DNA of 64,000 bases from Octopus vulgaris (Eukaryota). The notes beneath the pieces are model-generated. The model made no database searches and was not told the origin of the DNA. It saw nothing but the letters and a program-made list of their open reading frames with translations. The number at the start of each line of letters is the position of its first letter. Within the stretch, counting starts at the first letter, position 1. Both the position numbers and the translations under genes were made by a program. The stretch covers positions 17,484,001 to 17,548,000 of the forward strand of contig OX597823.1 of the NCBI GenBank assembly GCA_951406725.2, given 5' to 3'. Below are positions 1 to 64,000 of the stretch, one piece after another.

Positions 1-153
1 CCTCCTCCTCCTCCTCCTCCTTCTTCGTCTTCTTCTTCTTCTTCTTCTTCTCCGTCTCCTTCTTCTTCTTCTTCTTCTTCTTCGTCTTCTTCTTCTTTTC
101 TTCTTCTTCTTCTTCTTCTTCTTCTTCTTCTTCTTCTTCTTCTTCTTCTTCTT
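1..153. repeat. (CTT)n/(CCT)n microsatellite
   Basis: Direct trinucleotide run. Confidence 0.98.
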
Positions 154-296
154 TGACTTATCAAAAACAACAATGGAATCTCTCTCATAACGCGCTACCG
201 TCACAGAAATAAAATGCAAATTAGGTAATATAGCACTGGATGCACTGTAGCAATGAAAACTTCGGGATGGTCAGCAATGGAAGGTGTTTGATTCGT

Positions 297-320
297 ATCA
301 TCATCATCAACAACAACAAG

Positions 321-386
<66 letters not shown>

Positions 387-420
387 CGTGTCGAGGACAA
401 CAATAACAAGAATAACAGCA
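297..420. repeat. (CAT)n/(CAA)n microsatellite
   Basis: Direct trinucleotide run; explains the ORFs at 201-542. Confidence 0.95.
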
Positions 421-851
421 ACCATACAAAATAAGCAAGGATGGAATGCCAGCAAAATATAAAAAAAAAAACTAAGTCGTTGAACTCTTTTGCACGGGAA
501 GTTCATATATTTGCTTTTCAAACAACAGAGAAAGCCACACACTCCCAGCTACGTAACAATTTCGAGCAAAGACCCGAAAGCGGAAGCAGGTGTTTCATTG
601 GAACTATTTAAATCAGTTTGTTGTTGTCACTGTTGTTTAGTGATGGCGGTCACCCTTGATTGAGCAGACTTTTATGATGAAAGGCATTCCTGAATGTTTC
701 TTTGTACCCAAGACTACTGCATTGTTCAGTTGTTCGGCATATCTTTCTTTTTTAAGACTGTAATGTCAGTGATTTGCGAGAATCTATCTACAGTTGTCTG
801 CAAGGGAGCGGTCGCTTATAAAATTCACTCATTGACTCACTCAGTAAAAAA

Positions 852-928
<77 letters not shown>

Positions 929-941
929 GTCTATCTGTCTG

Positions 942-1012
<71 letters not shown>

Positions 1013-1013
1013 G

Positions 1014-1089
<76 letters not shown>

Positions 1090-1109
1090 GCTAGCTAGCT
1101 AGCTAGCTA
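852..1109. repeat. (ATCT)n array converting to (AGCT)n
   Basis: Direct tetranucleotide run; (ATCT)n resumes at 1339-1422 after the SINE. Confidence 0.97.
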
Positions 1110-1337
1110 GGCGGCGAGCTGGCAGAAGCGTTAGCGCGCTGGGCGAAATGCTTAGCGGTATTTCGTCTGTCGTTACGTTCTGAGTTCAAATTCCGCCGAG
1201 GTCGACTTTGCCTTTCATCCTTTCGGGGTCGATAAATTAAGTACCAGTTACGCACTGGGGTTGATGTAATCAACTTAATCCCTTTGTCTGTCCTTGTTTG
1301 TCCCCTCTATGTTTAGCCCCTTGTGGGCAGTAAAGAA

Positions 1338-1338
<1 letters not shown>
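1110..1338 (+). mobile_element. SINE family A, full length (tRNA-like head, conserved core GCCTTTCATCCTTTCGGGGTCGATAAA..AGTACCAG)
   Basis: A-box-like AGCTGGCAGAAG and B-box GAGTTCAAATTCC; about 10 near-identical copies in the window; inserted inside (ATCT)n. Confidence 0.9.
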
Positions 1339-1423
<85 letters not shown>

Positions 1424-1426
1424 TCG

Positions 1427-1465
<39 letters not shown>

Positions 1466-2044
1466 GAAAAAAGATGTTCAGAATGCTGGATGGTTGTAAA
1501 AATAAATATTTATTTACATATCACATATTATTACTTCATATTAGCGCTTTCAACTACTCCTGTAGTTTCATGACATACACAAAGTTTGCTTTGACATACA
1601 CTTACATTGTGATTTCTGCAATGTGGTGCATAAAATGTCAAGTAAATTAGAGGCATCTTTGCCTCCACTGATTCAGTTGCAAAGTGTTGAGTAAAGTTAT
1701 TTGATTGCAGACCTCCTTTCAGTCTTTTTATTATCACTGGGTCACACATAGTCTCCCGATGGTAACATTCATTTCAAGGCCTTCCCAGATGAGTAACTGG
1801 TTATTCAAAGACATTTATAGATTGTAAATTTATTCTGTCCAGTTACGTATCAGTATAGTGGTCATTTGCAAACTCCAGAGGTGACACTTTCATTTCTCCT
1901 TAGCCCTCACATCACACAAAGAAAACTCCGAATGACCCGTCCTTGTTTTATCTTTGAATCGTCTCTTTTTTGCATCACCTACCTGTCTGGGTGTTTTGCG
2001 TTCTTGTCCCATTTTGTATTTTATATATATATATATATATTTAC

Positions 2045-2101
<57 letters not shown>

Positions 2102-2110
2102 TATTTATAT

Positions 2111-2141
<31 letters not shown>

Positions 2142-2428
2142 AGTTAGAGGTTAAGCAACCATCTAAGGGTTAGTAAATATCCAACTACTGGATGTATACC
2201 TACGTATTTATATCCAAGTGCTTACTGTTGCAGGGCAATATCGCAACTGAATACTAGGTAAGTGTGGGGGTAAAGCAGAAGTTTACCCAGGATTTATAAG
2301 GCAAATAAGAAAATGGAGAAGGTAAACAATCGACAAACATTACCCGTTAAACATTCAATTTATATCTATTTATCAATATGTATATATATACATATACATA
2401 CATATATACATACATACACACACACACA

Positions 2429-2485
<57 letters not shown>

Positions 2486-2570
2486 GTATATAATATATCT
2501 ATCGATTTATATATCGATCTTTCTATTTATCTGTATGTAGGTTTGTGTCAAAGAATTACCGGACGTAGTT

Positions 2571-2656
<86 letters not shown>

Positions 2657-3242
2657 TTATAAAGTATGTTGCGACGACATACCTGTCAGCCAATTTTCGT
2701 AAACTGTATCCTAAATTATCTTCTGCAATATCAAAATATTCGAAGAATAGAAACTGAAACATTTTTTATTTTGTAAATTTTAAAACTTTACGTATAATCT
2801 TTAATGAAAGATGTTTGTTTAAATACATAATATTTCGTATGTGCATTGGAAATTTTCCATTATTATATGCATAAAAACATTTCATAATAGTCCTAAAGTA
2901 TTTTTAACATTGTTCAAATTCTATAGGAAGCTTATATTTAGATCAAAAAATATATTTAATTGATTATGATAATCGAATACATCGCAACATTATTGTAATT
3001 CAATGAAAATTGTTATAATTTCCTTAAGAAAAGATATTCAAATGGTAGTCCTCCAATATCGTTGTATTAAAATTTTAAATTAATCTTTTTCTAAGAAAAC
3101 GGTGATGTAATATTTGAAATGGGAAACTTTTCAAATGTCTGTTGGTGTGTATGACATACATACAGACGCATAAACATATTTATACATACGTGCATACATG
3201 CATACATACATACATACATACATACATACATACATACATACA

Positions 3243-3276
<34 letters not shown>

Positions 3277-3284
3277 CATACATA

Positions 3285-3572
3285 CAGGCGACTGGCAAAT
3301 CATTTGAGTTTATTTAGAGATAAAAATGAAAGATTCCAAACATGTCTTAGTAAGTAATCTGGTCTATAAAAGAGAGAAACAAAGACTATACTGCCAATTG
3401 GGAATTAATTTGTGCTGCAAAACCATACAGACCTGGAACTAAAAAGTGTGACCTATGTTTAGAAGAATTTTACCAGATTTTTACACCCAAGGGCAATGTA
3501 ATAAATTCTAGACAGGAACAAGCTTTGAGATGCTTGCACATGAGGAAATTCACATTTGCCCATTATAAATGA
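3285..3572 (+). pseudogene. Penelope-like element, GIY-YIG C-terminal fragment
   Basis: Manual translation across a lesion: RLANHLSLF..TCLSK/IWSIKE..W..AKPYRPGTKKCDLCLEE..INSRQE..CLHMRKF, the T.LS..IW..K / C.LCL.E / N.R.E..C.H pattern of PLE C-termini. Confidence 0.75.
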
Positions 3573-4344
3573 ATAATAAACATATAAACATCAGAATGGT
3601 TTGAAATAATGGACTATACGTGATTATCCAATCAAAACTTTAATTGGAGCTTGTTCGCGTCTAACTTAACGGAAGACTCTGCTTCATACAACGCAGAACA
3701 GATAAACGGAAATCTATAAACAGTTAAATCGAAGGATGTAAAGAAGCGGAAGTAACTGCACCGGTATTATAGTGGGGTTGCAATTGCAACGGTTACTAAT
3801 CAGTGCATTTGAAACATGTGTAGGTCTCCGTAAAGCTGTATATATACAGAGTATATATACAAAATAGAGAGTGAGGTAGAGGAAAAAAAATAGAGGTAAG
3901 ATATGTATGGGTATTGAAGTTGTAAATCCGTTTTATAAGCATAATGGCAATATTCCAATATCCTTTGAGTAAAATCCAAAAGTCCAACTGAGTTTAATAT
4001 GTGTCCTTCCAAGCAATGTAAGATTCCCTTATGAGTGAGATTCAGCAGATTTTTAAACTTGGTCATTCCCAGTAGGGAATTTATATAGTGTTGCAGAGTC
4101 AAAGGTTTGTATTTAAAATGACCTAGAAATAGAGAGTGTATTAGTATGGTTAAATTGAAAACAGGAACAGAGGAATGAAATAAAGAGAAAAAAAGGAAGA
4201 GAAAAAAGAGGAGAGAAACAAAAAATGAAAGAGAAAGGAGGGAGAAGATTAGTAAAAATAACAAAATAATAAAAAAATTAAAAATAAAGAATAAAATCCC
4301 TGAAGATAGGAATAAAGGGAATAAAGAAAAAAGAACACAGAGAC

Positions 4345-4442
<98 letters not shown>

Positions 4443-4447
4443 TTGAA

Positions 4448-4634
4448 ATCTACAGAAAAACGAAAGACGAAGACAGGTGAATAAGCAACAAGCAGGTGTA
4501 TTACTCTGACGCTCGGGAAGGTGAGAAAGTCTTTTACGTTTCGAGCCTACGCTCTTCAACAGAAAGGAACACAAGGAAATAAACAGAGAGAGAATGAAAA
4601 AAACCTGTGGATTTAGTAGTCAATCATGGTGACA

Positions 4635-4635
<1 letters not shown>
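4448..4635 (-). mobile_element. Short non-coding element HH-1 (copy a) with hammerhead-like motif at 4531-4566
   Basis: Homologous to 51680-51832 and 54787-54977; minus strand reads cttt-CTGTTGA-a-gagc-gtag-gctc-GAAA-c-GTA-aaag. Confidence 0.65.
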
Positions 4636-4673
<38 letters not shown>

Positions 4674-4689
4674 ACATATACATACATAC

Positions 4690-4726
<37 letters not shown>

Positions 4727-4729
4727 CAT

Positions 4730-4777
<48 letters not shown>

Positions 4778-4803
4778 ATATATATGTATGTATGTATATG
4801 TAT

Positions 4804-4866
<63 letters not shown>

Positions 4867-5149
4867 CATATGCGTGTGTGAGTTTTAGAGAGAAAAGGCA
4901 GAAACAGAGTGTGTATGTGTGTCGTATGTGTTCGTGCGTATGTACGCGCGCTCTCACCCAAACGCACATACGCGTTAGCGCGTTTTTGATATTTTCTATA
5001 CCACCTATTTGATATTGGATACGTTATATTACGCATACGTTTGTAAAGGGGAAATCGCAGGGTTCACAGGTAATAAATTTTCCTTCGTGAATTTCATTAT
5101 ATAATCTGATACCAAATTTAATTTAATATAATATGGCGGCTGTTATTGT

Positions 5150-5880
5150 TGCTCAGCCCCAGGCCATGTTACTCTCAAAGCAAACCTATGATCAAAAGCG
5201 TTTCAGACATGACCCTTTCGTCTTCTTTGTATACCAGTATGTATTTTCTTATGATGTAGATGCTCCCTCGTTGACTCGTTCCTTAATAGGGTGTTTGTTC
5301 TTATGTTAATGAATTCTAAACGATAAAACAACCGAACTAAAATCATCGTTAACATTTAAATAAAGGACATTTTATATCCGGTGTTATACGCAGGGGAAAT
5401 ACGATCAGCAGCCATGTTCATGGAGGCTTTAAACTTAGGTTGTTGTTGCTGGTGGTGGTTTTGGTTTGTGTCAATGATATTGGTGTAGATGTTGGTGGTG
5501 GTAGAACTATTGTTGTTACTGCTCTTGTTGTTTCTGCAGTTGTTGTTTTGCTGTTGTATTGTTGTGTTTTTGTTTTTTAACATCAAGTTGGCCCTAATAC
5601 AGCAAAAAGCAAACCTATGTTCAAAGACATTCCAACCGAGATTATACTACCCATAAATGTAAATATCGTAAATTCAGGTCTCATTTTTCATTGTATTCTT
5701 TTACAAGACCGTTGGGGAGGACTAGTGGGTGATTTAACCGTTATTTCTAGCTGGTCGTAACCAACAAGTATCGCAGAGACTCCTCCGTTGCCTAGTTAAG
5801 CTAAGCTATATTCTAGGATATATTTCTAGCTGGATGTAGGGAATACATGTCACAGAGGCTCCTTTATTAGCTGATTCAGG
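5150..5880 (+). repeat. Old dispersed repeat family D fragments (ccccagg..agcaaacctatgatcaaag..attcc / gattt..g.tatttctagc)
   Basis: Degenerate similar motifs also at about 645-815, 14150-14360 (-), 14600-14800 (-), 33420-33590 and 48640-48930, often next to (GTT)n. Confidence 0.5.
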
Positions 5881-5897
5881 TAGGGTTAGGTTTAATA

Positions 5898-6032
5898 AAT
5901 GCCCTGAAGCAGTACTAGACAGTGGCTAAAGAAGAAGAAGAAGAAGAAGAAGAAGAAGAAGAAGAAGAAGAAGAAGAAGAAGAAGAAGAAATGCCCAGTG
6001 TCACTTTGATGGCATGCACTGCGCTCTCACTC

Positions 6033-6033
<1 letters not shown>
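5898..6033. mobile_element. Remnants of non-coding element X (its two termini only, split by (GAA)n)
   Basis: aaatgccctgaagcagtactagacagtggct and cccagtgtcactttgatggcatgcactgcgctctcactc match the two ends of the copies at 9861-10418 and 10660-11114. Confidence 0.75.
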
Positions 6034-6065
<32 letters not shown>

Positions 6066-6081
6066 TAATAATAATATTATT

Positions 6082-8453
6082 AGGATGCCTCCTTGGCTAG
6101 TTAATGGGTTAACATTCCTGCTTCCAAAAAGTGAAGAAACAAATGAACCAAAAAACTATAGACCCATAACCTGCTTAACAACTATGTACAAAACACTAAC
6201 ATCTGTCCTGACGGAATATACCTATAGTTTTTTAACAGACAGCAGCATATTCCCTAATGAACAGAAAGGATGTAAACGTGGATCCTACGGCTGTAAAGAC
6301 CAACTACTCATCAATAAGATGATCTTAGAAGATTGTCACAAACGACACAAAAACTTATCAATAGCCTGGATAGACTATAAAAAGGCTTTTGATAGCCTAC
6401 CACATAGCTGGATTAGGAAATGCCTTGAAATGTATAAGATAGCACCAACTCTGCGAAACTTCTTGACTGTAAGTATGAGATCATGGAGAACCACACTAAC
6501 TCTGAACAGTGACAGTGAATCCCTAAATGCTGGTGATGTAAAAATTTCGTGTGGCATTTTCCAGGGTGACTCACTGTCACCACTCCTCTTTTGTTTATCC
6601 TTACTACCTCTCTCAAAGCTGCTCAATGACACGCAGTACGGGTATAAAATGTTTGATAAAAATATAAATCATGTCGTTTACATGGATGATATAAAGCTTT
6701 TTGCAAAAAATGATCAACAACTCAAGGGCTTACTAGCGATAGTCAAACAATTCAGTGACGACATCAGAATGCAATTCAGCCTCGATAAATGTGCAAAGGC
6801 TACCTTTATCAAAGGAAAAATGACAGAAACATCTAACGTTAACCTTGACCAACAGAATGTCATAAAAGAACTAGACCCAGCGGAGAGCTACAAGTACCTA
6901 GGGGTAATTGAAGGGAACGGAATAAGGCATTCAGAGATGAAGGAAAGGATCAGGAGAGAATGCTATCGAAGAGTGAGAGCAATACTCAAGACAGAGCTGA
7001 ATGCAAGAAACAGGATCGAAGCGATCAATACATTAGCTATACCAGTCGTGACTTACAGTTTCAATATTGTTAACTGGTCAATTACTGAAATATGTCAGCT
7101 CGACAGAAAAATAAGGAAACTGTTGACAATGCATAGAATGCACCACCCTAAGGCAGATACAGAACGACTCTATCTGCCAAGAAAAGAGGGAGGCCGTGGT
7201 CTTTTGCAACTGGCAATAACAATGAAGATTGCTACAATTGGCCTAGACACCTACCTGAAAAACTCTGAGGACTGGATGTTAAAACTTGTCTCAAAACATG
7301 AAAACAAGAAAGCATCATACTCAGTCACAAAACAGGCAAAGGAATATCTAAGTGAATTCCGAATACAACCAATTTCGGAATTAGAGATAGATATACAAGA
7401 AACAAGCACAGAAAAAGCTAGGCGCATGAAAACCCGTGCCAAAACTGCGGCCTTAGATATTCTGAATAATAAATGGCAAGAAAAACCTCTCTATGGCAAA
7501 TACCCAAAGAGAGCGAATAATGCAGATATCGACAAAGCCCTGACCCATCAATGGCTAATGGCCTCTGGCTTAAAATCTGAAACAGAGGGGTTTATCATAG
7601 CAGCTCAAGATCAATGCCTACCAACAAGAACCTACCAGGCCAACATATTAAAGATCAGAAGCAGTCCAACGTGTCGTGTATGCAAGCAACAAAATGAAAC
7701 CATTGACCATGTGGTCTCCAAGTGCAGTCTTCTAGCGCCTACAGAGTATCTCAACAGGCACGATAGAGCTGCACAATATATTCACTGGGTAATCTGTAAA
7801 AACCTGGATTTGCCCCATGAAAAAAACTGGTGGGAACACAAACCACCTCCAGTGCTTGAAAATGACCACATCTCACTCCTCTGGAACTTCACCATTCAAA
7901 CTGACAGGAAGATAGATGCAAATAGGCCAGACATCATATTGAAAGACTTCAAACAAAGAACATGCCTCCTCATTGATATGACTGTCCCAATCGATATAAA
8001 CGTATCTGTCAAGACCTACCAAAAACTGAGCAAATATAAAGATCTTGAAATAGAAATCAGCAAAATGTAGAAGCTGAAGACTAAAACAATACCTGTTGTC
8101 ATAGGTGCCCTGGGAATGATAGCAAAAGGGGCTGATAGCTACCTAACTCAGATACCAGGAAACCCAAAAATGGCAGAAGTTCAAAAGATAGTGCTCATGG
8201 GAACTGCTCATATCCTACGCAAAATACTCTCTATGTAATCTCAAGGTTTAAAACAAACATAATTTTCGGTTTAAAAAAAAACAAAACAAAAAAACTTTTT
8301 TTTTAGACATTCATTAGTACATCATCCCCACCCCCAAATATATGGCACACTAGGCATAACAACAACATGAACTTCCAACCCTGTTGTCTCTTGAGGTCTC
8401 TGGGTGAGACTTGGAGCCAACTTGTACAAATATAAAGCAAAAGTCAAACATAG
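6082..8453 (+). mobile_element. 5'-truncated R4/Dong-type non-LTR retrotransposon (family 1): RT, CCHC finger, restriction-like endonuclease
   Basis: ORF 6085-8070 has NYRPI, QKGC, WIDYKKAFDS, GIFQGDSLSP, YMDD, YKYLG, CRVC..ETIDHVVSKC, RHD, RPDI, KLSKY. A premature TAG (likely from TGG) lies at 8068-8070 and the frame continues to 8238. 3'UTR runs into (TAA)n; (TAA)n on both sides. Confidence 0.93.
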
Positions 8454-8471
8454 AATAATAATAATAATAAT

Positions 8472-9780
8472 GGAATATGAGTGAAGTAAAGAATATAGAT
8501 AGGAAAATACGCAAGCTGCTGAGTTGTAATAGGATGCACCACCCAAAGGCAGACGTAGATCGCCTTTACCTTCCCAGAGCCCAAGGAGGTCGAGGCCTGA
8601 TCCAATTTGAACTAGCTTACAAAACAACCACAATTGGACTGGCCAAATATCTCGAAATATCGAATGACTGGATGCTAAAGCTCGTGGAAAATCACGAGAG
8701 ACGAAAGAAGCTTCATTCTATCATAAAGGAAAGCAAAAAATTTGCTATTGATCTCGTGCAGGATACCCAAACTGAACAACCCGAGGGAAGTACGGCAACT
8801 ATTGTTGCAAAGAAGGTGAAAGTGATGGCAATGAAAAAAGCGCACGAGCAATTGGCTGATAGGTGGGAGGAGAAACCTCTGCACGGCAAATATGTGACCC
8901 GCAGCAAACAAGCTGATGTTGACCAGAAGCAAACCCATCAGTGGCTACGGAGCTCAGGGCTAAAAGCAGAGAGCGAAGGTTTCATCCTGGCTGCTCAAGA
9001 TCGAAGCCTATTAACCCGGAACTACCAGGCCAATGTGATGAAAAATGGAGCAGACCCAAAATGCCGATTCTGCAACGACATGATTGAAACAGTGGACCAC
9101 CTAATCTCTGGATGTAAAGTCTTAGCACCAGTGGAGTATAAATTAAGACATGACAGAGTTGGCCAATATCTCCACTGGCTAATAAGTCGGCATTACGATA
9201 TCAAAACTGCCGACAAGTGGTATAATCACCACGCTGAGGCTGTAACTGAAGGAGAAAATGTAACCATTCTGTGGGACTTTCCAGTACATACAGACCGAAC
9301 CATCAAGGCCAATAAACCAGATATTGTTGTGAAAGACCAAAATAATAAAGTTTGCTTATTGATCGACATGAGCATCCCCTGTGATCATAATATCTCAGCG
9401 AAAGAGTTTGACAAGCTCAGAAAATATAAAGACCTACTCATTGAAATTGAGAAAATGTGGCATCTCAAGGCGGTTACAATACCAGTGATCGTAGGAGCAC
9501 TAGGAATGATCAAGAAGGGAACCGAAAATTATATGAGAATGATCCCTGGCTTACCATCCCTGCAAGAAGTGCAAAAGATTGTCTTAACTGGTACATCACA
9601 CGTATTGAGAAGAGCATTGTCGATGTGAGAACTGTTGCTGCTCATGTATTTAAAAAAAAAATGAACGAACTACTGAGTTTGGTTTAATGGCCTACCAATG
9701 TATACTATGAGTTTCTTTGCCCTAGGAGTCGGGACGACACTCGGCAAGAAATGGAAGCAAATTTGAAAGAAGAAAAAAAA

Positions 9781-9781
<1 letters not shown>
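8472..9781 (+). mobile_element. 5'-truncated R4/Dong-type retrotransposon (divergent family 2), RT thumb to RLE
   Basis: ORF 8477-9628 has HHPKADVDRLYLPR..GGRGL, CRFC..ETVDHLISGC, RHD, KPDI, KLRKY; its 3'UTR differs from family 1; (TAA)n on both sides. Confidence 0.92.
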
Positions 9782-9817
<36 letters not shown>

Positions 9818-9860
9818 TAATAATAATAATAATAATAATAATAATTACAATAATAATAAT

Positions 9861-10418
9861 AAAATGTCCTGATGCAGTACTAGACAGTGGCTCTCATGGT
9901 TTCTGATCTTAACTGATTGGAAGTGTTACGTACAATGTTTTGTCTTGGTATAAAAGATGGGCTACAGCAAATATTCTGCTTAATACCACAGATTTGCTTG
10001 TCAGTTGTTTGACCTTAAAACAGTTGACCATATCCTTTAGTGGCTGACGATATGTGCATCTCTGACTACGAGCAGAAGAAGTGGGGGAGCATCATAGCCG
10101 TGTGTTGAGAGGAATTCTTAGAGGTTTGGATAATTCACCTTTGGAAACATGGGTGGTTCACTCAACGTCCTTAAACAATCCCTATTCAAGGACCTTTTGG
10201 GCGAGATGGGTTACTCGACCTGAAGAAAATTCTAACTGGGACCCACCTTCAAGGTCATGCGCTGTTTATCTTGGTATGAGATCACCATGTCGCGCACATA
10301 TGGTTGTAATGCATGTGCCTGGTGAACCCTTATCACACGGGTAGTCGTAATGGGTATACTAGGCTTCGTATATTTTACCCCAGTGTCGCTTTGATGGCAT
10401 GCACTTCTCTCTCACTCA
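9861..10418. mobile_element. Non-coding element X, most complete copy (about 560 bp), between (TAA)n and (GAA)n
   Basis: Collinear with 10660-11114 and with the termini at 5898-6033; no TIR and no recognisable ORF. Confidence 0.8.
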
Positions 10419-10660
10419 AGAAGAAGAAGAAGAAGAAGAAGAAGAAGAAGAAGAAGAAGAAGAAGAAGAAGAAGAAGAAGAAGAAGAAGAAGAAGAAGAA
10501 GAAGAAGAAGAAGAAGAAGAAGAAGAAGAAGAAGAAGAAGAAGAAGAAGAAGAAGAAGAGGAGGAGGAGAAGAAGAAGAAGAAGAAGAAGAAGAAGAAGA
10601 AGAAGAAGAAGAAGAAGAAGAAGAAGAAGAAGAAGAAGAAGAAGAAGAAGAAGAAGAAGA
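10419..10660. repeat. (GAA)n microsatellite, about 240 bp
   Basis: Direct run. Confidence 0.98.
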
Positions 10661-11114
10661 AATGCCATGATGCAGTAGCAGGCAGTGGCTATCGTGGCTT
10701 CTGATCTTAACTGATTGAAAGTGTTATCATGTACATTGTTTTGGTTACAACAAATATTCTGCTCAATACTACAGATTTGCTTGTCAGAAGTGGCTGTGTG
10801 GTAAGTAGCTTGCTTACCAACCACACGATTCCGGGTTCAGTTCCACTGCGTGTCACCTTGGGCAAGTGTCTTCTACTATAGCCTCGGGCCTTTTGAGCGG
10901 GATGGGCTACACGACCTGAAAAAAATTCTAACTGGGCCCCATCTGCAAGGTCATGCGCTATTAATCTTGACATAAGATCAACATGTCGCGCATATGTGGT
11001 TGTGATGCATGTGCCTGGTGTACACTTATCAGACGGGTAGTCGTTATGGGTATATTGGGCTTCGTATAATTGTACCCCTGTGTCACTTTGATGGCATGCA
11101 TTGTTCTCTCACTC
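10660..11114. mobile_element. Element X copy with its middle replaced by a SINE-B head (10788-10890)
   Basis: X sequence to about 10787, then agtggctgtgtggtaagtagc..cctcgggcc, then X resumes at ccttttgagcgggatggg. Confidence 0.78.
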
Positions 11115-11139
11115 AATAATGATAATAGTAATAATAATG

Positions 11140-11206
<67 letters not shown>

Positions 11207-11208
<2 letters not shown>

Positions 11209-11518
11209 GCGAAAGGGGCTGATTGCTACCTAACTCGGATACCAGGAAACCCCAAAATGGCAGAAATTCAAAAGATAGTGCTCATGGGAACTGCTCATAT
11301 CCTACGCAAAATACTCTCTATGTTATCCCAAGGTTTAAAACAAACTTTTTTTTTTAATTTATGTATTAGACACTCACTAGTACAACACCAAAAAAAAACC
11401 CCAAATATATGGCACACTAGGCATAACAACAACGGGAACTTCCAACCTGTTGTCTCTTGAGGTCTCTGGGTGAGACTTGGAGCCAACTTGTATAGACATA
11501 AAGCAAAAGTCAAACATA

Positions 11519-11519
<1 letters not shown>
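11207..11519 (+). mobile_element. Very short 3' fragment of Dong-type family 1 in (TAA)n
   Basis: Closely matches 8118-8453 (GNPKMAEIQKIVLMGTAHILRKILSM plus 3'UTR); long (TAA)n on both sides. Confidence 0.92.
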
Positions 11520-11578
<59 letters not shown>

Positions 11579-11629
11579 GGATTATTACGAAGCTGCATAG
11601 CGTTACCTTTAATTCTTTTTATATATATG

Positions 11630-11997
11630 CAGGGTGATTCAAAAGTCGCCATACATAGGAACAATTTATCGTTTTATAAGAAACAGTTTATAAGCACAGT
11701 TTTTCTTTTATTTAACAATCTCTATATGGTTACCATTGTTTTTAATACACATTGCAATACGTTTACCCAACTCATTGTAAACTCGTAATTGCATATCTGG
11801 TGATACGTGTGCAAATTAGTTGGTGATGTGTTCCTTCAAATCATCTATGACTTTTATCTTTCCACGATGCATCATTCCTTTCAAATGCCCTTAAAGATAG
11901 AAATCAAGAGGGGTCAGATCAGGGAATCTAGGGGATCTTATAAACTTATTTTTAAAAAAATAGTTTTCCTATGTATGGAGACTTTTGAATCAACCTG
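11630..11997. mobile_element. Tc1/mariner-type MITE
   Basis: TIRs CAGGGTGATTCAAAAGTCGCCATACATAGGAA and TTCCTATGTATGGAGACTTTTGAATCAACCTG in a TA-rich context. Confidence 0.8.
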
Positions 11998-12033
11998 TAT
12001 ATATACAGCTTTTTATTCATATTTATTCCTTAA

Positions 12034-12445
12034 GGCGTAAGAGTGGCTGTGTGGTAAGTAGCTTGCTTACCAGCCACATGGTTCCGGGTTCAGTCCCACT
12101 GCGTGGCACCTTGGGCAAGTGTCTTCTGCTATAGCCTCGGGCCGACTAAAGCCTTGTGAGTGGATTTGGTAGACGGAAACTGAAAGAAGCCCGTCGTATA
12201 TATGCATATTTATATGTGTGTGTGTTTGTGTGTCTGTGTTTGACCCCCTGCCATTTCTTGACAACCGATGCTGGTGTGTTTATGTCCCCGTCACTTAGCG
12301 GTTCGACAAAAGGGACCGATAGAATAAGTACTAGGCTTCCAAAGAATAAGTCCCGGGGTAGATTTGCTCGACTAAAGGCGGTGCTCCAGCATGGCCCACA
12401 GTCAAATGACTGAAACAAGCAAAAGAGTAAAAGAGAGTAAAGAGT
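12034..12445 (+). mobile_element. SINE family B, full length (tRNA-like head, CCTTGGGCAAGT core, internal microsatellite, (GTAAAAGA)n tail)
   Basis: A-box TGGCTGTGTGG and B-box GGGTTCAGTCCC; many copies in the window. Confidence 0.9.
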
Positions 12446-13134
12446 ATATGTACACACACACACACACACACACAAATATGTTCTTATGAAATTGTGAACA
12501 TATTGATAATACGACACTCCATTAATACTGATGGTCTAATTTAACACTTCAATTCATTTTGTCATTCAGTGATTGATATAGTTTCTCATCTTTCTATAAG
12601 ATTAGATATATTACTCCTATAAGAGTACGTGCTCGTGTGTGTGTGTGGGCTTGTTTACGCAAGCGCTTCTACTACCACGACCACCAAGACCACCACCAGT
12701 AACACTCCCCCCCTCCCGCCACTTCATAACGGCCACTTTCACAACTACAAACGTCCTTTTATGCTAACGCAGCTTCTTCCATTCACCAACTTTTGTCGTC
12801 ATCGGAAACTTGTATTACGTTTCGTTGGTCGCTACCGAATTTGTACGGCTTTCTGCTTAGCCCGACACTACCTCCGCTGACGCCGCTGCCACCACTACCA
12901 TCACCGCCGCCGCCGTCACCACCACCACCACCACCCCACCACTCATTCATCAAGCCCTCTGACCCACAGACATGCTGTGTCCTCGCTCTTTCTTTTGTCC
13001 CCCCCCCATAACTACTGCAGTAGTCTATTTTCGTCTCGAGCACCCTTGATTTGCTCATGCAATATTATGTGTAAGCTTCCATTCTCTGTGCTAACAACTG
13101 CATCCAGTTCTTCTCCAGATTGTTACCCTGCTAA

Positions 13135-13565
13135 GGCGGCAAGCTGGCAGAAACGTTAGCACGCCGGGCGAAATGCTTAGAGGTATTTCGTCTACCGTTA
13201 CGTTCTGAGTTCATATGCCGCCGAGGCCGACTTTGCCTTTCATCTTTTCGGGATCGATAAATTAAGTACCAGTTACGCACTGGGGTCGATATAATCGACT
13301 TAATCCGTGTGTCTGTCTTCGTTTGTTTCCTCTGTGTTTAGCCTCTTGTGGGTAGTAAATAAATAAGAATCGTTAGCACGCCGGGCGAAATGCTTAGCGG
13401 TATTTCGTCTGTCTTTCCGTTCTGAGTTCAAATTCCGCCGAGGTCGACTTTGCCTTTCATCCTTTCGGAGGTCGATAAATTAAATACCAGTTGCGTACTC
13501 GGGTCGTTCTAATCGACTGGCTCCCTCTCCCAAAATTTCAGGCCTTGTGCCTAGAGCAGAAAAGA
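13135..13565 (+). mobile_element. Two adjacent SINE-A copies with different 3' tails
   Basis: 13135-13365 ends in ttgtgggtagtaaa; 13368-13565 ends in ggccttgtgcctagagcagaaaaga. Confidence 0.88.
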
Positions 13566-13879
13566 TTGTCACCTTTCTACAACTATCTCCCTGCCCAATG
13601 TTATTCTGGTGAAGTCGTGAAGAGAATCATTAAATTCCTAAATCTAGCCAGTCTCAAAGGAGATCTACAAAGGCCATGCCTATCAGCCCCTTTCTCCAGG
13701 CTTTCTTTTATCTGTTACTATTTTTACTTATTAGACAACAGTCATACTGGAGCACCCCCTTCAAAGGTTTTAATCAAACAGATCAATTCCAGTACTTGTG
13801 TATTGTTTTTAGGTCTGACACTTTTTCCATTAGTCTCTTTTGCCTAACGACTAAATCACGGGGATGTAAAATAAAAAAC

Positions 13880-14078
13880 AGGAAAAATAATCCAGAATCC
13901 TTGTCCGGTACCGGAACGATCCCAAAATCGAATCACTTCGTGCCAGTCACGAGGCCAAACATCCCTGAAAGTTTCATCTGAATCCATCCAGCGATTCTTA
14001 AGATATCTTGTTCACGGTCAAACAAAAAAAAGCACAACTGAAAACAATACCTCCGCCTTCGCTAAGGTGGAGGTAAAA
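13880..14078 (+). mobile_element. Helentron-associated (HINE/DINE-like) non-autonomous element, 3' part
   Basis: aagtttcatc..aatcc..gatatc motif, then a terminal 12-bp hairpin TACCTCCGCCTT-cgct-AAGGTGGAGGTA (14048-14075). Confidence 0.6.
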
Positions 14079-14113
14079 ATCGCCGTCACTACCACCACAA
14101 CCATCACTACCAC

Positions 14114-14151
<38 letters not shown>

Positions 14152-14796
14152 GAAGTGGTTTCTATGTGGTTGCTCGATCTACTAGAAACAACAGTCACTT
14201 ACCCCTCAAATTACACCCGAACAGGTTTAAAAGGAAAGATACATTGGGTGACGTAGTCCTACATGTAACAACTGAGCCGGAATGGATGGTCAAAGTCGGA
14301 ATCCCTTTGCTCACAGGTTTTTCTCAATCAGGATTGACTTGACCTGGGGCTAAACTATAACACTACAATCATATCTACATCACTATGTCCTGGACTGTCC
14401 CCTGCCCACCACGACACGCCTCCATTTTTCCATCGCCACCACCGCCATCACTACACTACCGCCGCCACGACCATCACGACGACGACGACGACGACGACGA
14501 CCACCACCACCACCACCACCACCACCACCACCACCAACACAACCACCGCCGCCACCACCACCACCACCACCAATTCTGCTACGGTTTCCTGCGGAGCCTC
14601 AATGTGGTCGTTCGTTCTTTTAGAAGTAACAGCCAAAGCACCTTAGGTTACAGCCCTCATTTTAGAAAAAGAACACGCTGAGTAATTATAATCTATCCCT
14701 AGGTTCACTACACATATGAAAAAGACGAAAATGTCACGTCTGGAATGTCTTCAATCATAGGTCTGCAGGATCGGTTTCGGCGAGGTACTAAACAGC

Positions 14797-14828
<32 letters not shown>

Positions 14829-15006
14829 CAAAATTGCAACCACAACAGCAGCAGTCACTGCCATCGCCGTCGGAATTTCGTCTCAAATTTCATTGGTTGA
14901 TGCCCCTTCCTCGGTTCCCTGCGGTGTAAAATGTGATGCAAAAAATATTGGGTCGGCGAAGGAGAAAATATATTTTACCACGAAATACATTAATACTCGA
15001 AATAGC

Positions 15007-15065
<59 letters not shown>

Positions 15066-15703
15066 GTTTTTCTTTATCACTTTCCCTTTTGCTCTCCCCT
15101 TGTCCCTTCCGTAGACACACATTGTCTGCCTCACTTTCTCTTTCTCTTTCTCTCTGCCTTTGCACGCTGTGTCTTTCAATCACACACACACTCTCTCTCT
15201 CTCACACATACACACACCTTCGCACTCTTTTCGATCTTTCTCTTGCCTCTCTCTACTCTACACTGTCGTCTGCTAATGAAATTTCAACATTTACTTACAT
15301 ACCAGTGAAATTGACTCAGATTTAATTAAGTTTTCCAATATATCATTTTCCTCAATAGTAATTAAAACTCCTCTGTAATATCAAATACAGCTTAGTATAC
15401 AACAAACACACAACACCAAATAGTTATATAGAATTCGGTCAAATATGGTTACGCCCACAGAATGTCATGGCTAACTAAGCCGGTGGTTTGTGAGGGATCG
15501 AATTATTGATTGGGAGAGCCATGCTGAGCGAAGGTATAGCTATGTAGTTAAGAAATTCGCTGCTCAGGCATATGCTTCTGGGTTCAGTTATACTATATGA
15601 CACCTTGGGCAAGTGTCTTCTGCCACAGAGCTTCGGATTAACCGTAAAAAGTATGATTTGAGTGGAATTTGGTTGACAGAAAGTGCATAGAAGCCGCTGT
15701 GTA

Positions 15704-16214
15704 CCGTAAATCCTCGAGTATAATCCGCATTTCCCCCCCAAAATTTAAAGGTCAAAATCCCTAGTGCGTACTATATACGAGGTTAAAAATGAAGAATATT
15801 TTCCAGCAATGTCCGAATCTCTATTTGCTGTCCGGCAATTTTTATTCAGAAGCAATTTTGTGATGTCGGGCGCGAAAATACCTTAAGCTAAGCCTGAAAG
15901 CAATGAAGTCATAAAAGAATCATCAATAACTTGCAGTAAGCAACATTTTTTAAACGTTATTACTGTTATTTCTTTATTTTCTGCAAACAAAATGCACAAA
16001 AAAGCTATACATTTGCATTATGTTATATATACAATAATATTAAAGGACGTTACCATATACATTTTTACAAACCAAGGACGTTATATAGACCTCCTTGACT
16101 CAAGTTAGAGAAGGGGTGCGTATTATACACATGGTTTAGGTTTTTCAGTGGCACAACCCTCTAAAATCACCTGCGTATTACACTCAAGGGCGGACTATAC
16201 TCAAGGATTTACGG
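15704..16214. mobile_element. MITE with CCGTA TIRs (Tc1/mariner/pogo superfamily), TA target duplication
   Basis: ta|CCGTAAATCCTCGAGTATAATCCGC ... GCGGACTATACTCAAGGATTTACGG|ta; sits at the microsatellite position of a degenerate SINE-B head (15530-15700). Confidence 0.88.
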
Positions 16215-16244
16215 TATGTATACAGACATACTTACATGTACATA

Positions 16245-16461
16245 CAAGAAGGTGCTGAAAAGTTCCTGGCTTTGGATAAAAGAAAATACGGGAGTATCAG
16301 TTAATTATGATTTTATTCAGCATATTCCCCTCTCAGATTCACACACTTATTGCAGCAATCCTTCAGGTTTTCTAAGCCTTGTAAAAGAACTTGGAAGGTT
16401 GGGCCTCCAACCAAGCCTTTTACGATACCCCTAAAACCAGGATCTGTTCAGCACCCCCTTG
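16245..16461. mobile_element. Small mariner-like MITE
   Basis: Imperfect TIRs CAAGAAGGTGCTGAAAAGTTCCTGGCTTT and AAAACCAGGATCTGTTCAGCACCCCCTTG. Confidence 0.65.
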
Positions 16462-16577
16462 GGTATATATGTATATATATATATATATTTACTATAACCT
16501 CACATATATGTATGCATTGTTAGCTAGTATTTATGTATTATGTATGTATGTATGTATGTATGTATGTAGGTAACCCA

Positions 16578-17169
16578 TCTTATACATAAATGGCAATTTC
16601 TGTCTGTCTATCCAACTGTCGGTCTGTTACCATCTTGCTGCCTACACCAGTGAACCAATCTTGACGAAACTTTGCATACATGTTAAATTAACATCCAGTT
16701 GAATTATAGGGGAGGACAAAGTTGTGTAAACGACAAATATGGAATGGCAGTGGGTTGGTAACGTTAAAACAGTTGTCATTCAGGGATATACAAGCGACGC
16801 TGCACACATACTTTTGTAAATACACAGATACGCACACACACACACACACAATGCAGACACACAGACATGCACATACACACACATACGCATAAGTAACTTT
16901 TAAAACGCCGAGGAAGGGAAAGAAAAGTGGGTGTCACAAATACGTAGCTTTAAGGAGAAAGGGGGTAAGTTGACAACAATTGTTCACAGGTGGCTTTTCT
17001 GCTGTCCATCGCAGAGAAACACTCATACAAATACACACACACATACATACATATATACATACATACATACGTACATACATATGTCTACTATACTCTATTT
17101 TAAACTCGTGATTACTAGTGTGTACGTTTGTAAATGTGTGTGTGTGCGTGTGTGTGTGTGTGTGTGTGC

Positions 17170-17206
<37 letters not shown>

Positions 17207-17792
17207 TGTGTGTGTCACGTGCTATAACTGTTTGTCTCCGCTTTTCTAGGGTCTTCCCTGTTGCTGTCACATATTGTGAAATTTTGAAATTACATAAAAT
17301 TTTCAAATTTGGTATATTGAAATAATTTTTCCCAGGTAAATCCGATTTTGTTATTTATTTGTTCCTGAAAAATTGCAGAAAAATGTTACTGAGGTTTAAA
17401 GTTTAATCAATTTTACTTAATGAAAAAAAACAGGATTTGGAAGCTGCGTTTTTTGCATGAGATCTGTCTATCACAAAATGAAAGCAAAATCATTACGAGG
17501 AGAATCTTTTATTAAACAAACGAAAGCATAGCATTACGACGACTAAAGCTGTAAGAACTTCTGAAGTTTTAATAATTTTAAATGAATAAAGTCATGTGAA
17601 ACGGTCGAACAGACTGTGAATAATTTAAAAAAGAAAAAAATCCCCAAAGTTTCTTGCGAAAAATTGCACAAATTTGTCCTGATCAAGAAGCCTATCTGTC
17701 GGGGAAGGCATGGTCTAACATGGAATAAACACAAATTTATATCAGACATTCTATTGTAAAACTTGCCCGGCAACGACGGGCTATTCAGCTAG
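16578..17792 (+). mobile_element. Non-autonomous Helitron
   Basis: 5' A|TC start with a TCTG repeat; 3' hairpin GCCCG-gcaacga-CGGGC followed by CTAG|T; no TSD. Confidence 0.72.
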
Positions 17793-18149
17793 TAAGAACA
17801 TAAAACCGAAGCTAATTTCGTGCTATCTTATATTATAAGATAATATAAGAACATTCATATGTTCTTATATTATCTTATGCAGTACATGTGCCTCTTTTTA
17901 AATATGTACGTGGATTACAGCGCCCTATGTTGCAATTTTATGGAAATTTGTAAAGAAGGCGAGGACCTGTATAACGAAATTATATTGGACATGGGTGCAT
18001 GCAACATCGCTGATGATACATGCACTAATCGGGCGATCAGCGTCTTACTACTGATACAACGTCCTATTCCTATCCTAATCACGACAAGTGATGTTTTGAA
18101 AAATATGTTTAAGGTCTAGATATTGTACCTGGTTTAAAATATTTTCGAA

Positions 18150-18980
18150 GGAATATCATGAATTTAAACACTAAGCGCCCTCCTTAGTGCCCTCTCGACA
18201 TTTTGCTGACCCTTGGGAGCCTACAAACCGGCCTTCTTTCAAGGAGCGATGGCTGAAACGAAGGGGTAGCGTACTTCCGTGAAAATCTGTTTTCTGCTGG
18301 GGAAAACGGCAGCCGAAACAATTGTCATGCTTCAAACAGCTTACAAAGGCCGCTGCCATGAGTAAAAAAAAATTACGAGTGCTTTTCAAGCTTTAGGAAC
18401 GGTCACGTGTCGCTTGAAGACCAATCACGTTCAGGGCGATCGTCGACCTCCCGAACGAATGAAAACATCATGAAAATTCACGAACCGATTTTGGAGGACC
18501 GTCGCCGAACAACCGACGAATTTGTTGATATGGCTTTTGTGTCCTGGAATTCCTGCCAACGAATTTTGAGAGGAATTGTGAATGAAAAGACTTGCAGCAA
18601 AATTTGAGCCTCGCTTGCTCACGGAAGATCAAAAGCAGTCACGACTGAATGTGTGTCATGAACTGAAAAAACACAAGAAAGAAAAAAAAACAGTTGATAG
18701 TTGATCCGGACCTTTTTTCGGAGGTCATCACTGGTGAGAAAAGCTGATGCTACGGAATTTGCAGATGAAGAAGGATATGGAAGAGGTTTAAGAAAAAAAC
18801 GATGGAGACGTTAAACGGCATCACTTTACAAAGTTTCCAGCACTGCTTCGAACAGTGGAAAACGCGTCTGGACCGATGCATTGCTTCAAGTGGAGAATGC
18901 TTTGAAGGCCATAAAAATGTAAACATGTAAATCTAAGTGAATAAAATCACTTTGCAAAATTCCGGTTTATTTCGTATAAT
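18150..18980 (+). pseudogene. Internally deleted mariner transposase remnant (family M2)
   Basis: CFLLGKTAAET..SLEDQSRSGR..EDRRRT..AAKF.PRLL..ITG.., then a jump to CFEQWK..DRCI..GE.FEG; frameshifts and stops. Confidence 0.85.
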
Positions 18981-19630
18981 GCCTGGAAAAAGAATGAGCA
19001 TTGCTGGAACGTTTTGCTCGTTCGATCATGTTAACTCATGTACCAACAAAAAAGACAACAATTTACCTCCTTTCTACACCCAAGCAAACTCAGTCCGCCT
19101 GTCTCTTTTCCTTCCGTCACCCTTATTGCAGTGTATTGACTCCGTGACCTCACTTGAAACACTTCGCTCAGCCATTTTTATCCCAAACTACAACTTTCTA
19201 AGATACCATACCTCGCCAATACATCTATAAATACAGAACTACAGATGTTCAACTGAATCAATACCACTTATTTATCGATCCTCCTATATGATGATAAGTA
19301 AGTCGACCTCTGTATGATCTGAACCAAAAAAGAAAAAAAGTAATCTATAAAGACATTACTATTTATCACACAGCATTCTGTCCACCGTCTTCTCGATTAA
19401 ACCATTTCACCGCCATGTTGTAGAAACCTTCTGGAAGTTATATATATCTTCTAACTTTATTGTTAATTTGCCTACGTATTGACAGAAGCAATTCTAACAT
19501 TCCATCTTTTTTCCAAATTACATTTACATCCAATCATTATTTCTGGGTTGATTTTTTTAGCATGATGTGTGTTTGCACACGTGTGTGTGCGTGTGAGTGC
19601 GTGCGTGAGTGTGTGTGTGTTAGTGTGTTT

Positions 19631-19678
<48 letters not shown>

Positions 19679-20018
19679 CAAGTGTATGTTTGTACGGTAT
19701 ATGAGGACGTTGGTGGTAGTAAACAAAGCGCCACACATGCACAAAAACACCCACACAAAAAAAAATTAATAAAAGACAACAGCAAAAGAAAAACAAAAAA
19801 AGACAAAGACTAAAACAACTGTTCTAAGAGACTACATCATCAATTAATTTCCATTGCATTGTATTTTTCACTCTCAGATAATTTAATCCGGATTCGAAAT
19901 TCCTTCGCCTTCACACACACGTCTATCCCATGCAATATCAAACTTGATCTGACATGTATGCCAAGAGAATATCGGATGGGAGACTAAGGAAATGACTATT
20001 TTCGTTCGATGCCAGAAT

Positions 20019-20065
<47 letters not shown>

Positions 20066-20067
<2 letters not shown>

Positions 20068-20463
20068 ACTCTTTTCTCTCTTTTTACTCTTTTACTTGTT
20101 TCAGTCATTTGACTGCGGCCATGCTGGAGCACCGCCTTTAATCGAGCAAATCGATCCCAGGACTTATTCTTTGTAAGCCTAGTACTTATTCTATCGGTCT
20201 CTCTTGCCGAACCGCTAAGTTACGGGGACGTAAACACACCAGCATCGGTTGTCAAACGATGTTGGGGGGGACAAAGACACATATATATATACATATATAC
20301 GACGGGCTTCTTTCAGTTTCCGTCTACCAAATCCACTCACAAGGTTTTGGTCGGCCCGAGGCTATAGTAGAAGACACTTGCCCATGGTGCTACACAGTGG
20401 GAATGAACCCGGAACCATGTGGTTGGTAGGCAAGTTACTTACCACACATCCACTCCTGCGCCT
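20066..20463 (-). mobile_element. SINE family B, full length
   Basis: Reverse complement of 12034-12445. Confidence 0.9.
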
Positions 20464-21423
20464 ATATATATATATATAAAATATTATTAGAGACAAAACC
20501 ACTATTTTGCAAAACAAACAAGGAAAGTCTTAATCAATACATAAAATTTTATATAAAATAAAAAAGAACAATCATCAAAAAATAGGTAAAACATGTAACT
20601 TGCTTTTTTTCATTATTTTATTTTCTGTTTGTAACTTTTCATTGAAACTGAAGGCTGAAGCCATGAACAGCGGCGTGTTAGACTGTGAGGGATTACCAAG
20701 TAGTTATGAGTAAAACAGGCAGCAGACGACAGGTCAGCTACTAACAGACGAGACGTCTGCTGCTGTAATCTGTCGAAGGTACTGCTTTGTGCTGTGTACA
20801 TGACCAACATAGGTAAGTATTAGATAGGTCTCGTCCATTAAACTGTAAGCAAACAGCGAATAGTAGTTAAAGGTCGATACCTCGTTACCTTGTAGTACTG
20901 ATATAAAAATCACTTGTCTGGTATATCCACTGGACGCTCCCGTTTTCAACATTTCTGCTTTCTCTCAATCTCAGACCTTGCTGTCTGCATTAACTATTCC
21001 CTCCGCCAACTAATTCTTCTTACCAGAATTACAATCACACCACTAAAGGTTCTTTGAATCGTGTAGTGATGCTACAGAATCCTTTCTATTGCAAACATTT
21101 AGATAAGATCGCGTGTAAATTAAACTTTAAGCTCCTTGGGTGCTTTTAGCAGAGCTTACCTAAACTTTACAAACGTACACAGCAGAAATCCTTTAGCATT
21201 CAAATTTGTCTTCGCTTTTAGTAGAATTTAGTGTGTTGTATTCATTCGCGCCAAACCGGAACTCACGCACCTAGCTCTCATATGCCCCATGTTTTACCTG
21301 CAGAGATTGATCTTCAGGTCTTCAGTTTAGACATTGGCTGCATCAGTATGGTATGCTTTCAGACATACATACATACATACATACATACATACATACATAC
21401 ATACATACATACATACATACATG

Positions 21424-22360
21424 CATGATGGCTGTCCAGTCATTACCGAGAAAGACTATCACTAACATTGTGCACTCAAGTAGCAATGCCAATGGAAAAT
21501 ATTTAGCAATTCCTGTGCAAAATTTTAGGTCTAATTAGGCAGGTGCTATACACCCAGAGTGGCACGATCCTGAGATAAACCAAGCAAGATATCTTGTGCC
21601 AATATAGGTAGCAGGATGAGGAATACGAGAGCGCTGTCATTTCAAGCTCAAGCAAAAGCTCGCAAAATGTCCGATGCCATTCCCTGCATATCCGGTTTTA
21701 TATCTGGGTTACTTTCTCCTAAAGACATGCTTTAACAAAAGCTGAGGGGTGTCTCACCTCCAATGGCCTTCCAGCGCCTTGACACCACTTCGGAATTTCT
21801 GAGTATGTATGTATGTATGTATGTATGTATGTATGTATGTATGTATGTATGCATGTATGTATATATGCATGTATGTATGTATGTGTGTGTATGTATGTAT
21901 GTATGTATGTATGTGTGTGTGTATGTATGCATGTATGTATGTATGTATGTATGTATGTATGCATGCATGTATGTATGTATGTATGTATGTATGTATGTAT
22001 GTATGTATGTATGTATGCATGCATGTATGTATGTATGTATGTATGTATGTATGTATGTATGTATGTATGTATGTATGTATGTATGTCTCTTCTATTTTTT
22101 AATTATTATAAATCTTCCGCTGAGGAGGGAGCCAAATCCAACAAAGATACAAGGCTCCATCTTTGAAGATATCTAGTGCCAATATAGGTCGCAGGAAGAG
22201 GAATGTAAGAGCGTCATCATTTCAAGCGCACGCAAAAGTCCCCAAAATGTCCGATGCCATCCCTTGCATATCCGGTTTTATATCAGGGTTACTTTCTCCT
22301 AAAGACATGCTTTAACAAAAGCTGAGGGGTGTCTCACTTCCAATTGGCCTTCCAGCACCG
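21424..22360 (-). mobile_element. Two copies of non-coding element Y flanking a (TATG)n array
   Basis: 21597-21780 closely matches 22176-22359; minus strand contains TAGGAGAAAGTAACCC..TATAAAACC, reminiscent of RTE 5' regions. Confidence 0.6.
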
Positions 22361-22810
22361 TATGTATGTACATATGCACAGATACATGCTTAGCAGCATG
22401 TGTCATGGTTTCACTGATTGTTTTAAGGGCCTATGGAGAGTCGGAAACAGAAATTGATACTTTCTCTCCTTCCACCAGTAACGCACATTCCTCTCTGAAT
22501 CTAATCGAAAAGAAGATTGAAGGGAAAGAAGAACTGCACCATATCAATGAATTGATATTTCTTCGACTCGAAAAGAACAGACCCAACGTTTGCTCTGCGT
22601 TTCGTAAAAGACGACCAAGAGAAGCTGAGGTAGGATTTGCACTCTCCGACCCGACCTCGCAAAACCCACACCAGTAACGCCCCTCCAAACAGATCCATGG
22701 GTTGGAGGGGTGTCACCTGAGTGGTGCAAAGGTTCTCATCCGCTAGGAGTTGAGTACCACCAGCGAATGGCGGGTACAACGACGGACTGTTACATTACAT
22801 GCATACCCCC

Positions 22811-22811
<1 letters not shown>

Positions 22812-22847
<36 letters not shown>

Positions 22848-22887
22848 CACCACCACCACCACCACCACCACCACCAGCACCACCACC

Positions 22888-22944
<57 letters not shown>
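22812..22944. repeat. Compound (TAC)n-(CAC)n-(TAC)n microsatellite
   Basis: Direct. Confidence 0.95.
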
Positions 22945-22945
<1 letters not shown>

Positions 22946-22982
22946 AAACATGCCAGAGATTTTCAAGTATCATTGCTGAGAA

Positions 22983-23224
22983 CTCTCTTTTACTTGTTTC
23001 AGTCATTTGACTGTGGCCATGCTGGAGCACCACCTTTAGTCGGGCAAATCGACCCCAGGACTTATTCTTTGGAAGTCTAGTACTTATTCTATCGGTCTCT
23101 TTTGCCGACCCACTAAGTTACGGGGATGTAAATGCACTACCATCGGTTGTCAAGCGATGTTTGGGGGACAAACACAGACACACAAACATATACACACACA
23201 TACATACATACATACATACATACA

Positions 23225-23258
<34 letters not shown>

Positions 23259-23449
23259 CATATATATATATATACACATATACACGACGGGCTTCTTTCA
23301 GTTTCCGTCTACCAAATCCATTCACAAGACTTCGGTCGGCCTGAGGCTATAGCAGAAGACACTTGCCCAAGGTGCCACGCAGTGGAAATGAACCTGAAGC
23401 CATGTGGTTGGTAAGCAAGCTACTTACCACACAGCCACTCCTGCGCCTA
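22983..23449 (-). mobile_element. SINE family B with internal (TACA)n
   Basis: Homology to other B copies. Confidence 0.9.
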
Positions 23450-23689
23450 TGTTAATCTATGTTAATCTATGTTTCACACAACAACCTTTAGTCTCCTTAA
23501 AGTAGACAATATGTCTATACTATGATGAAGTTTCTTCTTATGTAAATACTTTGTATGATTATTCTGTCATTCGTTTGTCTACCTTCGAAAGAAACGTTAC
23601 TCACTTATTTCGTACCACTTTTTAAAAGAAAATTCTTTTGTTATTTAATCATTTTATGTATTGTATGGTTGTTATGGTCTGTACAACTA

Positions 23690-24254
23690 TTGGGCAGTCC
23701 GGAAAGTTCGTGCCGATTTTTAAAGGAAAGAAAAAGGTCAATAAATACTTGCCATTACATTTTAATCAACCAAATATGAACCATTTTGTTGCACAATGCG
23801 TCTCCATCTTTCCTTTAACTTGAAAATACCCTCTTCCCAGAATTGAGGTGGTTTCATGGCAAAGAATTCATCAAGGTAACTTTTTAGGTCATCCAAGGAA
23901 TTGAAATTTTTACCGTTAAGACTATTCTGCACAGAACTGAATAAGTGGAAATCCGAAGGAGCAATATCTGGTGAATATGGAGGGTGGGGTAACACATCCC
24001 AGCCGAGATGCAGCAATTTTTGTCTGGTTCCCAAAGCATCAAGTGCCGAAAATGAACTTTCTTATCTTCCATTTTAAAGGGTTACAGAATTAACACAGGT
24101 TATAGGAACATAAACCTTCTTCAACGAAAAGATAGCTTAAACTGTACTCAGAATGGAGGTGTAGTCAAATCCTATTTAATGAACCTCAGCCATATCTAAA
24201 ATAAGTCGAATGGTAAGCTACTATAAATCGGCACGAACTTTCCGGACAACCCAA
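23690..24254 (-). mobile_element. Complete non-autonomous mariner deletion derivative (family M1)
   Basis: ta|TTGGGCAGTCCGGAAAGTTCGTGCCGATTT ... AAATCGGCACGAACTTTCCGGACAACCCAA|ta; N-terminal MEDKKVHFRHLML fused to LGWDVLPHPPYSPDIAPSDFHLF. Confidence 0.93.
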
Positions 24255-24414
24255 TACATCATACATTATGCTAATACGAATATATTTCCTGTGTGTATAT
24301 ACGGGAGTGTGATGGACTGTATGTAAATCTAAAACTGGTTGTATGTCGCTTTTTATAGAGTTAACATCAAGAACAAATAATTAGGTGTGTGTGTGTGTGT
24401 GCATTTTGTGTGTG

Positions 24415-24445
<31 letters not shown>

Positions 24446-24727
24446 ATTAAGAGGTGAAGGTACTTATAGTTCACGTGCACTTGTAAGTGCTTAATGCAGG
24501 GATGTGTATGGAGTTTGTTGTCGAAATGTAAATTCATACATCCCACACAGACATACGTACACGTACACACACACACACGCGCACACACACATATACACAT
24601 ATATGTACATTCAAATATATATGCGTGTGAGTGTATGTATTTGCAAATTCACGATTCTATTATGCTTAATTAGAATTTAAGAAGCAAAACACAGACACAC
24701 AGACACACACACAGACACACAGACACA

Positions 24728-24775
<48 letters not shown>

Positions 24776-25055
24776 GTGCCTCTTAAATGAATTAGATAAG
24801 AATCACAAAATTTGCAAGTAGATATGGTGACGACTTGATGTTGAAAAGCTCGAACATTCGTATTCCACCCTCACCACCTTCGCTGTATTCTATCTCCTTA
24901 ATCAAGTGAATGAACTCAGAAAAAGTGGATTTCACCCGGCTGTGAGTGAGTGATCACAAGCAGGGAGAGTTCACATGCGAAAGCTGAGGAAGTACGAACT
25001 GTTGAATCTGGGACTGAACTTCAAAATATGATGGCGTGAAAATAAAGAGAAGAGA

Positions 25056-25105
<50 letters not shown>

Positions 25106-25209
25106 AAGAGGGAGATGGGGTAGAAAGTAGATAAAAAGAAAGAGGAAAAGATATGTAGGTATATATATATATATATGATGTAATATAAATAATAGGCGTA
25201 TGTATGTGC

Positions 25210-25420
25210 GTGTTTGTGTGTCTGTGTTTGTCCCCCCAACATCGCTTGACAACCGATGCTGGTGTGTTTACGTCCCCGTAACTTAGCGGTTTGACAATGA
25301 AAAGGGACCGATAAAATAAGTACTAGGCTTACAAAGAATAAGTCCTGGGGTCGATTTGATCGACTAAAGGCGGTGCTCCAGCATGGCCACAGTCACATGA
25401 CTGAAACAAGTAAAAGAGTA
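25210..25420 (+). mobile_element. SINE-B 3' half
   Basis: Post-microsatellite body and tail only. Confidence 0.85.
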
Positions 25421-25510
25421 ATACATATGTAATATAAATAATATATAAATACAAGCATATATACATACATATGTGTACATACATACATATATATGTATAT
25501 ATACATGCAT

Positions 25511-25945
25511 ATATGGGTACAGGACATCAAAAAGACGTTGAACACAAGTAGAAACGAAAACATAAAAACAAAAACATAGAAACGAACTTTTTTTCGAAGA
25601 ACAAAAGAAAAAAAAACAGAGAACGAGAAATACAACATAAAGAATACTCCCCTTCTTCAGTTGTCTCTGTTTCATCTACTCCGCGTTTCGAAGGTAAGGA
25701 CAAGACGCGACTTCGTTGAAACAGTCCTTCACGCAAAGCAAATTAAATAAAATTTGGGATTTTATGGGGAGGGGTAAAAGCGGTAACCAGAACAGGACAG
25801 TGACAACAAAACAGTGAAAACAATAAAAAAGTAAACACAGTAAAAGACAGGACAATGAGAACAAAACAGTAAAAAAAAACGATGAGGGCTACTGTTTTGT
25901 TATCACTGTCCTGTTCTTGCTACCAATTTCACCCTCCGCAAAAAA
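25511..25945. mobile_element. Dispersed element E (copy 1) ending in an inverted repeat with arms of about 55 bp
   Basis: Homologous, in opposite orientation, to 45866-46262; both copies keep the terminal foldback. Confidence 0.75.
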
Positions 25946-25959
25946 TATATAAACTGAGA

Positions 25960-26200
25960 TAAAACTTCTTCACTACCTCCACACTCAAAAGATTTAGCGC
26001 CTTCACACTATCATCTCATCTCTTCGGCGCCACGAAAGAGGGTTTGAGAGGCAAGTATTATTCCAGTGACGAGAAAGTGAAAACTAGTGAAGAAGTGACT
26101 CAAAGAACAGTCAACAGAATTTTACAGGGCAGGGATACATGCTCTCATTGGAAGGCGGAACATTGCTATTGAGAGAAACAGTGACTATGTTCAGAAGAAG
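25960..26200 (+). pseudogene. Mariner transposase C-terminal remnant
   Basis: PPHSKDLAPSHYHL..GLRGK.Y.SDEKVK..FYRAGIHAL..DYVQK, a degenerate YSPDLAPSD region. Confidence 0.75.
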
Positions 26201-27239
26201 GGATGTGATCCACAGAGGACCAGCTTCATCTTAATGTATGATACATTTTCCTGTGTTGGTAATCATACCTGTCCTAAACAAAATGGCATTTATTTGACAA
26301 GTTCGAAGACGAACGAAAGCGCTGATAATAATACCTAAATTTAAAAAAAATTCTTTTTCTAAAATTCTGACGACTTCCTCTTTTTTTACAGTATTCAATA
26401 TCTGCACACTACTCCTAACATTAAAATGTAAGATTTGATCACTCGTTTTCCGTATTTAATCACTTGTTTTCCATGCCGTCGGCCACGCGATAAAATGAAA
26501 CCTACACATCTGTTGTTCCCGATGTACCATAGATTCTTATTGCTGAAGACCATACTGCATATTCTGATATGAACTGATAAATAGTAGAGTTGCAGCGTGA
26601 CAATCTGGAGATATGTTTTCTTTCCATTTCCAGGATCTGTAGATCCTGGTGGGGCGCAACCGGAGCCGGGCGAGGTGAACTCGGTCAGACTACGACAGTC
26701 GCTGTTCCTCTTCATTTATTGTTAGCGGTGTGCATCCCAGCATAATCTTTGGTGGTCAGTGACGCTATTTATGCTGGAAGTATCTGTGCATGTATGGGTT
26801 ATTGTTTATTATATTTGTATTGGCTGAGTGGAAGAAAGAGTGATTTTACGATGCTGGAAGTGTTTTATGCGTCGTAGAGTTTGGTTATGGTTTTCCAGAT
26901 AATGACAGAAACTAGAATTTGAAGCTCAGTGCGACAACAAACAGTTCTTCTTCTTCTTCTTCTTCTTACCAGGACTCACGCCATTAGCCACAAAGAATAA
27001 TCTCGAATTCGAGCCTACTCTAACCTACTAAGAATGCGTGTGGCAACTTGAAAATTCACCCACCACACACGATAGACTGGCGGTTGCACGGGTGCGAAAG
27101 CTTCGTTGTTATCCTCATTCCATAAACGGTGGCTTTTTAACGGGTGGCGAGCTGAACCATCCTGGGGTACAGAGGATTCGCAATCTAGACTAGGGTCTGA
27201 AAGTTTACACACCATAGTGGGTTACACCATGGTTCCTCT

Positions 27240-27451
27240 ACTTTGTGGCAGAAGTAGGAAGAAAGAGTGAGAGAAAGTTGTGGTGAAAGAGTACAGCGGG
27301 GTTCACCACCACCACCACCACCCCCACACCGGAACCTCGTGGAACTTAGGTGTTTTTGCTCAATAAACACACAATGCCTGGTCTGGGAATCGAAACCGCA
27401 TTCTTACGACCGCGAATCCGCTGCCCTAACCACTGGGCCATTGCACCTCCA
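27240..27451 (-). mobile_element. SINE family C (tRNA-derived head)
   Basis: Minus strand GGAGGTGCAATGGCCCAGTGGTTAGGGCAGCGGATTCGCGGTCGTAAG..GGTTTCGATTCCCAGACC; related copies at 40720-40822 and 45190-45486. Confidence 0.82.
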
Positions 27452-28954
27452 CTACAGTTGCTCCTTTAATGTCGGGGTGATTTCTCACTTCGAGTCTATA
27501 TAATGACACATGATGAATTATTTTGTGTATTTAGTTGTTTATCCTGTGGAGAGATCAGGGACCGTTTCTTTCTGTTGGTCAACTGTCGTATTTGTGAGGG
27601 CTCTAAGTATGTTTGTGCGATGTTTTGCTCTCCTATTGTAACACGTATATTGTATGAATGTTGTAAGTTACATCCAGTATTTTTCCTCCTCTCTGTGTGT
27701 TGCATCTTTGCGTTGTTAAGTGAGATGGCTGCTTGTATTTAATGTTCTTTCTCTGATGCTGCTGGTCAAATGTAAAAGTGTGGATTTGGTAAGTGCTACT
27801 CTCAGTTTGTTTGTTGGTTTGGAATAAGTTTCTACGCTATTTATTATTTGTAATAGCTGTACAGTTCTGTCTAGATACGTGTGAGTAATTGCGCGCGTGT
27901 GTGTGTGTGATGTCATCTAGTTTTGAGACTGCAACTTTTGACTGTATGTGGGAAGGTCTTGTTAAAAAAGAGTTGAAGAGAGGGCGGATCTCTGTGGTAG
28001 GTGATTCGGAAAATTGCAAATTCAGAAAGTATTGCCTTTGTACATTCTGTGGGCTTGGTCACTAGGCAAATAATTTGCTAGCAAGCATTTGTCTTGTTTG
28101 TTTAGAAGGTGTTGAGTATTTTACGTAAAAGTGTCTTGCGGGGAATGGGTACGAAAGCATAGGTGATGTCGAAGCCAGTGTGGGCTTTATTATTGGTACG
28201 TGTGAGTTTTATTATAGTTCAAATCGTCTTATATCTTCCCTAACAGGTTTGTAGGCAGTGTTAGTGGTTGAATGTAGTCGCCTGAAATATGAATTATGGC
28301 ACGAGAAAGAAAATGCGGGGGTTAGTAATATCAAGTGAAAGATTTTCTAAAATGTTTAAGGGCGCATATAAGAGGGCAATGGATCAGAATGGTGTTAACT
28401 CTCTTCCTGTTTGTTTGGCTTTAGAATTGCTATGATTTTACCTAATCACATTTTTAGTATTTGACTAAGTATCTTACTTAGCATGGATATATTATAAGAA
28501 AACCACATTCTGCGGTATTAGTATACAGATTGCTATTCTGATCTAATATTGCTTCTGTCTCTAACAACGGATTTTCACCCAGCTCACCAGCTATTTTCAA
28601 CACCAGTGACTGATTTATCACTGTTTTTATATATCAGTGGAGGCAGAATTTTGTCGAAGCATTCGGTGATGGTGGATAGCTGCTACTGATGACGCGTAAA
28701 TACGCAGAAATACCGGATCTAGCATTTCCATTGCCGCTGCTGGACGCTTTTCATTTGATACTGATAGATTTGTAGTTTTTAGCAATATACGTCGATACGA
28801 GACATTTCCTCAGTGGTGTGAATTTGTTACAATATATCCACGTGAAGGAAGCTATAAAGATTGCTACATACATGCATACATACATACATACATACATACA
28901 TACATACATACATACATACATACATACATACATACATAAAATAAAAAAAATAAT

Positions 28955-29205
28955 AAATGCACCCTTTTTAAAGCCTAGCCAGGCTCATAGGCCCGGTTTC
29001 CTGGTTTCAATGGCGTATGCGCTCCCCAGCTGGACGGGACACCAGTCCATCGTAGTGTTACTTATTTTTGCCAGCTGAGTGGACTGCAGCAACGTGAAAT
29101 GAAGTGTTTTGCTCAAAAACACAACGCGTCGCCCGGTCCAGGAATCGAAACTACAATCTTACGATCATGATGCTGACACCCTAACCACTAAGCCACGCGC
29201 CTCCA
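28955..29205 (-). mobile_element. tRNA-derived SINE (C-related head, different body) within (TACA)n
   Basis: GGAGGCGCGTGGCTTAGTGGTTAGGG..GTTTCGATTCCTGGACC..TTGAGCAAAACACTT..CGATGGACTGG.GTCCCGTCCAG. Confidence 0.82.
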
Positions 29206-29246
29206 CTACATACATACATACATGCATACATACATACATACATACA

Positions 29247-29280
<34 letters not shown>

Positions 29281-30079
29281 CGTATATGCACAAGGATATA
29301 TGTACGTATATTATATGCATGTGTCTATATAATATGTGTATCATATATATGAAACAGTTGTATGTTTTGCATTGGTTGACAGAAGAACAAAGTTATCGTT
29401 TACAAAATATGTTGCGACGAATAATAGAAAAATAGATATTTATACCAAGTAAATCAGTTCATGTGTGTTCGTGAGAGACATGCGTCCATAATGTTATCGG
29501 ACTGTACTAGTCGTTGCATCCCGTAACCGAAGCTGAGTGGCATAAGTCTTCGCTGTGTTGCGATCACAGATCACATACGGTCAGTTACCAGACGAATCAT
29601 TTATATATAGCCATAGTCTGTAATAGAAAAGTCGCCAAAGACAAAATTTTTATTGAGATTTCAATGTATTCATTATCCCAAAATGGCTGTTTACAACAAC
29701 TGAGATTCTAACGAGTCAAGCATCTGCTAGGCCTATTGTATTTTTTGCCGGTTATTTCAGTTACTGATAAAAACAAGTTAATGTGTTTATCAGAGACATG
29801 ATTGACAGATGATTGCTGACGTCATCAATATTTGACAGGTTTCTATTCACGTCTGAATGCAGTGACTTTGGGTTCGATTCCTAGGCAATGAATTGGTGTT
29901 TGGGATTTTGCCAGCATTTTCCCTACATATATATGTAAATAGACGGATATTATATGTCATGCACACACACACACGCAGACACACACACACACACATGCAC
30001 GCACAGATATCTTATCTCTTTCTCTCTCTCTCACTTCCCCCTCCCTCTCTCTTTCTCTCTCTCTTTTCATTATTTTATT

Positions 30080-30296
30080 ATTTTACTTATTTCCGTCATA
30101 TGGCTGCGGCCATGTTGGAGTACCTCCTTCAAGGGTTTCAGTTAAAGAAATCGACCCTACGACTTGTTTTTGTAAATCTGGTAGTTATTCTATCGGTGTC
30201 TATTGCTGAACTGCTAAGTTACGGGGACGTAAACTCACCAGCATCGGTTGTCAAATGATGGCCGGGGGGGGGACAAACACACATACATACACACAC

Positions 30297-30346
<50 letters not shown>

Positions 30347-30508
30347 CGGGCTTCTTTCAGTTTCCATTTACCAAATCCACTCACAAAGCTTTGGTCGGCC
30401 CTAGGCTATAGTAGAAGATATTTACCCAAGGTTCCACGCAGTGGGACTGAACCCAGAGCCATGTAGTTGAGAAGTAAGCTTCTTACCACACAGCCACGGC
30501 TACACCTA
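30080..30508 (-). mobile_element. SINE family B with internal (TA)n
   Basis: Homology to other B copies. Confidence 0.85.
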
Positions 30509-30552
30509 TACATATATATGCACACATACATACAATGTGTGTGTGTGTGTGA

Positions 30553-30625
<73 letters not shown>

Positions 30626-30629
30626 CAAA

Positions 30630-30667
<38 letters not shown>

Positions 30668-31246
30668 GATATCTGAATTGATACTATCGATCCCAGTTAC
30701 AGACTTGTACCTTGTTTTATCCACACTGCAATGATAAAAAGCACGACTCGAAACTCAGAATGTAAAGAATGAGAACAAATCTCGTGAGACATTTTCTCCG
30801 ACGCTCTAACAACTCTGCCAGCTCAACGCTTTAACTCGCCTGCCAAGCAATGAATAGAATTCCTTGATAACCAACATAACTGACGGTCCTTTTCAAAACT
30901 TATTTAAAACTTATGTATTTAGGTTTACCTTATTGTCCTTTTATGTGCAAATAATATTATTACATTTGTAAATATCATAAAAAATGTTTACACACAATTG
31001 CACACTGTTCTCTTTCTTTCTGCCTGTCTGTCTTTCTTTCATTCTATCTTTTTTTAGAACTAGGTGCAGGAATGTAAAATGACAGAATTTATTGTTATGA
31101 AGGTCATCTTCAAGGTCATATTCTGCACAGATCCAACACAAAATAACAGACAAATATTGGTTGCTGTTGTTTTTGTTGGTCTATTGTTTGACCCTAGGCC
31201 AGCTTTGAGCCAACATTTATGTGAGCTACGCCTGTCCTGTTATATA

Positions 31247-31632
31247 TTGGGTTGTTAGGAAAGTTCGTGCCGATTTATAGTAGCTTAAGTTTCGACTTAT
31301 TTTAGAACATGGTTGAGTCCATAAAATAGGATTTGACTACACCTCCATTTAGAGCACAATTTAAGCTATCTTTTCGTGGAAGAAGGTTTATGTTCCTATA
31401 ACCTGTGTTAATTCTGTAACACTTTAAAATGGAAGATAAGAAAGTTCATTTTCGGCACTTGATGCTTTAGGAACCAGACAAAAATTGCTGCAGCTCTGCT
31501 AGGATGTGTTACCCCACCTTCCATATTCACCAGATATTGGCCCTTCGGATTTCCACTTATTCAGGTCTCTGTAGAATAGTTTTAATGGTAAAAATTTCAA
31601 TTCTTTGGATGACGTAAAAAGATACCTTGATG
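31247..31632 (+). mobile_element. Second copy of mariner derivative M1, 3'-truncated
   Basis: Same TIR and same internal deletion junction as 23690-24254. Confidence 0.9.
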
Positions 31633-31649
31633 CGCCTATATATATATGA

Positions 31650-32512
31650 TGGTCGTTCACTCGTGAGCGAGGAAGACGATTGCTGACTTTTAGGAACATT
31701 GTACGCGCTAGGACTAACGTATAGTTTGCACTTGAGGTTCCGTTGGTGGCTAATGAGCCCTGCTCCTGACAAGCATACACGATTACAAACATTGCAAATC
31801 AAGCTTTCTCCCATCCACTACTCTAGCAATGCGCTTTCGAGTAGCATACTTAAATTCTTCATGCAGAATACGTGCTTTCTCAAAAGTGTGGACCCCTCCT
31901 TAACCTGCTCCCTCCATTTTTGACGATGACAGGCATTGCTCTCCCAGTCGGTTTCTTGCATATCACAGGTCTTTAATGAGGACGTGACGCAATCCTTAAA
32001 TCATAGCCTTGGTTTTTGCCGGGGTCTCTTTCCACTAACAAGTTCCCTATATAACATCTGTTTAGGGATCCTGCTATCCTTCATTCTAATAAGGTGTCCA
32101 GTCCAACGTAACCGGTGCTTGTGCACCATCGTCTCAATACTCAAGATATCATCTTCCTTCAGGACCTGTGAGTCTGGAGTTTTTAAGGTCCAGCCAACAT
32201 TTAGAATGTGTCTCAGACATCTCTGATGAAAACATTCAAGGACCTTTACATGACGTTTCTAAAGGGTCCATGTCTCACATGAGTAAAGGAGCGATGTCAG
32301 TACACATGCACGGTTCGCAGCAATTTTTGTTTGCCTTGTGATGCTATGCTGGGACCAAACACGAGACTGAAGATACTGGAAGGAATCAGTTGCTCTCTGC
32401 AGCCCGAAAGATATTTCATCATCCTGGGAGCAAGAACGGTTCAGTGTGCTGCCCAGGTAGACAAACTTATCTATCACTTTCAGTATTGTTCCTTCAACCA
32501 AGATGGTTCCGC

Positions 32513-32513
<1 letters not shown>
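31650..32513 (-). mobile_element. RTE (BovB-like) LINE 3' fragment
   Basis: IDKFVYLGSTL..DDEISF..QSRVW..TKI..RACVLTSLLYSCETWTL, FHQRCLRHIL, and C-terminal finger CNVCNRVCLSGAGLISHQR; stops present. Confidence 0.88.
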
Positions 32514-32570
<57 letters not shown>

Positions 32571-32581
32571 ACACCCACACC

Positions 32582-32622
<41 letters not shown>

Positions 32623-32666
32623 CCACACATATATATATAACATATGGTATAATTGTATATATGGTA

Positions 32667-32722
<56 letters not shown>

Positions 32723-32724
<2 letters not shown>

Positions 32725-33360
32725 CGCAGGAGTGGCTGTGTGGTAAGTAGCTTGCTAACCAATCACATGGTTCCGGGTTCAGTCCCACTGCGTGGCATCT
32801 TGGGCAAGTGTCTTCTGCTATAGCCCCGGGCCGACCAATGCTTTGTGAGTGGATTTGGTAGACGGAAACTGAAAGAAGCCTGTCGTATATATGTATATAT
32901 ATATATATATGTGTGTGTGTATATGTTTGTGTGTCTATGTTTGTCCCCCTAGCATTGCTTGACAACCGATGCTGGTGTGTTTACGTCCCCGTCACTTAGC
33001 GGTTCGGCAAAAGACACCGATAGAATAAGTACTGGGCTTACAAAGAATAAGTCCCGGGGTCGATTTGCTCGACTAAAGACGGTGCTCCAGCATGGCCGCA
33101 GTCAAATGACTGAAACAAGTAAAAGAGTAAAAGAGTATATAACTGTGTGTCTTTTTGTTTGTATTTGTCCCCCAGCCACATGACAACAAATGTTGGTTTG
33201 TTTACGTCCCTGTAACTCAACGATTCAGTAAAAGATACCAACAGAAAAAAAGTACCAATCTTGAAAAAAAAAATGTACTGGGGACAATTATTTTGACTAA
33301 AGCCCTTTAAAACGGTATCCCATCATGGCCGCAATTAAGTGACTGAAACAAGTAAAAGGT
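32723..33360 (+). mobile_element. SINE-B full copy (32723-33136) plus an older second 3' half
   Basis: Homology to other B copies. Confidence 0.88.
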
Positions 33361-33850
33361 AATCCATGAAATATAAGAATCAGTGTTTCCCTCCACCGTT
33401 CTGCCGTTGCTTTTGTTACTGTTTAACCCCAGGCCAGCTGTGATCATCCCATCATTTTATTATTTTAGGATTATCCAGGATTACATTATCCAATGTCTCA
33501 ATTTTTAACGGAAGACGGCAAGACGTGATTTAAGGGTGATTTAGTTGCTATTTCTAGCAACTCAATCGACTTCATAGAGTCTCCCTGGCCGATCCGTAGG
33601 GGTGTAATTAACTTCATCGACCAACCTCACCACTGTAAAACAAAACTGGTGCGTATTTTATTGAGTGGGTGTTTGAGGAAATGATAAAAGATATTGTTAA
33701 TTATAATTACATCAATGCTCTCTGCGGTAATTAAAAACTAATGATTATTTTATCGACATTTGAGGAAGATTAAAATGGAGTTTATTTTACGATCCTTCAC
33801 CTACCTTCATATAAGGCTGTTGCATTGTTTATTGAGGGTGGATTGGAGGG

Positions 33851-33851
33851 A

Positions 33852-33936
<85 letters not shown>

Positions 33937-34100
33937 CCACTGGCACCATCATTACTCCTCCACAGCCACCACCACCACCACCACCGTTACCACGACCACC
34001 ACGACCACTGTCACTACCACCACCACCACCACCACATCATCATCATCATCATCATCGTCATCATCATCATCATCATCATCATCGTAATCATGATCATCAA
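33851..34100. repeat. (ATT)n-(CCA)n-(CAT)n compound microsatellite
   Basis: Direct. Confidence 0.95.
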
Positions 34101-34431
34101 GAACAACGCAAACAAAATTATTGTGCAAATATTTCAAACACTTTGTATTTTATTGTCTAAACTACAATGGAATTAAAGCCGCACCATTTCATGACTAAAC
34201 ATTGAAACAAATGAAACATAAAAACAAAAATAAAGAACAGCTGGCCAATGTCTATCAGATGTCATGGCTGGATTTATGGCAAAAAAATCGTTGTCCCTAC
34301 TTTTATTGACTTTAGCCAAAAAGAAATTTTTAAAAAATGTTTTTCTATTTTACACTGCGTTAGATTCAACTAGATCCGATTATAAAAGCTAACAGTAATA
34401 TATAAGTATATATGTGTGTATAGGGCATGGG

Positions 34432-34607
34432 CTGGAAGAATTATTAGCACACTGGGCAAAATGCTTAGCAGCATTTCATCCGTCTTTACGTCCTGAGTTC
34501 AAATTCTGCCGAGGTCGACTTTCATCTTTTCGGGGGGATCGATAAAATAAGTACCAGTCGAGCAACCCCGCCGAAATTTCTGGCCTTGTGCCAAAATTTG
34601 AAACCGA
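34432..34607 (+). mobile_element. SINE-A, short-tail variant (ggccttgtgccaaaatttgaaacc)
   Basis: Head and core homology to family A. Confidence 0.8.
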
Positions 34608-34623
34608 TATATATATATATATT

Positions 34624-34672
<49 letters not shown>

Positions 34673-34829
34673 GCGCGTGTGTATATATTATTCAAAATAA
34701 GACATCTGTATATAGAGATTTTATCAATGCAAACATGCAGAAGTGCTTCATGTGGACACAAATTAGATTATAAACCCTTATATACACTATCTATCTATAT
34801 ATCTATCTATCTATCTATCTCTCTATCTC

Positions 34830-34879
<50 letters not shown>

Positions 34880-34881
34880 AA

Positions 34882-34956
<75 letters not shown>

Positions 34957-35127
34957 CATATATATATAGGAAAATGTGTTGTTGAAAATGCACCGAAATT
35001 TCAAAAACCCGTAAATGTTTAAAATACATCTATTTACATATATACCAAACTAGTTTCAACAATATCTTTTTTTTTATCAATGGTAAAAGTTTAAAATTAG
35101 AAAAACATCTTTAAAAGTTGTTTCTAC

Positions 35128-36797
35128 TTGACTAGATTTGACTGCAAAACCAGTAACTTCTATGGACTTCCCAAAATCCACAAAAGTGAGGCCCTAAACG
35201 AAGCCTGTAACAAATCAACTTCTATAGTCATAAATATTCCAGACCCGAGAGATCTCAAAATGAGACCAACTGTGACTGGTCCCTCGTGGGAGACACACAG
35301 ACTCAGTAACTTTATTGACGTTCTCCTCAAACCTATTCTCCAACATATGCTGAGCTTTATACGGGGTGATGTGGACTTTTTAAACCATCTCCCGAACAAA
35401 ACCAGAAAAAAAATCCCTCCAGATCTCATTCGATGTAATAAACCTCTACACCTCAATTCCTCACGAATACGGAATAATAGCCATACAATACAGGCTGGAA
35501 AATTCCCAAATGACATTCCTGACAGAATCGGAAAAGAATTCATCGTTGAAGAAATAAATTCATCCTACAGAACAACTTCAATTTCAACGAAAACACTTAC
35601 AGACAAACATCGGGCACAGCGATGGGAACGAGGGTAGCGTCTACTTTTGCCAACCTTGTCATGGCATACTTGAAAGTGCATATATACGAACACGCTAGAT
35701 GGAAATTTGGAGACAACTTCCAAAAATACTTACTCACCAAATGGAAACGCTACCTGGATGACTGTCTCATCCTGTGGCCACATAACCTTGAACAACTCTC
35801 AAAATTTAAAAACTTAATCAACAACATTAACCGCAGTATCCAGTTTACAATGGAGTACAGCCACAAACAACTACCCTTCCTGGACATCTTAATAATAAAG
35901 AGAGATACTGAAATTGAAACCGACATCTTCTTCAAACAAACGGACTCAAAACAATATCTTCTATTCTCCTCTTGCCACTCAAAACATACTAAAATAAATA
36001 TACCGTTCAACTTAGCGAGAAGAATTTGCACGATTGCATCAGATACCGAAACTCGAGAAAAGCGACTGCAAGAACTTAAAAACACATTACTAGTTAGAAA
36101 ATACCCGGTCAGTCTAATCAAAAATGGAATAGAACGTGCAAAAATGATAGACATCCAAGAGTTACGGATGACACACTTATGACACACTTAAAACTCTATC
36201 TTACATATCAACACACAATCCAAGAAACATGGAACCATACAACATCATCCACCAAAACATACCTCTCCTTATGAAGGATCTACAAATGAAAAAGGCACTA
36301 GAAAAAAAATGTATTAAAAGCTAGCGACAAACGCAATCCCTAAAAAAATACTCACCAGCACCAAATTACCCACCAAAAATACAACCCCAAAAGTCAAAAA
36401 GTCGAACCGTCCTAACTGCGGAACTTGCATCTTCCTCTCAGAGGGTTCAACATACAAATTTAAGTCAGGTCAAACTTTTACCATAAAATATCACTTCACC
36501 TGTGCTTCGAAGAACTTAATCTATGTTCTTAAATGTGGAGGTTGTGGTGGTGAGTACATTGCTCAAACTAGCTTAACTTTGAGGGATAGACTTACGGTGC
36601 ACAGGCAACAAATCCAAGAACCCACTACTAGGAATATTCCCGTAAGCAAGCACCTAGACCAATGCCCCGTAGACATAAACCCTAAATACCAAATCTTCCA
36701 TCTCTATCAATGCACTGGAAACGGTTCAACCCAATTCCGTTTAAATACAGAAAACATACTGATTAAAAAATATAAACCACAGCTGAATATCCTTTAG
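35128..36797 (+). pseudogene. Penelope-like retroelement: reverse transcriptase and GIY-YIG endonuclease, frameshifted
   Basis: FYGLPKIHK, MRP, MGTRVASTFANL, WKRYLDD, IQFTME, LPFLD, SSCH..HTK; then NLIYVLKCGGCGGEYIAQT..LRDRLTVH..SKHL..E..LIKKYKPQLN. Confidence 0.93.
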
Positions 36798-37399
36798 AAA
36801 GAAGAAAAAGCAGTAAAAAGAAAAAAAAAAGGACTCAATTTCAACACTGTAGTATGCAGACGACTGTCTTCTTGTGCCAATACTCAGAAGAATTTTCGAA
36901 CTGTCCTTGCCGTGATTGTGAGAGCGTACAGTATAATGGAGATAACCTGTCATTGCCATCAAGACTAAAATATTCTGCCAGTAGAAAATTAATAACTTAC
37001 CCATTCGTACCAGCTTTCAGCTTTGGGGTGAACAACTATCAGTAGTATAATGTTATAAAAAATCTAAGGAGCATTCTCTCTGAAGTTTGTAGCTTTGGCA
37101 GCAATATCAAGGGGCGCATTTTACAGAACATTGGCATTGTTTTAGAACAAGAATCTGAATTCTTCCGGAAAGGTCAACGTGAATTTTTCATCACATTTTT
37201 TTCTGCGATCTTCTCAAAGAGTTTAAATTGAGATAGAGAAAAATCGTGATGAAAACTTCCTAGGGACATAACTAAAAGCTGAAGTAAACAGCCACCAGTG
37301 AGTACATATGTCAATATGTAATAAAATCGATGTCAACATTCGGTTTCAGATCAAAATTCCTGCCAAACAATTTAAAAGATTACTTACACACACACAAAT

Positions 37400-37552
37400 A
37401 TACGGCGAGCTTCTTTCAGTTTTTGTCTACTAAATCCACTCAAGGCTTTGGTCGGCCCGAGGCTATAGAAGAAGACACTTGCCCAATGTACCAAGCAGTG
37501 AGACTGGACCTCGAACCATGTGACTGAGAAGCAAACTTCTTACCACGCAGCG
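37400..37552 (-). mobile_element. SINE-B 5' half, degenerate
   Basis: Homology to B heads. Confidence 0.75.
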
Positions 37553-37580
37553 AGTCACAGACAAATGTATGTATGTTTAT

Positions 37581-37634
<54 letters not shown>

Positions 37635-38053
37635 TTATAAATGAGGGTGAAAAATTGATATTAATTTAATAATACCATTAATTTAACACCGAGTGGCTTA
37701 GCACAAAAAACTACGGAGAAAATACAAATTTATACATAAATTATTAGAGAGTTAACCACTATGTGGATAACTCTAGTGCTAAAAATAGCCCCGATAGTAT
37801 AGCCACAGAAAAAAGATGTTTCCAATTAGAAATAACATATATTTAACGGAAGGAAAGTGAAATATAACGAATAAATAGATTGACCCTGAACAAATTGTTT
37901 CATTACTAATGTAATATGTAATTTTACTTACATAAACATCTATAAATCATCAGCAGAGGTTTGTCTTAAATACAATCTATTAGACCGACACGAGCGTCAA
38001 AAACACGTGCGGTTTAACGAATTGCATTTTTAGTTATGCCTATATATATATAT

Positions 38054-38269
38054 AGTTAATCCAAACATGAAAACACAAAGAGAAAACACAACAACGCGAG
38101 GACGTGGAACAAATATAGTATTATTGGACGCTCAGGAAGGAAGGGAAGAAGGAGGGTCTAACGTTTCGAGCGGAGCTCTTCGTCGGAAAACATAGGGGAA
38201 GAAAAGATCCAGAGAAGGGAAGACAGAGGGAAAAAATCGCCAACAGTACACACGCGGACACATTTTGAA

Positions 38270-38271
<2 letters not shown>
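38054..38271 (-). mobile_element. Short non-coding element HH-2 (copy a) with hammerhead-like motif at 38156-38191
   Basis: Near-identical to 47171-47340; inserted in (TA)n; gtttt-CCGACGA-a-gagc-tcc-gctc-GAAA-c-GTT-agac. Confidence 0.68.
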
Positions 38272-38342
<71 letters not shown>

Positions 38343-38508
38343 TAATATAGATGTATGTGTGGGTGAGTGCATGTATGAGAATATTAGTGAATGGGCTTAT
38401 GTCGCGTCTCAAGTTAAAAAATAAGATACTGATTGGTGATAGGCCTGGCATAGTTTTTCTTTAAATGGTTGCAAAATTAGAGATACATTATATATATATG
38501 TCTGTGTG

Positions 38509-38596
<88 letters not shown>

Positions 38597-38655
38597 ATAT
38601 ACATATATATATATAACACACACATATATATAAATACACATATATATATAATATA

Positions 38656-38728
<73 letters not shown>

Positions 38729-39134
38729 GTGTGTGTGTACATATATACAAACATACATATATACACTTACACCACATTAAAATATGAATTTTACGAAGCG
38801 GTTGTAATTCCCAAAATACACATTATAAGTGAATAAGATAGCAAAATAACTTTACTCATTATTGAAGTCTACCTGAAAGCAATATTTAAAAAAATATTTA
38901 TCTAATATATTTTCTTTGAGTGAATATCAATATTTTCGTCCCGTCTCATGCTGCTGACGTAAAATGAATTAGTGCCAATTAATCGATATGTGCCACACAT
39001 ATCTGAATAATTTATAGAAAACTATTTTTAAACTGTTATTGATTTAGCAAAAGTTTCTCGAATAGCTTTAAGCAACAATCAAATATCTATGTAATTGCGG
39101 TGTGGACGTGTGCGTAGAATCATTCATCATTTAC

Positions 39135-39214
<80 letters not shown>

Positions 39215-39225
39215 GTATATATATG

Positions 39226-39270
<45 letters not shown>

Positions 39271-39273
39271 ATG

Positions 39274-39324
<51 letters not shown>

Positions 39325-39504
39325 ATATATATGTATATATATGAATGTATATATATATATGCATATATATATATATATATGTATGTGTGTATGTGTGTGC
39401 GTGTGTTTGTGTATGTGTTTGCGTGTGTGTATGTGCACGTGTGCATCTGTGTGTGTGTTATTCTTTATATGCAGATGTACATAAATATGAGTATAATTAT
39501 GTAT

Positions 39505-39550
<46 letters not shown>

Positions 39551-39645
39551 CTGTTTATACTTATGTACATATATAGTTCACACGTGCATATAGATATATA
39601 CATACATACATACGTACATATATATTATATATAAATTATGTATAT

Positions 39646-39715
<70 letters not shown>

Positions 39716-39760
39716 TATGATATATACATAACTTTATATATATATATATATATATATAAT
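38272..39760. repeat. Large (TA)n/(TG)n/(CA)n compound microsatellite field
   Basis: Direct; source of the many YIYI-type ORFs. Confidence 0.95.
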
Positions 39761-40284
39761 AGAACATACACACACAGAGAAATCCACAGACACACACATA
39801 CACACACGGGCGCGCATATATTTTTCATACAATTTACTGGAGGTCAACTTCTTAATGGGGAATAAGTTACGGGAAGAAATATTTTTCGGAAGAAATCAAT
39901 ATTTCAGCGATGACTTATTTCAAGAAACATTGAATATTCGACATTTTTAAAGTTTAAGTTAGAGGAACCAGCACGTACCAATATGTGATACAGTTTAGCA
40001 GAGTAATTGCTGCGTTTGGTCTTTGACTATCAAAGCGATAATAAGGTTTTATACATAATATCAGTTTACGTTTTGTTTCACTTCTCAGTAATGCATCGAT
40101 CAGAATTTATAAATTTATAATTTGATAGTTTTCTACGTTTCCTGAGTAAATCAAAGGCCTCCCCTTCTCATTCCCGCTTTCTAAATCTCTCTGTCTATAT
40201 ATATATATCCGTACATTTTTGTAGTCTTCGTCTTCTGTTTTCTGTAAATTTGTATATGTATGTATGTATGAATGTATGTATGTG

Positions 40285-40343
<59 letters not shown>

Positions 40344-40431
40344 ATATATATGTGTGTGTGTGTGTCTTTCTATCTCTCTTTCCCTCCCCCTCTCTCCGCC
40401 TCCTATCTCTGTCCCTCCCCCTCTCTCCTTC

Positions 40432-40470
<39 letters not shown>

Positions 40471-40719
40471 ATCATTACAGATATAGAGTAAAGAATTATT
40501 AAATTAATAATTAATAAATTTTACCAAGTAGTTTCGGTATGGAAAAAAAAAACATTATCGGTAAAAACTTGTACAAAAAGTTTTTTGATATACAATAATA
40601 AATATAATTAAGGGTTTAGTAACAAGTTGCTTCACCACATACCGAAAAATTAGAAATAGCAACGAAAAGACACCTAATTCTTTTCACTACAAATATGACT
40701 CCACAGACAACAATAATTT

Positions 40720-40820
40720 AGGAGCTTTAGGTGTTTTCGCTCAATAAACACTCACAATGCTTTGTCTAGGAATCGAAATGACCGCGAGTCCGCTGCCCTA
40801 ACCACTGGGCCATTGCGCCT

Positions 40821-40822
<2 letters not shown>
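40720..40822 (-). mobile_element. SINE-C 5' fragment
   Basis: Matches the head of 27240-27451. Confidence 0.78.
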
Positions 40823-40903
<81 letters not shown>

Positions 40904-41787
40904 CGTATAAATTTGTGCGTGTACGTGTACGTGTGTGTGCGTGCGTCCGTACGTGTTAGCGTGCGTGCATCCGTACGTGTGTATGTGTACAAATACCAAT
41001 ATTGTGAGAAGCATCACATGAGAAACAGTCTTAGCATTCGGTACCCATTTCTATTTTATTCAATATGTCTATTTCTAAGGCTGTGAATTGATGAAGATTT
41101 GGCTCCAATTTCCAACAAATCGAGAATGAGTTTGATCATAGGTCTTCTCGTTCAAAATCGTCAAAAACCAGAAACTACAATCTATGAGAATCTACAGATG
41201 GTTCACCATCAAACTAAAAGAAGACCTAACTGGAAAATCAATCATTGTATTTTAGAAGACATAATGCAAAAAGGAATGGAATGAAAATGAATTGAAACTT
41301 ATTATCTACAAGAGTCTGTGAATTGAACAGAATTGTTGAAGGAAGCGTTTTAAAATCAAAGCTGAAAATAAAATATTGTTGAAAACTATTTGGCATCTAA
41401 GTTATCGGTTTACACACATACGTATATATATATATATATATATAAATGAAAGAATGGAGTTGAACGACGAATTAATATATATATATATATCTACATATAT
41501 ATATATATCTACATACACATACATATATGCATATATATACATGTATATGCATGATTTTGTAGATAGGGTTATAATTCAAACAGCGTACTCATCTTTGTGC
41601 ATAAGAGTTGAAAAATATTGGAAAATGTTTTGCAGAATTATTACGTATCAAAACAGGAGACTGGAAGAAATCTTTAGTAATTTTTATTCACTATTAAACG
41701 TGTTGCATTTGGTAATATAGGTTTTCAAAATTGAACTTGTAAGTTTTTTCCCAATCTCTTGTTTTTATATGTATTTATGTGTCTGTG

Positions 41788-41892
<105 letters not shown>

Positions 41893-41894
41893 TT

Positions 41895-42062
41895 AACAAC
41901 CGATGCTGGCGTGTTTACGTCCCCGTAACTTAGTGGTTCGGCAAAAGAAACCGATCGAATAAATACTAGGCTTACAAAGGATAAATCCTGGCGTCGATTT
42001 GCTCGACTAAAGGCGGTGCTCCAGCATGGCCGCAGTCAAATGACTTGAAGCAAGTAAAAGAG
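41895..42062 (+). mobile_element. SINE-B 3' half
   Basis: Homology to B tails. Confidence 0.85.
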
Positions 42063-42283
42063 GAAAGAGAGAAACAGAAAATGAACCTCTCATCACTTGC
42101 TCAGGAATCGAAAGGGTTTCCATTTACTCGAGACACAGTTCACATAGATATTAACTAAACGATTCATCTAGCTGCTTCAGTAAAGCCAATGATGAAGCAT
42201 CTAAATCTGCTAGAAAAAAGCGGTAAAATAATCTCCCTCAACTAATCTCAATACAATGTCCACGTTCGTTGATGTAATCCTAA

Positions 42284-42515
42284 ATACCTATTTCTTTATT
42301 ACCCACAAGGGGCTAAACATAGAGGGGACAAACAAGGACAGACATTGGTATTAAGTCGATTACATCGACCCCAGTGCGTAACTGGTACTTAATTTATCGA
42401 CCCCGAAAGGATGAAAGGCAAAGTCGACCTCGGCGGAATTTGAACTCACAACGTAACGGCGGACGAAATACGGCTACGCATTTCGCCTGGCCAGCTAACG
42501 ATTCTGCCAGCTCGC
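42284..42515 (-). mobile_element. SINE family A
   Basis: Reverse complement of 1110-1338. Confidence 0.9.
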
Positions 42516-42549
42516 AGAATACCTACATACGAATACCTAAATACCTACA

Positions 42550-43386
42550 TACGAATTTTGAGCGAAGAATTGCGAATGAAGAGTTGCAGCGAAATTTGTG
42601 CCTCGCTCGCTCACGGAAGATCAAAAGTAGTCACGACTTGAATGCGTGTCGCGAACTGAAAGAACAGTTGGAAGTTGGTCCAGACCTGTTTTCGAAGGTC
42701 ATCACTGGTGATGAAAGCTGATGCTACGGAATTTGCTGATGTGGAAGAGGTGAAGAAAAAAACGACGAAGGCGTTAAAAGGTATCACTTCGCAAAAGGTG
42801 GCGAGCTGGCAGAAACGTTAGCACGCTGGACGAAATGCGTAGCCGTATTTCGTCTGCCGTTACGTTCTGAGTTCAAATTCCATCGAGGTCGACTTTGCCT
42901 TTCATCCTTTCAGGGTCAATAAATTAAGTACTAGTTATGCACAGGGGTCGATATAATCGACTTAATCCGTTTGTCTGTCCTTGTTTGTCCTCTCTGTGTT
43001 TGGTCCCTTGTGGGTAGTAAAGAAATAGGTATTTCGTCTGCCGTTACGTTCTGAGTTCAAATTCAGCCGAGGTCGACTTTGCCTTTCATCCTTTCGGGGT
43101 CGATTAAATAGGTACCAGTTACGCACTGAGGTCGATATAATCGACTTAATCCGTTTGTCTGTCCTTGTTTGTCCCCTCTGTGTTTAGCCCCTTGTGGGTA
43201 GTAAAGAAATAGGTAGGTATCACTTCGAAAGAGTTTCAGGACTACTTCGAACAGTTGGAAAATGTGCCTGGACCGATAAGTTGTTTCAAATGGAGACTAT
43301 ATTGAAGGCGATAAAAGTGCAAGCATGTAAAACAAAGTGAGCAAAATCACATTGTAAAATTCCGGTTTGTTTTGGGTACCCCTTCG
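42550..43386 (+). pseudogene. Second copy of deleted mariner M2, interrupted by a SINE-A dimer
   Basis: AAKFVPR..PDLFSKVITGDES; same deletion junction (tgctacggaatttgc) as the 18150-18980 copy. Confidence 0.85.
42796..43214 (+). mobile_element. SINE-A head-to-tail dimer with target-site duplication
   Basis: TSD AGGTATCACTTCG(C/A)AA at 42779-42794 and 43215-43230. Confidence 0.92.
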
Positions 43387-44132
43387 TATATGCTCATAAA
43401 GAAACTGGATGATCAAACTTAGAACGCCTTTGGGGATAGGTCTGCTGGATTAAGACTAAACAGCGCCAACTAATCGAGTTACATAATGAGAAATTTTTAC
43501 AGATTACCCTCAAAGGCTTGTTACATAAAAGAAAGAAACACGACCCTTCACATACTTTAGAAATAGTTATTACAGAGCATAACTGATCACTAATTAGGCT
43601 GAAAGTTCAAGCTTCTAATTAATTAGACGAAATCTAATTTGGCGCAAAACTAGTCTGTAATTAGATTCTGAAATATTCGTGAAATAGCTGCGATACTTGA
43701 TCACATGCCTAATGAATAGGAATATATTATGTCAACACAAATACTGCCGGGTTAGATGTCATCCATTATTAAGTTATAAGATGTAGAAATAGAGATTTAT
43801 GAAGAATATAAAGAAAAATACGTTATATGTTATTTTGCCCTAGGTTGCTCTCTTAGTTGTACTTGAATCCCTGGAATACCCTGAGTTGTCTCCGTTTCAA
43901 TTTATCATCATGGGATTGGAATAAACAACTAATATGGAAAAGAACTAGAAGAATCTTATATTGGTATTCTTTCTCATGACCTATGGAGTGGTATAACATT
44001 CACTGAAAGCTCAGTCTTGGTATAACATGTTTGGGACAATCCAGCGCAAAGTGCGAGCCCATATCTTCCACAAGAAGTTTAACTGAGGGTTGTGAATCAA
44101 AGAAATATTGTTCCTTACTCTGGAGCAATTAG

Positions 44133-44568
44133 TGGTTTCAAATGTTGGCACAAAGCCAGAAATTTCGAGGAAGGGGCTGGATCGATTACAACAACCCCAG
44201 TATTCAACTGGTACTTATTTTATCGACCTCGAAAGAATGAAAGGCACAGTTGACCTCGACGGAATTTGAACTCAGAGCGTAAAAACGGACGAAATAAGGC
44301 TAAGCATTTTGCCCGGCGTGCTAGCGATCCTGCCATCTTGCCGCATTACTCCATAATAATTATTCTTTTCTACTCTAGGCACAAGGCCCGAAGTTTTGGT
44401 GAGGGGGGGGCAGTCAATTAGATCGACCCCATTATGCAACTGGTACTTAATTTATCGACCCCCGAAGGGATGAAAGGCTAAGAAAACCTCGGCAGAATTT
44501 GAACTCAGAACGTAAAGAACTCTAAGCATTTTGCCCGGCGTGCTAATGCTTCAGCCAGCTCGCCGCCT
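44133..44568 (-). mobile_element. Two adjacent SINE-A copies (short-tail variants)
   Basis: 44133-44345 and 44360-44568; head and core homology to family A. Confidence 0.85.
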
Positions 44569-45124
44569 TCTCCATACTAATTATTGACGGTGTGATTTAT
44601 GGATCCTTTCACAGCATAATGGTTGATTATTTGAGATTAGGGAACCTTTGACACAAAGAAAACACTGTGCAGCTGAAGGTGACACAGCATGAAACACCGA
44701 TCTCTCGGTTGCCATATACGCTTAGCCATCTGAACATTTCGAAGTTGGAATAAAAACAAAGCGAACCTTACATTTTGCTCGTTAATATGTGATATTGATG
44801 TTTACGAAAAAGTAAAGCGACTATAACAGTGTCTACGTATCTGTGTGTTTTAATACGCAGAATTGCTCAACAACAATATTTCAACACAAGGCATGGTATC
44901 AAATCTCTTGTGAAGCTTGTACTAAAAATTTTGAAATTTTAGCCGGTTTACATGCTCTATGAAAAACGCTGCTTCCTGTTGTGATTAGAACATAACACTG
45001 TTCATTCACACTATAAACACTCACGCACGCGTGCGTGTGCATAGTATCAAACATACATTCATTTCGACCAACTGTCAGTTATGGCATTACCGTGAGTCAG
45101 TGCTGCGATGATGATCGTCTTGCC

Positions 45125-45189
<65 letters not shown>

Positions 45190-45195
<6 letters not shown>

Positions 45196-45486
45196 ATCAC
45201 GTGACCGACCAGTCCATCAGATGTAGTTACACATCGCTGGTCACAATGCGTTCGCATTGTTTTAGCCTTCGAATGACGCCACCCCGCTGTCTAAGCGAGC
45301 AGGCCAACAGATGAAAGAGTGGGAGTAAGATTGGTGAAAGAGTACAGCAAGGATCACCACCCCCTGCCGGAGCATCGTGGAGCTTTTAGGTGTTTTCGCT
45401 CAATAAACACTCACAACGCCCGGTCTGGGAATCGAAACCGCGACCCTACGACCGCGAGTCCGCTGCCCTAACCACTAGGCCATTGG
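45190..45486 (-). mobile_element. SINE family C, near full length, within (TA)n
   Basis: A-box TGGCCTAGTGG and B-box GGTTTCGATTCC; 3' part shared with 49348-49585. Confidence 0.85.
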
Positions 45487-45595
<109 letters not shown>

Positions 45596-45774
45596 CATAT
45601 ATATACATACACACACACACACATATATATATGTATGTATATATATATATATATATATATACGGAGCAAATAATTCACGAAAAAATTATTTGCTAAGATC
45701 TCATTAACTCTGTTATTATCCAGTAACAATTTTAAAATGATAATAGAATTAATGTATGTCCTTTGATTAATTAT

Positions 45775-45864
<90 letters not shown>

Positions 45865-45865
45865 G

Positions 45866-46262
45866 TTTTGCGGAGGGTGAAAGTAGTTACAAGAACAGGA
45901 CAGTAAGAACAAAACAAGAGAGTAAAAACAGTAAAAGACAGAACAATGAGAATAAAACAGCGTCTTGTTTTGTTCTCACTGTCCTCTTCTTGTTACAAAT
46001 TTTACCTTCCGCAAAAAATTCCCAAATTTTATTTAATTTGCTTTGCGGGAAGGATTGTTTCAACGAAGTCGCGTCTTGTCCTTACCTTCGGAATGTGGAG
46101 TAGATGAAACAGGGACAACTAAAGAAGGGAAATATTCCTTGTGTTGTATGTCTTGTACTCTGTTTTTTCGTTGTTTGAAAAAATGTTCGTTTCCATGTTT
46201 TTGTTTTTATGTTTTCGTTTCTCATTGAGTTCAACGTTTTTTTCATGTCCTGTACCCATATA
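45866..46262. mobile_element. Dispersed element E (copy 2) with terminal foldback
   Basis: Homologous to 25511-25945. Confidence 0.75.
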
Positions 46263-46338
46263 TGCATGTATATATACATATATATGTAGGCATGTACATA
46301 TATGTATATATGCATATATTTATATATTATTTTACTAT

Positions 46339-46369
<31 letters not shown>

Positions 46370-46375
46370 TTTTCC

Positions 46376-46442
<67 letters not shown>

Positions 46443-46923
46443 TATAAACAAGGGCAAAAGAAATTTTTGTGCCAATATGCTGAAAATAGACTTTAAATTG
46501 TCAATCACCACAATTACAATATGCATTCACCATGAATACACGTCGTGCTGAAATCGGGGAGGCCAAGCTAACAGAAGCTTTTCCAAAAATTCGTTATTTC
46601 TATATTGAATCAATTTCGGGATTAATCCGACGGATTTTTCTCTCTTCACTAGAGAATACGATAAGAAATAAATGAAATACTTACAAGCACCCATGAAAAA
46701 AAGCAGAAGCACGAGTCATGGGTACACATAAGTACCCCAGTTATATCTAAATGTAAAATCCTTTAGCAAGCCTCAGCACACGTGTGACTGGTCAAGAACC
46801 ACAACTGTTGCTCTTGTTTATAATTGTTTATAATTTTCACCTTTAAAGGTATTTTAATATGCTGCCACTTTGATGAAATTTTTTTCGAAAAAAGTTTTAT
46901 CCTATATTAGAAGTATATATATA

Positions 46924-46954
<31 letters not shown>

Positions 46955-47124
46955 GAAAGTTGGTTTGTGAAAGCACGTGGGTGAATATATAAAAAATAGT
47001 AAAGAGTGAAAAATATATATATATATATTAATACAATTGTTTGTTTGTATTCCACCTGCCTTCGTCTTTTGTTTATTTTCGTAAACCTGCCTTCGTCTTT
47101 TGTCTATTTTCATAAAGCTTACCG

Positions 47125-47170
<46 letters not shown>

Positions 47171-47175
<5 letters not shown>

Positions 47176-47340
47176 ATCCAAACAAGAAAACACAAAAAAA
47201 AAAACACAACAACGCGAGGACGTGGAACAAATATAGTATTATTGGACGCTCAGGAAAGAAGGAAAGAAGGGGGGGTTTAACGTTTCGAGCGGAGCTCTTC
47301 GTCGGAGACATAGGAGAAGGAAAGACAGAGGAAAAAATCA
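47171..47340 (-). mobile_element. Element HH-2 (copy b), hammerhead-like motif at 47275-47309
   Basis: gtct-CCGACGA-a-gagc-tcc-gctc-GAAA-c-GTT-aaac; (TA)n flanks. Confidence 0.68.
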
Positions 47341-48347
47341 TATATATATATATTGCATTTTTTATGCAACATGTCTATGAATAAGTTTTTTCCACAGACA
47401 AAGCCACAGCATCATGCATGTCTGTCAATGATATATATACGTTTAACATGATACACAGTTGGTATTTATATACATACATATATACATACACACACACATA
47501 TGTGAAGAGAAGAATGGACTTTATTATAAACACCTAATTTGTTGCTCTTAGACACTTTTCATGAAACTTACAAATTTACTGGTAGGGAGACCTTCTCTCT
47601 GCATCCTCACAATCGACTTAATTTTAGTAACTCGGAGAATTAGTATAAAATACAAACATATTCAAGAAGCATTAAAAAGAATTAATTGCACGATGAATTT
47701 CTAAAAGATCGATATTTCTTAGCGACTAAAATCATTTGCAATTTTTGAGCAAGCATGGAGAAAACTTCCTATTTGTTTCGGCTTAATTTAACTTCATCAG
47801 AGAAGCAAATCTTTTGTAGTGCTTCGCGAAATAGTGTTGAAAAGATCACTGACAAAATATGCAAAATATACAAAGGATATGGGTTCGACTATCACGCTGA
47901 TAAAAAGGCCTTCCTTTTTTTCTGTCGAGAGCTTATATGCTTCTTTATTAGACTATTTTCCTTAGTCATTGCACAGTAATCACCATAAACTGTAAGCTTA
48001 TATGAAAATACCATTTTTATTATATAGAGTATTGTAAAAACGGCGCCGTATAAAAAACCATTCGCACCGACAAACTGGTACGTTAGTTGGGAGATGAAAA
48101 TACAATTGTTTATTGGTTAAATAACTAGGAGTCGCCGTTCTTATGGTAATGACGCTACATTTATGGTATATTTATATCTACTTAACCCTTTTTAATGATC
48201 TATGAATCAAATATAAATACTTAATAATACAAATATATCAAATCTACACTAAACGACGTAAGTTAATAATACAGCTTTACAGAATTTGAAAGAAAGCAAA
48301 AGAAGACATTTTGATGAAAATCATTTTGGATTGCTAAATCAAATATT

Positions 48348-48579
48348 TACATTATTTACATTCGACGGATATTTGTCCTCATCTTGTTTGATGTTAACAC
48401 AACGTTTCGGCTGATATACCCTCCAGCCTTCTTCATGCGTCTTGGGGAAATTGTCTTGGAGAACCCAGGTTCGAAATTTCCCCCAAACACTCGAAGAAGG
48501 CTGGAGGGTATATCAGCTGAAATGTTGTGTTAACAACAAACAAGATGAGGACAAATATCCGTCGAATGTAAATAATGTA
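48348..48579. repeat. Palindrome P1 (arms about 105 bp), each arm a hammerhead-like unit
   Basis: tacattatttacattcgacggatatttgtcctcatcttgtttg.. pairs with ..caaacaagatgaggacaaatatccgtcgaatgtaaataatgta. Confidence 0.9.
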
Positions 48580-49208
48580 CATAATTCCTCATTTATTAAA
48601 TATAGTACTGTATAGATCAAATATTGTTGTTTTTACTATTATTGTTGACCCGAGTACAGCACTGACCAAGCAGAATTCTGAGTAAAGGTGTTCATCAGAA
48701 ATTATCAAATACTGTTTATAGTGTATATAAAACAATGTGACCCAATCTCTTTCCTTTTTAAAGACCCTCAGAATATATTTGGGAGAGATTTGGCTGCTAA
48801 ATTTAACGATTCGAGAGACCAAAACAAGCTCCGTCGTTGGCCTAGTGGACATTGGACTACATTTTCGTATGTGTCCTTTCTTTTTTAAGACGACAGTGTT
48901 TGAATTGTTGGAGATTTGGCCGTCACTTTTTGCAGGTTGTGCAATAGTATACAGACTGACACAGACGTTAATTAAGTGTTACGCTTTGACTATAAAATAT
49001 GATATAATTAGCGCCATACTAAGTTTAAGTTAAACATCGTTTCATGTAATACGTACCAGCTGCTTAGATGACGACAGTTAAAACATGGTTATTAATAGAA
49101 CAGAAAGTGCAAAATAATCTGAAATAATGCCTAGATATATTTATATCTCCCTCTGAAATGAATCTTTTTTTTTGCACTCACTCCCACCTTCACTTACTCA
49201 ATCACCCT

Positions 49209-49239
<31 letters not shown>

Positions 49240-49315
49240 ATTATGTATCTATCTATCAGTCTGCCTGTCTAACTGTCTATCTGTCTGCCTGCCTGCCTGC
49301 CTGCTTGTCTGTCTG

Positions 49316-49347
<32 letters not shown>

Positions 49348-49585
49348 CCAGGGTATCACCCAGACCGCTGGTCACGATGCACTTCACATTGTTTTAGCTT
49401 TCGAATCATGCCACGCCGCTGGTCAGGCGGGCAGGCCAATATTCCCCCTGAACGTAATGCCAGTCAGTCGCTGGGTTGTCCGTTTACAGCTGAGTGAACT
49501 GAAACGACTTGAAATGAAGTGTTTTGTCCAAGAACACAACTTACCGTGAGTGCAACATCCTAACTACCAGACCTTTCGCCTTCAC
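49348..49585 (-). mobile_element. Degenerate SINE-C-related copy
   Basis: cgctggtcacgatgc..ttcacattgttttagc shared with 45235-45270; tRNA-like head remnant. Confidence 0.65.
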
Positions 49586-49645
49586 ACACACACACACGGT
49601 TTAAAATTTTCTATATAAAGGGTTCTTAGAGCCGAAATATCGTAA

Positions 49646-50027
49646 TCTCTCTCTATATAAAGCTGAAGTTGTCTGTGTATGGCAGGTTTGGTAGCCTTCA
49701 ACTAACACTATATTCTCCGAGATCCTGCGGCGCAAGTTGACCAAAATTGAGAGTATGATAGAAGAAGGCTTGCTCTTCCTTCCCGTAGAAGAATAAATTC
49801 AAATCGGACCATGTTAACACCAAAAATTATTTACATAAAAAAAGTGCTTTTTTCTATGAAAATCCCTATTTTTTACGATTCTTTTGACTGCTGTGTCGCC
49901 ATTTTTCGATGTATTTCAACTCACTTAAAGAAAATAACAAGCTACATAATACAAAATTTTTACTTTTCAAAAATTCCAGTTCTAAAGGGTCGAAACCAAC
50001 CCGAGCAACGCCGGGCGATACTGCTAA
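49646..50027 (+). mobile_element. Non-autonomous Helitron
   Basis: A|TC start; 3' hairpin CCCG-agcaacgc-CGGG then CTAA|T (CTAG variant); ends resemble those of 16578-17792. Confidence 0.65.
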
Positions 50028-51679
50028 TATAAGTAAAACTTTAAACGTTTCTTTTATTTCTCTTATTTTTATTTATTGTTTTCCAGACAGAATGCCAACA
50101 GTCAGATGGCAGTAAGACACACGCTTACAAATTATCAACTTTCAAAATACAAACAGTGTTTTGCTTAGTAAAAACAATTTTTAAAATAATTCATTTTAGA
50201 AGTGAAGCAATTTATTAAATAGAAAACGTCTGCAAATAACTGTTATTTGGCAAGTTTTGAAAGAAAAGCAATACATTAAAAGTAAAGCCACCAAAAATAT
50301 TCTGTTTTAGAAATAAAGCAATTTTTAAAAAACGAAGCTATAAATGGTGAGCCATTCATCTTAAGAAAAACACGAGGTAGGTCGAATTACACTCAACGAT
50401 TAGTGATAACCCTTGCCATAAGACTTTAGTATATTTTATATTTATTCGTGTCACTTTAGTCCCAAGAGATATCTGTTCGAGAATTGATTCAGGCTTAGCT
50501 TGCTCTACTTAGGTTTTCTTGAGTTTTAGCATGATCGGATGGATTGTCGAAATTAATCTATTGTAAGGTTTGCCTTATTCCTCCACGGAATTAATTGGCC
50601 AGGGTATATTCGATTCGGTTTGGCTATGAACAAACCATTGCCCTATTCCCAAGACTGAACATTTTCGATGACTACACTTAACAACGCTAAGGCATGTTTC
50701 TAAAAAGCTTCCAAAATCTCTGCACAATTGTGTATCTGTTATATTGTGAAGGAAGTTCACGTTGCATACATCTTATGAGGAAACAAACGCCAAACCTTCC
50801 AGCTGCTTGTTGTAAAATCACTTTCTATTAACTCAAGACGCTGAGTGTTACACCACAAACATTAGTTAAAGTTAAAATTCTAACTCAATACATCCCCTAT
50901 TGGACAGAACTTTTTCCGCTGTTTACTACAATTTTTGAAAGTTCAAAATAAGTGAATCTGAACAAATATTCTTCTTTAAGGAAACTAAAAACGATGTTTT
51001 CTTAAGGCACGATTTCAAAGATACCTTCATGCAGAATGTAAAGTTACACCCCTCAGGTACACAAATAAATACCTCATCCCTAATCTACTTTATTTTCCGT
51101 GGCAAAAACTTCTAAACTTTTTATTTGTGAGTAAATATTATAACATCCTGTTCCTAATAAGAAATTATTAACTCTTAGCATTCAAAGATTTGTAGCTTCG
51201 TTGCACGTTTTTATTCACTGAACATCAATAATGAGTCTTTGTGCGGCAATACTGCACATAGAGGTTCATCACTATGAATTGAACTTAATTTTTAGTATTC
51301 ATATACACACGTACACGCGTCCAGATACCCACGCAACAAACAAATACACACACACACTCACAGACACACACACACACACGCACACACACACTCCCCCACA
51401 CAGACACACAGACACCGACAAACACACACACAAACTCACACACTCACGCACACAAACGCTCACAAACACATATATTTATAAAGCGAAAGAGATACGAATA
51501 GAGATAGGTAGATAGATCTCGCCTGAAGATCGAAGCGGCGTGAAACTAGAATCGCGAAATAAAAACTATGTATGTATTTATATGTGTGTGTGCGTGTGCG
51601 CGCGCGCGCGCGCGTGTGTGTGTGTGTGCGTACACATAACATATATCAATGCACATATGCATATATGTATGTAGTTGGA

Positions 51680-51832
51680 ATTTACAGAAAAACAAAAGAC
51701 GAAGACAGGTGTATAAACAAAAAAGCAGGTGTATTAGTTTAATGCTCGGGAAGGTGAGAAAGTCTTTTACGTTTCGAGCGTACGCTCTTCAACGGAAAGG
51801 AACACGAGAAAATAAACGGAGAGAGAATAAAA
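51680..51832 (-). mobile_element. Element HH-1 (copy b), hammerhead-like motif at 51764-51799
   Basis: cttt-CCGTTGA-a-gagc-gtac-gctc-GAAA-c-GTA-aaag. Confidence 0.65.
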
Positions 51833-51988
51833 TATGTATGTATATGTGTAGGTTTCTTTCTCAGGACGTTTCAAATGAATGGAAAAAAACAAAACAATAG
51901 TCCTGTTTGAAATCTTTTTCTGGGCTAAAGTTAATGGAAGGAACACACACACACGCTCACAAACATGCACACTCACACATACGCACAT

Positions 51989-52039
<51 letters not shown>

Positions 52040-52311
52040 TAGTTGACTCAAGACATATGTGTAATTACTCGATACATTTATTTAGAGTTAAATACAAAGT
52101 GAAAATAAAACATATATGAAAAAAACAAACGTATATGTTTATATTTTGCCGTGGTAGATTTGTTTTAGTTAATTATTTCAAATTAATTAGTCATTTGTTT
52201 AATTAGTTCCTTATTTGTCACACAAATAGGAAAACACACTTTCAGAAGAGGGGTACAACAAATTGGCAACATACATGCACACAACCATAAACTAATTTCA
52301 CTCCCATACAT

Positions 52312-52415
<104 letters not shown>

Positions 52416-53364
52416 GTTGCACACATTTATTACGTCTCACATCTTTCGATCGTTAAGTCATTAACACACATACATCTGCCTGAGCGCGCACTCCTTGTGT
52501 ATATGGGTATACTTTAATAAGATATTTTCTATGCAAATCAAATTACTCGCGTACATTCGGCTACATCATTCATGTAAGTTTCTCACACTGATTTATACCT
52601 GATGGGCGGCTTTTAAGCTAGCTCCTGTGGAGGGCTCTTCCTTAGGCCTTGGACCCAACAATGCCACTTCATGCATTGAGTACATATTAAATTTTATTAA
52701 ATCTGAGCAATATTTTTCAAGCAATGGACAATTTTCATCAATGATATAATTTGTCGACTTGGGAACTTATTGCAAAGCTGCATGACAAACAACAGTACCA
52801 CCACCATCGCCGCCACATCTACCATGCACATACCATTCAGCCTTTTTGATAGTAATAGTATGAGCTGTAGTCGTGATAGTGGCGGAGGCTGCGGTGATGA
52901 TGATAGTGGTGGTGGTGGTGGTGGTAGCCGAGGTGAGAGTAAGCGATGTGAAAGACAGTGGTGTTGGTGGTGGAGGGGAAGGCAGCGACGTCAAAGGTAT
53001 TGGTAGTAGTGGCGTTAGAAGTCTGAATGGTGTGTGTATAGCAGATGTGGTGATGGTGGTGGTGGTACAGAGAAAATGAATTCAGTGTTCAGTCTCCCTT
53101 TTTCTCACATACCCACTCTTTCTCTCTCTCTCTCTCTCTCTCTTATTATCACTCCCACTGCCACCATCAGTACTACTACTTTTAATAAAACATCATCAAC
53201 CGTAGAAATGTCATTGAATAGTGAGAGAGGGGATAAAATGTGACATACTGACACACGGAAATTACTTTTCGCATTTATTCTATTAGATGTTTAATTTTGG
53301 GGAATTTGTCAAAGAGACATGGTTAAACAAAGTTGTACATAATCTCCCTCTTTCTTTCTGTATT

Positions 53365-53431
<67 letters not shown>

Positions 53432-53860
53432 CTCCCTGTCTTCGCCACCGCACTCACTGTCTCCATGCCTACTATTATTCTCACCCCATCATGAGGAATA
53501 GCAGGAGTGTCATTGAATAGTGAGAGAGTGGGGTCTAAGTGTTACACACTGACACAGAAATTATTTTTCGCATTTATTATATTAGATATATATGTACATA
53601 CATACATACATACGTAATACATACATACATACATGCATACATACATACGTATTACATACATACATACATGCATACATACATACATACATACATACATACA
53701 TACATACATACATACATACATACATACACACATACATACACACGCACACACACACATACACACACATATATAGGAATACTTAAGATTCAGTTGAATTAGG
53801 TACTTAAATTGAGGCACCAAGTAAGTCCGGTATTATCTGCACAGCTTGAAGGTGAATAAA

Positions 53861-54238
53861 AAGCAAATAAGTAACAAGGATGTCAAGGCATTAGTGAATT
53901 ACAGCCATTTCAGGCGACTCCATTTAATCGAACAATACAAGCATTACATCAATTTGGATACACTGCCTTCCTTGGATGCATAAGACCATATAGAATTTCA
54001 ACATACTCCATTATAATCTTTTTATCAAATTTGTCCTCAGAACTAGAGAATGAAAGAGTTACATGCTTCTTTTATTCTCTAGTTCTGATGAAAAAATTGA
54101 TAAAATATTATGAGTATCCTGTATGGTCTTATGCATCCAAGGATGGCGGGTATTTCAATGCTTGCATTGAGCGATTAAATAGGACGCCTGAAACGGCCGT
54201 AATGCACTAATACCTAGACATCCTTGTTACTTATTTGC

Positions 54239-54240
<2 letters not shown>
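53861..54240. repeat. Palindrome P2 (about 380 bp, imperfect arms of about 180-195 bp) with a hammerhead-like unit in each arm
   Basis: aagcaaataagtaacaaggatgtc pairs with gacatccttgttacttatttgctt; centre cagaactagagaat..attctctagttctg. Confidence 0.9.
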
Positions 54241-54316
<76 letters not shown>

Positions 54317-54416
54317 CACACACACACACGCACACACATATCTATGGATAAGTAGAGGAGATGTATGCCAATTTATTTCAAGGTGTTATTAAATTTTTCA
54401 TAGGCTCTCCCTCTCT

Positions 54417-54468
<52 letters not shown>

Positions 54469-54751
54469 GGTGAGATTGTTTATAAAATATTTAGTTATGC
54501 AATCTTACGCAAGTTTCACTGAGAAAGTAAGGTGTATTAGTTATAAGATATTACGTACATCAACAAATTGCATTGTCAAATCTTCAGAGATGTGTAGCTT
54601 TCATTCGTAATATTACTAGTCTAGTGTCAGTATTGCCATCACTGAAACGTGCGCCATATGGTGTCAATGAATAAATATCCTACAAACAATTTCTTGTTTT
54701 TTTCTTCTACATATACTCTGTGACATACGCAATGGCGGATTGCAATAAAAT

Positions 54752-54786
<35 letters not shown>

Positions 54787-54790
<4 letters not shown>

Positions 54791-54977
54791 GCCATCATAG
54801 ATCAGTAGCCACTACACACATTTTTTTTCTCCCTTGTTTCTTTCTGTGTTCCTTTCTGTGGAAGAGCGTATGCTCGAAACGTAAAAGATTTTTCAATTCC
54901 TGAGCGTTATACTAATAAATATGTCTGTTTTCTACACCATCTGTCTTCGTCCTTTGTTTTTTTCGTGAATTCTCCCT
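54787..54977 (+). mobile_element. Element HH-1 (copy c), hammerhead-like motif at 54852-54887
   Basis: cttt-CTGTGGA-a-gagc-gtat-gctc-GAAA-c-GTA-aaag; (TA)n on both sides. Confidence 0.65.
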
Positions 54978-55105
54978 ATATATATATATATATATGAAAT
55001 TTATTTGGGTGTATATGTATATATTTACAAATATGTGTATACATGTGCACACATGCATATAAATGCATTTACCTATCTATCTCTCTTTCTCTTTCTCTCT
55101 CTCCC

Positions 55106-55137
<32 letters not shown>

Positions 55138-55274
55138 TTTTCTTTTGAATTGATAAAAGGTGTTTTTTCTAATATTTTATATACATATTATATTGTGTGG
55201 AATTTAATTTAGTATTTCTAAATGGAGTTCTTTTTCCTTGTAAGCTTGGATTTTATTCCCTCAAATAATAATAA

Positions 55275-55325
<51 letters not shown>

Positions 55326-55687
55326 GCATGTATATACATATATAGATAGATAGTCGAGTGTTAACTGTTTTATAATGTGTCATGGTTGGCATATGCTTTC
55401 GCCACTGTAACTAATAGAGTAACATTTCACAGGTTCAGATTTTATTGTGCTCATAGAAGTTAATGAAATGAATATTATAAATAAAATTATTTACGTAATA
55501 AATTTCTCATTTGTATATTTACAATAAATAAATATCACCAATAACATTACTGTTTGACTATAAATATATAACGTTCTCCTGAAAATGCCAAACTGAGTCA
55601 AAAAGTTTCTTTCCAACACATGTCGTTGACATGTAACGCTTTAGTTGTTATAATGAAAACGAGAACCATAAATCCCTATAAGATCAT

Positions 55688-55729
<42 letters not shown>

Positions 55730-55796
55730 GGGACAGAAGAACAGAGAAATAGAAGGGGATATTTTCAATTATATATGTGTGTGTGTGTGTGTGTGC

Positions 55797-55832
<36 letters not shown>

Positions 55833-55911
55833 TTAAATTATACACATTTTCACATGCGAACACCCACACGCACACACACAAATGCACACACACTGACTCA
55901 CACAAACGCAC

Positions 55912-56279
<368 letters not shown>

Positions 56280-56315
56280 TATAACCGCGTGTGCTTACAC
56301 ATATCCATATTTATG

Positions 56316-56398
<83 letters not shown>

Positions 56399-56703
56399 AT
56401 CTATATATATATATATATCTATATATCTATATATATATATATATATATATATATTACATATGTGAGCATTATATGTATAAGTATCTGTGTACGTGCTTCC
56501 ATAATAATTTATCTCTTGAGATTATTCCATTCACGCACACTCGTACAGCCACATACAGTTCCGCTAGACCTAACTCATGTATTCATTATACTTATAACGT
56601 CATTCTGTAACTTTAATAAGTTCAATGAAGCACATCATTGTTTACTTCAGAGTGGAAAGACCTTTATTAAGCAACCGTTTTTAATCGTAATCTTCGTATG
56701 TTT

Positions 56704-56789
<86 letters not shown>

Positions 56790-57417
56790 TTTCACAGTTA
56801 ATTTTTAATCATTGAATTTATATGTCATTGCTTCTATCAGATTTGAAACAGTTTCGTTAAGCCATTCCTTTTAATTACAAATATTTTATTTCATGCATGA
56901 AGCGAAATTAATAATTCTTTATAAATCTCGCTGTTTTCAAAAGTAAATACAGATGTTTAAAACCATTGGATAACACATATGAGTTCTTTGACGTATCGTA
57001 AATCTGGACGAGTACGCCATTTTGTCATTACTGTCAACTGACTTAGAAAACATTTATGAAATAATCACTGTATTTAATGATTTATTAGACATTTTTTTCC
57101 TAAAACTTATCTCAACAAATCATTCCGAGTTTTGTATACGAAGTTGGGCCTATGTCACTTGCTTTGATGCAACAAATACTTTTTTTCATTTTAATATGCG
57201 CGGTTGAAATTGTGCTGCATTAAATATGACCGTACGTCTTTAAAGCCTTTCACTTACGTATATTCAGTTTCAAATGTTCAGTATGTACGAGATAACATTT
57301 CAGCTTTTTCGTGCATCGCCTTTTAATAATGTACATAGGAGGTTACTTCGGTGGTAACTTCGTTGCGAGATTAAAGGAATAAGAAACTACGAATGAGATA
57401 ACATATTAAACAGTATA

Positions 57418-57900
<483 letters not shown>

Positions 57901-58659
57901 TATAAGCAAAAGGACATTTAGCAGTTGTAGCTTACGAACTCTGAAGTTTGTAAGCTATTGAACGAGATAATATTACAAGATAATATCAAATGCGCTTCAT
58001 ATTACAAATCATTCATCACAGAGACAAGAAACAGAAAGAAGAGCTTCTGCAATGAAAATATAGACTACCGATCAAGCGATAACAACACTTGTAACAAAAG
58101 AAGAAATGCCTGTAGCAGCTGCTTTAAGTGGAAGGTGAGAGATTGAAGTCATAAAGCAATTTATCATTTCAAGGAAGCTGAAATACAAACTTCGTCGGAA
58201 AGATGAATGCTAAATGCTTTAAATGTGATACAAAAACTGTTGGTTTAAGAAAAGGATTTCAAGCAGCTTTCAAACAAACACTATATTCAATTTGTGTTGT
58301 GTAAATGGACAGTTAGTGCCACCGTCAATTCCAGATACACTTTCAGAGATGAAAGAACTTTCAACTTATGTAAAGTTTATCATCTTCACATCCACCATCG
58401 AGACTTACAAATCAGTATCTCTCACACCCACAAAGATAACAAGCATTAAGGAGAACAATTGAAACACCACCCTGTCCATAAAATACACAGTCATGTATCT
58501 TGATTTAATTCGCTTCGAATATCAAGGAGCACGGTTTTCTTGAATACATTCAGATTGGATCGGTGGATGCAATATTCAACACGTATCAGAAATACCATTG
58601 GATCATTTCAGGCAATTATGTCAAGAGAAACCGAGTTTGGAACTCTATTTTCAGGATAA

Positions 58660-58838
58660 AAGCAAGGAGTGGCTGTGTGGTAAGTGGTTTGCTAACCAAC
58701 CACATGGTTCTGGGTTCAGTCCCACTGCGTGGCACCTTGGGCAAGTGTCTTCTACTATAGCCTCAGGCCGACCAAAGCCTTGTGAGTGGAATTGGTAGAC
58801 GGAATCTGAAAGAAGCCCGTCGTGTATATGTATGTATA

Positions 58839-58873
<35 letters not shown>

Positions 58874-59112
58874 GTATGTATGTATGTGTGTGCATATGTT
58901 TATGTGTCTGTGTTTGCCCCCCCCCCCACATCGCTTGACAACCGATGCTGGTGTGTTTATGTCCCCGTAACTTAGCGTTTCGGCAAAAGAGACCGATAGA
59001 ATAAGTACTAGGCTTACAAAGAATAAGTCCTGGCGTCGATTTGCTCGACTAAAAAGTGGTGCTCCAGCATGGCCGCAGTCAAATGACTGAAACAAGTAAA
59101 AGAGTAAAAGAG
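58660..59112 (+). mobile_element. SINE family B
   Basis: Homology to other B copies. Confidence 0.9.
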
Positions 59113-59577
59113 TATTGTCAATACTCAAGAACTTACATTGGTTAATCAGAGAAATATACGTTCAGGGTTCTAAGATACGAGAAGTTGCGATAAGTATAGG
59201 AGATAGTGACTTGAAAATCTTCAAACTGGAAAGGATTATTGAGTTATATAGAGAAGCATAAAGATTTATCGTTAAAACTAAAACCAACAACAAACAACGA
59301 AGGATATAAAAGCAGCTGAAGAACTAGGAATATGACCATATATTAAGAATCAATAGATGTCAGAAAAGTTGGTGAACCAGAAATATAACCAAAGATGAAG
59401 ACGACCAGAAAAATAAAACGTCAAAGATAAAGATAACCACGCAAGATAACCACAAAAGGATGTGACTGAGAGTACGACTATATTGAATGATGAACGATAA
59501 ATACTGCAAAATATAAATAAATTACTTCTAATAACAATAAATATGATTAACAAAATGATATATATATATAAAATTAA

Positions 59578-59809
59578 GGCGGCGAGCTGGCAGAAACGTT
59601 AGCGAGCCGGGCGAAATGCTTAGTGGTATTTCGTCTGTCGTTACGTTCTGAGTTCAAATTCCGCCGAGGTCGACTTTGCCTTTCATCCTTTCGGGGTCGA
59701 TAAATAAAGTGCCAGTTTCGCACTGGGGTCGATGTAATCGACTTAATCCCGTTATCTGTCTTTGTTTGTCCCCTCTATGTTTAGCCCCTTGTGGGTAGTA
59801 AAGAAATAG
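59578..59809 (+). mobile_element. SINE family A
   Basis: Homology to 1110-1338. Confidence 0.9.
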
Positions 59810-60074
59810 ATATATATATATATATAAACAATTAAAATAACTAAATAACACCAAATGCGAAGAACACGAAAATATAACTAAAGATAAAGAACTAAAACCA
59901 TAATCAAAGATATAGAAGTAAATCAGAACAAGAGATCAGTGACTATACCGTATAATTAGATAATAATATCATATACGCAGAGCCAATATTGTAACAAAAC
60001 ATCTAGCAACAAGAACGATACCAGCACATTCAAATATGAAGAATCATCACTGTAAACGAAAATGAAGAACAAAT

Positions 60075-60820
60075 ATTTTTTCTACTATAGGCACAAGGCC
60101 CGAAATTTTGGGGAAGGAGCCAGTCGATTAGATCTACCCCAGTGCGTAACTGGTACTTATTTAATAGACCTCGAAAGGATGAAAGGCAAAGTCGACCTCA
60201 GCGGAATTTGATCTCAGAACGTAACGGCAGACGAAATACCTATTTCTTTACTACCCACAAGGGGCTAAACACAGAGAGGACAAACAAGGACAGACAAACG
60301 GATAAAGTCGATTATATCGACCACAGTGCGTAACTGGTACTTATTTAATCGACCCCGAAAGGATGAAAGGCAAAGTCGACCTCGGCGGAATTTGAACGCA
60401 AAACGTAGCGGCAAACGAAATACCTATTTCTTTACTACCCACAAGGGGCTAAACACAGAGGAGACAAACAAGGACAGACAGACGGATTAAGTCGATTATA
60501 TCGATCCCAGTGCGTAACTGGTACTTATTTAATCGACTCCGAAAGGATGAAATGCAAAGTCGACATCGGCGGAATTTGAACTCAGAACGTAACGGCAAAC
60601 GAAATACGGCTACACATTTCGCCCAGTGGGCTAACGTTTCTGCCAGATTGCCGCCTTCAAGAACAAATCATTGCTCCATAATAATTATTCTTTTCTACTC
60701 TAGGCAAAAGGCCCGAAATTTTTTTGGGGAGGTGGGCAATCGATCTAATCGACTCAGTACGCAACTGGTACTAAATTTATCGACCCCGAAAGGATGAAAG
60801 GTAAAGTTGACCTCGGTAGA
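60075..60820 (-). mobile_element. SINE-A trimer (60075-60656) plus a partial copy (60684-60820)
   Basis: 184-bp periodicity; junction ACGAAATACC|TATTTCTTTAC ends at 60240 and 60424. Confidence 0.9.
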
Positions 60821-61009
60821 ATAAGAACAAATGCTATTACAAAAGACGACTCTTCACATAATTCTTTGACAATACCTAATCATATATTGTAATTTGTGAC
60901 TAGTAACATAATTTGTGACAAACTTATGTCATATATTATAATCAATGATACCTCAGATATTCTGTGAGAACTCAAAATATATATGATGCTATTAGTATTG
61001 GTATATGGT

Positions 61010-61133
61010 AAACGAGAGCCATAAATCCAATACCATCATAATAATCTCTCTCTCTCTCTCCCTCTCAGTCTGAGACAGAAGAACAGAGAAATAGACGGGG
61101 ATATTTTCAATTATATGTGTGTACGTGTGCGTG

Positions 61134-61224
<91 letters not shown>

Positions 61225-61386
61225 TTATATTTAAATTATACACATTTTCACGTACGCACGCCCACATGCACGCACACATATGCACACACACTGACACACA
61301 CAAACACACATACACAGACAAACACACACACGCACACACATATATATATATTTACAAATAGGGAGAAAATTATATAGTCATAACTA
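61010..61386 (+). repeat. Direct duplicate of 55657-55978
   Basis: Shared unique spacers gacagaagaacagagaaataga..ggggatattttcaattatat and atttaaattatacacattttcac. Confidence 0.85.
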
Positions 61387-61518
61387 TATAATTTTATATA
61401 TATCATTTGTTAATCTATATATTTTAATCTATTAAACAATAGTGACTTCGTTTATTCTTAGTTAGGAATGTGAAGCCAAGAACAGAAAGATTTTCCAAAG
61501 CTAAGTTAGCAAGAGAAT

Positions 61519-61937
61519 GGCATCTTTTCGATTTGAACGGCAGTTTTTTCTAGCGGTGTCATATGAAATTGTGACCCTAGAATCGATCTATTGCATTTCA
61601 ATCTCTTTTAGGGTTAGTTAGGGTTGGATTAGGGTTATGGGTGGGGGAAGGGTATCTTTTTTTTCTTCACAAATGTAAATAAACCCAATCTGTTTCTTAA
61701 ACGAGGGACATATTCATACGGCACAGAATGCTTTTTAACTCTATAGACGTCACTGATTGGTTGAAATTGCAGAAATTGAAGAAAAAACAACAAATATCTT
61801 ACAAACTATAGAATTTTCTCAATAAAGCCAAGAGAAAAAAAATGTTTTATAAACACATTCTACCAGTATACGAAGTTTGAAATTTTTTAGTTACCTAGAA
61901 ATTATGTTAAAAATTGCCGTTCAAACCGAAAAGATCC
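61519..61937. mobile_element. MITE with GG..CC TIRs, apparent 7-bp TSD and internal TTAGGG-like repeats
   Basis: agagaat|GGCATCTTTTCGATTTGAACGGCAGTTTTT ... AAAAATTGCCGTTCAAACCGAAAAGATCC|agagaat. Confidence 0.82.
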
Positions 61938-62305
61938 AGAGAATACATAACCTACTACTCACGAAGGCTTGTTCTTTAATAAAATTGATAATATTTCAGA
62001 AGCCTTCGGTGAAAACTGTTTCTACGGCAAAGCACGGAGGTACTTCTGTGGTATGGCGTAGATCTGACGGAAAACTTTTATACAATAACAACAACAACGG
62101 CAGCAAAAGTAAAAACGAAAACAAAGAAAAACATCAATAAAAGAGAATATCAAACAGAAAGCCTTACAAACAAAAGCGGAAGTCTTCCCTCTATATATAC
62201 ATGCACACTCATCAATCTCGCCATCTCATAGTCATGAGCGAAAGACATGGCCGCAGTGTCTTTCTTATGAGTAAGCCATAAGGCGCACGCGCACACACAC
62301 ACGCG

Positions 62306-62337
<32 letters not shown>

Positions 62338-62725
62338 CGCACAAACACACACACACTATGATACAAAGGCTCAAAACGAAGAAAGAAATCTACATAGGAA
62401 AAGAGAACGAAAAACCAACTCCAAAATTCACGTGTGCACTTGACCCCTCCAGCCATTAACATTGCGCACACGCGCGTGCACGCGTTCACTCTCTTTTCCT
62501 CTGTCTGTCTGTTTGTCTGTCTGTCCGTCTCTCAAGCACACACACATACACACGCAACCATATACGTACCTCTCTCTCTCTCCAAACTAAACCACTTTCA
62601 TCCTTCTTCCCCACCTCACACACAATTAGATTATTCTCTGTGCCTTTCTTTCATTCTCGTTTCCTTTCTTACTTCCTAATTTTAATTTCTTTTGTATCTG
62701 TGAATCTGTATCTGTCATACATACG

Positions 62726-62768
<43 letters not shown>

Positions 62769-62874
62769 TTGTGAGTATCTCCGTATGTATGTATGTGTGT
62801 GTGTATTAGGCCACCCCAATGTTTTGGGGTTCTGCTATCTCAATGTTAATGAAACTCGTGCACATGGTAAATTA

Positions 62875-63097
62875 TGGCGAGCTGGCAGAAACGTTAGCAC
62901 ACCGGGCGAAATGCGTAGCCGTATTTTGTCTGCCATTACGTTCTGAGTTCAAATTCTGCCGAGGTCGACTTTGCCTTTCATCCTTTCGGGGTCGATAAAT
63001 TAAGTACCAGTTACGCACTGGCGTCGATGTAATCGACTTAATCCGTTTGTTTGTCCTCTCTGTGTTTAGCCCCTTGTGGGTAGTAAAGAAATAGGTA
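62875..63097 (+). mobile_element. SINE family A
   Basis: Homology to 1110-1338. Confidence 0.9.
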
Positions 63098-63275
63098 TAT
63101 TGTGAAATATATATCTGGTTCACTCTCCTTTACCATCAATTACCATTTTTATACTGTACTGTACACATGCAACGAATTATGAGTAAGACCAACGTCCAAT
63201 ATTAACTTATGTTTCCTTGATTATTTCAGAATTTTATACTAAAATATGTTGTAGATACAGTTAATAAACAGAACA

Positions 63276-64000
63276 ATGCATAAAACAAGGAAGTTGAGTG
63301 AGTGTGAGCGAAGTAAAATCGTAGCTCATCATGAAGATGGAATGTGTCAAAGGCAAATAGCCCAGAAGATGAAATGTTCTCTATGTGTAGTGCAAACGAC
63401 TCTCAAGCGCTTCAGAGAGACAAAAGATGTGAAGACAATACAAAGAACAGGTAGGAAAAAGGTTATATTACCTTGTGATGACAGGTCCATCATCCATCAG
63501 TCACTCAGAAACAGGTGAAAAAGGTCTCTGCATCGAATATGGAAAAATGTCTTCAATGGGCCAAAAGGCAATGGTCGAAAGTCATATGGTCTGATGAAAG
63601 TAACTATGAGGTAAGATAGTACACGTATTCAATCAGCATATAAACTTAATGTAACTGGTTTGTTGCCCAAAATATATAAAAAAAAGCATCCAACATAAAG
63701 CTAATATTATTTTTCATGTTTTTACTCAGGTTTTCGGTACATCTGGTGCAACTTTCGTGTGTCGCAGAGTTGGGGAAGCATTTAAGGCTGAATATCTGGT
63801 ACCAACCGTAAAACGTAGCGGTGGTTCGATCATGGTGTGGTCCTGCATGTCTGCCACAGGACCCAGAGAAATGCTTCTATATCAGGGAAGGATGAATTCA
63901 GCTACCTATGTTTCTATGTTATCGGATGTTTTAGAGCCATCAATTGCTAAATTGCATCCAGGAGTGTCGGAAAGCAGTGTTATCTTTCAACAGGATAACC
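63276..64000 (+). pseudogene. Tc1-family transposase (internally deleted, intron-containing), runs off the window
   Basis: Paired-type HTH ORF 63276-63518 (RQIAQKMKCS..RTGRKK..DDRSI); WSKVIWSDESNYE|VFG..PTVKRSGGSIMVWSCM..GRMNS..Y..IFQQDN. Confidence 0.9.

Follow-up and report, generated by a model that had tools for sequence, protein, structure and literature searches.

How did a near-perfect palindrome with a hammerhead-like motif in each arm arise at positions 48348-48579 of the Octopus vulgaris DNA analysed here, and is the palindrome itself the unit that moves? An initial annotation of this 64,000-nucleotide stretch (the window, to which all coordinates refer) had proposed a protein-free derivative of a Penelope-like element (PLE), built from two ribozyme arms, in which the whole palindrome is mobile and a transcript of either strand carries one hammerhead.

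Structure of the palindrome

The near-perfect inverted repeat was confirmed, with arms at 48341-48452 and 48475-48586 (112 nt each, 91% complementary, 22 nt between them), or of 105 nt with eight differences inside the limits first annotated, and the plus strand of the palindrome was predicted to fold into a single hairpin of -171.9 kcal/mol, a stability (z = -28) that no shuffle out of 200 matched. The spacer of about 22 nt had been described correctly in length but not in nature, as it consists of 6 nt of filler followed by 16 nt of direct copy. The locus was resolved into a left inverted copy of a repeat (48348-48452, minus strand), which is a 5'-truncated 3' end lying at family depth, with loose ends at 48344-48351 and the tail absent; a junction filler (48453-48458, plus strand), private to this insertion, which copies 48439-48444 (a 7-nt match including the next base); and a right direct copy (48459-48579, plus strand), also 5'-truncated, whose first 16 nt form most of the former 'spacer' and which is colinear with an O. 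bimaculoides translation (P0002).

The right limit had been placed at 48579, but the insertion appears to extend to about 48612, owing to a one-sided tail of ~33 bp (48580-48612, plus strand; 27 bp when counted from 48586). A probable target-site duplication of 13 bp with one mismatch (48335-48347 paired with 48613-48625, both plus strand) lies outside these parts. The insertion is old, given that its locus was common to two of the four organisms sampled by the contig runs described below and that its arms differ at those 8 of 105 positions. No second copy was found within the 64-kb window. The best Rfam match at E values up to 10 in 48200-48700 was MIR9486 (57.6 bits, below the cut-off of 100), a generic hairpin match.

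Hammerhead motifs of the two arms

Both of the motif strings initially annotated were recovered letter for letter. The left motif (48396-48441, minus strand) and the right motif (48486-48531, plus strand) have the form of minimal type-I hammerheads, each having an added A, G as the first base of stem II, GAAA followed by one base and GTT, and a stem I of 4-5 bp. The AACGTT palindrome described in place of stem III is intact in the left arm but not in the right. A minimal-hammerhead descriptor, which tolerated up to two core changes and was drafted after the motif had been seen, gave six matches in the window, whereas 40 Markov simulations yielded 0.025 per 64 kb. The Rfam check suggested by the annotation returned no hammerhead, either at the gathering score across the window or at E values up to 10 across 48200-48700, where six weak and irrelevant matches were obtained.

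It was also correctly noted that neither copy keeps a perfect CUGANGA: the left core, ATGAAGA from 48436, has A at core position 3, and the right core, TCGAAGA from 48491, has U3 and C4, the right motif also carrying two CpG-type changes. The C3-G8 pair expected of an active hammerhead, or a compensated pair in its place, was found in neither arm, the combinations present being A3-G8 and U3-G8; the natural covariant is U3-A8 (PMC3088659). In PAc, a Poseidon element of Anolis, cleavage is lost when C3 or G8 alone is changed, with insertion unaffected (PMC11167929). Core damage is nonetheless no proof of inactivity, since hammerheads with U4C retain some activity in vivo (PMC3088659).

When the left arm was folded as an isolated 61-mer, the prediction gave A3 as paired with the cleavage-site U17 (probability 0.83), which lengthens stem I and would remove the cleavage-site geometry. 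The isolated arms folded no better than shuffles (z of -0.5 to -1.5), forcing stems I and II of the ribozyme fold within the hairpin was predicted to cost about 62 kcal/mol, and the antisense arm is transcribed before the hammerhead arm whichever strand is read. Since neither arm has C3-G8 and a read-through transcript would fold into a 100-bp hairpin, burying the motif, we infer that both motifs of this insertion are inactive. The expectation of one usable hammerhead per strand was hence not upheld; the associated suggestion that a transcript forms about 100 bp of double-stranded RNA stands in its geometry, as a prediction, but not in the usable ribozyme supposed to lie on that transcript.

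Abundance of the repeat family and its core position 3

Positions 47950-48480 were compared with contigs of four public sequencing runs, one organism each, with 11,081-17,126 contigs aligned per run; run X1 may come from the sample that yielded the window. Summed contig depth over 48346-48435 reached 0.9-8.9 million, against 25-74 on the flank (runs X1 and X3; X7 and X13 cover the flank little or not at all), and at 48344-48351 the contigs passed from the arm into AT-rich DNA of heterogeneous sequence (agreement 0.41-0.47). Although summed depth is not equal to copy number, this gap of five orders of magnitude identifies the arm as the 3' end of a very large and very abundant repeat family with many different flanks. 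Depth drops towards the centre, but since short contigs are clipped at the private changes of this copy, the drop was not taken as a sign of truncation. The stretch at 47950-48075 is the edge of another, less abundant repeat, with a summed depth of thousands to tens of thousands.

Changes at individual positions among the contigs were mostly CpG decay, at 5-24%. No change was listed at position 48436, which is core position 3; in X1, T>G was counted at 48030 alone, T>A at 48016 and 48432, and T>C nowhere, and among the rows listed no run showed G8 changed to C or A at a level of 5% or above. At least 85% of the X1 depth aligned over core position 3 (1.3 million summed depth) was found to read A, so A3 is a trait of a large subfamily and not a private mutation. 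Copies with C3 were represented by 40-74 contigs per run, clipped at 48435, a clipping that masks the true share of C3; the shares of A3, C3 and U3 are all uncorrected for it.

In translated relatives, core position 3 was C (a proline codon) in 29 of the 38 motifs parsed from a set of 34 proteins, from which two unrelated long matches had been dropped and in which three were unparsed. Proline was likewise encoded in 61 of 66 motifs from a wider set of 73 proteins (17 of them motif-free), whilst histidine at this codon was absent from the parsed motifs of both sets. These relatives are cluster representatives picked for an open frame, mostly from a sister family, and do not amount to a copy census. 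The full hammerhead core, CUGA(U/A)GA, was present in relatives, supporting the hammerhead ancestry that had been claimed for the arm. A consensus lacking CUGANGA, named beforehand as evidence against the proposal, was encountered in part, with A3 in the X1 majority given above and C3 dominating the translated relatives. A 21-nt pattern of the arm was also sought in metagenome contigs, where its two matches were both dismissed as isolated chance 21-mers.

Junctions of family copies

Behind 48452, 154-313 contigs per run shared one continuation, comprising the 16 'spacer' letters reversed and then family sequence that is absent from this copy. As these contigs carry the letters of 48459-48474 and then more of the family sequence, this segment is direct copy and not spacer. 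Indels occur across the insertion's own junction (48455-48457), where depth was 229-252, 537-665, 28 and 30-48 in the respective runs.

Among the contig joints listed (15 of 22), six tie an inverted arm to a direct copy at 48459, with the inverted arm cut at 48375, 48386, 48390, 48395, 48396 or 48408; another listing adds 48381. The 48375 junction likewise carries filler copied from its own arm. The remaining listed joints were unexplained skips within the arm (eight) and an opposite-strand joint (one). With inverted arms of several cut points joined to a direct copy, it appears that other copies are also head-to-head, each with its own junction, the variety of junctions being drawn from about ten contigs. 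A shared centre, which would have marked the palindrome as the mobile unit, was thus not observed, the junctions of other copies lying at seven or more other points. Six of the nine direct copies listed begin 5-9 nt upstream of 48459, a clustering that is partly a selection effect, as the listing favours such rows. These starts lie beside a small near-palindrome of family sequence, recalling the palindromes that occur at the inverted junctions of rotifer Penelope-like insertions (PMC3846280).

One-sided tail and target-site duplication

The loose ends of family contigs were compared with the reverse complement of the right 'flank' of the palindrome. Majority lines before 48348 agreed with it at 19, 19, 20 and 23 of 30 letters and those before 48344 at 24, 23, 22 and 25 of 30; matches were counted by hand, and all eight rows compared fell within 19-25 of 30. 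For the A/T positions beyond the arm, single rows gave p = 0.004-0.12, the four runs not being independent. In the X13 loose end, the sole C and the sole inner G coincide with a C and a G of the window. Translation gave independent support. Among 13 close relatives picked from 36 protein matches, the tail was present in five, a break occurred at the arm end in six, and two were unparsed. Judged from these alignments, a tail of about 33 bp appears to be present on the right side only and to be conserved in a subset of the family.

Beyond this tail, 48616-48625 is identical to 48338-48347, these being the inner 10 bp of the 13-bp direct repeat. Scores as high were reached by 10 of 1000 shuffles and by 2 of 88 neighbouring stretches, corresponding to p of about 0.01-0.02 at a single locus, and no empty site was seen, X7 and X13 being uninformative on this point. 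The last bases of the left copy also resemble the arm end, so its edge could shift by as much as 6 nt. The direct repeat at 48335-48347 and 48613-48625 is a probable target-site duplication. Judging by the loose ends before 48344 and the relative P0008, the arm end may carry a 9-nt unit in differing copy number, unless this is an alignment artefact; a unit of 9 nt is frame-neutral.

Translated relatives and the search for a parent element

A plus-strand frame at 48460-48612 is open for 51 codons, running through both the motif and the tail, and matches the colinear O. bimaculoides gene model P0002, tail included. Relatives begin this frame with an in-frame ATG just upstream. The open frame may be a relic of the N-terminus of a parent protein, or may be an effect of how the relatives were found. 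In another instance, the model of O. bimaculoides dystrobrevin beta isoform X1 (P0001) starts with translated arm (window equivalent about 48496-48570), which stops where the arm has the word GTAAAT, and this suggests an exonised arm copy that uses GTAAAT as a splice donor.

An autonomous PLE sharing the arm, which the annotation had recommended looking for, was not found: with one frame searched, none of 36 and none of 73 protein matches was RT-like. The longest protein in the set of 73 was 297 aa, the two long matches among the 36 were unrelated repeat proteins, and no long protein starting with the hammerhead-crossing frame was present among the matches of that one frame. The copy itself is protein-free, as had been claimed, in that the insertion holds no ORF for a PLE reverse transcriptase or GIY-YIG nuclease. 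With no such ORF in the copy or in a parent found by these searches, the locus was filed as a PLE-type insertion and not as an element.

A frameshifted Penelope-like coding relic lies elsewhere in the window (35101-36797, plus strand), with weak matches to both RVT_1 (E 0.009) and GIY-YIG (E 0.07) and a CxxC motif preceding the nuclease part. It was rejected as the parent of the arm, having neither an adjoining hammerhead nor any DNA match to the arm. A sister hammerhead family (P0003, P0007, P0010, P0012, P0014, P0022 and others) occurs as 43-codon (129-nt) units that are arranged head-to-tail and have the full core; two or more motifs occurred in 8 of the 73 proteins, and 6 of 10 intervals were of 43 aa (129 nt).

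Origin of the insertion

We consider it most likely that the locus is one old insertion of a very abundant, non-coding, hammerhead-bearing repeat end, integrated through the GIY-YIG endonuclease and reverse transcriptase activities of a PLE, and that the palindrome was made on insertion and is not itself the mobile unit. The Penelope-type origin originally proposed is supported by an inverted truncated copy, a one-sided tail and a probable short duplication: the 3' end is present twice, truncated and head-to-head, the family tail follows the right copy only, and a direct repeat of 10-13 bp brackets the whole. This anatomy has already been published for PLEs. In Pen2a_Av of rotifers, the inverted pLTR is accompanied by a 9-bp duplication and, optionally, a 31-bp tail; head-to-head joins are the common form, and Penelope-like target-site duplications measure 8-10 bp (PMC3846280). 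PLE tails measure 30-40 bp and are often found at one end only (PMC8557442). Minimal Penelope hammerheads lack stem III; they have G10.1-C11.1, a stem I of few base pairs and one additional base following position 9, and pairs of them on opposite strands, 100-700 bp apart, are on record (PMC4209133).

On the model of the PLE literature, the enzyme would make two cuts in AT-rich DNA, one per strand and about 10-13 bp apart, and cDNA would be primed at each break end from two internal RNA start sites, leaving one end tailed and the other tailless. Both cDNAs would end after 105-155 nt, whereupon repair would join their 5' ends. The RNA template may have been a short non-autonomous element or a complete one. 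In Anolis, the enzyme cleaves AT-rich DNA on both strands and starts cDNA at two internal sites whose spacing equals the tail, and ribozyme mutants insert normally (PMC11167929). For inverted copies, the rotifer paper offers the alternative of self-priming on an antisense template (PMC3846280).

An explanation that departs from this one in its template only is that a small repeat of the non-LTR retrozyme type, with tandem units and possibly circular RNA, supplied the stub that Penelope enzymes inserted. We regard such a template as rather unlikely, although it agrees with the features of the insertion. The sister family does form 129-nt head-to-tail units, no coding partner was found, and retrozymes have been argued to descend from pLTRs (bioRxiv 10.64898/2026.07.22.740005); partial tandems, however, are normal for PLEs too, the tandem unit is absent from this copy, a second unit was seen in none of the 13 close relatives, and the motif is minimal where the form given for retrozymes is canonical (PMC7229834).

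The two remaining explanations treat the palindrome as a mobile unit or as a DNA transposon. It is quite improbable that a fixed palindromic, protein-free PLE derivative moves as a whole hairpin, with the varied junctions arising from later central deletions. Long palindromes are prone to central deletion, and such losses from a longer master palindrome could yield the junction variety; the narrow zone in which direct copies elsewhere start (six of nine listed rows, 5-9 letters from 48459) would also fit. Against this, the insertion's own junction has a depth of 28-665 where the arm has millions, inverted arms stop at eight or more places (its own included), a single continuation and not two dominates behind 48452, the tail is one-sided, and two junctions hold filler copied from the neighbouring arm. 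A DNA-transposon MITE, either Tc1/mariner with a TA duplication or Mutator with long arms and a duplication of 9-11 bp, carrying a hammerhead by chance or capture, is more improbable still and was largely refuted by the one-sided tail between arm and repeat and by the non-uniform centre. It would account for TA at 48348-48349 and 48578-48579, for arms of about 105 bp and for the perfect 10-bp core of the direct repeat. Family sequence nevertheless continues across the TA and through the tail, which rules out the TA as a duplication; the right copy of the repeat lies 33 bp beyond the arm end; the centre varies; and chance matches to the descriptor are expected at 0.025 per 64 kb, with relatives keeping the full core. 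The view that the element only looks like a MITE was accordingly well founded, given the one-sided tail and variable centre.

Comparison with known elements

As a Penelope-type insertion, the octopus locus resembles those of EN+ PLEs such as Pen2a_Av in having a head-to-head inverted, 5'-truncated copy with a hammerhead near the 3' end, a tail of ~30 bp at one end and a probable duplication of ~10 bp (PMC3846280; PMC8557442), but differs from them in that both of its copies are cut to 105-155 bp, with no ORF and no autonomous parent found. Its motifs share with the minimal type-I hammerheads of metazoan PLEs the lack of stem III, the extra base between positions 9 and 10.1, G10.1-C11.1, a 5-bp stem I and palindromic letters around positions 15-16, and opposite-strand hammerhead pairs have already been recorded in Schistosoma (PMC4209133). 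They depart from the published forms in having A3 (left) or U3 and C4 (right) with G8 unchanged, where the covariant described is U3-A8 (PMC3088659).

Like PAc, the octopus family ends a few tens of nucleotides beyond the hammerhead and has two end points one tail apart and AT-rich targets; PAc, however, is autonomous, with an ORF that starts in the ribozyme, whereas the octopus copy has only the 51-codon frame across the motif (PMC11167929). Animal non-LTR retrozymes are similarly short and non-coding with a type-I hammerhead, and are thought to depend on PLE enzymes, as proposed here for the octopus insertion (PMC7229834; bioRxiv 10.64898/2026.07.22.740005). Unlike them, the octopus copy has no tandem units, and its motif is minimal and damaged.

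No published description of the family of the arm was found in the literature searched, although Dfam or Repbase may hold it, and the available text and supplement of an O. vulgaris repeat paper contain no mention of hammerhead or palindrome (PMC13282606). The palindrome is a clean miniature case of an insertion pattern already described and carries little weight as a novelty; its use is in keeping such hairpins from being filed as MITEs or microRNA precursors.

Core damage in other repeats of the window

Two further minimal-hammerhead families were observed in the window. Two copies of another such repeat end, at 47305 and 38186 (both minus strand), are 91% alike over 176 bp; both adjoin (TA)n and share the core CCGACGA, with U4C in common. 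A third family, at 4562 and 51795 (minus strand) and 54856 (plus strand), has U at core position 6 (A6U), and each of its copies has a GTA cleavage triplet and a preceding pyrimidine tract. All seven motifs of the three families in the window depart from the perfect core, and within a family the members have a characteristic change in common.

We tentatively raise the idea, which we hold to be doubtful, that the most amplified Penelope-dependent repeats of this genome (the A3 subfamily, in tens of thousands of copies, and the U4C and A6U families) spread after their hammerheads had been disabled, the loss either favouring insertion or not hindering it. If true, the idea would provide a natural in vivo counterpart of the in vitro result for PAc. 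With its C3 and A3 subfamilies, so large a family would allow one to ask from the genome alone if competence for cleavage comes before amplification, comes after it or restricts it.

The window also contains two tandem LINE-type coding pieces on the plus strand (6010-8070 and 8471-9628), the first of which has RVT_1 (E 1.6e-29) and zf-RVT domains.
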